From a virus: a stretch of 44,362 nt of DNA. This document shows, piece by piece, positions 1-44,362 of this stretch. How positions within the stretch are numbered: position 1 is the first letter of the stretch; every line of letters begins with the position of its first letter. The notes beneath the pieces are model-generated. The model was given only the letters and a program-made list of their open reading frames with translations. It did not search any database and was not told the DNA's origin. A program made the position numbers and the translations under genes. The stretch is taken from the UHGV virus genome UHGV-0253961; one strand, 5' to 3'.

Positions 1-107
1 ACGGAAACGGAGGGATAAAAATAAATTTCTAAATAAAACTAAATAGCCATAAGTACAGTGTTTTCAAAGATTTATTTTCTAAATAGAACTAAAAGATTAT
101 AACTATT

Positions 108-127
108 TTGACACGTATTTGACACGT
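108..127. repeat. attL/attR: Candidate prophage attachment-site core, left copy (TTGACACGTATTTGACACGT). It is an imperfect direct repeat of 44308-44327
   Basis: 18 of 20 nt match the copy that overlaps the integrase stop codon at the other end. Each copy contains a tandem TATTTGACAC motif. All phage ORFs lie between the two copies. Confidence 0.5.
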
Positions 128-131
128 GTAC

Positions 132-161
132 ACAAAAAACCACGCTCATAAGAACGTGGTT
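132..161 (-). terminator. Rho-independent terminator on the minus strand: stem AACCACG/CGTGGTT followed by a T-run
   Basis: Inverted repeat at 138-144 and 155-161 with a 10-nt loop. An A7 run on + at 132-139 gives a U-tract after the stem on the minus strand. Confidence 0.5.
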
Positions 162-208
162 TAGAATATAGTATTAGTTTGAAATTAGGGACAAAGATTA
201 TTATACAA

Positions 209-239
209 TAAAAAATAGGGTAGCCATAGCGACTACCCT
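209..239 (-). terminator. Rho-independent terminator on the minus strand directly after the 273-1199 gene: stem AGGGTAG/CTACCCT plus T-run
   Basis: Inverted repeat at 217-223 and 233-239 with a 9-nt loop. An A-run at 209-215 on + gives a U-tract on the minus strand, 34 nt downstream of the gene's stop. Confidence 0.6.
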
Positions 240-272
240 TGTATAATGACGTGGTGATTTAATTATATCACA

Positions 273-1199
273 CTAAGATTTTTCGATGTAATCACTATAA
301 TACGCCCACCGATATTTTTCACCTGTATTAGGATTACGCCCTGCATATTTCCTTTTCCCTCTGCAAACCATGACAATGTTATTTTCTTGTTTTAAATCAA
401 CTTCATCTATAGCTTCTTTAATACTTCCGAAAATTTTATTATCGTTTAATCTAACAACTTTTCTAGTATTGTTTTTAGCTCCACCCCTCGGATTATATTC
501 ACCTAATTTTTTAAGAATAGACACTATTTTCTTTCTATATAATCCTGTTTCCCTGCTAATTTCCAAAAAAGATATTCCTTTTTTGTGTTGATCAATTAAG
601 TACTTAACATCAACATTTAATATACGCGTCATTACGGCGTTTTTTAAACTGTTTTTGTCGTAAACATTTAATATATCACTTAATTTTGAGTTTTTTATTT
701 CTTTTAAAATATAATCCATATCAGATTTACTGCAGTTTATAGCTACATAGTCCATTTCATTCTTTAAGCAATATTCTTCTTTAATTTTGTCTGAAAACAA
801 CATTCTATCGTTATACCACTTAGAGTTTTTTCTAACATCATAATGCTGTTCGCCATGCATTTCTATACATATATTTTCTTTTGGTAAATAAAAATCAAAA
901 GGCAACACATCTTTATAAACGCAATTGTCAAATCTCATTTGTGAAATATAAAAGATGTTGTTATCCTTTAATAATTGTTCCATTAACCTTTCTGAATAAG
1001 ATCTGTTATCAGCACACACTTTACATTTAAAACCTCTTCTTTTGATTTCTCCAGGGCTTTTTACTAGTTGTGTTTTACAATTAGGGCATACCCACAATAT
1101 TTTTTGGGTGCTAGAACTACCTAGTTTTTTAGCGTGTTCTTTATCTTTAACAAATCTTCTGAGATAATCATTTTCATAAACCGTTTCTTTTATTGGCAT
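273..1199 (-). CDS. Putative DNA endonuclease (308 aa): Zn-ribbon, Vsr-like PD-(D/E)xK nuclease core, HTH, and a C-terminal homing-endonuclease-type DNA-binding tail. It is an accessory (moron) gene
   Basis: CPNC...CKVC zinc-ribbon. The motif PFDFYLPKENICIEMHGEQHY resembles the Vsr/DUF559 D...E.H core. The C-terminal KIFGSIKEAIDEV...VCRGKRKYAG...YRWAY resembles the NUMOD-like tails of phage HNH and GIY-YIG homing endonucleases. The gene has its own RBS (GAGGTGG), an extended -10 promoter and two terminators. Confidence 0.6.
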   Translation of the reverse strand: MPIKETVYENDYLRRFVKDKEHAKKLGSSSTQKILWVCPNCKTQLVKSPGEIKRRGFKCKVCADNRSYSERLMEQLLKDNNIFYISQMRFDNCVYKDVLPFDFYLPKENICIEMHGEQHYDVRKNSKWYNDRMLFSDKIKEEYCLKNEMDYVAINCSKSDMDYILKEIKNSKLSDILNVYDKNSLKNAVMTRILNVDVKYLIDQHKKGISFLEISRETGLYRKKIVSILKKLGEYNPRGGAKNNTRKVVRLNDNKIFGSIKEAIDEVDLKQENNIVMVCRGKRKYAGRNPNTGEKYRWAYYSDYIEKS

Positions 1200-1227
1200 A
1201 ATTCCACCTCGTTAATTAATACACCTT

Positions 1228-1236
1228 ATTATACCA
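1228..1236 (-). promoter_or_regulatory. Extended -10 promoter element (TGgTATAAT on the minus strand) for the 273-1199 moron gene
   Basis: Reverse complement of 1228-1236 reads TGGTATAAT. It sits about 30 nt upstream of the ATG at 1199, just downstream of the lysis-cassette terminator. No good -35 is present. Confidence 0.4.
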
Positions 1237-1245
1237 TTTTTTATG

Positions 1246-1269
1246 TAAAAAAAGCGGGTTTCCCCGCTT
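1246..1269 (-). terminator. Rho-independent terminator ending the lysis cassette: stem AAGCGGG/CCCGCTT plus T-run on the minus strand
   Basis: GC-rich 7-bp stem at 1252-1258 and 1263-1269 with loop TTTC. An A7 run at 1247-1253 gives a U-tract on the minus strand, 8 nt after the endolysin stop. Confidence 0.65.
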
Positions 1270-1276
1270 GATATAG

Positions 1277-2659
1277 TTATTTCCACTTTATCTTTCCATA
1301 TAATTTCTTCTCTTTTTTTATCCGTTCTTGTTTGTCAGTAATTTCACCCAAAGCGCAATAAAAATAACCAGAACTAGGATTAGTCGGGTATTTAAATTTA
1401 CCCCACCATAATTTTTTCTTAGTGTCTTTGTATAATTGAACAATATCTACCCAATCGTCTTTTCCGTACAACCAAGAACCTTTTTCTACAATTTCGCCGT
1501 TGGGTTTTTTTCTAACTTTAATTGTTGTGTTCGGATAAAATCTACCTTTCCAATCCCATGTTTTTTTTACACTTTTAACTTTACCTGCACTTGTACCTCC
1601 AATTGGCTTGCCGTTAATAGCGCTTGCTATTGACTTTGTGAAAGGTTTTATATTTTCATTAATATACTTCATATCTTTATATGAAGTAATGAACCCCAAT
1701 TCAACAAGTCTATAGTCTATACCAATATCATTAGCAACATTACAGTTTAATAAGTCGTTACGTTGAGTTATCCCTCTTATAGTACCAACACTTTGTTTTA
1801 GTGCTGCTTGGATGTTTTTATCCGTTATATTAGCAGGATAACCGGCTGGAATGATTGTATGTCCACCTGTAGCTTTAGGACCTGCACTATCTAAATGAAA
1901 TTCAATAACAGTATCATATCCTTGAGATTTTACCCAATATAAGCCATAATCTCTGTGATTACCGACTCTTACTCCATAGGCTGTATCCTGATACATATCT
2001 TGCTTTTTTCCATATATACCAACAGTATGTCCTGCATCTTTCAAATATTTTGATACATTATCAACAATGTTTTTTCTTATAAAATCACGTTCGTTATAAC
2101 CATTACCAATAGCACCAGGATCATTATACCCATGACCAGCAACGATCATCACTTTTCTTTTTTTAACTTTTTTTACAGGTTTAGGTTTAGTTGTTTTTGC
2201 TTTAATTTTACTTACTTTTGTTTCTTTAGAATACAGAGGTTCTACAAAATACATATCAGGGTGATATTCGTGGTATATTGTTTGAGCAACCTCTGGCGGA
2301 TTATTTCTTGCCCCGCCATACCAATTTTGATCCAAACTATAGAAATAATTTTGAGTAGCACTTTCTATAATAGCAACATGACCACATCCGTTACCATATT
2401 CGTAAGGAAAAACAACTAAAGTACCTTTTTTAGGAATATAAGAGTTATAATTTTTTACAACATTCGCGTATCCGTTAAAATCATTAACAAAAGGTATATC
2501 TTTAGCGTACATACCACTTAAAGTATGACCTGTTACGTAGTACCAATATTGATTGGCTAAATCAAAACATTGTGCGCCATAAACACCGTCGAAATCCCAC
2601 CAATAACCTTTTAACCTGTCTAAATAAGCATGCGCTTGATTTCTAGTTTTATTTGTCAT
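1277..2659 (-). CDS. Phage endolysin: N-terminal CHAP peptidase, central N-acetylmuramoyl-L-alanine amidase (Amidase_3-like), and a C-terminal W/K-rich cell-wall-binding domain (SH3b-like)
   Basis: CHAP motif YGAQCFDLAN with a downstream His. Central KVMIVAGHGYNDPGAIGNGYNERDF matches the amidase_3 signature. The ATG overlaps the holin stop (TAATG). Confidence 0.9.
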   Translation of the reverse strand: MTNKTRNQAHAYLDRLKGYWWDFDGVYGAQCFDLANQYWYYVTGHTLSGMYAKDIPFVNDFNGYANVVKNYNSYIPKKGTLVVFPYEYGNGCGHVAIIESATQNYFYSLDQNWYGGARNNPPEVAQTIYHEYHPDMYFVEPLYSKETKVSKIKAKTTKPKPVKKVKKRKVMIVAGHGYNDPGAIGNGYNERDFIRKNIVDNVSKYLKDAGHTVGIYGKKQDMYQDTAYGVRVGNHRDYGLYWVKSQGYDTVIEFHLDSAGPKATGGHTIIPAGYPANITDKNIQAALKQSVGTIRGITQRNDLLNCNVANDIGIDYRLVELGFITSYKDMKYINENIKPFTKSIASAINGKPIGGTSAGKVKSVKKTWDWKGRFYPNTTIKVRKKPNGEIVEKGSWLYGKDDWVDIVQLYKDTKKKLWWGKFKYPTNPSSGYFYCALGEITDKQERIKKEKKLYGKIKWK

Positions 2660-2931
2660 TAATCATTACCTCCAATTGGTGCTTTACCATTTGTGTTTTC
2701 TGTACCTGCTTTAACTTCATGCAATTTTTGTTGTCCTTTTTGTGCTGCGTGAGAGAAATTATTGTTTTTCCACCAAGTCCACAAAGAAATTGCACCAGTA
2801 ATAATAGAACTGATAGTCACTTCGTCTACCGGAATAGGTGAAATATGTTTCGTAGCTAAAAATTGGTTAACCCAAGCTAAAATAAATACGATTGTTCTTA
2901 CAATTGAACCTACATCTGTTTTCATACTCAT
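2659..2931 (-). CDS. Holin (90 aa, two or three TM helices)
   Basis: Small hydrophobic protein immediately upstream of the endolysin and overlapping it. It has a charged C-terminus and an AAAGGAG RBS. Confidence 0.8.
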   Translation of the reverse strand: MSMKTDVGSIVRTIVFILAWVNQFLATKHISPIPVDEVTISSIITGAISLWTWWKNNNFSHAAQKGQQKLHEVKAGTENTNGKAPIGGND

Positions 2932-2951
2932 ATCTCCTTTTAGATAAATTA

Positions 2952-2972
2952 AAAAGCCAACGCATTGCGTTG
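2952..2972 (-). terminator. Terminator-like hairpin between the tail genes and the holin (CAACGC-att-GCGTTG plus T-run on the minus strand)
   Basis: Perfect 6-bp stem at 2958-2963 and 2967-2972 followed by TTTTT on the minus strand. It is probably leaky, as is common in late operons. Confidence 0.4.
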
Positions 2973-2980
2973 ACTCGATT

Positions 2981-3508
2981 TTATTTATTCTCTTTTATTA
3001 ACTTTTTATCTTCGATAGAATGATCATTATAGATATATTTAACCTCTATAGATCCTTCAGAAGTTTCATCTAATATGCCTAAAACATCAGGATTAGTCGT
3101 GATATTATCTATCTCTTGTAATTTAATAGGTTCGTCTAAACTATCGAATTTTACAATAGCGTTGACTTTGAACTGTTTAGGCAACTCTGTTTTAGTGCTG
3201 TAACAATAGTTTATAAAATCTTGTAAATTAAAGAGCTTTTTGTTTTCTAGATTAGATACATAACCATTAAACATCCATTCTAAGTTACTTTTTAAGATTT
3301 CATCGACTTCATTGCCGTCAGTAAATATAGCAACTTGTATAGGCTCAACTACACCCTCTGTATATTGTAATAACCAATAGTCAATTGTTTTCTTATTAGA
3401 TAACCAATCCTCTTTCATTATCTTAACTACTTCTTCGGCGATAGGTTTAGCCATTAGTTCAATCCATTGCCCTTTTTCTTTGTCGAAAATTTTAGGTATA
3501 GCTTTCAT
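2981..3508 (-). CDS. Hypothetical protein (175 aa), acidic and cytoplasmic-looking, with no recognisable structural motif
   Basis: Long ORF in the late-operon orientation. Its start overlaps the stop of the upstream gene. Confidence 0.55.
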   Translation of the reverse strand: MKAIPKIFDKEKGQWIELMAKPIAEEVVKIMKEDWLSNKKTIDYWLLQYTEGVVEPIQVAIFTDGNEVDEILKSNLEWMFNGYVSNLENKKLFNLQDFINYCYSTKTELPKQFKVNAIVKFDSLDEPIKLQEIDNITTNPDVLGILDETSEGSIEVKYIYNDHSIEDKKLIKENK

Positions 3509-4017
3509 TATTCATTACCTCCAGTAGTATCAATCCAAATTTTAGTTGTGTCATTAGGGGCGTTCTCTCCAATAACAAAATTTTCTTCGCTTTCAGTTTG
3601 ATTCTTAATTAATCCGTTTTTTACACCGTATTCAATCATTTCTTGCCATAAATCATGATTTTGTGTATTGATCAATTGCCTACCAATCACACTCTCTGTT
3701 ACTTGAATTTTCGCTTTATTGTCGGACGGGAATACATACTTGTTATCCACCCATATTTCTAATGAATACGTGTTTGCAGGGATAATTTGATTGATTACAA
3801 CATCACACACATAGGCATTGTCATATTGCCTAACTGTAGTGTCGTAGATATATTTGACACCTGTACTGTCAGTGAGAAAAACTTTTGCAGGCAATCCTTC
3901 TAATTTTAAGTCTTCGTTGTTATTGTCAGACAAGATGTATCGCATGTGCGATAAGTCACCTTGTTTAATGCGATTGCCGTCTTGTGAGTCATTTAAATTA
4001 AGTACATTTATTAACAT
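3508..4017 (-). CDS. Hypothetical protein (169 aa), possibly tail-associated
   Basis: ORF co-oriented with the late operon, directly downstream of the virion hydrolase. Confidence 0.55.
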   Translation of the reverse strand: MLINVLNLNDSQDGNRIKQGDLSHMRYILSDNNNEDLKLEGLPAKVFLTDSTGVKYIYDTTVRQYDNAYVCDVVINQIIPANTYSLEIWVDNKYVFPSDNKAKIQVTESVIGRQLINTQNHDLWQEMIEYGVKNGLIKNQTESEENFVIGENAPNDTTKIWIDTTGGNE

Positions 4018-4070
4018 TAGAAACCACCCTTCAATTATTAAAGGCTACCCACCGTCAGTGAGTAGCCTTG

Positions 4071-5864
4071 TTATCTATATTTATCTCGAATGTAGTACAT
4101 ACCTTTTGTACCAACTGTTTTGTATAATTTACTAATGGTTGATGCTTGGAAATTACACCATTCGATAGCAGTAGCATATTGCATACGACCTGGATTGCTA
4201 GGATTCCAACGCATTCTGTATAATGTGTTTTTACCTTTGTTAAAGTATTGTTTCCTAACGAACTTAGCGCCACCTATAATACCATTACGTGGACTCGTCC
4301 ACCCTTGACGTCTAGCGTATCCTATAGAAGCGTTAGGGTTGTTGTCGTAAGCTGCAATACCAAAGTAGTTGTAGATACCATAACGTCCACTAGCAAAGTT
4401 ACTACGGCCATATCCACTCTCTAAGAAAGCGTGAGCGATTAAGTAAATTTCATTTACATTGTACTTCTTACAACCGTCTGCAAAAGCTTTACCTTGTCCA
4501 GATAAAGTGCCTTTACCTTTAAGTATCTTATTCAACTTACTTACTGATATACCTTGATATTTTCCTAAATCTAGCATTTGATAGCGTTGAGTTGAACTAT
4601 TCCATATAGTGTTAGGATTCATATACTTACTTGTTTGTGACCTAGAAGCATTACCCCAACCCCAACTATAAGATTTTTGAGGCATGCCATGAGCCATTTG
4701 TGCATTAAGCGCTTGTTGGAAAGTATATTTACTTTTCTCTACAACTACACGAGGTTTATTTGAAGTTCTGTTTGTCGTTTTACCTGTCGACTTATCGTTC
4801 TGTGAAGGATTGTCGACCGAAGTTTTAGGTTTAATTTTTATCTTTGTCTTTGTAGTTGTTGTAGTAATTGTTTCTGTAAGTAATTTATCTCTTTTCAAAT
4901 ATAAACCGATAATTTTCTTCTCGACTTCTTTATATTTACTTTCATCAGGAATACCATTTTTGATTAAGTCGTAATTGATTAAATCTTTCATAGAACGCCA
5001 TATGTTAGGATCTGCTTTGATTGACGATTCAGAAAGTTTCACCTTACTCCAACTTAACAACCAAACGCCGTAGATTAACGCTCTGATTTGATTGAGCATG
5101 AATTGGCGTTTGCTATCCGTTTGTCCTCCGCAAACTTCCATAACAAGCCAACCTGGATGTTCTGGTGCTTCTTCTGAATCAGGTCTAGGTGTCCATACAC
5201 GCTCACGGTCAATATATACATGAGGGTATTCATCTTCATTCACATATTTATTACGTTGTAAATACAATTCTTCAACAGAACGCATATGTGTACTCTCTTT
5301 GATATATATACCTTTTACCTTCCCTATCAACTTTTGCCCTTCAACCATGTAATGATAAATATATTCCAAATCATCGTCTAAATCGTATGCGAATGATGTA
5401 TAGGAAACTTTGGTAATCTCTTTAGTTATAGGTTTTGTTTGTTCTTTTGTGTTTTTAGAAGTGTTGTCATTAGAAGGTTTGGACGGTGTACTACTTGGTT
5501 TCGATGGTTTCTTAGTTTCTGCGTGGTAGGGAGGTCTGACAAATCCGCTTATACCGTTATAACTATGTTTAATTTTCGCGCCAGGTGATCCTGTATAACT
5601 ATTAGCACCAATCCAATTTTGATCCACACTAGTAAAGTAACTTTTGGTAGACGGACCTATGACAACAGCAGTATGACCAACACCGTTATTAAAGGAGCCC
5701 TTTCCCCAAACTGCCATGTCACCAGGTTTCGGAACAAAGTTTCTAGTGTTCCTATAGAATTTGAAGCCTTTAGGGTATCTATACCATGCCATAGCAATCG
5801 CATTTCCTGTTGTTTTAAAATGCCAATATCTATTGAAAATGTAGTTTGGTAGATCCCAACACTG
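4071..5864 (-). CDS. Virion-associated peptidoglycan hydrolase, exon 2. It carries the remainder of the CHAP domain, a Ser/Thr/Lys-rich linker, and a C-terminal glucosaminidase-like domain
   Basis: Upstream of the first Met (5792) the same frame stays open to 5864 and encodes QCWDLPNYIFNRYWHF, the CHAP catalytic Cys region. This joins in frame with exon 1 at 6848-6955. The C-terminal half has lysozyme/glucosaminidase-like motifs, as in phi11-family tail hydrolases. Confidence 0.75.
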   Translation of the reverse strand, partial: QCWDLPNYIFNRYWHFKTTGNAIAMAWYRYPKGFKFYRNTRNFVPKPGDMAVWGKGSFNNGVGHTAVVIGPSTKSYFTSVDQNWIGANSYTGSPGAKIKHSYNGISGFVRPPYHAETKKPSKPSSTPSKPSNDNTSKNTKEQTKPITKEITKVSYTSFAYDLDDDLEYIYHYMVEGQKLIGKVKGIYIKESTHMRSVEELYLQRNKYVNEDEYPHVYIDRERVWTPRPDSEEAPEHPGWLVMEVCGGQTDSKRQFMLNQIRALIYGVWLLSWSKVKLSESSIKADPNIWRSMKDLINYDLIKNGIPDESKYKEVEKKIIGLYLKRDKLLTETITTTTTKTKIKIKPKTSVDNPSQNDKSTGKTTNRTSNKPRVVVEKSKYTFQQALNAQMAHGMPQKSYSWGWGNASRSQTSKYMNPNTIWNSSTQRYQMLDLGKYQGISVSKLNKILKGKGTLSGQGKAFADGCKKYNVNEIYLIAHAFLESGYGRSNFASGRYGIYNYFGIAAYDNNPNASIGYARRQGWTSPRNGIIGGAKFVRKQYFNKGKNTLYRMRWNPSNPGRMQYATAIEWCNFQASTISKLYKTVGTKGMYYIRDKYR

Positions 5865-6847
5865 CGTTTGTATTTAACTTAACGCCTTTCCCCGCATTAA
5901 TTTCTTAATACGCTTGTGTAACGTTAAATTGCTCTATAAAAAGAGCCTCATGCTTTCACATGAGACTAGACTATATCTTAATATTCATTTTTAGCTTTTT
6001 TATAAGCTAAGTGTGCTTCTTCTGCAGTTTCATAAACACCTAAGTATATAAATTTCTTGTTTTTGTAAAGTTGCGCTTGATATTTGTTTAGATGTGGTTT
6101 GTAAGTTACTCCTGTATATCCTGTCTTATTATGATATTTTCGTCGATTGTTTGAATTTTCTTCATGACTAACCCATCTGCAATTTGATGGTTTATAATCG
6201 TCATCGTTGTTAATTCTGTCTAATTCAGCACCTTCGAATGGTACATCCCCCATATCTTTGTAGAATTGCATAAAGTCATCTTTCCACTCATCACAAACCT
6301 TTATACCTCTACCGCCATATGCGCTGTAAAAATCATAATTAGAGTTGTAACATCGTTGCTTCATACCTTTCCATTTATTATAAATTAAAGTTCCAGTCAT
6401 ACCGTGTTTTTTAGAATGACTAACTTTATTCAAACAACCACAACTTTTAGAATAACCATTTTTAACTTCGGTACCAATCATTATTTTTTCATTACCGCAT
6501 CTCGTACAGTAACATTTATATAGTTTCTTTTTATGTTTATTTCTGCCATAAAACTCTAGAACTTTAAGATAATTAAACTGCATTCCTACAATGTCCATTT
6601 GACCACTCCTTATCAATCGTCAAATACATTGTATCACACATGAATATTTAATGCACTGCCTATCAATTGATAGTACATAGTCGTTGAAGCTTCCTCTACT
6701 ATTACCATAGAGGCTTGCCTGCTGATTGCCCAATCCTTAATATTTTTTAACTTTCACGCTTACCGTTACCAGTTACGTTGTAGTTATTAAGGCTCTAAGG
6801 GTGTCCCAGCAATTCACATTATTTTTTTACATGGAACCCATTAATTA
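5865..6847 (-). mobile_element. Putative group I intron (about 983 nt) interrupting the CHAP domain of the tail hydrolase gene and carrying an HNH homing endonuclease ORF
   Basis: Exon 1 ends ...GYYGA and is followed immediately by TAA. Exon 2 resumes QCWD... . The upstream exon ends in T and the intron ends in G, as group I splicing requires. The internal ORF has its own RBS. Several stem-loops are present. Confidence 0.6.
5978..6616 (-). CDS. Intron-encoded HNH homing endonuclease with an AP2 DNA-binding domain (212 aa)
   Basis: HNH_3-type motif ELDRINNDDDYKPSNCRWVSHEENSNN. AP2-like TGYTGVTYKPHLNKYQAQLYKNKKFIYLGVYETAEEAHLAYKKA. Cys-rich N-terminus. RBS AAGGAG. Confidence 0.8.
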   Translation of the reverse strand: MIRSGQMDIVGMQFNYLKVLEFYGRNKHKKKLYKCYCTRCGNEKIMIGTEVKNGYSKSCGCLNKVSHSKKHGMTGTLIYNKWKGMKQRCYNSNYDFYSAYGGRGIKVCDEWKDDFMQFYKDMGDVPFEGAELDRINNDDDYKPSNCRWVSHEENSNNRRKYHNKTGYTGVTYKPHLNKYQAQLYKNKKFIYLGVYETAEEAHLAYKKAKNEY

Positions 6848-6955
6848 AGCTCCATAATAACCGTCCACATCAACCCTTCTACCAATCATACTTCTTGCCC
6901 ATGCTGCAACTTCAGAAGCAGTAGGCTTTCTTTTTTTAGGACTAGGTAATCCCAT
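6848..6955 (-). CDS. Virion-associated peptidoglycan hydrolase, exon 1 (36 aa: MGLPSPKKRKPTASEVAAWARSMIGRRVDVDGYYGA)
   Basis: ATG at 6955 preceded by GAGGTG. It encodes the N-terminal start of the CHAP domain up to just before the catalytic Cys, then reads directly into a TAA. Confidence 0.65.
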
Positions 6956-7006
6956 ATATGCACCTCATTTCTGGCATAATAAAAAGCCGATAAAATATGT
7001 ACCGAC

Positions 7007-7453
7007 TTAATTTCCAAATAACAACGGAGCAATTACTTTACTTAATGTTTCAAGTAAAGCGAAAGCACCTACAATCAAAGCACCTAATGTTTTGTTAGAC
7101 AGCTTTTTTTCTTCTAATATAAATTGTTTATCTTCAATTTTGCTATCTAGTGTTTTTCTAATATCTCTAACTTCTCCGTTGACTTCTTCAAAACGTCTAT
7201 TTGTATTAGAGTTTGATTGTCTTAACTCCTTTACAAGCCCTTCAATACTATTTGCCATTCTATCTGTGTTCTTTTCAGTGTTAGCGGATGTTCCTTTTAA
7301 TTCTGTAATGACTTGTATAGTTTCTGTGTATCTGTCATCATGCTTTTCATCCACTTTGTATAACTTTTCTGATGTCTTTTCTATATTAGTTTCAGCTTTA
7401 TCCATGCGTTTTTCTAAGCTAGTAATTCTTTGTTCTTCTATTGTTTTTTGCAT
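7007..7453 (-). CDS. XhlA-like (haemolysin XhlA family) protein: N-terminal coiled coil plus a C-terminal TM helix
   Basis: 148 aa with charged heptad repeats followed by LGALIVGAFALLETLSKVIAPLL. This architecture is typical of PBSX XhlA-like proteins in phage tail and lysis regions. Confidence 0.55.
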   Translation of the reverse strand: MQKTIEEQRITSLEKRMDKAETNIEKTSEKLYKVDEKHDDRYTETIQVITELKGTSANTEKNTDRMANSIEGLVKELRQSNSNTNRRFEEVNGEVRDIRKTLDSKIEDKQFILEEKKLSNKTLGALIVGAFALLETLSKVIAPLLFGN

Positions 7454-7881
7454 AAAATTAAAACCCCAATTGCCACTAAGATAAATTGTATGATGCCAAT
7501 GCTTAAATTGATGTAATAAGTAGTGAACATTTCTGCGCCACTCACAGACAATAAACCGAAAAGCACATGAATAAAACCGCTTAAACTATTACCCAAAATG
7601 ACAAAAATAGCGTATATTTTACCGTCGGAAAACATTGCTGCAATTAAAAGGAAAGAACCGATTAGCATAAACCACCCCATAGTTTGTATATCAAAATAAA
7701 GGCTTATTTTTGTATACAAAGGGGATATTTCTTCTAATTCATCTACAGTTTTATCAATCCATTCAAAACTTCTAATACCACCTGTAACAGCAAGTAATAA
7801 AAGCAAAAGATTAGACATTAAATCTGTTGTATTTATTTTTCTCATGGTTAATCCACCAACTTTGCTCAAAAATGAAACCAC
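7438..7881 (-). CDS. Integral membrane protein (about 4 TM helices). The start is uncertain: GTG at 7881 or ATG at 7845
   Basis: Hydrophobic ORF. The ATG at 7845 has a GGTGGA RBS. Confidence 0.5.
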   Translation of the reverse strand: MVSFLSKVGGLTMRKINTTDLMSNLLLLLLAVTGGIRSFEWIDKTVDELEEISPLYTKISLYFDIQTMGWFMLIGSFLLIAAMFSDGKIYAIFVILGNSLSGFIHVLFGLLSVSGAEMFTTYYINLSIGIIQFILVAIGVLILCKKQ

Positions 7882-7884
7882 AAG

Positions 7885-8025
7885 TTATTTAACCTGTGGT
7901 TCGTAATCTTTACCTGTTGTTTCTTTAAACTGTTCTGGCGTAATCCATCTAACTCTAACAAACTTTTTAAAAGTTTCGTCAGTGTATAAACCTTTTTTAT
8001 ATAAATCGATTACTACTTTATCCAT
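7885..8025 (-). CDS. XkdX-like small phage protein (46 aa: MDKVVIDLYKKGLYTDETFKKFVRVRWITPEQFKETTGKDYEPQVK)
   Basis: Not in the ORF track because it is under 60 aa. The protein was translated by hand. The pattern MDK..IDLYK.G.YT.E....V...ITPE.YKEITG is characteristic of the XkdX family. Confidence 0.55.
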   Translation of the reverse strand: MDKVVIDLYKKGLYTDETFKKFVRVRWITPEQFKETTGKDYEPQVK

Positions 8026-8026
8026 A

Positions 8027-8395
8027 TTAAGATTCCCCCAATTTTTGGTTTGCTTGTTCTTCTGTCAAACGAGCAATAGTTTGTTTTAAATCGTTCACTT
8101 CTTCTTGTAAATCAACTACTAGATTTGTTAGTTCGGCTATAGCTATATCTTTATTATCGACAGGAGTTTCTATTTTAGGCAGTGACTTCGCTAATTCTTC
8201 TTCAGTTTGACCTACCCATTGCTTACCGTCGTAATAGCAAGGCAAGATAATACCTTGTGGAGGCTTGTTATCTGTCCATTTTTCATTCGGATAAACATAT
8301 TCATCTTCTTCATTTTTATAGACGATAACAGCTTGTCCGTTTTTCCATAAATAAACTACTTTCATTTCATCACTCCGTCCATTCGTATTGACCAT
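8027..8395 (-). CDS. Hypothetical tail-region protein (122 aa, possibly XkdW-like) with a C-terminal coiled coil
   Basis: Position between a BppU-like protein and XkdX. No catalytic motifs. Confidence 0.5.
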   Translation of the reverse strand: MVNTNGRSDEMKVVYLWKNGQAVIVYKNEEDEYVYPNEKWTDNKPPQGIILPCYYDGKQWVGQTEEELAKSLPKIETPVDNKDIAIAELTNLVVDLQEEVNDLKQTIARLTEEQANQKLGES

Positions 8396-9902
8396 AGATA
8401 TAATCTGTATCAGTCCATGCGCTAGGATCTACAGTAGCATCAAAGTTCACCGTGCCTGACGTGTTCAACGAAATACGTCCATTATTTTTATTTCTAGGTG
8501 CACTAATTGAGAAAAATACTAAGTTTCTAACAAACTCTTTTGGTAACATCGCAATAGTTTGACCGTGTTTGATAGTTGTTGCATTAATGCGTATCATTTT
8601 TCTAGTAATACCATTTTGAGTAATTGTTCTATACGCACTAGTGAAACCACCTTTAGAAACTAAATCATTATGAGGGGATGCACTATTTACTAGTTGCAAA
8701 TCAATCCAACCAGTATCTACAACATCTGAACCAACACGCTCCCAACCACTCCACGTTTTGTAAAATCTTTTTTGGTATATAACGGTTGAATTGTAAGGTT
8801 GATAACGTATTAGTATTGCGTCATCACCTCTTTTTAACTTCGTTAACCAACCATTGTTGTTAGTTTCAGGAGGGTTGTTTAGTGTTAAAGCAACATATCG
8901 TGTGCCAATAGGTAAAGCAGTTAATTGTTCATTATTATCGAAATCTATTTGTAAGCTAGAGTCATAAAAGTTAGTGCCATCATCATTTGTTAATTTAAAT
9001 TTTTGCCAATTCTTTTCTGTAAACTTATTTTCTACATATTCAGGGGTAGTAAAACCATCTCTTTCAAGAGTTTCGTTGAATGTTTGTAGTTTTTCGTCAA
9101 TTGTTGTGTTAGCCTGATTAACATTTGTATTAAAAGCGTCTACATTGCTATCATAAGTTTTTTTGAACGTATCAGAAGCCAAATCATAATCTGTCTTGAT
9201 AGCGTCACGTTTAGCATCTATTTGTCTTAAAGCTTCTTCTCTTTCTAAATCGATACTTTGATTAGAAGTAAGTAACGCGTCTGTAATGGCAATAAGAGCG
9301 TCTGCTTGAGCCTTGTTTATTTTAACGAGATATTCTTCAGCTGTTTGCTTAATAGATTCAATCAGCGTTTGTGTATCGCCTATATCTTGTTTGAGTTGTT
9401 GCACTTTCTTTTCTAATTCTGTGCGTAAGTCATCAAACATACGAATGTAAGATACTTTGATATCACTTTCTATTTGATTGATAAGACTATCACGTACTGT
9501 AAATTTAAAAGTACCTAATACAACAGTGTCGTCATTTCCTACATTGTTTACATCATTGAGTGATAAGTAAATTTCACCCAACACTTCAGAATCGACAACG
9601 TTTTTTAAAAACCATTGAGGCACCGTAACACCTATCAATCCTTTCATCGGATCAATGAATTCTACGTCTAATACACCTGATGTACTAGGTCGTTTTTCTT
9701 CTGTTCCGTTTGTAGCTTTAAAGAAAGCATAACCCTTAACGTTTTTGTCACTGATTAACAAAGGTTTGTTATCTTTTTGTACTACAAATTGAAATTTAGC
9801 GGTGTTTTTATCGAGATTATAAAAACCGATACCTCTATTAGATATCGGTTGTAAATATGGTTCTTCATTTAAATCGAGTTTACCTACTTTTTCTAATTCC
9901 AT
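8370..9902 (-). CDS. Baseplate or tail-fibre protein with a BppU-like N-terminus, a coiled-coil stalk and a globular C-terminal domain. It is a possible receptor-binding protein
   Basis: 510 aa. The N-terminus MELEKVGKLDLNEEPY..GIGFYNL resembles the baseplate upper protein (BppU) N-domain. There is a long heptad region and then an aromatic-rich C-terminal domain. Confidence 0.55.
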   Translation of the reverse strand: MELEKVGKLDLNEEPYLQPISNRGIGFYNLDKNTAKFQFVVQKDNKPLLISDKNVKGYAFFKATNGTEEKRPSTSGVLDVEFIDPMKGLIGVTVPQWFLKNVVDSEVLGEIYLSLNDVNNVGNDDTVVLGTFKFTVRDSLINQIESDIKVSYIRMFDDLRTELEKKVQQLKQDIGDTQTLIESIKQTAEEYLVKINKAQADALIAITDALLTSNQSIDLEREEALRQIDAKRDAIKTDYDLASDTFKKTYDSNVDAFNTNVNQANTTIDEKLQTFNETLERDGFTTPEYVENKFTEKNWQKFKLTNDDGTNFYDSSLQIDFDNNEQLTALPIGTRYVALTLNNPPETNNNGWLTKLKRGDDAILIRYQPYNSTVIYQKRFYKTWSGWERVGSDVVDTGWIDLQLVNSASPHNDLVSKGGFTSAYRTITQNGITRKMIRINATTIKHGQTIAMLPKEFVRNLVFFSISAPRNKNNGRISLNTSGTVNFDATVDPSAWTDTDYIYGQYEWTE

Positions 9903-12568
9903 TATTTAGCACCCCACAATACTAATGCTATTGCACAGCCACGTTCTTCAGTGTATTCAGAAGTTATCTTCATGACTCTACCTTTACCATTTACATTATC
10001 TTTGTAACCCACACCTGCTCTACCATTGATATAGTCACCTGGTATAACGTCTTTTTCAATGTTTGTGTAGATTTGGCCTAATAATCCGACTACATTCCAT
10101 TCAGGTCTTTCTGAACGAGATTCGTAACTAATGCTATCGTCATAATCAGGGTTTTCTACTGGTACATCACGCCATTCGAATGAAACGTTGCCCTCATCGT
10201 CTACAAACTCAACTTGTTTTCTGTTTGTAATTGTTACACCGTATTCGTTCTTTAAGAATCTGTCTTTATGGTGGAATGTTTTTTCATTAGCGACTAATGC
10301 AGCAGTGCCAGAAATAACACCAATAGGCTCGTCGCTAGGTTGTGCTTTTCTTATTTTATCTCCGTCTAAAGTAACGATAGTTCCTAAATCAATTGCTAAT
10401 CCATTTTGTGACTCAAATAACTCTGCGATATCGGCACTATCTTGTTTAAGTTGACCTGCTAAAGTAAGGTTTCCAGAGTATGTGCTTAAATCAAACTTGA
10501 TATTTGAAGTTGAAGGACCACCTTTTGAGCCATAACCACCAACAACGTGATAGTTTCCTGGAGATTTAACCCTGTTACTATTAAGGATTAGTTGCGTATG
10601 TCCTGACTTATCTGTTTCGGAATTAAGTGCGTTGATAATACCACTACGAGATCCATAAGCTTTAGATTTAGCACCTGAACCTAAGACAAAACTACGACTA
10701 CTATATGCTTTTGAACCACCTGTTGACGCAATAACTGCGCTTGTATTCGCTACACCTGCACTACCAGTGGTTGCAATACTTGCACCACCTTTTCCAACTG
10801 TAGGAGCAGTGTCGTATTTTTCACCTGCTATCCAAGCTGGTGTGGAGTAATTGTCTGATGTAACACCATTGACTATTGCATGGTTGTTAGTTAATCGTAA
10901 TCCGATACCCGAACCATTACCATGTAAGTTGCAGTTAGTAATTTTGGTATCATTAATACTTCCGCCTACGCCAATACCGATGTTATTTGATGAATTCCAA
11001 ATATTGATATTGTTAAGTGATACTCTTGACGGTCTATTACTTCCACCGAACAATCTAATATCAACGTCTGCATTTTTAAAGTTACGAACATTGATGTTGT
11101 TGAACGAGATGTTTTCTGCCATGAATTGAACAGCAATAGCAGGTTGTTTTTTGTCTAGTTTTCCATCTTCTAATATGCCAAAATCACTAGTACCTATAGC
11201 TGTGAAGTTGTTTACAGATACATTTCTATATGCACTGATTACTAATGCTCTTGGAGTAGACCCTGGATAAACGCCATTGAATTTAGGGTTAAGCGCTAAA
11301 CAGTTATTAAGCGAAACATCATATGCAGTTAAACTTTTAGAATCTGTTTTAGCATTATGATGTCCGATATGTCTAATGTTGTACGCTCTTGTATCTTCGA
11401 TTGATACATGGCCGTTAACAAACACACCACTTGCTGCACTTGCGTTACTATGCGCTTTAATTTCTAACCCACCAAAGTTGCCTTTAGTTCGGTTATTCGA
11501 TAAGAAAACATATTGCGAGCCGTCGTCAATTTCTATACCGTTATTATTGCTCCCTCCAGTTGGAGTGTGCGCATAGGAATTAGAAATTGTGATGTAACGA
11601 GAATGGTGGGTAGTAATACCGTCATCTCCACAACCATACGCCTCACAATTATCAATGAATATATGTTTACTTTCTAACGAGTAAGGTACGCGATTGCCGT
11701 CACCCTCGTAATAATAATTGTCGTTTGCATATGTTACGTCGATACAGTGAAGTAAAGCGTCATACGACTTAACGTTGTAAATGTAACCGTTAGTTACACC
11801 TGCAAATCTAATGTTAGATGAGCGAGAACCACCGGATGCTTTTAATGTTTTGTTTTGTCTAAACTTATTTCCGTTAAAAGAAAAACTTTCTAATGAGATA
11901 TTCTCTGCACTACCACTCATTTTTAAATTAGTAATACCAATGTTTTCTGCAGGTGTTTCGTCCATAAATTTAATTGTAGTAATGTCTTTACCTTGTCCAA
12001 CTAAACGAGAGTTGTTAGGCATTTTAATACCTGTTGTAAGGTAAGTACCACCACTCATGGTTACTTGTACGTTACCGTTGCCTAATGCATCTTGGAAAGC
12101 TTTTGTACTGTCCTTTTGACCTGTGGGATCTCCACCAAAGTCGTCAACATTAACAATACGTTGTATTTTTTTAGTTAAGTCTGCTCTTAGTTCTTCTCTA
12201 GCATTACTTTCTCTTAAAAAGTCGTGATATAGACGTTGATGTAAAGAATCGAAACTTTGAGCGTCCATTGATGTGTGACTTGCTTTTAATTCATTGTTAC
12301 CGTCGCCATTATGACCTAACACAAGATGTTCAATAAGTTCGTCTTGAAAGTTCTCATGATTGGATAAGACAACATCTTGACCTTTTGTAGTTTTGTGTTT
12401 GATTTGTTCAGTTGTATGTGCATTTTTTTGAGTGGTTAAATGCTCGTTAAAGCTATCATCACTTTTATTAGTCCAGTATTTTATTTGTTCGAAGTTGTTT
12501 TCAAGTTGACTTACAAACTTTTGACTAAAGTACGAGTGAAGTTTCGTAATTAAATTGTCTAATTTCAA
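9902..12568 (-). CDS. Tail fibre or baseplate protein with a right-handed parallel beta-helix (pectate-lyase-like) domain. It is a candidate depolymerase or receptor-binding protein
   Basis: 888 aa with many N..G/IxN beta-helix rungs (NINIWNSSNNIGIG, NCNLHGNGSGIGL and others) and a Gly-rich C-terminal region. Confidence 0.65.
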   Translation of the reverse strand: MKLDNLITKLHSYFSQKFVSQLENNFEQIKYWTNKSDDSFNEHLTTQKNAHTTEQIKHKTTKGQDVVLSNHENFQDELIEHLVLGHNGDGNNELKASHTSMDAQSFDSLHQRLYHDFLRESNAREELRADLTKKIQRIVNVDDFGGDPTGQKDSTKAFQDALGNGNVQVTMSGGTYLTTGIKMPNNSRLVGQGKDITTIKFMDETPAENIGITNLKMSGSAENISLESFSFNGNKFRQNKTLKASGGSRSSNIRFAGVTNGYIYNVKSYDALLHCIDVTYANDNYYYEGDGNRVPYSLESKHIFIDNCEAYGCGDDGITTHHSRYITISNSYAHTPTGGSNNNGIEIDDGSQYVFLSNNRTKGNFGGLEIKAHSNASAASGVFVNGHVSIEDTRAYNIRHIGHHNAKTDSKSLTAYDVSLNNCLALNPKFNGVYPGSTPRALVISAYRNVSVNNFTAIGTSDFGILEDGKLDKKQPAIAVQFMAENISFNNINVRNFKNADVDIRLFGGSNRPSRVSLNNINIWNSSNNIGIGVGGSINDTKITNCNLHGNGSGIGLRLTNNHAIVNGVTSDNYSTPAWIAGEKYDTAPTVGKGGASIATTGSAGVANTSAVIASTGGSKAYSSRSFVLGSGAKSKAYGSRSGIINALNSETDKSGHTQLILNSNRVKSPGNYHVVGGYGSKGGPSTSNIKFDLSTYSGNLTLAGQLKQDSADIAELFESQNGLAIDLGTIVTLDGDKIRKAQPSDEPIGVISGTAALVANEKTFHHKDRFLKNEYGVTITNRKQVEFVDDEGNVSFEWRDVPVENPDYDDSISYESRSERPEWNVVGLLGQIYTNIEKDVIPGDYINGRAGVGYKDNVNGKGRVMKITSEYTEERGCAIALVLWGAK

Positions 12569-12582
12569 AGTTTTTGACCTCC

Positions 12583-14439
12583 TTAGCCATAAAAACCGTA
12601 AAAGTTTTTAACTAGTTCATACATAATGACTTCGTGCCCTTTTTCGTTAGGGTGTACACCGTCAGGCATGCTCGATTTTCTGTATGAAGGTATATTGGGT
12701 TTGAATTGTGTTGAGTGATAAGCGTCATACACAGGTATATCTAACTCATTACAAGCGTCTATTTGAACGTCTACATAGTCAGCTAACGTGTAACCTAAAT
12801 CGTTCTTAGTGGTGTCTTTTCGGACAACCTTACCGTCTTTTATATAACACTGTTTTGTAGGTGTCATGACGATTATTTTTGATTTAGGGTTATTACTCTT
12901 AATTTTAGAAATGGCACTATAAAAGGCACCGTAAAACGTTTTAATGTCCGTTTTATCAGTGCCTATCTTAATATCATTTGTCCAATCATCATCTGTACCT
13001 TGAACAATGATTAAATCACCTTTAATTTTAGTTGCTTGTTCATAAATGCTATTATCTTTGTTTGTGCTTATTGTCGCACCACTAACAGCTAAGTTTGTTG
13101 ATTTAGCTTTTATCTTCTTAGCTAACATTTGCGTAAAGTTAGTTTTAGCACCAGTACCTTTAGCTACTGAATCTCCAATAGTACCTATTGTTTTAACTTT
13201 CCTAATTTTAGACTTAGGTGTAAAGTCGTGAACAATCGTACCATTTGCAGTTGTAACACTTTTAGCATGTGCGCTTTCTAATCTCTTTTTAATGTCATCG
13301 GTTTTCTTTTGTAAATCTTGTGTTGTTTTAGTGTTAGCTTGTGTTTGTGCTTGCATTGACCGTAAATCTTTCGCAGGATCAGATTTGTTAGATTTAATAG
13401 CTTTAACATAATTTGCAGCAGTATTTACTGCTTTCATATATCTATCTTGTAATCTAAATTCTCCAAGTACTACGTCTTGCTTGATAATTTTATTGTAAAT
13501 ATCTCTATGAGTAGTAATTTCGATAATTCTAACAAATTCATTTAACCCTATTAAATCGTCAACTACATTCACAATATCTCCAACTCTAGGTACTGCTTCT
13601 TTAAAATGTTTTTGTAAAGATATGAAGTCTAGGGTTACAGATGTTTTTAAACTTTCTTGTATAACTAGCTCCATAGCTTTTTTGAGTGTATCACCCTTTG
13701 TCATACGTCCATCTACAACAGGTGGCGCATGTCGTTTACCTATAAGGTCAGCTAAGGGGTGTGTGTACTCATATTGCAAGCTAGCTTCGTTAAAAGTTTG
13801 TTGATCGTCAAAACCACCATAACCTCTGATGTAGGTATAACATTTAGAAGCGTCCTCTTGCACCTTTACATTGTTAGCGTTAACGCCTGCTTTGATATAA
13901 TAGTCAGCCTTACGTTGAACAACATCGAACAAGTGAAAAGTCTTTGTTTTAGGTTCGTATTCGTACTCTAGGTCGTAACGTTCTAAACCTTTTTTGAATA
14001 GTTCTAAGTTTGTATCATGGTTACCTAGATTTTCAAATTTAGACGATGAAACTTTAGCGTGTAATTCATACTTATAACCCGTATCTTTAAAAACTAAATC
14101 AAAGTACCTTTTTCCTGTAAAACTACCGTTATATACTTCATACACTCTTAAATTGTTTAGGTCATCTAATTCAACAGGACGTGCTTTGATTGTTAACTTT
14201 TCTTTTTGTCCTACAGTCGTTTTATCTAACATAACGATACGGTATTCATTAAGGTCATCTGCACCACCAACACCTGTAATCGTCCACATTTTAGTAATAG
14301 CCCCTATAGCGTCGAATGTAGCTTTGTTTTCTACCATTTCTATTTCTAAGGAGCCATCTTCATTTAATTTCTCGTTTAATTTTGTTTCTACAGGTAGGGA
14401 TTGCCCAATGCCCTGTAACGTTTTTAATAATATTGGCAA
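12583..14439 (-). CDS. Tail-associated lysin (Tal, prophage endopeptidase tail family) with a C-terminal SGNH/GDSL hydrolase domain
   Basis: 618 aa downstream of Dit. The C-terminus has IGTIGDSVAKGTG (GDS block) and DGVHPNEKGHE (DxxH block) of SGNH esterases. Confidence 0.75.
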   Translation of the reverse strand: MPILLKTLQGIGQSLPVETKLNEKLNEDGSLEIEMVENKATFDAIGAITKMWTITGVGGADDLNEYRIVMLDKTTVGQKEKLTIKARPVELDDLNNLRVYEVYNGSFTGKRYFDLVFKDTGYKYELHAKVSSSKFENLGNHDTNLELFKKGLERYDLEYEYEPKTKTFHLFDVVQRKADYYIKAGVNANNVKVQEDASKCYTYIRGYGGFDDQQTFNEASLQYEYTHPLADLIGKRHAPPVVDGRMTKGDTLKKAMELVIQESLKTSVTLDFISLQKHFKEAVPRVGDIVNVVDDLIGLNEFVRIIEITTHRDIYNKIIKQDVVLGEFRLQDRYMKAVNTAANYVKAIKSNKSDPAKDLRSMQAQTQANTKTTQDLQKKTDDIKKRLESAHAKSVTTANGTIVHDFTPKSKIRKVKTIGTIGDSVAKGTGAKTNFTQMLAKKIKAKSTNLAVSGATISTNKDNSIYEQATKIKGDLIIVQGTDDDWTNDIKIGTDKTDIKTFYGAFYSAISKIKSNNPKSKIIVMTPTKQCYIKDGKVVRKDTTKNDLGYTLADYVDVQIDACNELDIPVYDAYHSTQFKPNIPSYRKSSMPDGVHPNEKGHEVIMYELVKNFYGFYG

Positions 14440-14452
14440 TTAAGCAACCTCC

Positions 14453-15391
14453 TTACAAGTAATATCTTTTGTGTTTAAACGTGATTTTTTGAAGTTTCTT
14501 AGTAGTATGGAAAGTATTCCAACCAGGCATTAACACAGGTTGTTGTTTCGTCTTATTGTAATCATCAATGCGTAAGTTATTACGATATACATGAATGCCG
14601 TCAAATTTGATAACATCACCGGCTCTCAATTCTAATCCACTTATTTTCATAATGTCACTATGTGTCATATAGAAGTTAAAACCATCGCTATCATTTTTAC
14701 TGACATTTTCTCCAAGTGTCATTTCTACAACACTATCTTGGTTGAATTGGTTAATTTCAGCTGTACCACCGTAATATACATCGCCTACTTTAGTATCATA
14801 GAATGTGTATCTACGTTCTTTATGAGATGTGTTGAACGGGTTTTTGTCTGGAATACCCCATTTATTCAAATTACCACTCTCTTTTTCTAAATCTGTACTA
14901 TACCCAATACTCTCAAAGTATGGTAATTCAATCGTTTCGAAATCTAGTGTGAATTCACCTGACGTTTTAGTAGTATCGAATGACACTTCATTAACTAAGC
15001 CGACAAGTATCTGCCTACCGTCAACATATTCTAGTTCAAAAGATTGTTCCTTAGGTTGGAATATATTCTCGAATTTAATTTCACTTTCAGACGCTGCTAA
15101 TTCTCTAAGGTAAAAATGACCTCTTAGCATAGCTTGTATGTTCGCTTTTAAATGAGAAGCATAAGCTATCTTTTCCACATCGTATCTCACAATCATTGAA
15201 ATGCTTTTCTTTTCTTCTTTAGTAGCGTTATGGAATCTACCGTTAACACGATCAATTTCATCAAATTTACGGTCATAGCCAGCACCTTTAACATCATAAG
15301 AAACAACTCTCAACGCAGTACCAGTGAAGCGATTGTCACTAATACGCAAACGTTCTTTATTTTTGTAAACTTCAACATCATGTAATATCAA
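14453..15391 (-). CDS. Distal tail protein (Dit)
   Basis: 312-aa ORF immediately downstream of the tape-measure gene, the conserved siphovirus position. Confidence 0.65.
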   Translation of the reverse strand: MILHDVEVYKNKERLRISDNRFTGTALRVVSYDVKGAGYDRKFDEIDRVNGRFHNATKEEKKSISMIVRYDVEKIAYASHLKANIQAMLRGHFYLRELAASESEIKFENIFQPKEQSFELEYVDGRQILVGLVNEVSFDTTKTSGEFTLDFETIELPYFESIGYSTDLEKESGNLNKWGIPDKNPFNTSHKERRYTFYDTKVGDVYYGGTAEINQFNQDSVVEMTLGENVSKNDSDGFNFYMTHSDIMKISGLELRAGDVIKFDGIHVYRNNLRIDDYNKTKQQPVLMPGWNTFHTTKKLQKITFKHKRYYL

Positions 15392-15406
15392 TTAACAATC
15401 ACTCCT

Positions 15407-18400
15407 TTAAAATAATCCGAAACTTGCGTCTTTTGAGTTGGAATCTTCAATGTAAGATTTAATAGCCGGTATATCTGACTCATTGCGAACAGTCACGTTG
15501 ACGATAGGTTTATTGTTCTCTTGCATGCTATGACGTACGTCTTTACTCATATGTGCGTTCACATCGCTATTTAATCCACCTGTTAAGTCTGATGTTAAAT
15601 CAGTGTTTAAATCAGGGCTAAATGCGTTAGTTACACCTTTCGCTAAACGACGACTGGCATTAATAGCACTATTGCTTTGTTCCATAATACCAATACCTAA
15701 ACCTTGAGAAATATATCCGCCTATACCTCTGAACACACGTGAAGGTGAGTGAATACCTAGTACGTTTTTAGCTGCACTAACTGCTTTTTTAGCGATGTTT
15801 GCAGCAGCATTTATAACTCTACTTGCACCATTTGCAATACCTTTTGCAATCCCCGACGCAATATGCAATCCTGCAGATACCATTTTTCCGAAGAAACTTC
15901 TGACTTTTGAAACAGCTCTACCCATACCAGAAGCCACTTGAGATACAACTCTAACAAAACCACTAACCACACCTTGAACAAATCTACTCATCGCAGAAAT
16001 GATACTTGAAACCCAACGAGCACCACCAGAAATGATGCGACTTAATGCTTGCATCATTTTTTGAGCAACAGTTGAAACTACACGTGAAAACCAACTTGAT
16101 ACTGTATTCCATATTCTAGTAACTGCACCTGAAATCGCAGACCAAATTTGGTTCCAACTTGTAATATTAGTACCAAGTATTCTGTTCAAAACATTGAATA
16201 TGAAGTTAGAAATTTGGCCCCAAATTGACAATATGGTATTCCAAATCGTAGTCATTACATTAGAAATCGTAGTTTGTAAAGTTTGCCAAGCGCCAGAAAA
16301 ATCTCCGGTAAGGAGCTGTATTAATGCAGTAAACAAACCGAAAATCAATTGCGTAGCAGCTTGTAGTATTCCACCTATCGCAGTGAATACTACTGAAATC
16401 ACAGTCCAAAGAGATTGGAAAGCAGTTACTAAACCATTGATAAGGCTGATGAATAAGAAGCCGAGAACTTGGTTTGCAACTTGTCCTAACATTTGTAAGA
16501 TAGGCATAATTGGTTGGAGCGTTTGTTCGATAGACGCTCTGAACTGATTAAACCAGTTAATCACTGTTTTTACAGCGTTCATTATCGTATCTTTAATTGT
16601 GTTCCAAGCTTCAACACAAGTTTTTCTGAAATTCTCGTTCGTTTTCCATAACCAAACAATAATACCTATTAAAGCAACGATAACGCCTATGATAGCCAAT
16701 ACAGGCCATGAAATCGCGCCTATAGCTACACCCAATGCTTGGAAAGCGCCACTTAACATAGGTAAGATACGCATAATTGTACTAATAGGGCTCATGAGAA
16801 GTCTAAATGCGATTTTCACTAGGTTTAACGCACTTCTAAGTATTTGAGTGTTTCTAGCAAAAGCTAACATTTTACCGATAGCTTGGATTAAACCTACACC
16901 GAACACATTAGATAGCAATGTACTTACTGCAATAATTGGTGCTAGTAAAGCCCACAACATACCACCGAGTATCATACCTATACCAACCATTCGAGCTATA
17001 GCAGGGTGTGTTTCAAACAACTTAGCTATGAAACCAGCTAATGCCGTTACTACTTTTAATATAACACTTGCTATTGGCGCCATTGCAGTGCCGAATGCAA
17101 CCAAAACTCTTACGATATTACCGATTAGATCCATAATGACTGGACCATTCTCTTGCACATACTGAACAAACTTTTTAAACCCTTCAGATTTACCAACTTG
17201 TTCAGACCATTCTCTAAACTTAGCAGTCATTTTAACTAGCCAATCAAAGATATTAGAGCTGTTTTGAGCAAATGCTTTCATCAAGTTACCAATACCCATG
17301 AATACATTGCCAAATATTTGACCTATTTTAGGTAAATTAGTTTTAGTGTATTCAATAAAAGATTTAATAGCATTTTGACCTGCTACACTGTTAGCCCAGT
17401 TTTGGAACTTTTTACCTAGATTATCTAATCCTTTAGCAGTCCATAAGAATAGTGGACCTAATTGAGTGAATACATTAATAAGTCCGTCACCAAAGCGTCC
17501 TGCAGCACTTAATAATGTGTTGAATGTCTTAACACCTGTTGTATTCATCATGTTAAAGAATTTGCTAGCAGTTTGACTGTTTTGAGCCCATTTTAAGACA
17601 CTCTGTGACGCTTGTTCCATTCCTTTAGAGATACCTGCTAAGAATGGTTTCATACGCCCTAAAGCTACGTTAACAGTGTCTAAAGCGTTAGATAACGTAT
17701 TGAAGATTTGTGCTTGGTTTTGTCTGATAATACTTCCCCATGTTGATTGAACTTCTTCTAAAGAAGCCTCATAACGTTTAGTTTGTGCTGTTGCTTCTAA
17801 CGTTCCATCACTCAACATCTTAATTGCACTTACTGCCATAGCACCAAATGCAAACGCACCACCTGCAGCGATACCAAATGCACCAGCTACACCTAATGCA
17901 CCACCAGCAACTACACCTAATGCGTTAGCTACTGCCATGATGGCGGGTACTAAACCAGCTATAATAGGAATAAGACCTTGAAAACTAGCGATTAGCACAC
18001 CTTTGATTTGTTGTCCAAACACAGTACCAAATGTACGAATACGAGTAGCTAATCTATCCATTTTGTCGCCGTATTCATCTAAAGACTGACTTAAAGCTCT
18101 AGTTAATACTTGAGCTCTTGTCATTCCCCTTGTATCAAAGTTAACTTTTACCGTTTTATCATGTAAGGTTGCCAACATAGCCTTAGCACCTAATACTGAA
18201 CGTTTTAAGGGATTGTTATTCCCTTTTATGTCTACTTCTTTATCTCTTAATTGCTGTAATTTCTCTTTAACTACTGCAATTGCTCGTTTGATAGGGTTAT
18301 TGTTACCGTCTATTTCAACGGTGTGTCCACGCCAACGTTGAGCCATTGCTTTTGCAGTGTTTAAGGCTCGTTTAAACTTACTGATATTCGCATCGACTTG

Positions 18401-18511
18401 TGTTTCGATTTCATCGGGTATTTCAGTTTTTGCCATACGTTGAGCTTTTCTGATGTTCCGTTGGAAATCTGTAATGATCGCCGATATACGAGCCATAAAG
18501 TTTTTATTCAT
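15407..18511 (-). CDS. Tail tape-measure protein (1034 aa)
   Basis: Size and position. N-terminal coiled coil, a hydrophobic Gly/Ala-rich central segment and a repetitive C-terminus. RBS AGGAGG. Confidence 0.9.
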   Translation of the reverse strand: MNKNFMARISAIITDFQRNIRKAQRMAKTEIPDEIETQVDANISKFKRALNTAKAMAQRWRGHTVEIDGNNNPIKRAIAVVKEKLQQLRDKEVDIKGNNNPLKRSVLGAKAMLATLHDKTVKVNFDTRGMTRAQVLTRALSQSLDEYGDKMDRLATRIRTFGTVFGQQIKGVLIASFQGLIPIIAGLVPAIMAVANALGVVAGGALGVAGAFGIAAGGAFAFGAMAVSAIKMLSDGTLEATAQTKRYEASLEEVQSTWGSIIRQNQAQIFNTLSNALDTVNVALGRMKPFLAGISKGMEQASQSVLKWAQNSQTASKFFNMMNTTGVKTFNTLLSAAGRFGDGLINVFTQLGPLFLWTAKGLDNLGKKFQNWANSVAGQNAIKSFIEYTKTNLPKIGQIFGNVFMGIGNLMKAFAQNSSNIFDWLVKMTAKFREWSEQVGKSEGFKKFVQYVQENGPVIMDLIGNIVRVLVAFGTAMAPIASVILKVVTALAGFIAKLFETHPAIARMVGIGMILGGMLWALLAPIIAVSTLLSNVFGVGLIQAIGKMLAFARNTQILRSALNLVKIAFRLLMSPISTIMRILPMLSGAFQALGVAIGAISWPVLAIIGVIVALIGIIVWLWKTNENFRKTCVEAWNTIKDTIMNAVKTVINWFNQFRASIEQTLQPIMPILQMLGQVANQVLGFLFISLINGLVTAFQSLWTVISVVFTAIGGILQAATQLIFGLFTALIQLLTGDFSGAWQTLQTTISNVMTTIWNTILSIWGQISNFIFNVLNRILGTNITSWNQIWSAISGAVTRIWNTVSSWFSRVVSTVAQKMMQALSRIISGGARWVSSIISAMSRFVQGVVSGFVRVVSQVASGMGRAVSKVRSFFGKMVSAGLHIASGIAKGIANGASRVINAAANIAKKAVSAAKNVLGIHSPSRVFRGIGGYISQGLGIGIMEQSNSAINASRRLAKGVTNAFSPDLNTDLTSDLTGGLNSDVNAHMSKDVRHSMQENNKPIVNVTVRNESDIPAIKSYIEDSNSKDASFGLF

Positions 18512-18513
18512 GG

Positions 18514-18816
18514 CTAACCTCCTTTTTGACTAGTATTGCGTAATGAATTCATAAAGCGTCGTGTACCTTGTTTCTGAACATTTCTAATGCGTTTGTTATG
18601 TGCTAACTTACGTTCTTTCATACGTTCGTATTCTTCTGACTGTCCACGTACTTCGTATCTTGCACGCTCTAACTGCTTCTGTAATCGTTTAAGTGATTTA
18701 CCAGCTTGCACAAGACCGTTAGCTTGAGCACCAAACAATAAATTTTCTTGTTCATCAAGTAACGCCAGTCTGCGACCGATAACCCAGTCTTTCCATTCAT
18801 TAGGCGTCAAACTCAT
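18514..18816 (-). CDS. Tail assembly chaperone, T portion of the G-T fusion (probably expressed by -1 frameshift from the upstream G ORF)
   Basis: This frame is -1 relative to 18879-19373. It stays open upstream of the Met and overlaps the end of G. This is the canonical gpG/gpGT arrangement between the major tail and tape-measure genes. Confidence 0.55.
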   Translation of the reverse strand: MSLTPNEWKDWVIGRRLALLDEQENLLFGAQANGLVQAGKSLKRLQKQLERARYEVRGQSEEYERMKERKLAHNKRIRNVQKQGTRRFMNSLRNTSQKGG

Positions 18817-18878
18817 TAATTCATCATAAGGGAGATAGCCTATGTATTGACTGGTTATCTGCCGTATTTCTGAATAAT

Positions 18879-19373
18879 CTAGTACGGTAGCTCGCCCATG
18901 ATTTCTTTGTAGTTGTTCTTCATGAACTCGATACCGTTCTTCGTAGACTCTTTTTCTTCTTCTTTCACCATAGATGGAGCCGAGTTCATTTGTGTCCAGA
19001 ATAGACGTGATTTCTGCTTGAAAAAACCACTATGATTTAATACTCGCAATGCACCTTGTAATAATTCGATAGAATCTTCTTTTTCATCAATAATTTCCAT
19101 TAATGTTTGTTCGATATCTTCACGTTTAGGTGCATTCTTACCTAGATAAGCTGTTGCACATTCCCAAAAGTCTGCAATTGCAATTGGATCACGTTCTAAA
19201 ATACCGTTATAAATAGCATTAAAACCAGATACTTTAGTAGTTTTACCGTTTTCATCTTGCTCATCTTTAGCAAACTTTTTAGCAGTTTTATCAAATAAGA
19301 AAGTAGCTTTCGCTTCTACTTCTTCTCCATTGAACTCTAATGTAGTAATAGGATTGATTGTATTTTCAGTCAT
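18879..19373 (-). CDS. Tail assembly chaperone G
   Basis: 164-aa acidic protein between the major tail protein and the tape measure. A -1 frame ORF overlaps its 3' end. Confidence 0.65.
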   Translation of the reverse strand: MTENTINPITTLEFNGEEVEAKATFLFDKTAKKFAKDEQDENGKTTKVSGFNAIYNGILERDPIAIADFWECATAYLGKNAPKREDIEQTLMEIIDEKEDSIELLQGALRVLNHSGFFKQKSRLFWTQMNSAPSMVKEEEKESTKNGIEFMKNNYKEIMGELPY

Positions 19374-19401
19374 TCTTTAACCTCTTTCTGTTATTTTGTA
19401 C

Positions 19402-19427
19402 AAAAAAATAGAGGGCTTAATGCCCTC
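19402..19427 (-). terminator. Rho-independent (probably partial) terminator after the major tail protein gene: GAGGGC-ttaat-GCCCTC plus U-tract
   Basis: Perfect 6-bp GC stem at 19411-19416 and 19422-19427. An A6 run on + at 19403-19408 gives a U-tract on the minus strand. Confidence 0.55.
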
Positions 19428-19434
19428 GTAAAAC

Positions 19435-19974
19435 TTATGCACCAGCACTAGGTGTACGGTTTTCGTATGAGTCTGTATAAGCTCCCATATCTTCCCATTC
19501 AACTGTAGGAGCAGCAGCACTAGGGTTGAGCCATTCTGGTGGTAATGAATCAACAGAACCGTCAGCACTGTTAAATTTAACTTTTGCAGTGATTTCGATT
19601 TTGTCATCCTCATCATCAAATGACCATTCGTGCTCTTCTACAATTACATAAGCGAAAGTACCGTGATGTTTACCGTCACGTTTCTTAACTTCCCAAATCC
19701 ATAAACGTAACTGCTTGAAGTTTTTAACTGACTCTTTTAAAGCTTCTTGACCTTTGTCGCCAGGTACACGGTCAACAGTTAACTTGATTTCTTCTTCTAC
19801 AGAGTTACGACCATAGTCTTTTTTGCCACCTGTAATCATTTCAGCTAAATCATTACTGATTGTGTGTCCACCCTCAGCTAAACTAGCTAACAGAATAGCA
19901 TCTTCTTCTTTTAGCTTGCTCGCTAAATCTTTGTCAGCGATTTGTAACGCTGCAATATATTTATTCTGCGCCAT
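19435..19974 (-). CDS. Major tail protein
   Basis: 179-aa ORF upstream of G/GT followed by a strong hairpin terminator, which is the usual high-expression signal for the tail tube gene. Confidence 0.65.
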   Translation of the reverse strand: MAQNKYIAALQIADKDLASKLKEEDAILLASLAEGGHTISNDLAEMITGGKKDYGRNSVEEEIKLTVDRVPGDKGQEALKESVKNFKQLRLWIWEVKKRDGKHHGTFAYVIVEEHEWSFDDEDDKIEITAKVKFNSADGSVDSLPPEWLNPSAAAPTVEWEDMGAYTDSYENRTPSAGA

Positions 19975-20398
19975 TCGTTACACTCCTTTGTAAAGTATTG
20001 TGTCTGTATTTAAAAATAAGCCGAATGATACCGTGCTTCGTGTACTGATCAATGTCAGTTATCACTTCTTGTGTATCAATTCGACTTTTAATGAATGAGT
20101 AATGTTCGATTTCAAATTCAGTATTAAGTACATGGCCTAAAAACTGAATAATTTGCGCTGCTTCATCACGATTTCTCGCTTGACTATACACGTGTAAGGT
20201 TACGCCTACATCTTCAAACATACTCGTTGTCGTTTCTTTATTAGTGACGTTTGTTTCACCCACAACGATATATGGGTAAACAGCGTCTTTTTGAACGCAA
20301 TCAAAAACCCTACCGCCTAGTTGTTTACTGACGATAGGGTTACTCTTTAATTTGTTATATATCTTGTTGAACAGATACCGTTCTACTGATACCCACAT
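19961..20398 (-). CDS. Tail completion or tail terminator protein (neck module)
   Basis: 145-aa ORF by synteny between the HK97-gp10-like gene and the major tail gene. Confidence 0.5.
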   Translation of the reverse strand: MWVSVERYLFNKIYNKLKSNPIVSKQLGGRVFDCVQKDAVYPYIVVGETNVTNKETTTSMFEDVGVTLHVYSQARNRDEAAQIIQFLGHVLNTEFEIEHYSFIKSRIDTQEVITDIDQYTKHGIIRLIFKYRHNTLQRSVTNGAE

Positions 20399-20410
20399 AT
20401 CTTAACCACC

Positions 20411-20824
20411 TTATGAAAAATACTTATTGAAAAACGCTCTACCTTCATCAATTGCTGGTTCCCAAAAAGGTTGTGCATGTTGCCCTTTAGTTGTGTGCCA
20501 ATGTCCGTCTGCGTCTTTGTAACGCCACGGGATATTCTTTGCACGACTACCACCCGGACCGACTGCGTATATCCCTGTACCGTAGTTGACGTAAACTGCG
20601 TACTCACTGCCGATATTAATAACGCCTGTTAATCCGCCCTTCTTAAAGTCCATAGAAACACTTTCTCTAAGATAACCGGTGTCAACAGGCATGTTACTAA
20701 CTATTGAATTGTGAATAATAGTTGTTGTCTTGGCTATACCTTTTTTAGCCCATCTAATCGTTTCTTTTTCGAACTCCTCAAGCTCCTTAACTAAATCCCA
20801 ATTTCCGTATTTAACCTTAGCCAA
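20411..20824 (-). CDS. HK97 gp10-like tail-component (neck) protein
   Basis: 137 aa. Family-like motifs (..PVDTGYLRES.., GGLTGVINIG) and conserved position. Confidence 0.55.
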   Translation of the reverse strand: MAKVKYGNWDLVKELEEFEKETIRWAKKGIAKTTTIIHNSIVSNMPVDTGYLRESVSMDFKKGGLTGVINIGSEYAVYVNYGTGIYAVGPGGSRAKNIPWRYKDADGHWHTTKGQHAQPFWEPAIDEGRAFFNKYFS

Positions 20825-21146
20825 TAGGACATTCTCTCAATCTTGTTAAGTTGATTTCTTGTTGCCCGCCTTGGTCGACAGGTTCTCCTACTACTTCGTA
20901 AGTTTTACCGTTGTATTTAAATAAGTTTGTGTTAGTTATTGGCAGGCTGTACGGCGTATATAGGTTTCTGTCGTATGATTGGTTCATTTGATGAAACTTG
21001 AGTTGTTCAGATGAAGTAGGCGTATCCATAAATCCTTGTATTGTTTTTTCGCTCTTAAAGCGCTCTTGTTCACGTGGATACTCTCCTACAACCTCTCTTG
21101 AGCCTAATTCGATTGTATGAGGAAACTCATTTAATGGATTAAACAT
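20817..21146 (-). CDS. Head-tail adaptor or head closure protein
   Basis: 109-aa ORF by synteny downstream of the connector gene. Confidence 0.45.
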   Translation of the reverse strand: MFNPLNEFPHTIELGSREVVGEYPREQERFKSEKTIQGFMDTPTSSEQLKFHQMNQSYDRNLYTPYSLPITNTNLFKYNGKTYEVVGEPVDQGGQQEINLTRLRECPIG

Positions 21147-21453
21147 GATAACCAGTCCAACGTAAGCGTCTAAATGGTTTAAGGTAACCGTATGTTTCCT
21201 TAGGTAGATCAGTAACGAAAGTGTAGCTCACAGTACCCATAGTACGTGAAGAAATATTGCTAGTCGTACCTTGTTTAATACAGTTAGCAATGAATTTCTC
21301 TACATTACTAGGTAATGACTTCCTATTGAATGTTTGATTACAATATTCTTCAGCTACATTCAGATACTTTTCAATAAGTAATTCGATTGTTTCGTCATTT
21401 GAAGTATCATCGAGCGAGAGATTGTTTAATAATTTAACGTCTTGTGCGTTCAT
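21139..21453 (-). CDS. Head-tail connector protein (gp6-like)
   Basis: 104-aa ORF by synteny after the capsid gene and the Rho_N gene. Confidence 0.45.
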   Translation of the reverse strand: MNAQDVKLLNNLSLDDTSNDETIELLIEKYLNVAEEYCNQTFNRKSLPSNVEKFIANCIKQGTTSNISSRTMGTVSYTFVTDLPKETYGYLKPFRRLRWTGYHV

Positions 21454-21743
21454 TACTCAACACTTCCTAATGCTTCAATGAGTTCATCTTTTTTCATACT
21501 AGAAAAGCCCTCTATTTCACGTTCTTTAGCGAGTTCTCTTAATTCTGATACTTTCATACTTTTTAAGTCTTTATCGCTCTCTACACGCTTAATAAGGGGC
21601 TTGTTTTGACGGTTCTCTTTTGTGGATAGTTCGACTAATCGTTCATCACTTACATTTAAACCTTTACGAGGGAACGTATCTCCAACGTTATATTCGTAGT
21701 TGTCATCTTGTAAGTCTGTGAAGTATTCGATTACTTTATACAT
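21453..21743 (-). CDS. Rho termination factor N-terminal-like domain protein (head module)
   Basis: The C-terminus SMKVSELRELAKEREIEGFSSMKKDELIEAL matches the Rho_N/SAP-like motif common just downstream of the capsid gene in phi11-like phages. Confidence 0.6.
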   Translation of the reverse strand: MYKVIEYFTDLQDDNYEYNVGDTFPRKGLNVSDERLVELSTKENRQNKPLIKRVESDKDLKSMKVSELRELAKEREIEGFSSMKKDELIEALGSVE

Positions 21744-21759
21744 ACGTCACTACCTCCTT

Positions 21760-22590
21760 TTATGCGCCTGAGTCTGTAGTTCCTGCGCCTTTAGTAACCT
21801 TAACTGCTTTAGATTCATCATATAAGTATGCTACATAATGTTTATCACTGTATAAAGCAGTTGTTTTAGTTGAAGGATCACGGTCAGTTTCTAAGAAGAA
21901 ATCACGTTTAGTGATTAATTTAACTGCACCACGTTTAGCTAAAATAGCTTCGCCCTCATCTAATTTCTTAGAACGTACAATGATAGCACCTAACGCTTCG
22001 CCAAACGCACCTTTAACGATAATGTTATCGCCTAATTCAGTAGCGCGAGTGAAGTTATCTGAAGCGCTAGAACGTAATTTACCAGCGTCTTTAGGATTAA
22101 TGAATAATACCATTGGTTCTAAATCTTCATCATCGAATGTGTCAATTGCAGCTTCTAAACCTGCTAATGTACCAATATCTCCACTAACTGTTAATTTCGT
22201 ACCTCGTAAAGCTTCTAACACGTCGTTATCTACTTTGTTAGCAATAGCTAAACCGTGTTGACGTACTGCTTCTCCTTGAGGGTCACCATAACCAGACAAT
22301 AAAGCTTCATCAGTAATATCAGTACCTTTACCGATTTTATGAATTTTAGCTTCACGTCTGTTAGTTTCGATTTTGTCTACAGGGATTTTTTGCCCTTCAG
22401 GTACTACTGTAGCGTCACCACTGTAAACAAATGCAGGGAAAGTTAAAGTGTCGCCAGGTTGTCCTACTAGTGTACTGTCAATGTCTGCGAATTGCGCAAA
22501 TCTCAACTTCTTATCTAATTCTGCTTGCATCATAGGTTTTAATACTTCTGGAACGATTTGTGTACTTTTAGTTGTTGTTCCTTGTGCCAT
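21760..22590 (-). CDS. Major capsid protein
   Basis: 276-aa ORF downstream of the scaffold gene, with RBS AGGAGG. Confidence 0.75.
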   Translation of the reverse strand: MAQGTTTKSTQIVPEVLKPMMQAELDKKLRFAQFADIDSTLVGQPGDTLTFPAFVYSGDATVVPEGQKIPVDKIETNRREAKIHKIGKGTDITDEALLSGYGDPQGEAVRQHGLAIANKVDNDVLEALRGTKLTVSGDIGTLAGLEAAIDTFDDEDLEPMVLFINPKDAGKLRSSASDNFTRATELGDNIIVKGAFGEALGAIIVRSKKLDEGEAILAKRGAVKLITKRDFFLETDRDPSTKTTALYSDKHYVAYLYDESKAVKVTKGAGTTDSGA

Positions 22591-22607
22591 ATGTTATTAC
22601 CTCTTTT

Positions 22608-23201
22608 CTAATTGTTTATTAGAGCGTCATAAGTCTTTCTATCGTTAACGAATAGATCAGTTCTCTCTGCGACGCTCATGTTGTTAAATTCTTCTTGTGT
22701 GACTCCACCATTTACGCTTTTACCGTCATCAGGTGTACGTCCACTTGGTTTACTTTCAGCAAATAAATAAGGCTTAGACTCTTTTAACGATTCAATCGCT
22801 TTATCTAAACCTTTAACTTTGCCGTCATCTTGTAGTTCTAGTTCATCTTTGTTGATGAAAGCTAGAATGTCGTCAGCGTCGTTTGCGTCTTTCGCAACAG
22901 CTAACTTAACAGCGTTATTCAATTGTGATTCTTGGTACTTAGTTTGCCACTCTGCGTTTTTATCTTTTAATTCATCGAGTTCTTTTTGTAACTCGCTATC
23001 ATCTTTCACAGAGTCATGTAATTTAGCAATTTGTTCATCACGGTTAGTAATCTCTGCTTTTAATTCATCGATTTCAGCGTTCTTGTCATTCAGTCGAGAA
23101 CGTGGTACCATACCTGATTTCGATTCATCAATAGCGTCAATCACTTTCTGTTTATCGATTTCACCGTCTTTAAATTGCCCTAATAATGCGTATAAGTCCA
23201 T
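22608..23201 (-). CDS. Scaffolding protein
   Basis: 197 aa, highly acidic and coiled-coil (ELKAEITNRDEQIAKL, ELDELKDKNAEW), directly upstream of the capsid gene. Confidence 0.7.
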   Translation of the reverse strand: MDLYALLGQFKDGEIDKQKVIDAIDESKSGMVPRSRLNDKNAEIDELKAEITNRDEQIAKLHDSVKDDSELQKELDELKDKNAEWQTKYQESQLNNAVKLAVAKDANDADDILAFINKDELELQDDGKVKGLDKAIESLKESKPYLFAESKPSGRTPDDGKSVNGGVTQEEFNNMSVAERTDLFVNDRKTYDALINN

Positions 23202-23294
23202 ATTTAATTGCTCCTTTTACGTTTTTTACGTGTAACGACACGAAAGATTTGTATAAAAAAGAAGCCTTTTAACGACGGTGCTAAGGTCGAGTAT

Positions 23295-24242
23295 TTACTG
23301 CTTACGTTTATTCTTCTCCCACTCTCTATAGTTAGTGAAAGGTATTACGCCATCTTTTTTAGTTCTCATCGTTGTAGGTAATTCATCTTCATCTATGTAG
23401 TAAAGCAACTTACAACGACAGTTGATGTTCTCTTTTGCGCTAGCTACACCTACAAACAACTTAGGTGCAGGACCTACACAACCACTAGAATGAAAGTTAT
23501 CTTCAATATCGACTGAAGTGCCGTCTAAGAGTCTGTGTGTATCACGTGTGCGTGTATCTTTAGTAGCATACCAGCGTTTTTTCATATCAAGTCCGTTATC
23601 TTTAGCTACCATTGCGCTATCTAATCCAGCTTGTGATAATGCACGACCTGTTTCTGTTCTAGCTACACGCACTGATTGAGCTTTTGACATACCTAAATCA
23701 TCTCTTAACGCTTTAGCTATCTTAGAATAACCTTCACCACTCATAATGCCTTGTGTTATGTGCGTGCGAATACGTTTCAATGTATCATCACGATGTTTCT
23801 GTAACGTAGGTACTAACTTAATAAACTCAATAGGTTGTTCAATTGCCGTCTGTATCGTCTGCGCAGTAGGTATATCGAAGTTCATAGACGTTTGACTCGC
23901 TACTTCATACAAAAATAGGCTCATCATGTACTTTTCCATATAGACGTTCTGTTGTGACTGTTTAATAGCTTTAGCAACTTCTCTGTAGTCTTGAGATAAC
24001 ATCTGTCCTATACGATTAAGTTCTTTGTTGAGCCTGTTGTATTTATTAAATTCAGTCCACGTTACTTGCGGTTCATCTCTATCGTACTTTTCGTACATAT
24101 TCGCAATAATCTGTTTGATTTCTTTCAAACGTTTAGCAAATAGTATTTCGATTTCTTTCTCTGCTTGATTAACCAGTTTATCGATGTAGTTATCTATGTC
24201 ATTCTGATTGGTTATTTTCGGATTGTCTTTGTTGTTCGCCAT
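23295..24242 (-). CDS. Minor head (head morphogenesis) protein, SPP1 gp7 / Mu F-like
   Basis: 315-aa ORF downstream of the portal gene and overlapping it. The C-terminal region (RTETGRALSQAG, HSSGCVGPAPK, NCRCKL) is typical of the phage Mu F-like family. Confidence 0.7.
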   Translation of the reverse strand: MANNKDNPKITNQNDIDNYIDKLVNQAEKEIEILFAKRLKEIKQIIANMYEKYDRDEPQVTWTEFNKYNRLNKELNRIGQMLSQDYREVAKAIKQSQQNVYMEKYMMSLFLYEVASQTSMNFDIPTAQTIQTAIEQPIEFIKLVPTLQKHRDDTLKRIRTHITQGIMSGEGYSKIAKALRDDLGMSKAQSVRVARTETGRALSQAGLDSAMVAKDNGLDMKKRWYATKDTRTRDTHRLLDGTSVDIEDNFHSSGCVGPAPKLFVGVASAKENINCRCKLLYYIDEDELPTTMRTKKDGVIPFTNYREWEKNKRKQ

Positions 24243-25635
24243 TCAATCCCTCCTCAATGTCAGGGAGTTGTTGATTGAGTTCTATGTTTTCTTGCTCTAT
24301 TCTTTCCATTTCGGCCACAGGATCTTCAACCCAAGCATGGTTAGAAAGAATAGTTTCTTTAGATAATAGCCCTGTAGAATTCATAGCAATTTGAGAGTTT
24401 TCTAACTCATTTACCATTACATTGAAGTTGAACGTAATCTCGATGTCTTGCACTTTCACATCTAATCTGTAGAAGTCGATGATGTACTGCAATAATTCTT
24501 GTAATGCAGTAAGTGTTTTATTCTTCAATTTATTAGCTTTCAAGTCTAAGTTACTGTACATAAATTTGAGCGCTATACCACTAGGGCTATTACCAAACTT
24601 ATCTTGTTGGAAGTCTACACCTTGACCAAACTCTATAATGTAATCACGTAACATCTTCGTGTATTCCTTAACAGAGTCAATAGGCACTTCTACTTTAATA
24701 GTATCTACACCGGAACCACTTTCCCCTGCAACACTAATTGCTTTGTAGTATTTTAAGTTATGCATGAAGTCTTTCATATCTTCACCTTCATAACCTTTTA
24801 AGATATAGATTAACTCTACTGATTCATCAAAAGTGTTTTGTGTGTCTGATAATCGCTTATCTAACGCGTCTATAATTGTTTTGTACATGAATAAGTCAGA
24901 TACTTCTTGCGGGTTGTTCTTGAACGGAATGAAAGGAACGCGCCCCCAACTCATCAATTTATTACCTTGATAGTAATGAGGTTGTATATGATCTTCACTA
25001 CGATAGAAATCAGGAATGAGTTGCCCTTCTTTCAATTCATAGAATGTCACATCATCTTTTGTCCAATACTCAACACGTTCTGCTCCGTCTAATTCATATA
25101 CACGGATAAACGCTTGCAGTTCATCTCTTTCCTTATTAGTCCAAATAGGTACAGCTTGTTCTGCAGGTACACGAAACGTTTTAAATTCTCCCTCTTCATC
25201 TACATAAGGTTGAACCCATTCGATACCTTTATTACTTGCAGCAGTTAATATATCTACTAATTTGTCATCCCACTTGTGATTAAGTGTGTGTTGTATTTGT
25301 TTTAATGCTTTGTCGTTATCTACACCAAATGTCACCGGATTAGCTACTGCATAAGCTACTTTCTGGTCTACTAAGTTTTGATGGTAGTTAGTATACATGC
25401 GCCAATCTGGTTTGGTTTCGTCATAGTCGCCGTTCACATCTCTTTTGAAAGGAGCGTCTAGTATATCTGGATGATGATTATAATATCTTTCGCCCATTGT
25501 GATATTGTCTATGTTCTCTTTATGTTCTCTAACTAAGCGCAATATCATTTCTTCTTGCGTTTCATACTTCGGTTTGATTTGTTCTACCACTTGTTCGTGA
25601 TATGGTTTATCCCATGGCCAGTTAATGCTAATCAC
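24199..25635 (-). CDS. Portal protein
   Basis: 478-aa ORF immediately downstream of TerL, with an acidic C-terminus. Confidence 0.8.
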   Translation of the reverse strand: MISINWPWDKPYHEQVVEQIKPKYETQEEMILRLVREHKENIDNITMGERYYNHHPDILDAPFKRDVNGDYDETKPDWRMYTNYHQNLVDQKVAYAVANPVTFGVDNDKALKQIQHTLNHKWDDKLVDILTAASNKGIEWVQPYVDEEGEFKTFRVPAEQAVPIWTNKERDELQAFIRVYELDGAERVEYWTKDDVTFYELKEGQLIPDFYRSEDHIQPHYYQGNKLMSWGRVPFIPFKNNPQEVSDLFMYKTIIDALDKRLSDTQNTFDESVELIYILKGYEGEDMKDFMHNLKYYKAISVAGESGSGVDTIKVEVPIDSVKEYTKMLRDYIIEFGQGVDFQQDKFGNSPSGIALKFMYSNLDLKANKLKNKTLTALQELLQYIIDFYRLDVKVQDIEITFNFNVMVNELENSQIAMNSTGLLSKETILSNHAWVEDPVAEMERIEQENIELNQQLPDIEEGLNGEQQRQSENNQSE

Positions 25636-25640
25636 CTCGT

Positions 25641-26909
25641 TTACGTAAGTATGCTAAGTTTATTCTGCCTCATGTCACGCTCTAGGGCGTATCTAGTGGC
25701 GTCAATTGTATGATTATCTTTATCCTCTAATCTCGGTTTAACGTTGCCCTCTTTGTCAGTTTCATAGTCGATGTTTTCAAATTCTCTTGCTATGTTAGGT
25801 GTTCTGTTAGGATCTATCACAATAGCAGTTAAATCATCAAGCCATTGTTCCCCGTGTTCTACGCTGTCAGGTCCTTTCTTCACACCTTTAACACGCTTGA
25901 TACCATGTTCTTGTTTTAATTCTGCAATCGACTTCGGTTCAGCACTATCTGCGTATATCTCATCTGATTGATAGCCTCTACGTTTTAACCAGTTAGCAAA
26001 CTCTCTATTGCTTATTTGTACACCATAGTGTTCATCAACTGCATAGATAATACGTTTCTTCTTATCATAGTGCCAACGTACAAATGCTAGTGGATCAGTA
26101 GCATAACCAAAGTCAACTGCATTACGTATATTATCGAATGTCTTGTATAAGTCATCAGGTATCTTCTCTATTTGCAAGTTGTTAAACGGTACAACGCCAC
26201 TACCAATAGCTTCACCCATATATTCCCAACGATAACGTTGTTCGTTACGTTCTTTCGCACTCTCTGCCTCTTGTATGAATTGTTTAGATATAAAAGGATT
26301 ATCTAAGTACGTTGAATGATGTACAAATGTATTATCCGGTTGGAATGAGGTTTCGTATTTTTTGTTAACCCACGATTGTTTTCTCTTAGGCGGGTTATAA
26401 CTAAAGAAAAACTTGTAGAACAATCCATCGTCTAGTTCTCCACGTAACATAGAGTTAGTAATTGTCGTGACTTCATCTTCTGTCTTAAACTCTGCCAACT
26501 CCTCTATCCACATGATAGAAAAAGGGAACCGACTATCTTTTAACGACTTTAATCGTTCAGGGTTCTGCGCCCCTCTAAAGATAATCCGATTCCCTCTAGG
26601 AACATATGTGATTTCCATTGGCGACACTTTAACTTTGAACAGGTGCGACACCTTTTGTTCTTCTATCGCCCACTTAATTTGCTCAAATACTGATGTAGCT
26701 AATGTATTGTCTGTCTTACGTACTACAACTGCATTCATAGGATAGCGCATGATTAACTGTGTAATGATGATAGATATATCAGAGGACTTACCACTACCAC
26801 GTCCGCCTTTAGCTACTATGTTAAGTTTTTCTTTGTCCTTAGTAGCTTTCCACAGTCCATGAAAGTGTTTAGGGATTAAATCAGCTAAATCTAATACTAA
26901 TTTACTCAT
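25641..26909 (-). CDS. terL: Terminase large subunit (PBSX / Terminase_3-type)
   Basis: 422 aa. Walker A (AKGGRGSGKS), Walker B (MWIEE) and a C-terminal RNaseH-like nuclease with acidic residues (DPNRTP, DNHTIDATRY). Confidence 0.9.
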   Translation of the reverse strand: MSKLVLDLADLIPKHFHGLWKATKDKEKLNIVAKGGRGSGKSSDISIIITQLIMRYPMNAVVVRKTDNTLATSVFEQIKWAIEEQKVSHLFKVKVSPMEITYVPRGNRIIFRGAQNPERLKSLKDSRFPFSIMWIEELAEFKTEDEVTTITNSMLRGELDDGLFYKFFFSYNPPKRKQSWVNKKYETSFQPDNTFVHHSTYLDNPFISKQFIQEAESAKERNEQRYRWEYMGEAIGSGVVPFNNLQIEKIPDDLYKTFDNIRNAVDFGYATDPLAFVRWHYDKKKRIIYAVDEHYGVQISNREFANWLKRRGYQSDEIYADSAEPKSIAELKQEHGIKRVKGVKKGPDSVEHGEQWLDDLTAIVIDPNRTPNIAREFENIDYETDKEGNVKPRLEDKDNHTIDATRYALERDMRQNKLSILT

Positions 26910-26917
26910 CTATACAC

Positions 26918-27406
26918 CTACTTAATGGAATCTATGAAGTCCGGCGTTATCGTAGCATTTACATCTTGTACATCTGTAAACAACTTATGATGTTTACCTA
27001 GCAATTCCAACGCTTTATTTTGATCACTTATCTTAGGTGGCTTTTTAACCAACTCTACACTTTCATCGTAAACTAGATTATGTTTTTCTGTTGAAGGATT
27101 AATTTTATATATCCCCTTTTTCGTTACAACTGGCTCAATTTCAACCGTTTCTGCTCTAGCTGTTCTGGTTAAACGATACAACACCTCTTTACCGCTCATT
27201 ATTTGTTCATCAAAGAGTTTATCTTCTACCCCCTTGATGTAACTTTGTATTTCATCATTCTTCAACATTCTTTGCCCTTGTGAATATGCTGTTTTTTCAC
27301 TATATCCTGCTCTAATAGCTGATTTAGTGGCGTTACCATAATATTCCGTTCCAGGTATAGCGTAGGCTTCAGCGAATGTCTTTTGTCGTTTGTTCAGTTC
27401 GTTCAT
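26918..27406 (-). CDS. terS: Terminase small subunit
   Basis: 162 aa. The N-terminal HTH-like MNELNKRQKTFAEAYAIPGTEYYGNATKSAIRAGYSEKTAYSQGQRMLK is characteristic of the Terminase_2 family. It lies directly upstream of TerL. Confidence 0.8.
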   Translation of the reverse strand: MNELNKRQKTFAEAYAIPGTEYYGNATKSAIRAGYSEKTAYSQGQRMLKNDEIQSYIKGVEDKLFDEQIMSGKEVLYRLTRTARAETVEIEPVVTKKGIYKINPSTEKHNLVYDESVELVKKPPKISDQNKALELLGKHHKLFTDVQDVNATITPDFIDSIK

Positions 27407-27854
27407 CGTATATTACCACCTACTTTACGTTATACACTCTTTATATTTTAAAAAAGACACTGCGTAAACAGTGCCTAATGATTATGTTTTGTTATTTATT
27501 TGAGTTTATGTACTCATGTCACATCTCTATGTCACATCAATACATAAAAATAAGTTATCCGTGAGAACAAACGGGTAACTAATTAAGGGAGGAGAAAAAT
27601 TACATGTCAAGTATTCATATCATCGTATCGGAAGCCGTGTTGTAAGATTCAATAAAACTACCCGCCACTCTGACGGATAGTTAAGCAATCGGATGCGCAA
27701 CGTCTAATCAAGGACGATAAACACTTGTCCAATCACTTCGATATTGAATACCCCACCATAGTGCGAAAGGATAAACACTATGTCTTGTGAGGTAATTCTT
27801 ACAATATCATAATACACCGATTATAAACGGACTTACACACTTCAAAAGTCCACC

Positions 27855-28271
27855 TTACACATAACCTATAAATTCTGCTAATCTATTTATCATTGCGTCA
27901 CGTCGTCTTAAAATACTCGTCTTACTTGTTCCGAAGTATTCAGCTATATCTTCCCACTCACTACAACCTATCGGACATTCCCAGTATCTCAAGCGCATTA
28001 AGTCTTGTGTGTCTTCATCTGATTCATAAATGAGCTTATCTACACCTTTTACAATGTTACGTAAGTTGTTATAACGATTGTCGCTTAACTTCTTAATTGA
28101 TTCTCTCTCGATAGGATTACCTGGTATATTACTCTTACCTGCTCCTACATTCTCGGGTTCGTGATTTTCTAGTAGTTCATACTCTCTTACTTTTAACTCT
28201 CGTCTGTAGCGTTCTATGTTCTTGATATAATCTTCTAACTTCTTTATATCGTGTCGTTCAATCGTTATCAT
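27855..28271 (-). CDS. rinA: Late-gene transcriptional activator, RinA/ArpU family
   Basis: 138-aa basic protein upstream of the packaging genes. The C-terminal TSKTSILRRRDAMINRLAEF resembles the region-4-like helix of the RinA family. Position is conserved in phi11/80alpha phages. Confidence 0.6.
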   Translation of the reverse strand: MITIERHDIKKLEDYIKNIERYRRELKVREYELLENHEPENVGAGKSNIPGNPIERESIKKLSDNRYNNLRNIVKGVDKLIYESDEDTQDLMRLRYWECPIGCSEWEDIAEYFGTSKTSILRRRDAMINRLAEFIGYV

Positions 28272-28401
28272 ACTTACCCTCCATTCTCCAACTTATCTCT
28301 TAACACTTCAATTTCATACTCTTTCACTTCTAACTGATGTTTTAGATCATTCTGTTCAAGTATAGAGCCAAATAGTAGTAAAACTAATATAATGATTGCT
28401 A

Positions 28402-28800
28402 TTACGCCCCACATTGTTTGACCACCTCTAAATTAGGTTTGTGTTCTAGTACACGTCCGTTAAAACTACATGCATCTTCTTTAGCTGAATATAAATCGTC
28501 GTAAGATAAAGCTTCAAATACATTGTCAGTGATTATGCATGTGTTTCCATAACTACCTATATATTTTTTCACTAAATATACTCCTTTTTTTAACTCAACC
28601 ACGTATTTGCCTATGTTGTTTTTATTATCCTTATTTTTCAACCAAGATACCTCTCTTTCTAAATGTAACTTATCTAATTGCAATCCATGTTTATCTTCCT
28701 GTAACTCATTAACTCTTTTCTCTGCTTTAATCCACTTATATATAGCAAAAATACACAGTACTAACACAATTATTACCGATGAAAAACTTATCCAAATCAC
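28402..28800 (-). CDS. Membrane-anchored hypothetical protein (N-terminal TM, coiled coil, small C-terminal Cys-containing domain)
   Basis: 132 aa. TM segment FSSVIIVLVLCIFAIY. Located in the variable rinB-rinA interval. Confidence 0.5.
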   Translation of the reverse strand: MIWISFSSVIIVLVLCIFAIYKWIKAEKRVNELQEDKHGLQLDKLHLEREVSWLKNKDNKNNIGKYVVELKKGVYLVKKYIGSYGNTCIITDNVFEALSYDDLYSAKEDACSFNGRVLEHKPNLEVVKQCGA

Positions 28801-28801
28801 A

Positions 28802-29002
28802 TTAATAACCTCCTAAAATCCCAAAATATAAAAAGTGTAAAAATAGCAAGATAGAAAGTAAAAACATGGTAACGGAAAACCCAATCGTTACATATTCCTT
28901 GTATTTAATTCCTTCAACAAAAAGATATATTATAAATATCTCCATTAAAACAAAGACTATAGACAATGTTATAATTGTAATCATATATATAATTTCACCC
29001 AA
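28802..29002 (-). CDS. Small two-TM membrane protein (66 aa)
   Basis: Very hydrophobic and AT-rich ORF, 1 nt upstream of 28402-28800. Confidence 0.45.
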   Translation of the reverse strand: MGEIIYMITIITLSIVFVLMEIFIIYLFVEGIKYKEYVTIGFSVTMFLLSILLFLHFLYFGILGGY

Positions 29003-29005
29003 TAT

Positions 29006-29176
29006 TTAATAACCTCCGTATATGCCATTTAAATGAGCGTGGTCATTCTCGTCAAAGTCCTTAGGCACTTCCACCTCATCATTTGCAGTTAACTTATAAT
29101 ACAACTCTCTACCAATCCATTTACCTAACTCATACATAGCGATAGTAAACCAAATCTTTAATATGCGTTTAATCAT
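29006..29176 (-). CDS. rinB: RinB-like transcriptional regulator (56 aa: MIKRILKIWFTIAMYELGKWIGRELYYKLTANDEVEVPKDFDENDHAHLNGIYGGY)
   Basis: Not in the ORF track because it is under 60 aa. The protein was translated by hand. Strong RBS AAGGAGGG. The pattern MIK.IL.....AMYELGK.......TANDEVEVP..F matches the RinB family of staphylococcal phages. Confidence 0.6.
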   Translation of the reverse strand: MIKRILKIWFTIAMYELGKWIGRELYYKLTANDEVEVPKDFDENDHAHLNGIYGGY

Positions 29177-29321
29177 TGTAACCCTCCTTATGTTTACTTA
29201 ACGCCTTACTCTTACTCTCTGCCTCTACCAACGTCATACATTCATTCTCTCTAGGTTGTTCTACATCTACATACACATTACCTGTATCGTCTTTAAATTC
29301 TCTAATTAGGAATTGTTTCAC
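29169..29321 (-). CDS. Possible small ORF (50 aa, GTG start) overlapping the rinB start
   Basis: Open frame between 29326-29508 and rinB. It ends with an ATGATTAA overlap onto the rinB start codon. There is no strong RBS. Confidence 0.25.
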   Translation of the reverse strand: MKQFLIREFKDDTGNVYVDVEQPRENECMTLVEAESKSKALSKHKEGYND

Positions 29322-29325
29322 GGTA

Positions 29326-29508
29326 TCACCAACTCACTCTTTCTAATCGTTTTTGATAATATGGCAAAGTATCATAGAACTCTCTAGCCTCTGTTTTCCA
29401 ATAAAATCTTTTTCCGTGTGATTCGCCATTATCATCAACCCATACTACATTCCATTCACTCATGCTAAATGTATCTGTAAGTCCTTTAATAAGTCCTAAC
29501 ACTCCCAC
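29326..29508 (-). CDS. Hypothetical small protein (60 aa)
   Basis: ORF in the operon orientation downstream of dut. Confidence 0.45.
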   Translation of the reverse strand: MGVLGLIKGLTDTFSMSEWNVVWVDDNGESHGKRFYWKTEAREFYDTLPYYQKRLERVSW

Positions 29509-29551
29509 TCACTCCTTACCTAGTATTCTTTTAATCTCTGCTACTATGTCT

Positions 29552-30064
29552 TTAGTATCCTGTTGATCCAAAACCTTGCTCTCCTCTTTCTGATTCACTG
29601 CTAAACTCCTCTACTTCTTTTAACTCTGGTGTCCAAATAGGTACGATAACAAGTTGAGCCAGTTTATCGCCTTTGTTGATTTTGTAAGTGCCTCGTTCAT
29701 ATAAATTACGTTCCTCTTCAAATATATTTTCGCCAGCTATATCTTTTAAGAAAATTGTTTCTGACTTTTCATAGTAACTATAGTCATTCTTAATATTAAT
29801 CTTCATATTACCTTGAAAACCTGCGTCTATCTTGCCTGTTTCGATCACTAAATGTGTTTTACTACTTACACCACTTCTTGATGTCAATAGCCCTACATAC
29901 CCCTCTGGAATGTTTACTGCTACATCTGTTTTAATTACTGCTTTCTCCTGTGGCTCAAGTATTACTGTTTCTGCCGAATAGATATCGTACCCAGCATCTA
30001 ATCTATCTCTCTTCGGCATAGTCGCATTTTCTGTTAATAATTTAATTTCTAGTTCTTTAGTCAT
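29552..30064 (-). CDS. dut: Trimeric dUTPase with the staphylococcal-phage-specific extra motif VI insertion
   Basis: Motifs AGYDIY (II), SRSG (III), GKIDAGFQGN (IV) and RGEQGFGSTGY (V). A roughly 45-aa insertion lies between IV and V, as in the phi11/80alpha Dut proteins. Confidence 0.9.
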   Translation of the reverse strand: MTKELEIKLLTENATMPKRDRLDAGYDIYSAETVILEPQEKAVIKTDVAVNIPEGYVGLLTSRSGVSSKTHLVIETGKIDAGFQGNMKINIKNDYSYYEKSETIFLKDIAGENIFEEERNLYERGTYKINKGDKLAQLVIVPIWTPELKEVEEFSSESERGEQGFGSTGY

Positions 30065-30254
30065 TTATTGTTCCTCCATTTTCTACTAAACTCTTTGAAT
30101 TACTTTCTACTATCTTGTCGTACAACTTTGCTTTGCGATACACCTCGTTAAGCTCTTTGATTAACAAACACCCGTCATGCCCTGTAAAAGCTGTAGATGA
30201 TACTATGCAGCGTTGGATAAACTCTCTATTGTCCATTGCAAGCCTCCAAATCAC
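30057..30254 (-). CDS. Hypothetical small protein (65 aa)
   Basis: ORF in the operon orientation. Confidence 0.4.
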   Translation of the reverse strand: MIWRLAMDNREFIQRCIVSSTAFTGHDGCLLIKELNEVYRKAKLYDKIVESNSKSLVENGGTIND

Positions 30255-30483
30255 TTAATAAATTTTGGAACTCATGCGTTCCGTCTAGTTGGTCCATATA
30301 TTTTAAATCTCGCTTTAATTCGTTTTCACTTACCATTTCGTTAGCTATCTCAAATAAATGATATTGATTGTATGGTGTTATAATTTGATTTACTGAGCGA
30401 TGTACTTCCACATATTCTTTTAATTTCTTCTCTTTCAACTTTATCCATAAACTTTTATAATCTTTATCTTTCATTATCTGCAC
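30226..30483 (-). CDS. Hypothetical small protein (85 aa)
   Basis: ORF in the operon orientation. Confidence 0.4.
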   Translation of the reverse strand: MQIMKDKDYKSLWIKLKEKKLKEYVEVHRSVNQIITPYNQYHLFEIANEMVSENELKRDLKYMDQLDGTHEFQNLLSDLEACNGQ

Positions 30484-30763
30484 GCTCCTTAAAATTTATA
30501 ATCACATGACAGATGTTTTGAAATATTGCATCCGGTTCTCTATCTTTTAATGTCCCGTTAACGATTAAATCATCTATCTCATCAAACGCCTCTGCCTTCT
30601 TTTTAATTTCTGCCATATCATTGATGAGTTCATCACGTTGTTTCTTGTATGAGTCACGTTCATCTCTGAACTTCCACCAATCACTACGCGGATAGCTTTC
30701 GTCTAAATCTAAGTCTTTATTCCTGATAAATTCTAATAATTGTTCTTTAGTTATTTCTGCCAT
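30464..30763 (-). CDS. Hypothetical acidic protein (99 aa)
   Basis: ORF in the operon orientation. Confidence 0.4.
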   Translation of the reverse strand: MAEITKEQLLEFIRNKDLDLDESYPRSDWWKFRDERDSYKKQRDELINDMAEIKKKAEAFDEIDDLIVNGTLKDREPDAIFQNICHVIINFKERADNER

Positions 30764-30765
30764 TC

Positions 30766-31110
30766 CTATCCCTCATTCCATTTAGAATTCTCTTTCAAAA
30801 GCCCTGCATTTCTTAACTCATCATTTAAACTACATTTCCCGTCCTCGTACCATACATTAGCGAGATATCTACCAAACACATCGCTCTTGTATGTCTGAAC
30901 GTATATATCTTTATTTTCTACACATGATCTAGTTAATGCTGTTGCCTCTTTATAATTCTCTTGTCCTCTCTCTGGCGTATCGACACTTAGCAAACGTACA
31001 CGACGTTTAGCATAGGTATCAAAGCCACAGTCCAGTAAAATATCTATCGTGTCCCCGTCCACAACATTGGTGCATGTTGCTTTGTAGGTGTAGAGATTGT
31101 TGATGTCCAA
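30766..31110 (-). CDS. SNase-like (staphylococcal/thermonuclease-family) nuclease domain protein (114 aa)
   Basis: VVDGDTIDI followed by RVRLLSVDTPE and later R..Y matches the SNase Ca-binding and catalytic pattern (DGDT...R.IDTPE). Confidence 0.6.
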   Translation of the reverse strand: MDINNLYTYKATCTNVVDGDTIDILLDCGFDTYAKRRVRLLSVDTPERGQENYKEATALTRSCVENKDIYVQTYKSDVFGRYLANVWYEDGKCSLNDELRNAGLLKENSKWNEG

Positions 31111-31665
31111 TTAGTTATCCTCCAATAATTCTGGGTTTTCGTTAATTCTTTGTTTTATAACTGTCCAATCACAATTGTATATCCTAGCTATTTTGCTAAT
31201 GCTCAGACCGTTTCCCAAGTGTTGTTTTAATTCCTTTGAATCAATATTATACTTACGTTTCATCTTCATCCCTTTTCTTTTACGACCAGCTTCAGCAATT
31301 TTATCTCTATGACTTTGCGTAAGAGATTTCCCTTTATTATGACCTGACAAGTGTTGACTTGCTGTTAAGATTGTAAGGTTTGATTTTGAAGCATCCGATT
31401 TGTCGCCATTAATATGATGAACGTGTTCGTCCTTCCCCAATTTTCCACCTAACCAATACATCATTAATAATCTATGTACATGGTATTTTTTATCGTGTAC
31501 AGAAACACAAGGGTAAAGACCATGCATATAAATTTTTTTATTACTTGAAGTGGGTTTGCTTTGAACCCATAATATAGCTTTTTCTAATTCTTTATAATCA
31601 ACTTTGCAATTACATTCATTTCTAAAATTTATGCTTTTTTGTGAATTAACAATCAATTTTCTCAC
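31111..31665 (-). CDS. Freestanding HNH endonuclease with a C-terminal HTH
   Basis: HVHHINGDKSDASKSNL is an HNH motif. The C-terminus GLSISKIARIYNCDWTVIKQRI is helix-turn-helix. Confidence 0.75.
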   Translation of the reverse strand: MRKLIVNSQKSINFRNECNCKVDYKELEKAILWVQSKPTSSNKKIYMHGLYPCVSVHDKKYHVHRLLMMYWLGGKLGKDEHVHHINGDKSDASKSNLTILTASQHLSGHNKGKSLTQSHRDKIAEAGRKRKGMKMKRKYNIDSKELKQHLGNGLSISKIARIYNCDWTVIKQRINENPELLEDN

Positions 31666-32069
31666 TCCTCACTTAATAAATTTTTATTTTCAAACACATT
31701 CCCTAATACTTCCAACTCATCTTGATTACTAAATGCTAACACTGTGCCACATCTAAAATTATCTAATCTCCATTCTCCAGTTCTAGCTTGTACAACTTCA
31801 AAGGGGTAACTAAAACATGGATTAGGTTTCTCTGAATGTTGAACAATATCTCCCTCATAAATCTCAACGCCGTTCTTATCTTTAAGTCCTGTTGATTGCA
31901 TAAGTTCAACAGATGAATGCCATCTTTTATGATCTCCTTTACCGTTAGAATTTACTTCGGCTAAATGTATAATTCTTGCACCTCTGCGACTGAATTCAAT
32001 AGTTTTTACTTTATGCATTTTCTTTTCTTCTTTATCCCAAACTCTAAATTTAATCATTATCTCAAACAC
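31662..32069 (-). CDS. YopX-family protein
   Basis: The N-terminus MIKFRVWDKEEKKM and overall size are typical of the SPbeta YopX-like family common in staphylococcal phages. Confidence 0.55.
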   Translation of the reverse strand: MFEIMIKFRVWDKEEKKMHKVKTIEFSRRGARIIHLAEVNSNGKGDHKRWHSSVELMQSTGLKDKNGVEIYEGDIVQHSEKPNPCFSYPFEVVQARTGEWRLDNFRCGTVLAFSNQDELEVLGNVFENKNLLSEE

Positions 32070-32242
32070 CCCTTGTTCTTTTTAATATCGTTTTCACTAA
32101 CTTTCATCGTCACTCTGTTTTCTGCTATCTTAACCACAAAGCCTTTGACACCTAACTCACGTAACTCATGCTGTATTTGTGTAGGTGTCTTGCCTTGTGT
32201 GTTGTATTTGTAACGTTGGTTGATCGTGTCACTTAGCAGCAT
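32057..32242 (-). CDS. Hypothetical small protein (61 aa)
   Basis: ORF in the operon orientation. Confidence 0.35.
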   Translation of the reverse strand: MLLSDTINQRYKYNTQGKTPTQIQHELRELGVKGFVVKIAENRVTMKVSENDIKKNKGCLR

Positions 32243-32843
32243 TTATTTTGTCCTTAACTTCTTTTTGTTTGTTTAATAATTTAACAAAGTTGATTCCTAC
32301 TTTAGTTAAGTTACGATCAGTTGAAGTTAAATTAAGTTTGTTAATACGCACTAATTCTTTCCGACTTATCAACGCTATATTTTCTTCGCTACAATCTGAC
32401 CTGTTTTGGTTCAAGTGTATTAAGCAATATCCTTTTGGAACAGGTCCATGCTTTTGTTCCCACAAATAATGTGTGTATTGTTTCCAACATTCGTTTTTAG
32501 AACCTCGTTTTTTGATTTTTATAAATTTGTAGCCATCAGTAGTGGTTTTTATCGTTCCTAAAGGAAATGTGTTATCAGGTTTTTGACCTTTTTTGAATTG
32601 AGTTTCAGAGCTTCTTCCTCTAGACGGAAAACTTTTGCCTTTGTTCCAAGAAGGCACACCTTTTTTAAACTTACAATCAACGCCACTTCTTATCCTTTTT
32701 CTCGAACAAAAACCTTTCATTTTCTCTATAGTGACATCAGAACCAAATTCTTTGTTAAACATTTCTGTCATTTCTTTTTTAGTTTTACCTTTGATGTTAT
32801 CTCGGATATATTTTTCGTGTTCACCAGTCCAAATATGCCTCAT
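32229..32843 (-). CDS. Freestanding HNH endonuclease (NUMOD4-like N-terminus plus HNH_3 motif)
   Basis: The N-terminus W.GE.W..I is NUMOD4-like. GYCLIHLNQNRSDCSEENIALISRKE is an HNH_3 motif. Confidence 0.7.
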   Translation of the reverse strand: MRHIWTGEHEKYIRDNIKGKTKKEMTEMFNKEFGSDVTIEKMKGFCSRKRIRSGVDCKFKKGVPSWNKGKSFPSRGRSSETQFKKGQKPDNTFPLGTIKTTTDGYKFIKIKKRGSKNECWKQYTHYLWEQKHGPVPKGYCLIHLNQNRSDCSEENIALISRKELVRINKLNLTSTDRNLTKVGINFVKLLNKQKEVKDKINAAK

Positions 32844-32848
32844 GGCTA

Positions 32849-33103
32849 CTATTCTCCTAACAACTTAGGGATTTCTGATTCTGCATCTAATTTTTCATCT
32901 TTAAACTTTTGTGCTTGCAGGACTAAACTGCCATTATTAATGATATTTTGAGCTACTTTAGAAACTGCGCTAGATCTTTGTAACTCCTCTTTTAATTCTT
33001 CTCCTTTTAAATCTTCATCGCTTAATCTTTCTAATTGTGCAAATAAATGATTGTTTAAATCTGTCAATGTGTTTCTCATTTCATTAACCCTCCCACTTCT
33101 CAA
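32849..33103 (-). CDS. Hypothetical coiled-coil protein (84 aa)
   Basis: ORF in the operon orientation. Confidence 0.4.
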   Translation of the reverse strand: MRSGRVNEMRNTLTDLNNHLFAQLERLSDEDLKGEELKEELQRSSAVSKVAQNIINNGSLVLQAQKFKDEKLDAESEIPKLLGE

Positions 33104-33413
33104 ATGCTCTATTCAGATACCAACGCGCCTTGTCTAAATCTTCTTTACCGTTCTTACGATTAGCACGACTTATATACTTGATTGCATTACCAATCGCAAA
33201 TGCTAACTCTGGTTTGTAATCTTTAGTGACCTGTTCTATGAAGTCTACGACTTCTATATCTCCATACGTATAATGTGACGGGTGGTTAACCTTGTCATCT
33301 AATGTCTTTTTAGTTCCTTCATTTCCATTAGGTAATGAGTAAAAATCATAACAATCATCAATAGTCCAAGTTCTCCCGTCAATTGCTTCTACATCAGCAA
33401 CCCATTTATCCAT
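33084..33413 (-). CDS. DUF3310-family phage protein
   Basis: VNHPSHYTYGDIEVVDFIE and KYISRANRKNGKEDLDKARWYL match the DUF3310 signature. Confidence 0.6.
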   Translation of the reverse strand: MDKWVADVEAIDGRTWTIDDCYDFYSLPNGNEGTKKTLDDKVNHPSHYTYGDIEVVDFIEQVTKDYKPELAFAIGNAIKYISRANRKNGKEDLDKARWYLNRAFEKWEG

Positions 33414-33414
33414 A

Positions 33415-33528
33415 TCAAGACTTGACTGAACTAAACGATAAACATTTTTTTATTTGCACTGTAATTTCAACACCGTTAACTTCTTGGATTCTGATTCTAT
33501 CGCCTATAATCAAATCTTTAATGCTCAT
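33415..33528 (-). CDS. Possible small ORF (37 aa: MSIKDLIIGDRIRIQEVNGVEITVQIKKCLSFSSVKS), translationally coupled on both sides
   Basis: Its ATG overlaps the upstream stop (ATGA). Its stop lies 1 nt before the downstream ATG. Confidence 0.3.
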   Translation of the reverse strand: MSIKDLIIGDRIRIQEVNGVEITVQIKKCLSFSSVKS

Positions 33529-33884
33529 GATCTAACCACCTTTCTAGGGAATATGTCATTCTCCATAAGATGCTTGCACCATTTACCACGAGGGTGTTTT
33601 TGAGGCACTGTGAATAAATGTGGTTTCTTACGTTTTAACTCTTGTAATCTGCGTTGCTCCATTCTCTCTTTATAACTAGCAATTTCGTCCTCTTTAGGTT
33701 TTAAACTATCCCACTCACTACGTCTTACTCCAATAGGTGCTTCTATTGCATCTTCAAACTTCCAACCAGAAGCTAATCTTTGTCTTAAGATATCGGGATT
33801 GATATCTGCTTCTTTCATTTTCTCTACTACATTAGGTGTAATAGAGAAGTATTTATTTTTAACTCTCATTTTTGTTGCTTCCAT
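33525..33884 (-). CDS. Hypothetical basic protein (119 aa)
   Basis: ORF in the operon orientation. Confidence 0.45.
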   Translation of the reverse strand: MEATKMRVKNKYFSITPNVVEKMKEADINPDILRQRLASGWKFEDAIEAPIGVRRSEWDSLKPKEDEIASYKERMEQRRLQELKRKKPHLFTVPQKHPRGKWCKHLMENDIFPRKVVRS

Positions 33885-34076
33885 TTATTCCACCTCTATT
33901 AATTCAACTAGTTTAAAATCTTCGCTCATCAACTCTTTGTCAGGATTCTTACTGATTAAATCTAAAATGCGTTCCTTTTCATCACTTGCAGTAATTTGAT
34001 TGTTTACCCAAACTGGATACTTACATCTAACTTTCATTGTTGCTTCGACTGTGACTGTTTCTTCTCTATTAGCCAT
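33885..34076 (-). CDS. Hypothetical small protein (63 aa)
   Basis: ORF abutting its neighbours. Confidence 0.4.
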   Translation of the reverse strand: MANREETVTVEATMKVRCKYPVWVNNQITASDEKERILDLISKNPDKELMSEDFKLVELIEVE

Positions 34077-34450
34077 TACTCATCACCTACCAATTCGCCA
34101 TCTTTCCAGATGAGTGTCATTGTATCTCCGTCTTTCAACCAGAATTCTCTGCTAAGGTCATCTTTTACTTGTTCAATAGAATTCCCAAACCATTGCTTTC
34201 CATAATTATCTTGAAATATCTCAAGCATTTCTGGAATTTTTGTATCTTCTGTAAGTTCTTCTTCAACTTCTACTGTGAAAGTTTCATCTTTATCAACTTC
34301 ATGCTCTATAAAAACTCTTTCGGCCATATCAAAATGCACATAATGACCATCAATATTGCTATAAAACATTTCACTTTTAATTCCATTCTTCCATGCCCAT
34401 GTAATCAACTCTGGTAATGTCATTTCAACTTTCTTTTTAATCTTTACCAT
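34076..34450 (-). CDS. Hypothetical acidic protein (124 aa)
   Basis: ORF in the operon orientation. Confidence 0.45.
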   Translation of the reverse strand: MVKIKKKVEMTLPELITWAWKNGIKSEMFYSNIDGHYVHFDMAERVFIEHEVDKDETFTVEVEEELTEDTKIPEMLEIFQDNYGKQWFGNSIEQVKDDLSREFWLKDGDTMTLIWKDGELVGDE

Positions 34451-34853
34451 CCTTCATCTTCTCCTTCTTACGTTTTTTGCGTACCTTGATTAGTTCTTCA
34501 TACGTTATCCACTCTTGACCTGTATATTTAGGCGCTTTACATATCCACGTGAGTGGTACTTCTCTGTTTTGATATCTAAATATCTTTGATTTTATTTTGG
34601 CTTCTGGAGTAGGCATACCTTTTACATCTATCACTTCGATTAGCTTGCCATCTTTCCATAAAGCAAAATCTGCTACATAGTTAATAGATCTGAAATTTTC
34701 AAATTTAGGTTGTAATTCGTACTTAGGTTGCAACTCTATATGGTCATATCCCTTACCTAAGTTACGTTCTAAATATTGGTAGTAGTCGCATTCAATTTTG
34801 CTATCGAACACAAAACCTTTATATTCAACTTTTTTAGAATTGTATTTACTCAA
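34437..34853 (-). CDS. Putative PD-(D/E)xK-fold nuclease (DUF1064-like, possible resolvase)
   Basis: YVADFALWKDGKLIEVIDVKG fits a D...(D/E)xK core. It is followed by a basic tail. The position is where RusA/DUF1064 resolvases occur in related phages. Confidence 0.4.
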   Translation of the reverse strand: MSKYNSKKVEYKGFVFDSKIECDYYQYLERNLGKGYDHIELQPKYELQPKFENFRSINYVADFALWKDGKLIEVIDVKGMPTPEAKIKSKIFRYQNREVPLTWICKAPKYTGQEWITYEELIKVRKKRKKEKMKDGKD

Positions 34854-34862
34854 AACTCCACC

Positions 34863-35108
34863 TCAAAATAATAATTCGTTAATTGTCATCTGTTGTTGCA
34901 GTTCTTCTTTTCTGAACAACTTGTGCTTACGTTTCAGTTTTTCTAACTCATCTTTCGTTACTGTTCCTGAAAATGTGTTTCTAAAGTGTATGCCTGCATA
35001 GTTACCTAACTTATAAGTATCTTCTCCTAACGGCGTTACACTGCACATCTCCCAACCGTCAATCTGATACAACATGTATTGCTTTTTAAGTCCGTCGATA
35101 AGCCCCAT
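34863..35108 (-). CDS. Hypothetical small protein. The start is uncertain: ATG at 35108 with a GGAGG RBS, or at 35132
   Basis: ORF in the operon orientation. Confidence 0.4.
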   Translation of the reverse strand: MGLIDGLKKQYMLYQIDGWEMCSVTPLGEDTYKLGNYAGIHFRNTFSGTVTKDELEKLKRKHKLFRKEELQQQMTINELLF

Positions 35109-35307
35109 CTGGTTGCCTCCATTTCGTTTCATTCATGATTAATTCCTGAACTTTTTCATATTCGTCAAATGGTGATATCGTTTTGTTTTCTAACAAACGT
35201 TTAACTGCCCAGCCTGACTCAATAAGCGTCTTAGCTATTAATGGGTCGTTTTGATAATCTTCTCGATACATAACGCCTAACAACTTTTGATATTCAACTA
35301 CTTTCAT
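35086..35307 (-). CDS. Hypothetical small protein (73 aa)
   Basis: ORF whose start overlaps the helicase stop. Confidence 0.4.
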   Translation of the reverse strand: MKVVEYQKLLGVMYREDYQNDPLIAKTLIESGWAVKRLLENKTISPFDEYEKVQELIMNETKWRQPDGAYRRT

Positions 35308-36545
35308 GTGAAGAACCTCTGCGTTTTCTTGTAGTATTCAAACTCAACTACACCTGTTTCTCCGTCTTTATTCTTTGCGATGTTACATTCAACAATTGAC
35401 TTGCCTGAGTCATCAACATCATCACGGTTGTAGTAATCATCTCGATATAACAACATAGCTAAACTTGCATCTGCTTCAATCCCACCTGCTTCTTTCATGT
35501 CAGATAGCATAGGTCTTTTGTCATTTCTTGTTTCTACACCTCTGCTCAATTGAGATAGCAACACAATAATTGCACCTGTTTCATTTGCAATAATCTTCAA
35601 ATCTCGCGATATCTTTTCGATACCATTACGACGATCTAACTTACTGTCTGTCTGCATAAGTTGTAAGTAGTCAATGAAGATAACCTGTTGCACATCTTTG
35701 TTTTTCATCGCTTGTTTACGTATATCATGTGTAGTAATATTGCTTTTATCGTGTATATCTATATCAAGTTTGAGTATTTTGTCTGCTGCAGTTGTTAAAC
35801 GTGTTAATTCATCCGGTTCTAAATCTTTAATTTCTTTGATACGAGTTAGTTCTATCCCAGTTTCTGCTGATAACATCCTTTTCAATACAGACACGCCAGT
35901 TGTCTCTAGACTGAAGAATGAAGTTTTATAGCCTTGAGACGCTATATTAAGCATCATATTAAGCGCAAACCCCGTTTTACCTACTGACGGTCTCGCAGCG
36001 ATTACAATCAACTGTGTAGGCTCTAAACCACCTATTTTGTAATCCACCAGTTTATAACCTGTATTGATTTTTTGTTTTGGTTCTTCGCTATATAATTCTT
36101 CGACAAAGTGATCTACAATTTTTTTAGTCCCACTTTCTTCACTTGCACTAATTAAACTGACCTTTTGTAGTTTGTTAAGCATTTCATCAAAATTTTGTAT
36201 ATTCGGATCAGAATTGAATTCTTGTAATACGTTTTGCGTACGCTCTATTTGATAAAGATTGAGCAAATCTTGTTGATATCTTTCAAAGAATCCGTAACCT
36301 ATAAATTTTGAGTTATACAAATTTGAAATGGTGTCCATATCTAGGAATGACTTATCTTTTGTGGTTTTTAAATAGATTTCGTTATGATCTACCTTACCGA
36401 CTTCGAATACATATTCCATAAATGACTTCATACCATCATGTGAGAACATTTCCGGTCTCACACGTAACTTCTCAATTATGTCCGGTTTTTGAAGTAAACT
36501 AGCAACGATTGTACTTTCGATTTCATGACGTTCATTCATCGTCAC
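35304..36545 (-). CDS. Replicative DNA helicase, DnaB-like C-terminal RecA-fold domain
   Basis: Walker A ARPSVGKTGFALNM, Walker B IFIDYLQLM and the IIVLLSQLSRGVE motif of DnaB-family helicases. Confidence 0.85.
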   Translation of the reverse strand: MTMNERHEIESTIVASLLQKPDIIEKLRVRPEMFSHDGMKSFMEYVFEVGKVDHNEIYLKTTKDKSFLDMDTISNLYNSKFIGYGFFERYQQDLLNLYQIERTQNVLQEFNSDPNIQNFDEMLNKLQKVSLISASEESGTKKIVDHFVEELYSEEPKQKINTGYKLVDYKIGGLEPTQLIVIAARPSVGKTGFALNMMLNIASQGYKTSFFSLETTGVSVLKRMLSAETGIELTRIKEIKDLEPDELTRLTTAADKILKLDIDIHDKSNITTHDIRKQAMKNKDVQQVIFIDYLQLMQTDSKLDRRNGIEKISRDLKIIANETGAIIVLLSQLSRGVETRNDKRPMLSDMKEAGGIEADASLAMLLYRDDYYNRDDVDDSGKSIVECNIAKNKDGETGVVEFEYYKKTQRFFT

Positions 36546-36891
36546 TCACTCCAAACTCACTTAACTTCTTTCTGAAGTCGTCTAATATCTTTTTACGTTG
36601 TGCTACGTATTCTGGATCATTTTTCATTCTCCAACGATGTCTAGCAGTTTTTTCGTCGACAGGTTCTTCTTTTACGACTTTGACTTCTTTCCTCATTATG
36701 TTTGGAATACTAGGTGGATAAGGATTAGCATCATTGATATATTGCATTACTGTTTTTTTAGTCGGTTCATAATCCCCGTTTTGGCTCAAAATGTTAACCC
36801 ATGTTTCTAATTTAGGTCTGTCAAAGTCAATGTTGTATACATGTCTAATTGTCTTAATTACTTCTAGGGCTTGTTGTTTAGTCATAGGCAT
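36532..36891 (-). CDS. Hypothetical protein (119 aa) between the replisome organizer and the helicase. It is a possible helicase-loading accessory
   Basis: ORF overlapping both neighbours by a few nt. Confidence 0.45.
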   Translation of the reverse strand: MPMTKQQALEVIKTIRHVYNIDFDRPKLETWVNILSQNGDYEPTKKTVMQYINDANPYPPSIPNIMRKEVKVVKEEPVDEKTARHRWRMKNDPEYVAQRKKILDDFRKKLSEFGVSDDE

Positions 36892-37691
36892 TAACTTTCA
36901 TCTCCTAGCTCTTTCTCCATTTGAGCAATTACATCATCTGTTACAGATTTTTTATTTTTAGGTTTAATTTTATTTTCAGCCTCTTTTTTATTCTTAACGT
37001 TCTCTTTAGCCCAGTTGTTTAACACTTTGATTAGGTAACCTGCATGACAACCTTTGTCTTTTGTATAATTAGTAGCTACCTCAACAACTTCATCTGCATG
37101 TTCCCCAATATCATCAACTGCATATCCTATCTGTTCCATCTGATGAGGAGTTAAGTTATTATCAAGGTTATTCATGATGTAATTAATTGAATTTTTAAAG
37201 ACGTCGTCACTTCTATCTTCTTTATTCTTTTTCTTATTCTTATATTCTTCTTCTAATTCTTCTTCTGTATCGTTACGTAACGTTACTGTAACGTTATTCT
37301 CTAGTTGTTTTTGTTTTTCTCTATATCTTTGTTGTCGAAGTCGGTTCTTTTCTCTGTGCTTACTTTTACTATCTAAGCTTTGATGTTTTTCCCAATTAGT
37401 TACTTTAAAGACACCATTCACTTCTTCAATCATGCTTAGCTTTTCGAATGTTTGTAACGCTAATCTTATTGAATTGATAGGTCTATTAAATTCGTTAGCT
37501 AACATTTCTTCATTATAGGGTAGACTTTCGGATAACATAATGTATCCTTGTTCGTTGTACTTTCCAGCTAATGTCAGTAACTTAACCCATAAAGTGATGA
37601 TTGTATCTCGTTCTGGCAATGCTTCTATATACTTGATTTTGCTATCATCGAACATTCCGACTTTTAATTTAATCCACGATACTTCTGCCAT
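36891..37691 (-). CDS. Replisome organizer / replication initiation protein (phage_rep_org_N plus DnaD-like C-terminus)
   Basis: N-terminal SWIKLKVGMFDDSKIKYIEALPERDTIITLWVKLLTLAGK matches the phage replisome organizer N domain. The C-terminal part is DnaD/DnaB_2-like. Confidence 0.7.
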   Translation of the reverse strand: MAEVSWIKLKVGMFDDSKIKYIEALPERDTIITLWVKLLTLAGKYNEQGYIMLSESLPYNEEMLANEFNRPINSIRLALQTFEKLSMIEEVNGVFKVTNWEKHQSLDSKSKHREKNRLRQQRYREKQKQLENNVTVTLRNDTEEELEEEYKNKKKNKEDRSDDVFKNSINYIMNNLDNNLTPHQMEQIGYAVDDIGEHADEVVEVATNYTKDKGCHAGYLIKVLNNWAKENVKNKKEAENKIKPKNKKSVTDDVIAQMEKELGDES

Positions 37692-38358
37692 TTACTTCTC
37701 CTTTCAACATTCGGTTGAGTCGTTCATCTACGGACACCCAACTGTCATGTAATTTGTATTTCTCATTAAAACTGTCCATTCCTATTTGGTGCTGCTCTTT
37801 ATGATGTCTTGAACATAGCGCTAATACTTTGTTGTCTGTGTGATCTATCTTTCGTCTGTTACGTCCTCGACCTACTGCGTGATAATGTGCAAGTTCGGCA
37901 CGTGGTGTTCCGCATATTACACAGTTACGATTGACTGTTGACCAGTAAAGGAACGCTTTATCATTTTTGAGTAAGTCACTCGTCTTATAATTAAGTGGTA
38001 TATTGTTGTGAAACACCCAGTCGAGAATAACTTCTATAACTTGTTTAGCTTGTTCTCTAGTGCAGTCGCTCAATGAGAGGCGTTTTTCATAGCCGTAGAG
38101 GACTTCTACATAATCCATGAATAAATACCTCATATAGTCACGGGGTTGTCCTGTATATGCTTCTATGTCGTTACAGAGCGCAAATATCTTTCTGCGCTGC
38201 TTATCTGTAATCTTGAATGGATCTACAACTCTTACATCTGCTTCCACTTCGTAACCATTGTCTAAAAGTAAAGACGTTTTGTTATCTAGTTCTACTCCTT
38301 TGATGACTACAGTAGTTGTACCGTCATCTTCTGTAATGTAGTTTTTAATTACTACCAT
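37669..38358 (-). CDS. DUF968-like protein with a C-terminal HNH-like Cys/His zinc-finger
   Basis: C-terminal CVICG...HYHAVGRGRNRRKIDHTDNKVLALCSRHHKEQH. Confidence 0.45.
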   Translation of the reverse strand: MVVIKNYITEDDGTTTVVIKGVELDNKTSLLLDNGYEVEADVRVVDPFKITDKQRRKIFALCNDIEAYTGQPRDYMRYLFMDYVEVLYGYEKRLSLSDCTREQAKQVIEVILDWVFHNNIPLNYKTSDLLKNDKAFLYWSTVNRNCVICGTPRAELAHYHAVGRGRNRRKIDHTDNKVLALCSRHHKEQHQIGMDSFNEKYKLHDSWVSVDERLNRMLKGEVNGRSIVD

Positions 38359-38371
38359 CTAATCAGTCCAA

Positions 38372-38788
38372 TCAGAACGGCAACATATCATCGGTAATGT
38401 CAATAGGTCCATTTGCATTTGCGAATGGATTTTTACTTTTTGTCTGTGTAGTATGTTCTTGTTGTTTTTGAGGTTGGTTGTTACCTTTGCTATCTAAGAA
38501 TTCAATTCTATTTGCAATCACTCGTACTACTGAACGATTGTTACCTTCTTTATCTTGGAAACGGTCTTGCTTCAAGTTGCCTTCGATTAAAACTTTGCTT
38601 CCCTTACCGCAATAGTCGTTTAATAGTTGTGCAGTTTTGCCAAACGCTACGATGTCAAAGAATGATGTGTCATCTTTTTTGGATGGATTGTCCACTGCCA
38701 TAGAGAAGTTAGTTACTTGTGTTTGTCCTGCTTGTTTAAGTTCTAAATCTTTAGTGATACGTCCTGTCAAAATTGTTAAGTTAGTCAT
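38372..38788 (-). CDS. ssb: Single-stranded DNA-binding protein
   Basis: OB-fold pattern (LTGRITKDLELK...F.IVAFGK.AQ......KGS.VLIEG.L) and the acidic C-terminal tail DDMLPF. Confidence 0.9.
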   Translation of the reverse strand: MTNLTILTGRITKDLELKQAGQTQVTNFSMAVDNPSKKDDTSFFDIVAFGKTAQLLNDYCGKGSKVLIEGNLKQDRFQDKEGNNRSVVRVIANRIEFLDSKGNNQPQKQQEHTTQTKSKNPFANANGPIDITDDMLPF

Positions 38789-39474
38789 TATTTCGCCTCC
38801 GTATATTTTTTAGCCATTGTTTGAATTTTGTTGATTGTATTGATTGCTTGTTGTTCTGACATTGACGAATAGTTTTGTATGCCAAAAGTTTGTTCTGCTT
38901 GTTGTTGAGATACTTCTTTTCCTAACGATTTCATCAAGTCGACAAATTTAAGTATTTCTTCTTTTAGAACGCCGACTGTTTGACTACTTACTTTGTTGTA
39001 CTTTTCTTGCTTTTGTTTTGCGTCTGCGTCATCTTCATCAGTTGGGATATTGAAGAATTTCATTAAGAAATAACGTTCTGCGTACGTTAATGCCGTACCA
39101 TGTGCTTTCGATACATCATCTTGTTGACCTACAGAATAAAAGTTCACTTCAAGTTGTTCTTCTGGTTTATCTGCATTGATCCATAAATAAGTTAATTTCA
39201 TCTCAACAACAAACTCTGATGTTGTAACTTCTCGAGACGCTTTTTTGTTAAATCTAGTAACCTCGATTTGCTTGTAGTTTTCATCTGATGTTTTTGGTAC
39301 GAGTAATAGATTATGTTCAATCATCTTGTTTCTAATTCTGTGTAATACTTGAGATCCACTTACGTAACTGTAGTTGTAGCCTTTAGTGTCTTTCGTAAAC
39401 CCTTCGATATTAGCTTTAACGTCAGCTATTTTTTGGTATAAATTAAGTTCTTCAGTCATACTCAACCTCCTCAA
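38788..39474 (-). CDS. erf: ERF-family single-strand annealing recombinase
   Basis: KGYNYSYVSGSQVLHRIRNKM and ALTYAERYFLMKFFNIPTDEDD parallel the conserved blocks of P22 Erf. Confidence 0.7.
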   Translation of the reverse strand: MRRLSMTEELNLYQKIADVKANIEGFTKDTKGYNYSYVSGSQVLHRIRNKMIEHNLLLVPKTSDENYKQIEVTRFNKKASREVTTSEFVVEMKLTYLWINADKPEEQLEVNFYSVGQQDDVSKAHGTALTYAERYFLMKFFNIPTDEDDADAKQKQEKYNKVSSQTVGVLKEEILKFVDLMKSLGKEVSQQQAEQTFGIQNYSSMSEQQAINTINKIQTMAKKYTEAK

Positions 39475-39685
39475 ATTTAGTTGTTTCAGTTACCGTCTTT
39501 TTAATTGCTATGTGTTTTGTCATGTCAATAACAGTTTTATCTAAACCGTCAAAATCTTTAGCATCTCCACTACTTGTTGAATATTTGATTGTAGGAAAGT
39601 TCGCACTAGGTTTATTAGTGATATACAAGTCAAAAGGAGCGTCTTTCAGTTTAATTAGATATGTCACTGTTTCTTTCAATCCCAA
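39452..39685 (-). CDS. Hypothetical small protein (77 aa)
   Basis: ORF in the early operon. Confidence 0.4.
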   Translation of the reverse strand: MGLKETVTYLIKLKDAPFDLYITNKPSANFPTIKYSTSSGDAKDFDGLDKTVIDMTKHIAIKKTVTETTKFEEVEYD

Positions 39686-39926
39686 TCACTCCTTTACGCA
39701 ATATATCTATTGTTCTATCCATGACTTTGATTGTTTCGTTTTGTGTTTCGCATGATTCTATAGCTTTTCTGAAATCTTTTCTAAGTTCAAAATATCTATC
39801 GCACATATCTTCGTAACGTTTGTTTAAATAATCGTAATCGCTTTGCAAGAAATCTAAATCTGTTTGGCTCTTGATTAGTTGAGAGTATTCTTCTCTAGTC
39901 ATCTTGACTGTGATTAACTCTTGCAT
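39651..39926 (-). CDS. Hypothetical small coiled-coil protein (91 aa)
   Basis: ORF in the early operon. Confidence 0.4.
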   Translation of the reverse strand: MQELITVKMTREEYSQLIKSQTDLDFLQSDYDYLNKRYEDMCDRYFELRKDFRKAIESCETQNETIKVMDRTIDILRKGVIGIERNSDISN

Positions 39927-39980
39927 TTTCTCTCCTCCACTTGTATATTTAAGTTGTATATTTTAGTTAGTGTTTGACTG

Positions 39981-40157
39981 TTACTTGTTGGCGCAAGTTT
40001 CAGTCTTTTTTGTTATCTCAAGCCACTTCTCCCAGAAGAAACTGCTGAAAATAAGGGTTAACATTGAAAATGCTATTACCGTAAAGAAACCACCTCCTAA
40101 AAGTAATGTGATAATCATTGCGATAAACATCGTCATGTAGCTTAATAGATATTTCAT
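39981..40157 (-). CDS. Possible small two-TM membrane protein (58 aa: MKYLLSYMTMFIAMIITLLLGGGFFTVIAFSMLTLIFSSFFWEKWLEITKKTETCANK)
   Basis: Not in the ORF track because it is under 60 aa. The protein was translated by hand. Confidence 0.3.
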   Translation of the reverse strand: MKYLLSYMTMFIAMIITLLLGGGFFTVIAFSMLTLIFSSFFWEKWLEITKKTETCANK

Positions 40158-40222
40158 TTATCATCCTCTCCTTTCATTTCTAAAAGTTTTTCGATATATC
40201 CTCTTTCTTCGGTAAACCTCCT

Positions 40223-40441
40223 CTAAAGTGCCGTTTCTGGCACCATTAAATTTTGTTCTATAAAGTCAATTGCCGGTCTAATCTTGATGTAGCGTTTATG
40301 ATTCTTGCCAAATCTGTACATACATTTCTCTTGGAACTCTTTATTGCTATAAACGTGCTTTTCTAAATCGTTTTTAGAAATTCCACTTATTTTCACAAAC
40401 TCGATAGCGTCCGCAAATCCAATGTATTCCATTGCTATCAC
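40223..40441 (-). CDS. Hypothetical small protein (72 aa)
   Basis: ORF immediately downstream of the antirepressor. Confidence 0.45.
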   Translation of the reverse strand: MIAMEYIGFADAIEFVKISGISKNDLEKHVYSNKEFQEKCMYRFGKNHKRYIKIRPAIDFIEQNLMVPETAL

Positions 40442-40444
40442 TCC

Positions 40445-41161
40445 TTATACTTCGTTTTCAAAGTCCATTTCTAATTGTTTGATGACATACATTGTTGATT
40501 GAGATGGAAACCAATTTGTGATCATATTCATTACGTCATCGAAATGTTTTTGTTTTAATTGTGTTCTTGTTTTAATACCAGCCATCGTATTTACGTTACT
40601 GTTAATATCTCTATATAAAGGTTTGTTAACTTCTTTATTATTAGGTAGTCCGTGAATTTGTCTGATATAAGCAACGCGTTGATGAACTGTTTTTGTTATC
40701 AATCCGTATTCTCCTGCATCTAGCTTTTGATTTTCTTTGATATCAATAACATCTGCTTTCACTGTTGCAATTTCTTCTTTAGTTTGTTCCGTTGCTTCAA
40801 ACATCAGTTTTAATGCTTGCATTGGATCATTAGGTATTTGATAAGTTCCAGTTTTTCTTAATGTAGGTAAAACTTCTGATGTTACCCAGCGTTTGAAACG
40901 TTTAGCTGATTCTAATTTTGATGAGAATATTAAGCTGTATAATCCTGATTCGTTGATAATAGTTTGACTTTGTTTACCACCAAGGGTGTCGAGTTTCACG
41001 ACGTCCTTATCTTCACCGTCAACGTGTCTATATAATGCGTCTCTCGTGTTTGAGTAGCCCAAGATTTCCGCTACATCTTTACCGACGAAAAATGGTTCCT
41101 CATTTACTGTTAACGTCCTTACTGGTAATTCTTCAAAATTGAAAATTTGTAAATCTTGCAT
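40445..41161 (-). CDS. ant: Antirepressor (Bro-N domain plus KilA-C/Ant-type C-terminal domain). The true start is the internal Met MQDLQIF
   Basis: The Bro-N motif FNFEELPVRTL...PFFVGKDVAEILGYSNTRDAL is at the N-terminus. The ATG at 41161 has an AAAGGAGGAA RBS. The track's longer N-terminal extension would overlap cro. Confidence 0.75.
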   Translation of the reverse strand: MQDLQIFNFEELPVRTLTVNEEPFFVGKDVAEILGYSNTRDALYRHVDGEDKDVVKLDTLGGKQSQTIINESGLYSLIFSSKLESAKRFKRWVTSEVLPTLRKTGTYQIPNDPMQALKLMFEATEQTKEEIATVKADVIDIKENQKLDAGEYGLITKTVHQRVAYIRQIHGLPNNKEVNKPLYRDINSNVNTMAGIKTRTQLKQKHFDDVMNMITNWFPSQSTMYVIKQLEMDFENEV

Positions 41162-41174
41162 TTGAATTCCTCCT

Positions 41175-41390
41175 TTAATTTGTTTGTCGTTCTTTTTCTT
41201 TTTCAAAAAGATATTCAATGTCATACTCTGGAAAATATTCATTTTTAATAAGTAATGCCTCTCCAAATTTAAAATCAGAAACACCATTTATCTTATCTGC
41301 TACCGTTTGGTATCTGACTTCTAATAAGTCTGCTAAATCAACCAGAGATACTTTTTTCTCTTTTCTAATATCGTTGAAATTCTTCAACAT
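41175..41390 (-). CDS. cro: Cro-like HTH (XRE-family) repressor (71 aa, starting MLKNFNDIRKEKKVSLVDLADLL)
   Basis: HTH motif VSLVDLADLLEVRYQTVADKING. RBS AGGAGGGG upstream of the ATG at 41390. It is divergent from cI. The track ORF's first 58 aa run through the operator region and are rejected. Confidence 0.7.
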   Translation of the reverse strand: MLKNFNDIRKEKKVSLVDLADLLEVRYQTVADKINGVSDFKFGEALLIKNEYFPEYDIEYLFEKEKERQTN

Positions 41391-41404
41391 AGTACCCCTC
41401 CTAA

Positions 41405-41418
41405 TACGAATTTTCGTA
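41405..41418. promoter_or_regulatory. Operator 1: perfect 14-bp palindrome TACGAATTTTCGTA
   Basis: Perfect inverted repeat between cro and cI. An identical copy lies at 41469-41482. Confidence 0.6.
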
Positions 41419-41468
41419 TTCCAAATTATAATTTTTAGCAACCTTTCCGATTGCTTAACTAAAGTGTA

Positions 41469-41482
41469 TACGAATTTTCGTA
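41469..41482. promoter_or_regulatory. Operator 2: identical palindrome TACGAATTTTCGTA. It lies in the spacer of a candidate cro promoter (TTGACT-17-TACACT on the minus strand)
   Basis: Exact repeat of operator 1, 64 bp away. A -35-like TTGACT (reverse complement of 41485-41490) flanks it. Confidence 0.55.
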
Positions 41483-41525
41483 CTGAGTCAACACTAAAAT
41501 TCGCATTTTTTATTTTTATTTTTAC

Positions 41526-41554
41526 TTGATATACGATTTTTCGCATGGTATTAT
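41526..41554 (+). promoter_or_regulatory. Sigma-A-type promoter for cI: TTGATA, 17-nt spacer, TATTAT
   Basis: The -35 is at 41526-41531 and the -10 at 41549-41554, with exact 17-nt spacing, about 30 nt upstream of the cI RBS. Confidence 0.55.
41532..41545. promoter_or_regulatory. Operator 3: degenerate copy TACGATTTTTCGCA within the spacer of the cI promoter
   Basis: 11 of 14 nt match operators 1 and 2. It sits exactly between the -35 and -10 elements of the + strand promoter. Confidence 0.5.
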
Positions 41555-41586
41555 ATAGGTACAAATTAGAAATGAGGTAAACGAAA

Positions 41587-42198
41587 ATGACTAAAGAAAA
41601 AGATTTAAAACGACTTATGGAATTGAAATCTGGGAGTATAAAAGCTTTTTCAAAAGAAATTGGTTTAGCTTATACAACTGTTAGATCTATTTTAGAAAGA
41701 GGAGTATTTAATGCTAAGGTAGAAAATGTCATCAAAATTTGTAAAGGGTTAAATATTAAACCAGAGGAAATTATGGATATCGAGCAACCTCAACTAGAAA
41801 CCCTACCAGTCAAAAAGATTCCAGTTGTTTCAAAAATATCTGCAGGCTTACCTATCTATAGTGAAGAAAATTTAGTTGATTACATATACTTCGCTACTAA
41901 AAATCTTAATTCTGACAAAGAAGAATTTGGTTTGAGAGTGTCTGGCGATAGCATGGATAAAATTTTCCAAGAAAACGATGTAGTTGTAGTCGAAAAAGAT
42001 TCTATAGTAGAAAATGGTCAGTTGGGCGTCGTTATGGTTAATGGTTATAACGCTACTGTTAAACGAGTTAGATATAACAAGAATCAAATTATCTTAATTC
42101 CAGAATCAAACAACCCAGAACATTTACCTCAAGTTTACGGAGAAGATGACGAAGTTAAAATAATTGGTAGAGTTGTAGCAAGTCAAAAACTGTTTTAA
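41587..42198 (+). CDS. cI: CI-like repressor (N-terminal XRE HTH plus C-terminal S24 LexA-like peptidase domain)
   Basis: HTH at residues about 20-40. Ser-Lys dyad in GDSM...KRV. RBS GAGGT. Confidence 0.9.
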   Translation: MTKEKDLKRLMELKSGSIKAFSKEIGLAYTTVRSILERGVFNAKVENVIKICKGLNIKPEEIMDIEQPQLETLPVKKIPVVSKISAGLPIYSEENLVDYIYFATKNLNSDKEEFGLRVSGDSMDKIFQENDVVVVEKDSIVENGQLGVVMVNGYNATVKRVRYNKNQIILIPESNNPEHLPQVYGEDDEVKIIGRVVASQKLF

Positions 42199-42253
42199 TA
42201 AGCGTCCTTTGTGGCGCTTTAATATAAATATTTATTCAGAGGAGAAATGTAAA

Positions 42254-43198
42254 ATGAAAAAAGTCTTATTTATTTTATTATCTTGTTTCTTAGTTTTAGC
42301 GGCATGTAGCAACAACAATAACGATTCAAAAAAGTCGACGTCCGTTGATGAAAACAAAGTACAATTCACTAATGATACTTTAGTCCTTGATCAAGCTGTT
42401 TTAAAAATAAAAGATACATTTTTAGTTAATGATAAGGATTCGGATAATGGCAAGAAACTATTAGCTTTTAAATACGAAGTTAAAAGTAAAGACGGGGACG
42501 AACAAATCACACCAATGAATGTTTGGATAGCGTCGATGGAGACTACACAAGATAGTGAAAATACTGAAAGTAAACTTGAAGTTGGTCCAACGCCTAATAC
42601 TGGTAAATTCGAAGAATGGGACAAACACAACAATGATGTAATTAAGAAAGGTAAAACTGCTAAAGGTATTATTACTTATGAATTAGAAAATGATAAGCAA
42701 GTGACACTTAAAGCTACTAAAGGCACAGAGGGTAAAAAACTGGGTACCAAGAAAATAAATATTAGTAAACTAAAGACCGTAGATTATTCTGCAGCAGATG
42801 ATATTACAAACGATTCTGCTAGTAGTTCAAAAGAAGGCAATAAAGATGTTGCGAATAACGAATCAGAAAGCACATCTAAAAATGATAATGGCAAATCACA
42901 AGACAATAATGGTAATAATGAACGTATACAAGGTAAACAAACTCAAGCAACACAACAAAACAACAATCAGCAACAAGCTAATAACAACCAACAAACACAA
43001 AATAATAATGGTTACATGACCCAATCAGAAATTGACGAATGGAATAGAACGAAAACAACTACTCACAATGAGTCACAAATGGAGGAAGTACCGCAAAATA
43101 ATCAAAATCAACGTGTAGATCGTAGAAGTTTTAACGAACCATTGCCACGTTCAACTACAAATGGAGTGGCAAATGAGGCGTGGGACGGAAAAATATAA
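42254..43198 (+). CDS. Prophage lipoprotein with a C-terminal Q/N-rich low-complexity tail (314 aa from MKKVLFILLSCFLVLAACSNN). It is a candidate superinfection-exclusion factor
   Basis: Signal peptide with an LAAC lipobox. RBS GAGGAG 8 nt upstream of the ATG at 42254. A folded domain at residues about 30-190, then an N/Q/T-rich tail. A strong terminator lies downstream. Confidence 0.7.
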   Translation: MKKVLFILLSCFLVLAACSNNNNDSKKSTSVDENKVQFTNDTLVLDQAVLKIKDTFLVNDKDSDNGKKLLAFKYEVKSKDGDEQITPMNVWIASMETTQDSENTESKLEVGPTPNTGKFEEWDKHNNDVIKKGKTAKGIITYELENDKQVTLKATKGTEGKKLGTKKINISKLKTVDYSAADDITNDSASSSKEGNKDVANNESESTSKNDNGKSQDNNGNNERIQGKQTQATQQNNNQQQANNNQQTQNNNGYMTQSEIDEWNRTKTTTHNESQMEEVPQNNQNQRVDRRSFNEPLPRSTTNGVANEAWDGKI

Positions 43199-43206
43199 TA
43201 TTTCAT

Positions 43207-43240
43207 GGGTAGCTCGCCTACCCTTATTATTTTTTACTTT
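43207..43240 (+). terminator. Rho-independent terminator after the lipoprotein gene: GGGTAG-ctcgc-CTACCC followed by a long T-run
   Basis: Perfect 6-bp stem at 43207-43212 and 43218-43223, then TTATTATTTTTTACTTTTTTT. Confidence 0.7.
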
Positions 43241-43261
43241 TTTTAAGGAGGAACACGGAAA

Positions 43262-44311
43262 ATGGCAACATTTACAGTAACAAAACGCAAAAATAAGACA
43301 AGCTCATCATGGCAATACGATGTTAAACACCCTAGTTTGAAATCTGGCAAAAAACGTAAATCTGGATTTAAAACAAAAGCTGAGGCTACAAACGCAGCAC
43401 AACAATTAATTAGAGATTTAGAAGATGGCAACAACATTGAAGATAATAAAAAGTTCGTTGACTACTACGATGACTGGATAAAAATTAAGAACAAGAAACA
43501 GTTGTCTAGCAAACAATTCTACTGGTATGAAAGATCGATTAAATTATTCAGTGAGTATTTCGGAGAAAATATGTTAGTTAAAAATATCACACGTAGTGAG
43601 TATCAAAAGTTTTTAAATCAATACGCACAAGGTCACACTGATGAAACAGTAAGAAAAGTTCACGGTTGTCTTGCTAGATGTATTAGAGACGCGTTATACG
43701 ATGGCTATTTGAAGAAAGACCCTACTTATAATGTAAATATCAAAGGGACTGAAAAAGCTAAAGATGAGAAATTTAAGTTTATTACGATAAAAGACTATTT
43801 AAACTTGCTAGATTATTTCAAGAAAAGAGATGAAGAAAGTTATGTTTTGCTATATCTATTAGGCATTACTGGCGCAAGATATAGCGATGTCATCAATATG
43901 ACTTACAAAGACCTAAACAAAGCGAATGGCATAATTCATTTGCCTGGAACAAAAACAAAGAATTCAAAACGTGATGTAGAAGTTAATTCAAAAGATATCA
44001 TGCACATAAATTCAAAATTAGCTAAAATGCCGCGTAGAATTGATGGCAAGCTATTCTCGGTTAGTCATACATCAGTAAGTAAAGCATTTAGAAAAGCAAA
44101 AGAAGTGATAGGATTAAACGATAATAATATAACTCCCTATTCACTCAGACATACGCACACATCTTACTTACTATCTAAAGGCATACCAATCGAGTATATA
44201 AGTAAACGTTTAGGTCACGCTACTATATCACAAACGTTAGACACGTATTCACATTTATTAGAAGAACATAAAAAAGAGCAAGGCCAACGTGTCAGAGAAA
44301 TATTCTCTTGA
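43262..44311 (+). CDS. int: Tyrosine integrase (site-specific recombinase, phage integrase family)
   Basis: N-terminal arm-binding/SAM-like domain. The C-terminal catalytic region has R, H..R and Y (LRHTHTSYLLSKG, LGHATISQTLDTYSH). RBS AAGGAGG. The stop overlaps the att repeat. Confidence 0.9.
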   Translation: MATFTVTKRKNKTSSSWQYDVKHPSLKSGKKRKSGFKTKAEATNAAQQLIRDLEDGNNIEDNKKFVDYYDDWIKIKNKKQLSSKQFYWYERSIKLFSEYFGENMLVKNITRSEYQKFLNQYAQGHTDETVRKVHGCLARCIRDALYDGYLKKDPTYNVNIKGTEKAKDEKFKFITIKDYLNLLDYFKKRDEESYVLLYLLGITGARYSDVINMTYKDLNKANGIIHLPGTKTKNSKRDVEVNSKDIMHINSKLAKMPRRIDGKLFSVSHTSVSKAFRKAKEVIGLNDNNITPYSLRHTHTSYLLSKGIPIEYISKRLGHATISQTLDTYSHLLEEHKKEQGQRVREIFS

Positions 44312-44327
44312 CACTTATTTGACACTT
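44308..44327. repeat. attL/attR: Candidate attachment-site core, right copy (TTGACACTTATTTGACACTT), overlapping the integrase stop codon
   Basis: Direct repeat of 108-127 (18 of 20 nt). Typical overlap of the int 3' end with the attP core. Confidence 0.5.
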
Positions 44328-44362
44328 ACTCTCTCGAAAGCCCGTCATATCAACGGTATAGT

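Follow-up and report, generated by a model that had tools for sequence, protein, structure and literature searches.

Organization of the locus between endolysin and attP

The window analyzed here is a viral genome of 44,362 nucleotides (UHGV-0253961) from a temperate siphovirus of Staphylococcus epidermidis, which belongs to Rockefellervirus and is phiIPLA7/PH15/E72-like. Its end and start join contiguously in phage PG-2021_90, and TTGACACnTATTTGACAC repeats at 44310-44330 and 107-131 flank the likely attP. A gene encoding a protein of 308 amino acids is placed between the endolysin gene and this int/attP region (Table 1). An earlier sequence-only reading had described it as an autonomous nuclease cassette in a virulence-cargo slot. 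The ORF was confirmed in the ORF list, and its translation contains both peptides quoted in that reading, PFDFYLPKENICIEMHGEQHY and ...VCRGKRKYAG...YRWAY.

Table 1. Features of the cassette, its flanks and the encoded protein
Feature	Position	Strand	Details
Second intrinsic terminator, between cassette and attP region	137-162	minus	scan and folding
Conserved lysis-module block with terminator 217-239	217-270	minus	seven-phage alignment; common to all relatives
Segment differing from paralog-bearing phages	271-1229		BLAST breakpoints 270/271 and 1229/1230; alignments
Nuclease ORF, 308 aa	273-1199	minus	ATG start; TAG stop 273-275; ORF list
NUMOD-like/I-HmuI-like C-terminal DNA-binding tail, aa 247-308	276-461	minus	follows flexible linker aa 232-246
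Helix-turn-helix domain, aa 182-231	507-656	minus	
Vsr-like nuclease domain, aa 67-176	672-1001	minus	E70, D102, E113, (H115), G116, H119, D137, K140
Cys4 treble-clef zinc finger, DUF4379/CapR-like, aa 1-66	1002-1199	minus	C38, C41, C59, C62; presumed DNA-binding module
Shine-Dalgarno GAGGTGG	1204-1210	minus	AATT (four bases) separates it from the ATG; read from the sequence
Extended -10 promoter-like motif TGGTATAAT	1228-1236	minus	read from the sequence; putative function
Intrinsic terminator directly 3' of endolysin stop	1245-1269	minus	7-bp stem, 5 GC pairs, T-run
Endolysin 3' end, flanking exchange tract accompanying the cassette	1277-1495	minus	whole gene 1277-2659

Region 1-3000 was scanned for hairpins with T-runs, and folding provided free energies and z-scores. 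The scan yielded six terminator-like sites where 1.0 was expected. All three terminators proposed earlier, one following the lysis operon and two downstream of the gene, were recovered by both approaches: the one behind the endolysin (scan hairpin 1252-1269; dG -12.4 kcal/mol, z -4.3), the one at 217-239 (dG -14.6 kcal/mol, z -3.4) and the one at 137-162 (dG -16.3 kcal/mol, z -6.5). According to the alignment, the endolysin terminator is kept in vB_SepS_27, a phage bearing a paralog of the nuclease. In phages with an empty site, the block at 217-270 directly adjoins the endolysin stop codon, with 268-270 being that TGA, and the seven-phage alignment places the left boundary of the cassette at 270/271.

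The GAGGTGG ribosome-binding site is present as described, and similar motifs stand at the equivalent place upstream of six homologs of the ORF. The proposed extended -10 element held up in part. It is found at the expected position, and TGnTAtAAT follows a terminator upstream of six homologs (P0003, P0005, P0007, P0008, P0010 and phiSA_BS2), but a two-hexamer promoter scanner found no -35 match for TGGTATAAT and also missed TGGTATAAT itself. Since the -35 match is missing, we count it as a sequence motif only, with putative promoter activity; in two homologs, TTGACA is found within the endolysin-terminator hairpin. The order of terminator, TGnTAtAAT, Shine-Dalgarno sequence and ATG recurs in the six homologs at only 46-66% identity. 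Scan, folding and homolog comparison therefore support the proposed layout of an autonomous cassette, in which the terminator is followed by the promoter-like motif, ribosome-binding site, ORF and terminator.

Two other kinds of mobile element were considered for this cassette and rejected. An intron- or intein-encoded ORF does not fit, because Rfam detected no intron or other RNA signal in 1-1400 and the ORF has a ribosome-binding site of its own and occupies the interval from the endolysin stop codon to a terminator. An IS-like transposable element was dismissed because the cassette ends show neither terminal inverted repeats nor a target-site duplication; repeats near the ends are weak chance ones only, none of them at 270/271 or 1229-1279.

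Domain architecture and relatives of the 308-aa protein

The AlphaFold2 model of the protein (pLDDT 90.9) shows a Vsr-like, PD-(D/E)xK-related catalytic fold, as the sequence-only reading had anticipated. Model and domain searches also support the other modules named there, a Cys4 zinc finger, a helix-turn-helix domain and a homing-endonuclease-type tail, so that the nuclease is fused to modular DNA-binding domains of the NUMOD/HTH type. Pfam DUF4379 matches residues 14-64 with an E-value of 1.5e-4, which is below the gathering score. Among 93 relatives, the zinc-site residues C38 and C59 as well as E70 of the nuclease domain are nearly invariant, and D102, H119 and D137 are invariant.

The EDxHD motif comprises E25, D51, H64, H69 and D97 in Vsr and E170, D196, N208, H213 and D222 in I-Bth0305I (PMC3239194). 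E70, D102, H119 and D137 match the order and spacing given there for both enzymes. An hhalign comparison with E. coli Vsr paired E70 with E25, D102 with D51 and H115 with H64, albeit weakly (E 0.04), while H119 and D137 were assigned to the motif by order alone. The postulated Vsr/DUF559-like core is thus borne out by fold and motif, but neither Pfam Vsr nor DUF559 was reached by sequence, and DUF559 matches occur in only two of the 93 relatives. Likewise, PDB searches with the single protein (phmmer) and with a profile of the 93 sequences did not reach Vsr (1CW0) or I-Bth0305I (3R3P); apart from noise, the only hits were mitoribosomal zinc-finger proteins of the DUF4379 type. It is thus fold and motif, not sequence, that identify the protein as a nuclease and link it to the EDxHD/Vsr-like homing endonucleases, of which it is therefore placed as an outgroup. 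Pfam and NCBIfam gave only sub-threshold zinc-finger and NUMOD-like matches for the protein; an NCBIfam IS1 transposase zinc finger (E 0.014) was rejected as noise.

Such an outgroup has been described: proteins combining CapR/DUF4379/DUF723-type zinc fingers with a Vsr-like nuclease form a large, unrecognized outgroup of EDxHD/Vsr homing endonuclease genes (PMC12350094). The 308-aa protein shows the same module order, with the treble-clef/CapR-like zinc finger coming first and the Vsr-like nuclease, some 100 amino acids long, second, and Pfam assigns DUF4379 to 63, DUF723 to 20 and CapR to 15 of the 93 relatives. The published proteins are intron-encoded, carry three to five zinc-finger-like repeats and end with the nuclease, whereas the protein studied here is free-standing, has one zinc finger and adds the HTH domain and the I-HmuI/NUMOD-like tail. 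I-Bth0305I, the prototype EDxHD (Vsr-like) homing endonuclease (PDB 3R3P; PMC3239194), differs further: it is encoded in a recA group I intron rather than between genes and has its NUMOD/HTH region N-terminal and its nuclease C-terminal, in contrast to the N-terminal zinc finger, central nuclease and C-terminal HTH and NUMOD-like tail found here. There is no significant sequence match between the two, and the 308-aa protein has the additional invariant residues E113 and K140.

The sequence-based family points in the same direction. PHROG 4538 is matched at 4e-112, PHROG 9084 ('homing endonuclease') at 9e-30 and a PHROG 'intron encoded nuclease' at 2e-18, and the family contains 12,509 cluster representatives with thousands of unannotated members. 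Relatives found by tblastn are annotated as 'intron-encoded protein B' (Twort terL), 'VSR homing endonuclease' (Quidividi terL) or 'intron encoded nuclease' (812, EFLK1). Herelleviridae genomes contain one to six homologs each, some of them inside group I introns of terL. In BFVD, structural similarity leads to homing endonucleases of staphylococcal phages, a 'VSR endonuclease' and a 'Group I intron protein'.

Distribution and joint exchange with the endolysin 3' end

The protein is 100% identical in phiIPLA7, E72, PH15 and PG-2021_93; the identity spans all 308 residues in E72 and phiIPLA7 and residues 12-308 in PH15. In vB_SepS_E72 (gp30), phiIPLA7 and PH15 it is labelled 'hypothetical/conserved phage protein'. 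The E72 study named gp30 'a different putative endonuclease', without family assignment, fold or mobility analysis, and reported no known lysogenic-conversion genes in the region (PMC8125051). The gene is patchily distributed, in agreement with the earlier suggestion that it lies outside the core phage gene set: across related phages, the lysis-att junction either carries the gene, is empty (BE28, phiIPLA5, S-CoN_Ph18 and vB_SepS_48) or harbors a paralog. The latter is the case in vB_SepS_27, where a 1.2-kb cassette encoding a 386-aa paralog (37% identity) occupies identical boundaries; the matches to CNPH82, CNPx, 456, 459 and IME1348_01 follow the same pattern.

The view of this site as a virulence-cargo slot or moron position next to att was not supported by the comparison. 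The gene lies inside the conserved lysis-module terminator block (217-270), whereas the accessory genes of relatives, such as E72 gp31/32 or a gene pair including a SocA_Panacea protein, sit outside the 217-239 terminator, to the left of about position 200. All homologs of 46-66% identity with available context either immediately follow a lysin gene or have one on each side, and this position holds in different temperate prophages as well as in lytic Twort-like myoviruses, which have no att. A modest new point is that the closest clade consistently keeps to the endolysin 3' end in widely differing staphylococcal phages and that the two are exchanged as a unit.

This exchange is visible in two comparisons. 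Relative to E72-type prophages, there is no or one mismatch over 217-1495, and beyond this tract the endolysin diverges by about 5%. Relative to vB_SepS_27, 18 mismatches fall in the 158 bp of 1237-1394, and ten of these affect third codon positions. The following ∼4 kb beyond 1394 contain a single mismatch, so that the cassette and the adjacent 158 bp hold nearly all differences over ∼4 kb. The cassette and ∼165-220 bp at the 3' end of the endolysin gene have thus been exchanged as one piece, and the occurrence of the cassette is sporadic, at a fixed site and incongruent with the flanks, as documented by empty sites, the paralog and identical cassettes next to 5%-diverged endolysins. We rejected the perfect-identity tract relative to E72 as proof of homing, because other blocks of 100% identity exist in the same comparison, for instance 2900-3800. 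For this reason, and because mosaic recombination is common, the tracts could also have arisen by ordinary module shuffling.

We looked for this endolysin 3' end next to an empty site in order to define the target of the nuclease, but 19 phage records contained no such allele. A bridging pattern had no match in IMG/VR, where the nuclease is present on all three contigs that have this endolysin end, and none in JGI metagenomes, where two of three contigs carry it and one is cut; these small denominators make the negative result a weak one. These comparisons yielded no target site, and because no such allele was found in these records and contigs, the donor-recipient pair expected for homing stays indirect.

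A probable free-standing homing endonuclease

We propose, with a probability of roughly three in four, that the gene encodes a free-standing (intergenic) Vsr-like homing endonuclease of the EDxHD lineage, within the CapR/DUF4379 zinc-finger outgroup. The sequence-only reading had left the choice between a homing endonuclease and a defense effector; PHROG matches, annotations of relatives, BFVD neighbors and the comparison with vB_SepS_27 favor the former, whereas the latter found no positive support. Most likely, this is an ordinary selfish homing endonuclease, from a very large and only recently recognized Vsr-like family, and neither virulence cargo nor a new defense system.

T4 SegF and SegG and the T-even Hef are free-standing phage homing endonucleases known for 'intronless homing', with demonstrated cleavage sites and marker exclusion. 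Hef has been listed as a member of the Vsr-like family (PMC3239194). Like the genes for these enzymes, the 308-aa ORF is intergenic, has predicted expression signals of its own, occurs sporadically among close relatives, shares its site with alternative endonuclease genes and is surrounded by localized exchange tracts. The phages carrying SegF, SegG and Hef are lytic T-even phages, whereas the phage studied here is temperate and its nuclease a candidate for homing.

In the proposed scenario, a sigma-A-type extended -10 promoter of its own would drive production of the protein. Zinc finger, HTH domain and NUMOD-like tail would then recognize a long, degenerate site, presumably at or near the endolysin 3' end or the lysis-module terminator of relatives that lack the gene or carry another paralog. 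The Vsr-like domain would cut this site, with D102 and D137 holding Mg2+ and H119 acting as general base, and repair by homologous recombination from the endonuclease-carrying genome would carry over not only the cassette but also a few hundred bp at the 3' end of the endolysin gene.

Morons that are expressed in lysogens classically show the same arrangement, with a promoter (here a putative one) between terminators at one end of the prophage. The gene could encode a nuclease for defense or superinfection exclusion, which would be expressed in the lysogen from its own promoter, cut incoming phage or plasmid DNA and benefit host and prophage instead of promoting its own spread. We consider this decidedly unlikely. 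The stand-alone unit beside attP, the several DNA-binding modules of the nuclease and the SocA_Panacea-containing gene pair (L032/L033) just downstream in some prophages would suit such a function. It can be counted in its favor that homing endonucleases such as T4 SegF/SegG and I-HmuI/II of SPO1/SP82 are themselves responsible for marker exclusion and for interference when phages co-infect. However, PADLOC-DB v2 returned only PDC-S69 over 60 residues of the nuclease core at noise level (E 0.004, 14.8 bits), no defense-system partner genes were found near the nuclease gene, and the accessory cargo of relatives is kept away from it. Homologs are moreover abundant in strictly lytic Herelleviridae, where there is no lysogen to benefit and some reside in terL introns, and the closest ones stay behind the endolysin in lytic myoviruses as well; their occurrence in lytic phages speaks against a role confined to lysogens. 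Even less probable is a degenerate or domesticated relic, an immobile former homing endonuclease kept by its linkage to the endolysin or co-opted as a DNA-binding, regulatory or general phage nuclease. The holin-endolysin-nuclease block indeed moves as one module among prophages that differ in tail-fiber genes, integrases and downstream genes, and the failure to find an empty allele of the same endolysin type in phage records, IMG/VR and JGI metagenomes would agree with immobility. Yet none of the seven invariant residues of the catalytic core and none of the four cysteines of the zinc site has been lost, a paralog has been substituted at the same boundaries in the otherwise near-identical genome of vB_SepS_27, and the protein is 98-100% identical across phages with flanks diverging by ∼5%, which indicates recent transfer and not decay.

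We regard a restriction-type or repair enzyme, acting by Vsr-like mismatch nicking or as a PvuRts1I-type modification-dependent restriction nuclease, as scarcely credible. Source records name some relatives 'Restriction enzyme' or 'very-short-patch-repair endonuclease', and PvuRts1I-like_N matches occur in six of the 93. But E. coli vsr overlaps dcm, whereas the 308-aa ORF has no cytosine methyltransferase neighbor, and the protein lacks the Pfam Vsr match and the intercalating Trp pair context of E. coli Vsr (PDB 1CW0). It also lacks an SRA-like modified-base reader; the three DNA-binding modules that it has in addition to the nuclease, zinc finger, HTH and NUMOD-like tail, are those of homing endonucleases. 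By context, it is not a repair enzyme.

The homing endonuclease reading has a bolder, rather unlikely extension: an endolysin-locus-specialized Vsr-like lineage in unrelated staphylococcal phages, both temperate siphoviruses and lytic Twort-like myoviruses, which would be produced constitutively, lysogens included, from a sigma-A extended -10 of its own immediately behind the endolysin terminator and would cut the lysis module of superinfecting relatives without the gene. If true, the gene would act as a gene drive for the linked holin-endolysin allele and as a prophage-encoded weapon in phage-phage competition.

The main value of the analysis lies in annotation: a GenBank 'hypothetical protein' and many of its relatives can be named Vsr-like (EDxHD-outgroup) homing endonucleases, with zinc finger, HTH and NUMOD-like tail. 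It also removes a probable false lead, as the gene is most likely not virulence or immune-evasion cargo and is no recognizable defense system. Endolysin-linked exchange could help to explain the mosaicism of lysis modules, which are under development as enzybiotics. The nuclease would offer a tractable temperate-phage model for intronless homing and, if site-specific, would add a characterized member to a large branch of homing endonucleases. As a separate observation, the hyd gene of the same phage holds a group I intron.

Domain architecture and family of the 308-aa protein

The 308-aa ORF reported from the sequence alone is present, with the quoted peptides inside it. Pfam returned only sub-threshold matches for its product: residues 14-64 to a DUF4379 treble-clef zinc finger, and residues 255-287 to a NUMOD-like domain of the I-HmuI type. 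PHROGs matches were clearer: phrog_4538 (4e-112, function unknown), phrog_9084 'homing endonuclease' (9e-30), and further phrog_559 and phrog_7140 'intron encoded nuclease'. Across 93 aligned relatives, D102, F103, E113, G116, H119, D137 and K140 are invariant and C38, C59, S67 and E70 nearly so, and the AlphaFold2 model built on this alignment has a pLDDT of 90.9. In the EDxHD motif, as defined for the homing endonuclease I-Bth0305I, Vsr residues E25/D51/H64/H69/D97 correspond to E170/D196/N208/H213/D222 (PMC3239194). Its order and spacing are matched by E70, D102, H115, H119 and D137, and a weak profile-sequence alignment with E. coli Vsr (E 0.04) agrees, pairing E70 with E25, D102 with D51 and H115 with H64. 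For these reasons, the domains named in the sequence-only reading (a Cys4 zinc finger, a Vsr-like nuclease, an HTH and a homing-endonuclease-type tail) were right.

Of the 356 phage records in which tblastn located relatives, 221 are staphylococcal, and Twort-like Herelleviridae have one to six copies per genome. Some of these relatives bear telling annotations: 'intron-encoded protein B' for a gene inside Twort terL, 'VSR homing endonuclease' for one in Quidividi terL, 'intron encoded nuclease' in 812 and EFLK1, and 'homing endonuclease' in SEP9 and Romulus. Viral proteins that are neighbours in fold are labelled likewise. DUF4379 is matched by 63 of the 93 aligned relatives, DUF723 by 20 and CapR by 15. 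This very arrangement, an EDxHD/Vsr-like nuclease preceded by CapR/DUF4379/DUF723-like domains, was described in 2025 (PMC12350094). With E <= 1e-3 as cut-off, an exhaustive HMMER search yielded 12,509 cluster representatives, many of them full-length matches. For the identical protein of phage E72, gp30, published work already uses the term 'a different putative endonuclease'; it identified no known lysogenic-conversion genes in that region, which follows the lysis genes (PMC8125051). The gene adds a new, uncharacterised member to a known, very large kind.

Genomic setting and expression signals

The first 3 kb of the window match S. epidermidis temperate siphoviruses of the genus Rockefellervirus; among them, PG-2021_90 is 99.3% identical, E72 and PH15 about 96-97%, and phiIPLA7 100% over 217-3000. 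With few exceptions the genes are on the minus strand, beginning with replication and ending with the lysis module. In PG-2021_90, the first base of the window comes directly after its last base, so the window is a complete phage or prophage, opened close to attP. The TTGACACnTATTTGACAC repeats are probably arm-binding sites for the integrase on either side of the attP core. As proposed, the nuclease gene has the endolysin on one side and the att/int region on the other.

Features of the nuclease locus, attP region, hyd insert and related loci (L-numbers denote retrieved loci; other positions refer to the window)
Feature	Position	Strand	Remark
Nuclease gene (308 aa)	273-1199	minus	
Endolysin	1277-2659	minus	
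Intrinsic terminator-like hairpin	1252-1269	minus	
Intrinsic terminator-like hairpin	217-239	minus	
Intrinsic terminator-like hairpin	137-162	minus	
Extended -10 promoter-like motif TGGTATAAT	complement of 1228-1236		read from sequence
Shine-Dalgarno GAGGTGG	complement of 1204-1210		read from sequence
Terminator-promoter unit	1245-1269 with 1228-1236		
Terminator-promoter unit	L008, about 3410-3490		phiSA_BS2
Terminator-promoter unit	L021, about 3880-3970		
Terminator-promoter unit	L023, about 4265-4340		
Repressor-integrase block	right end	plus	
int (tyrosine integrase)	43262-44311	plus	in repressor-integrase block
Tandem TTGACACnTATTTGACAC repeats	44310-44330 and 107-131		both sides of the end/start junction, just downstream of int
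212-aa ORF in hyd insert	5978-6616	minus	C-terminal AP2 domain (Pfam AP2)
SocA_Panacea-domain protein and small partner	L032 and L033, 7120-8035		S. epidermidis prophages, GCA_004374795.1
E72 gp31/gp32	L002, 1992-2646		includes membrane-associated protein

A terminator scan of 3 kb found six terminator-like sites against 1.0 expected. It recovered the three terminators claimed around the nuclease gene, and the hairpins of all three fold well below shuffled controls. The claimed promoter motif and ribosome-binding site are both present; since TGGTATAAT lacks a -35 element, a two-hexamer scanner did not report it, so its promoter activity is presumed. The presumption is strengthened by the recurrence of the same order (preceding stop codon, hairpin with T-run, TGnTAtAAT, Shine-Dalgarno, start codon) 5′ of six homologs with 46-66% protein identity. 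TTGACA lies within the hairpin loop in phiSA_BS2 and homolog P0008, and 3′ of the hairpin in P0010. In the homologs as in the window gene, the extended -10 motif immediately follows the terminator of the preceding gene, and this compact terminator-promoter unit seems, from the sequences compared, to travel with the endonuclease gene.

Patchy distribution and exchange with the endolysin 3′ end

Among related phages and prophages, the presence of the gene is patchy, as the survey suggested earlier revealed. BE28, phiIPLA5, S-CoN_Ph18 and vB_SepS_48 have empty sites, where a conserved block (window 217-270, including the 217-239 terminator) immediately follows the endolysin stop codon. In vB_SepS_27, a 1.2-kb segment encoding a 386-aa paralog takes the place of window 271-1229; the same match in two pieces is seen in CNPH82, CNPx, 456, 459 and IME1348_01. 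Over 235 residues this paralog shares 37% identity with the 308-aa protein; its N-terminus is longer, and it lacks the NUMOD-like tail.

The window and vB_SepS_27 are almost identical over 4 kb, with one mismatch from 1395 to about 5400, except for the cassette and 18 mismatches in the adjoining 1237-1394, ten of them at third codon positions of the endolysin. Compared with E72 and eight E72-type prophage places, the window shows 0-1 mismatches across 217-1495 and about 5% divergence beyond, through the remaining endolysin. The cassette has thus moved between genomes, taking along 165-220 bp from the 3′ end of the endolysin gene. Its ends bear neither inverted repeats nor target duplications, and an Rfam search of 1-1400 gave no intron RNA signal. 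Double-strand-break-initiated gene conversion produces such a pattern, which is supportive but not decisive because phage mosaicism also gives identity blocks.

A second near-perfect-identity block to E72 spans 2900-3800 (the holin upstream region and two small tail genes) in an otherwise 3-10% diverged region, and illustrates how much mosaic exchange these phages show as background.

Endolysin linkage and the homing reading

All homologs with 46-66% identity and retrievable surroundings lie directly 3′ of a lysin gene or between two. P0003, P0005 and P0007 reside in prophages that differ in holin, lysin (Amidase_2 or Amidase_3) and integrase, the phiSA_BS2 homolog in a lytic Baoshanvirus, and P0008 and P0010 in Twort-like phages, flanked on both sides by a lysin gene. 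One of the two paralogs is present in each of the 19 phage records whose endolysin 3′ half is of the window's type, and also in the few IMG/VR and metagenome contigs with this sequence. Relatives at 38% identity or less occupy other loci. This consistent endolysin linkage of the closest clade is the sole, modestly new point. In relatives, accessory genes (E72 gp31/32, and two paired genes of which one encodes a SocA_Panacea protein) have their insertion point to the left of roughly position 200, on the far side of the 217-239 terminator. The nuclease is thus attached to the endolysin, and its earlier placement in the virulence-cargo slot was not borne out.

Some prophages with the same nuclease carry extra genes between the 217-239-type terminator and the integrase, and this region is the real variable cargo slot. 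The SocA_Panacea protein and its small partner are a possible toxin-antitoxin pair. One assembly contains two prophages, both with the nuclease. In phiSA_BS2 (L008, 1610-3408), the lysin 5′ of the homolog with 47% identity has been annotated as a pair of CDS 342 bp apart; this gap beside the endonuclease gene may be an intron or a frameshift.

We assign a probability of roughly three in four to the best-supported reading, in which the gene encodes a free-standing homing endonuclease from the Vsr-like/EDxHD outgroup. With its three DNA-binding modules, the protein would bind a long site located, in phages without the gene, at or close to the 3′ end of the endolysin gene or the terminator. The Vsr-like domain would cleave this site, and the cassette would then be copied into the cut genome by recombinational repair, together with the adjoining end of the endolysin gene. 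The analysis established the fold, the motif, the patchiness, the replacement by a paralog, the exchange tracts and the linkage to endolysin, whereas cleavage, the target site, use of the promoter and homing itself are inferences. The sequence-only reading, which had offered homing or defence, is confirmed as an observation and supported in part as an interpretation. A defence nuclease is unlikely: there is no positive evidence for it, the PADLOC match being at noise level, and it fits poorly with the many homologs that strictly lytic phages carry and with those located within introns. What is left of this reading is mainly the exclusion of competitors by a homing endonuclease. We consider a relic or domesticated gene still less probable than defence, and a repair or restriction enzyme the most improbable of these alternatives to a homing endonuclease.

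Relative to vB_SepS_27, the tail-associated cell-wall hydrolase gene hyd carries a 984-bp insert (5865-6848). The BE28 counterpart of the ORF within it is annotated 'HNH endonuclease', and Rfam gave sub-threshold matches to group I introns, one at 6603-6857 (39.4 bits, E 3e-8) and another at 5949-5981. The insert looks like a second, intron-borne homing element of the same phage; a 'noncoding intron' has been reported in hyd of E72 (PMC8125051).
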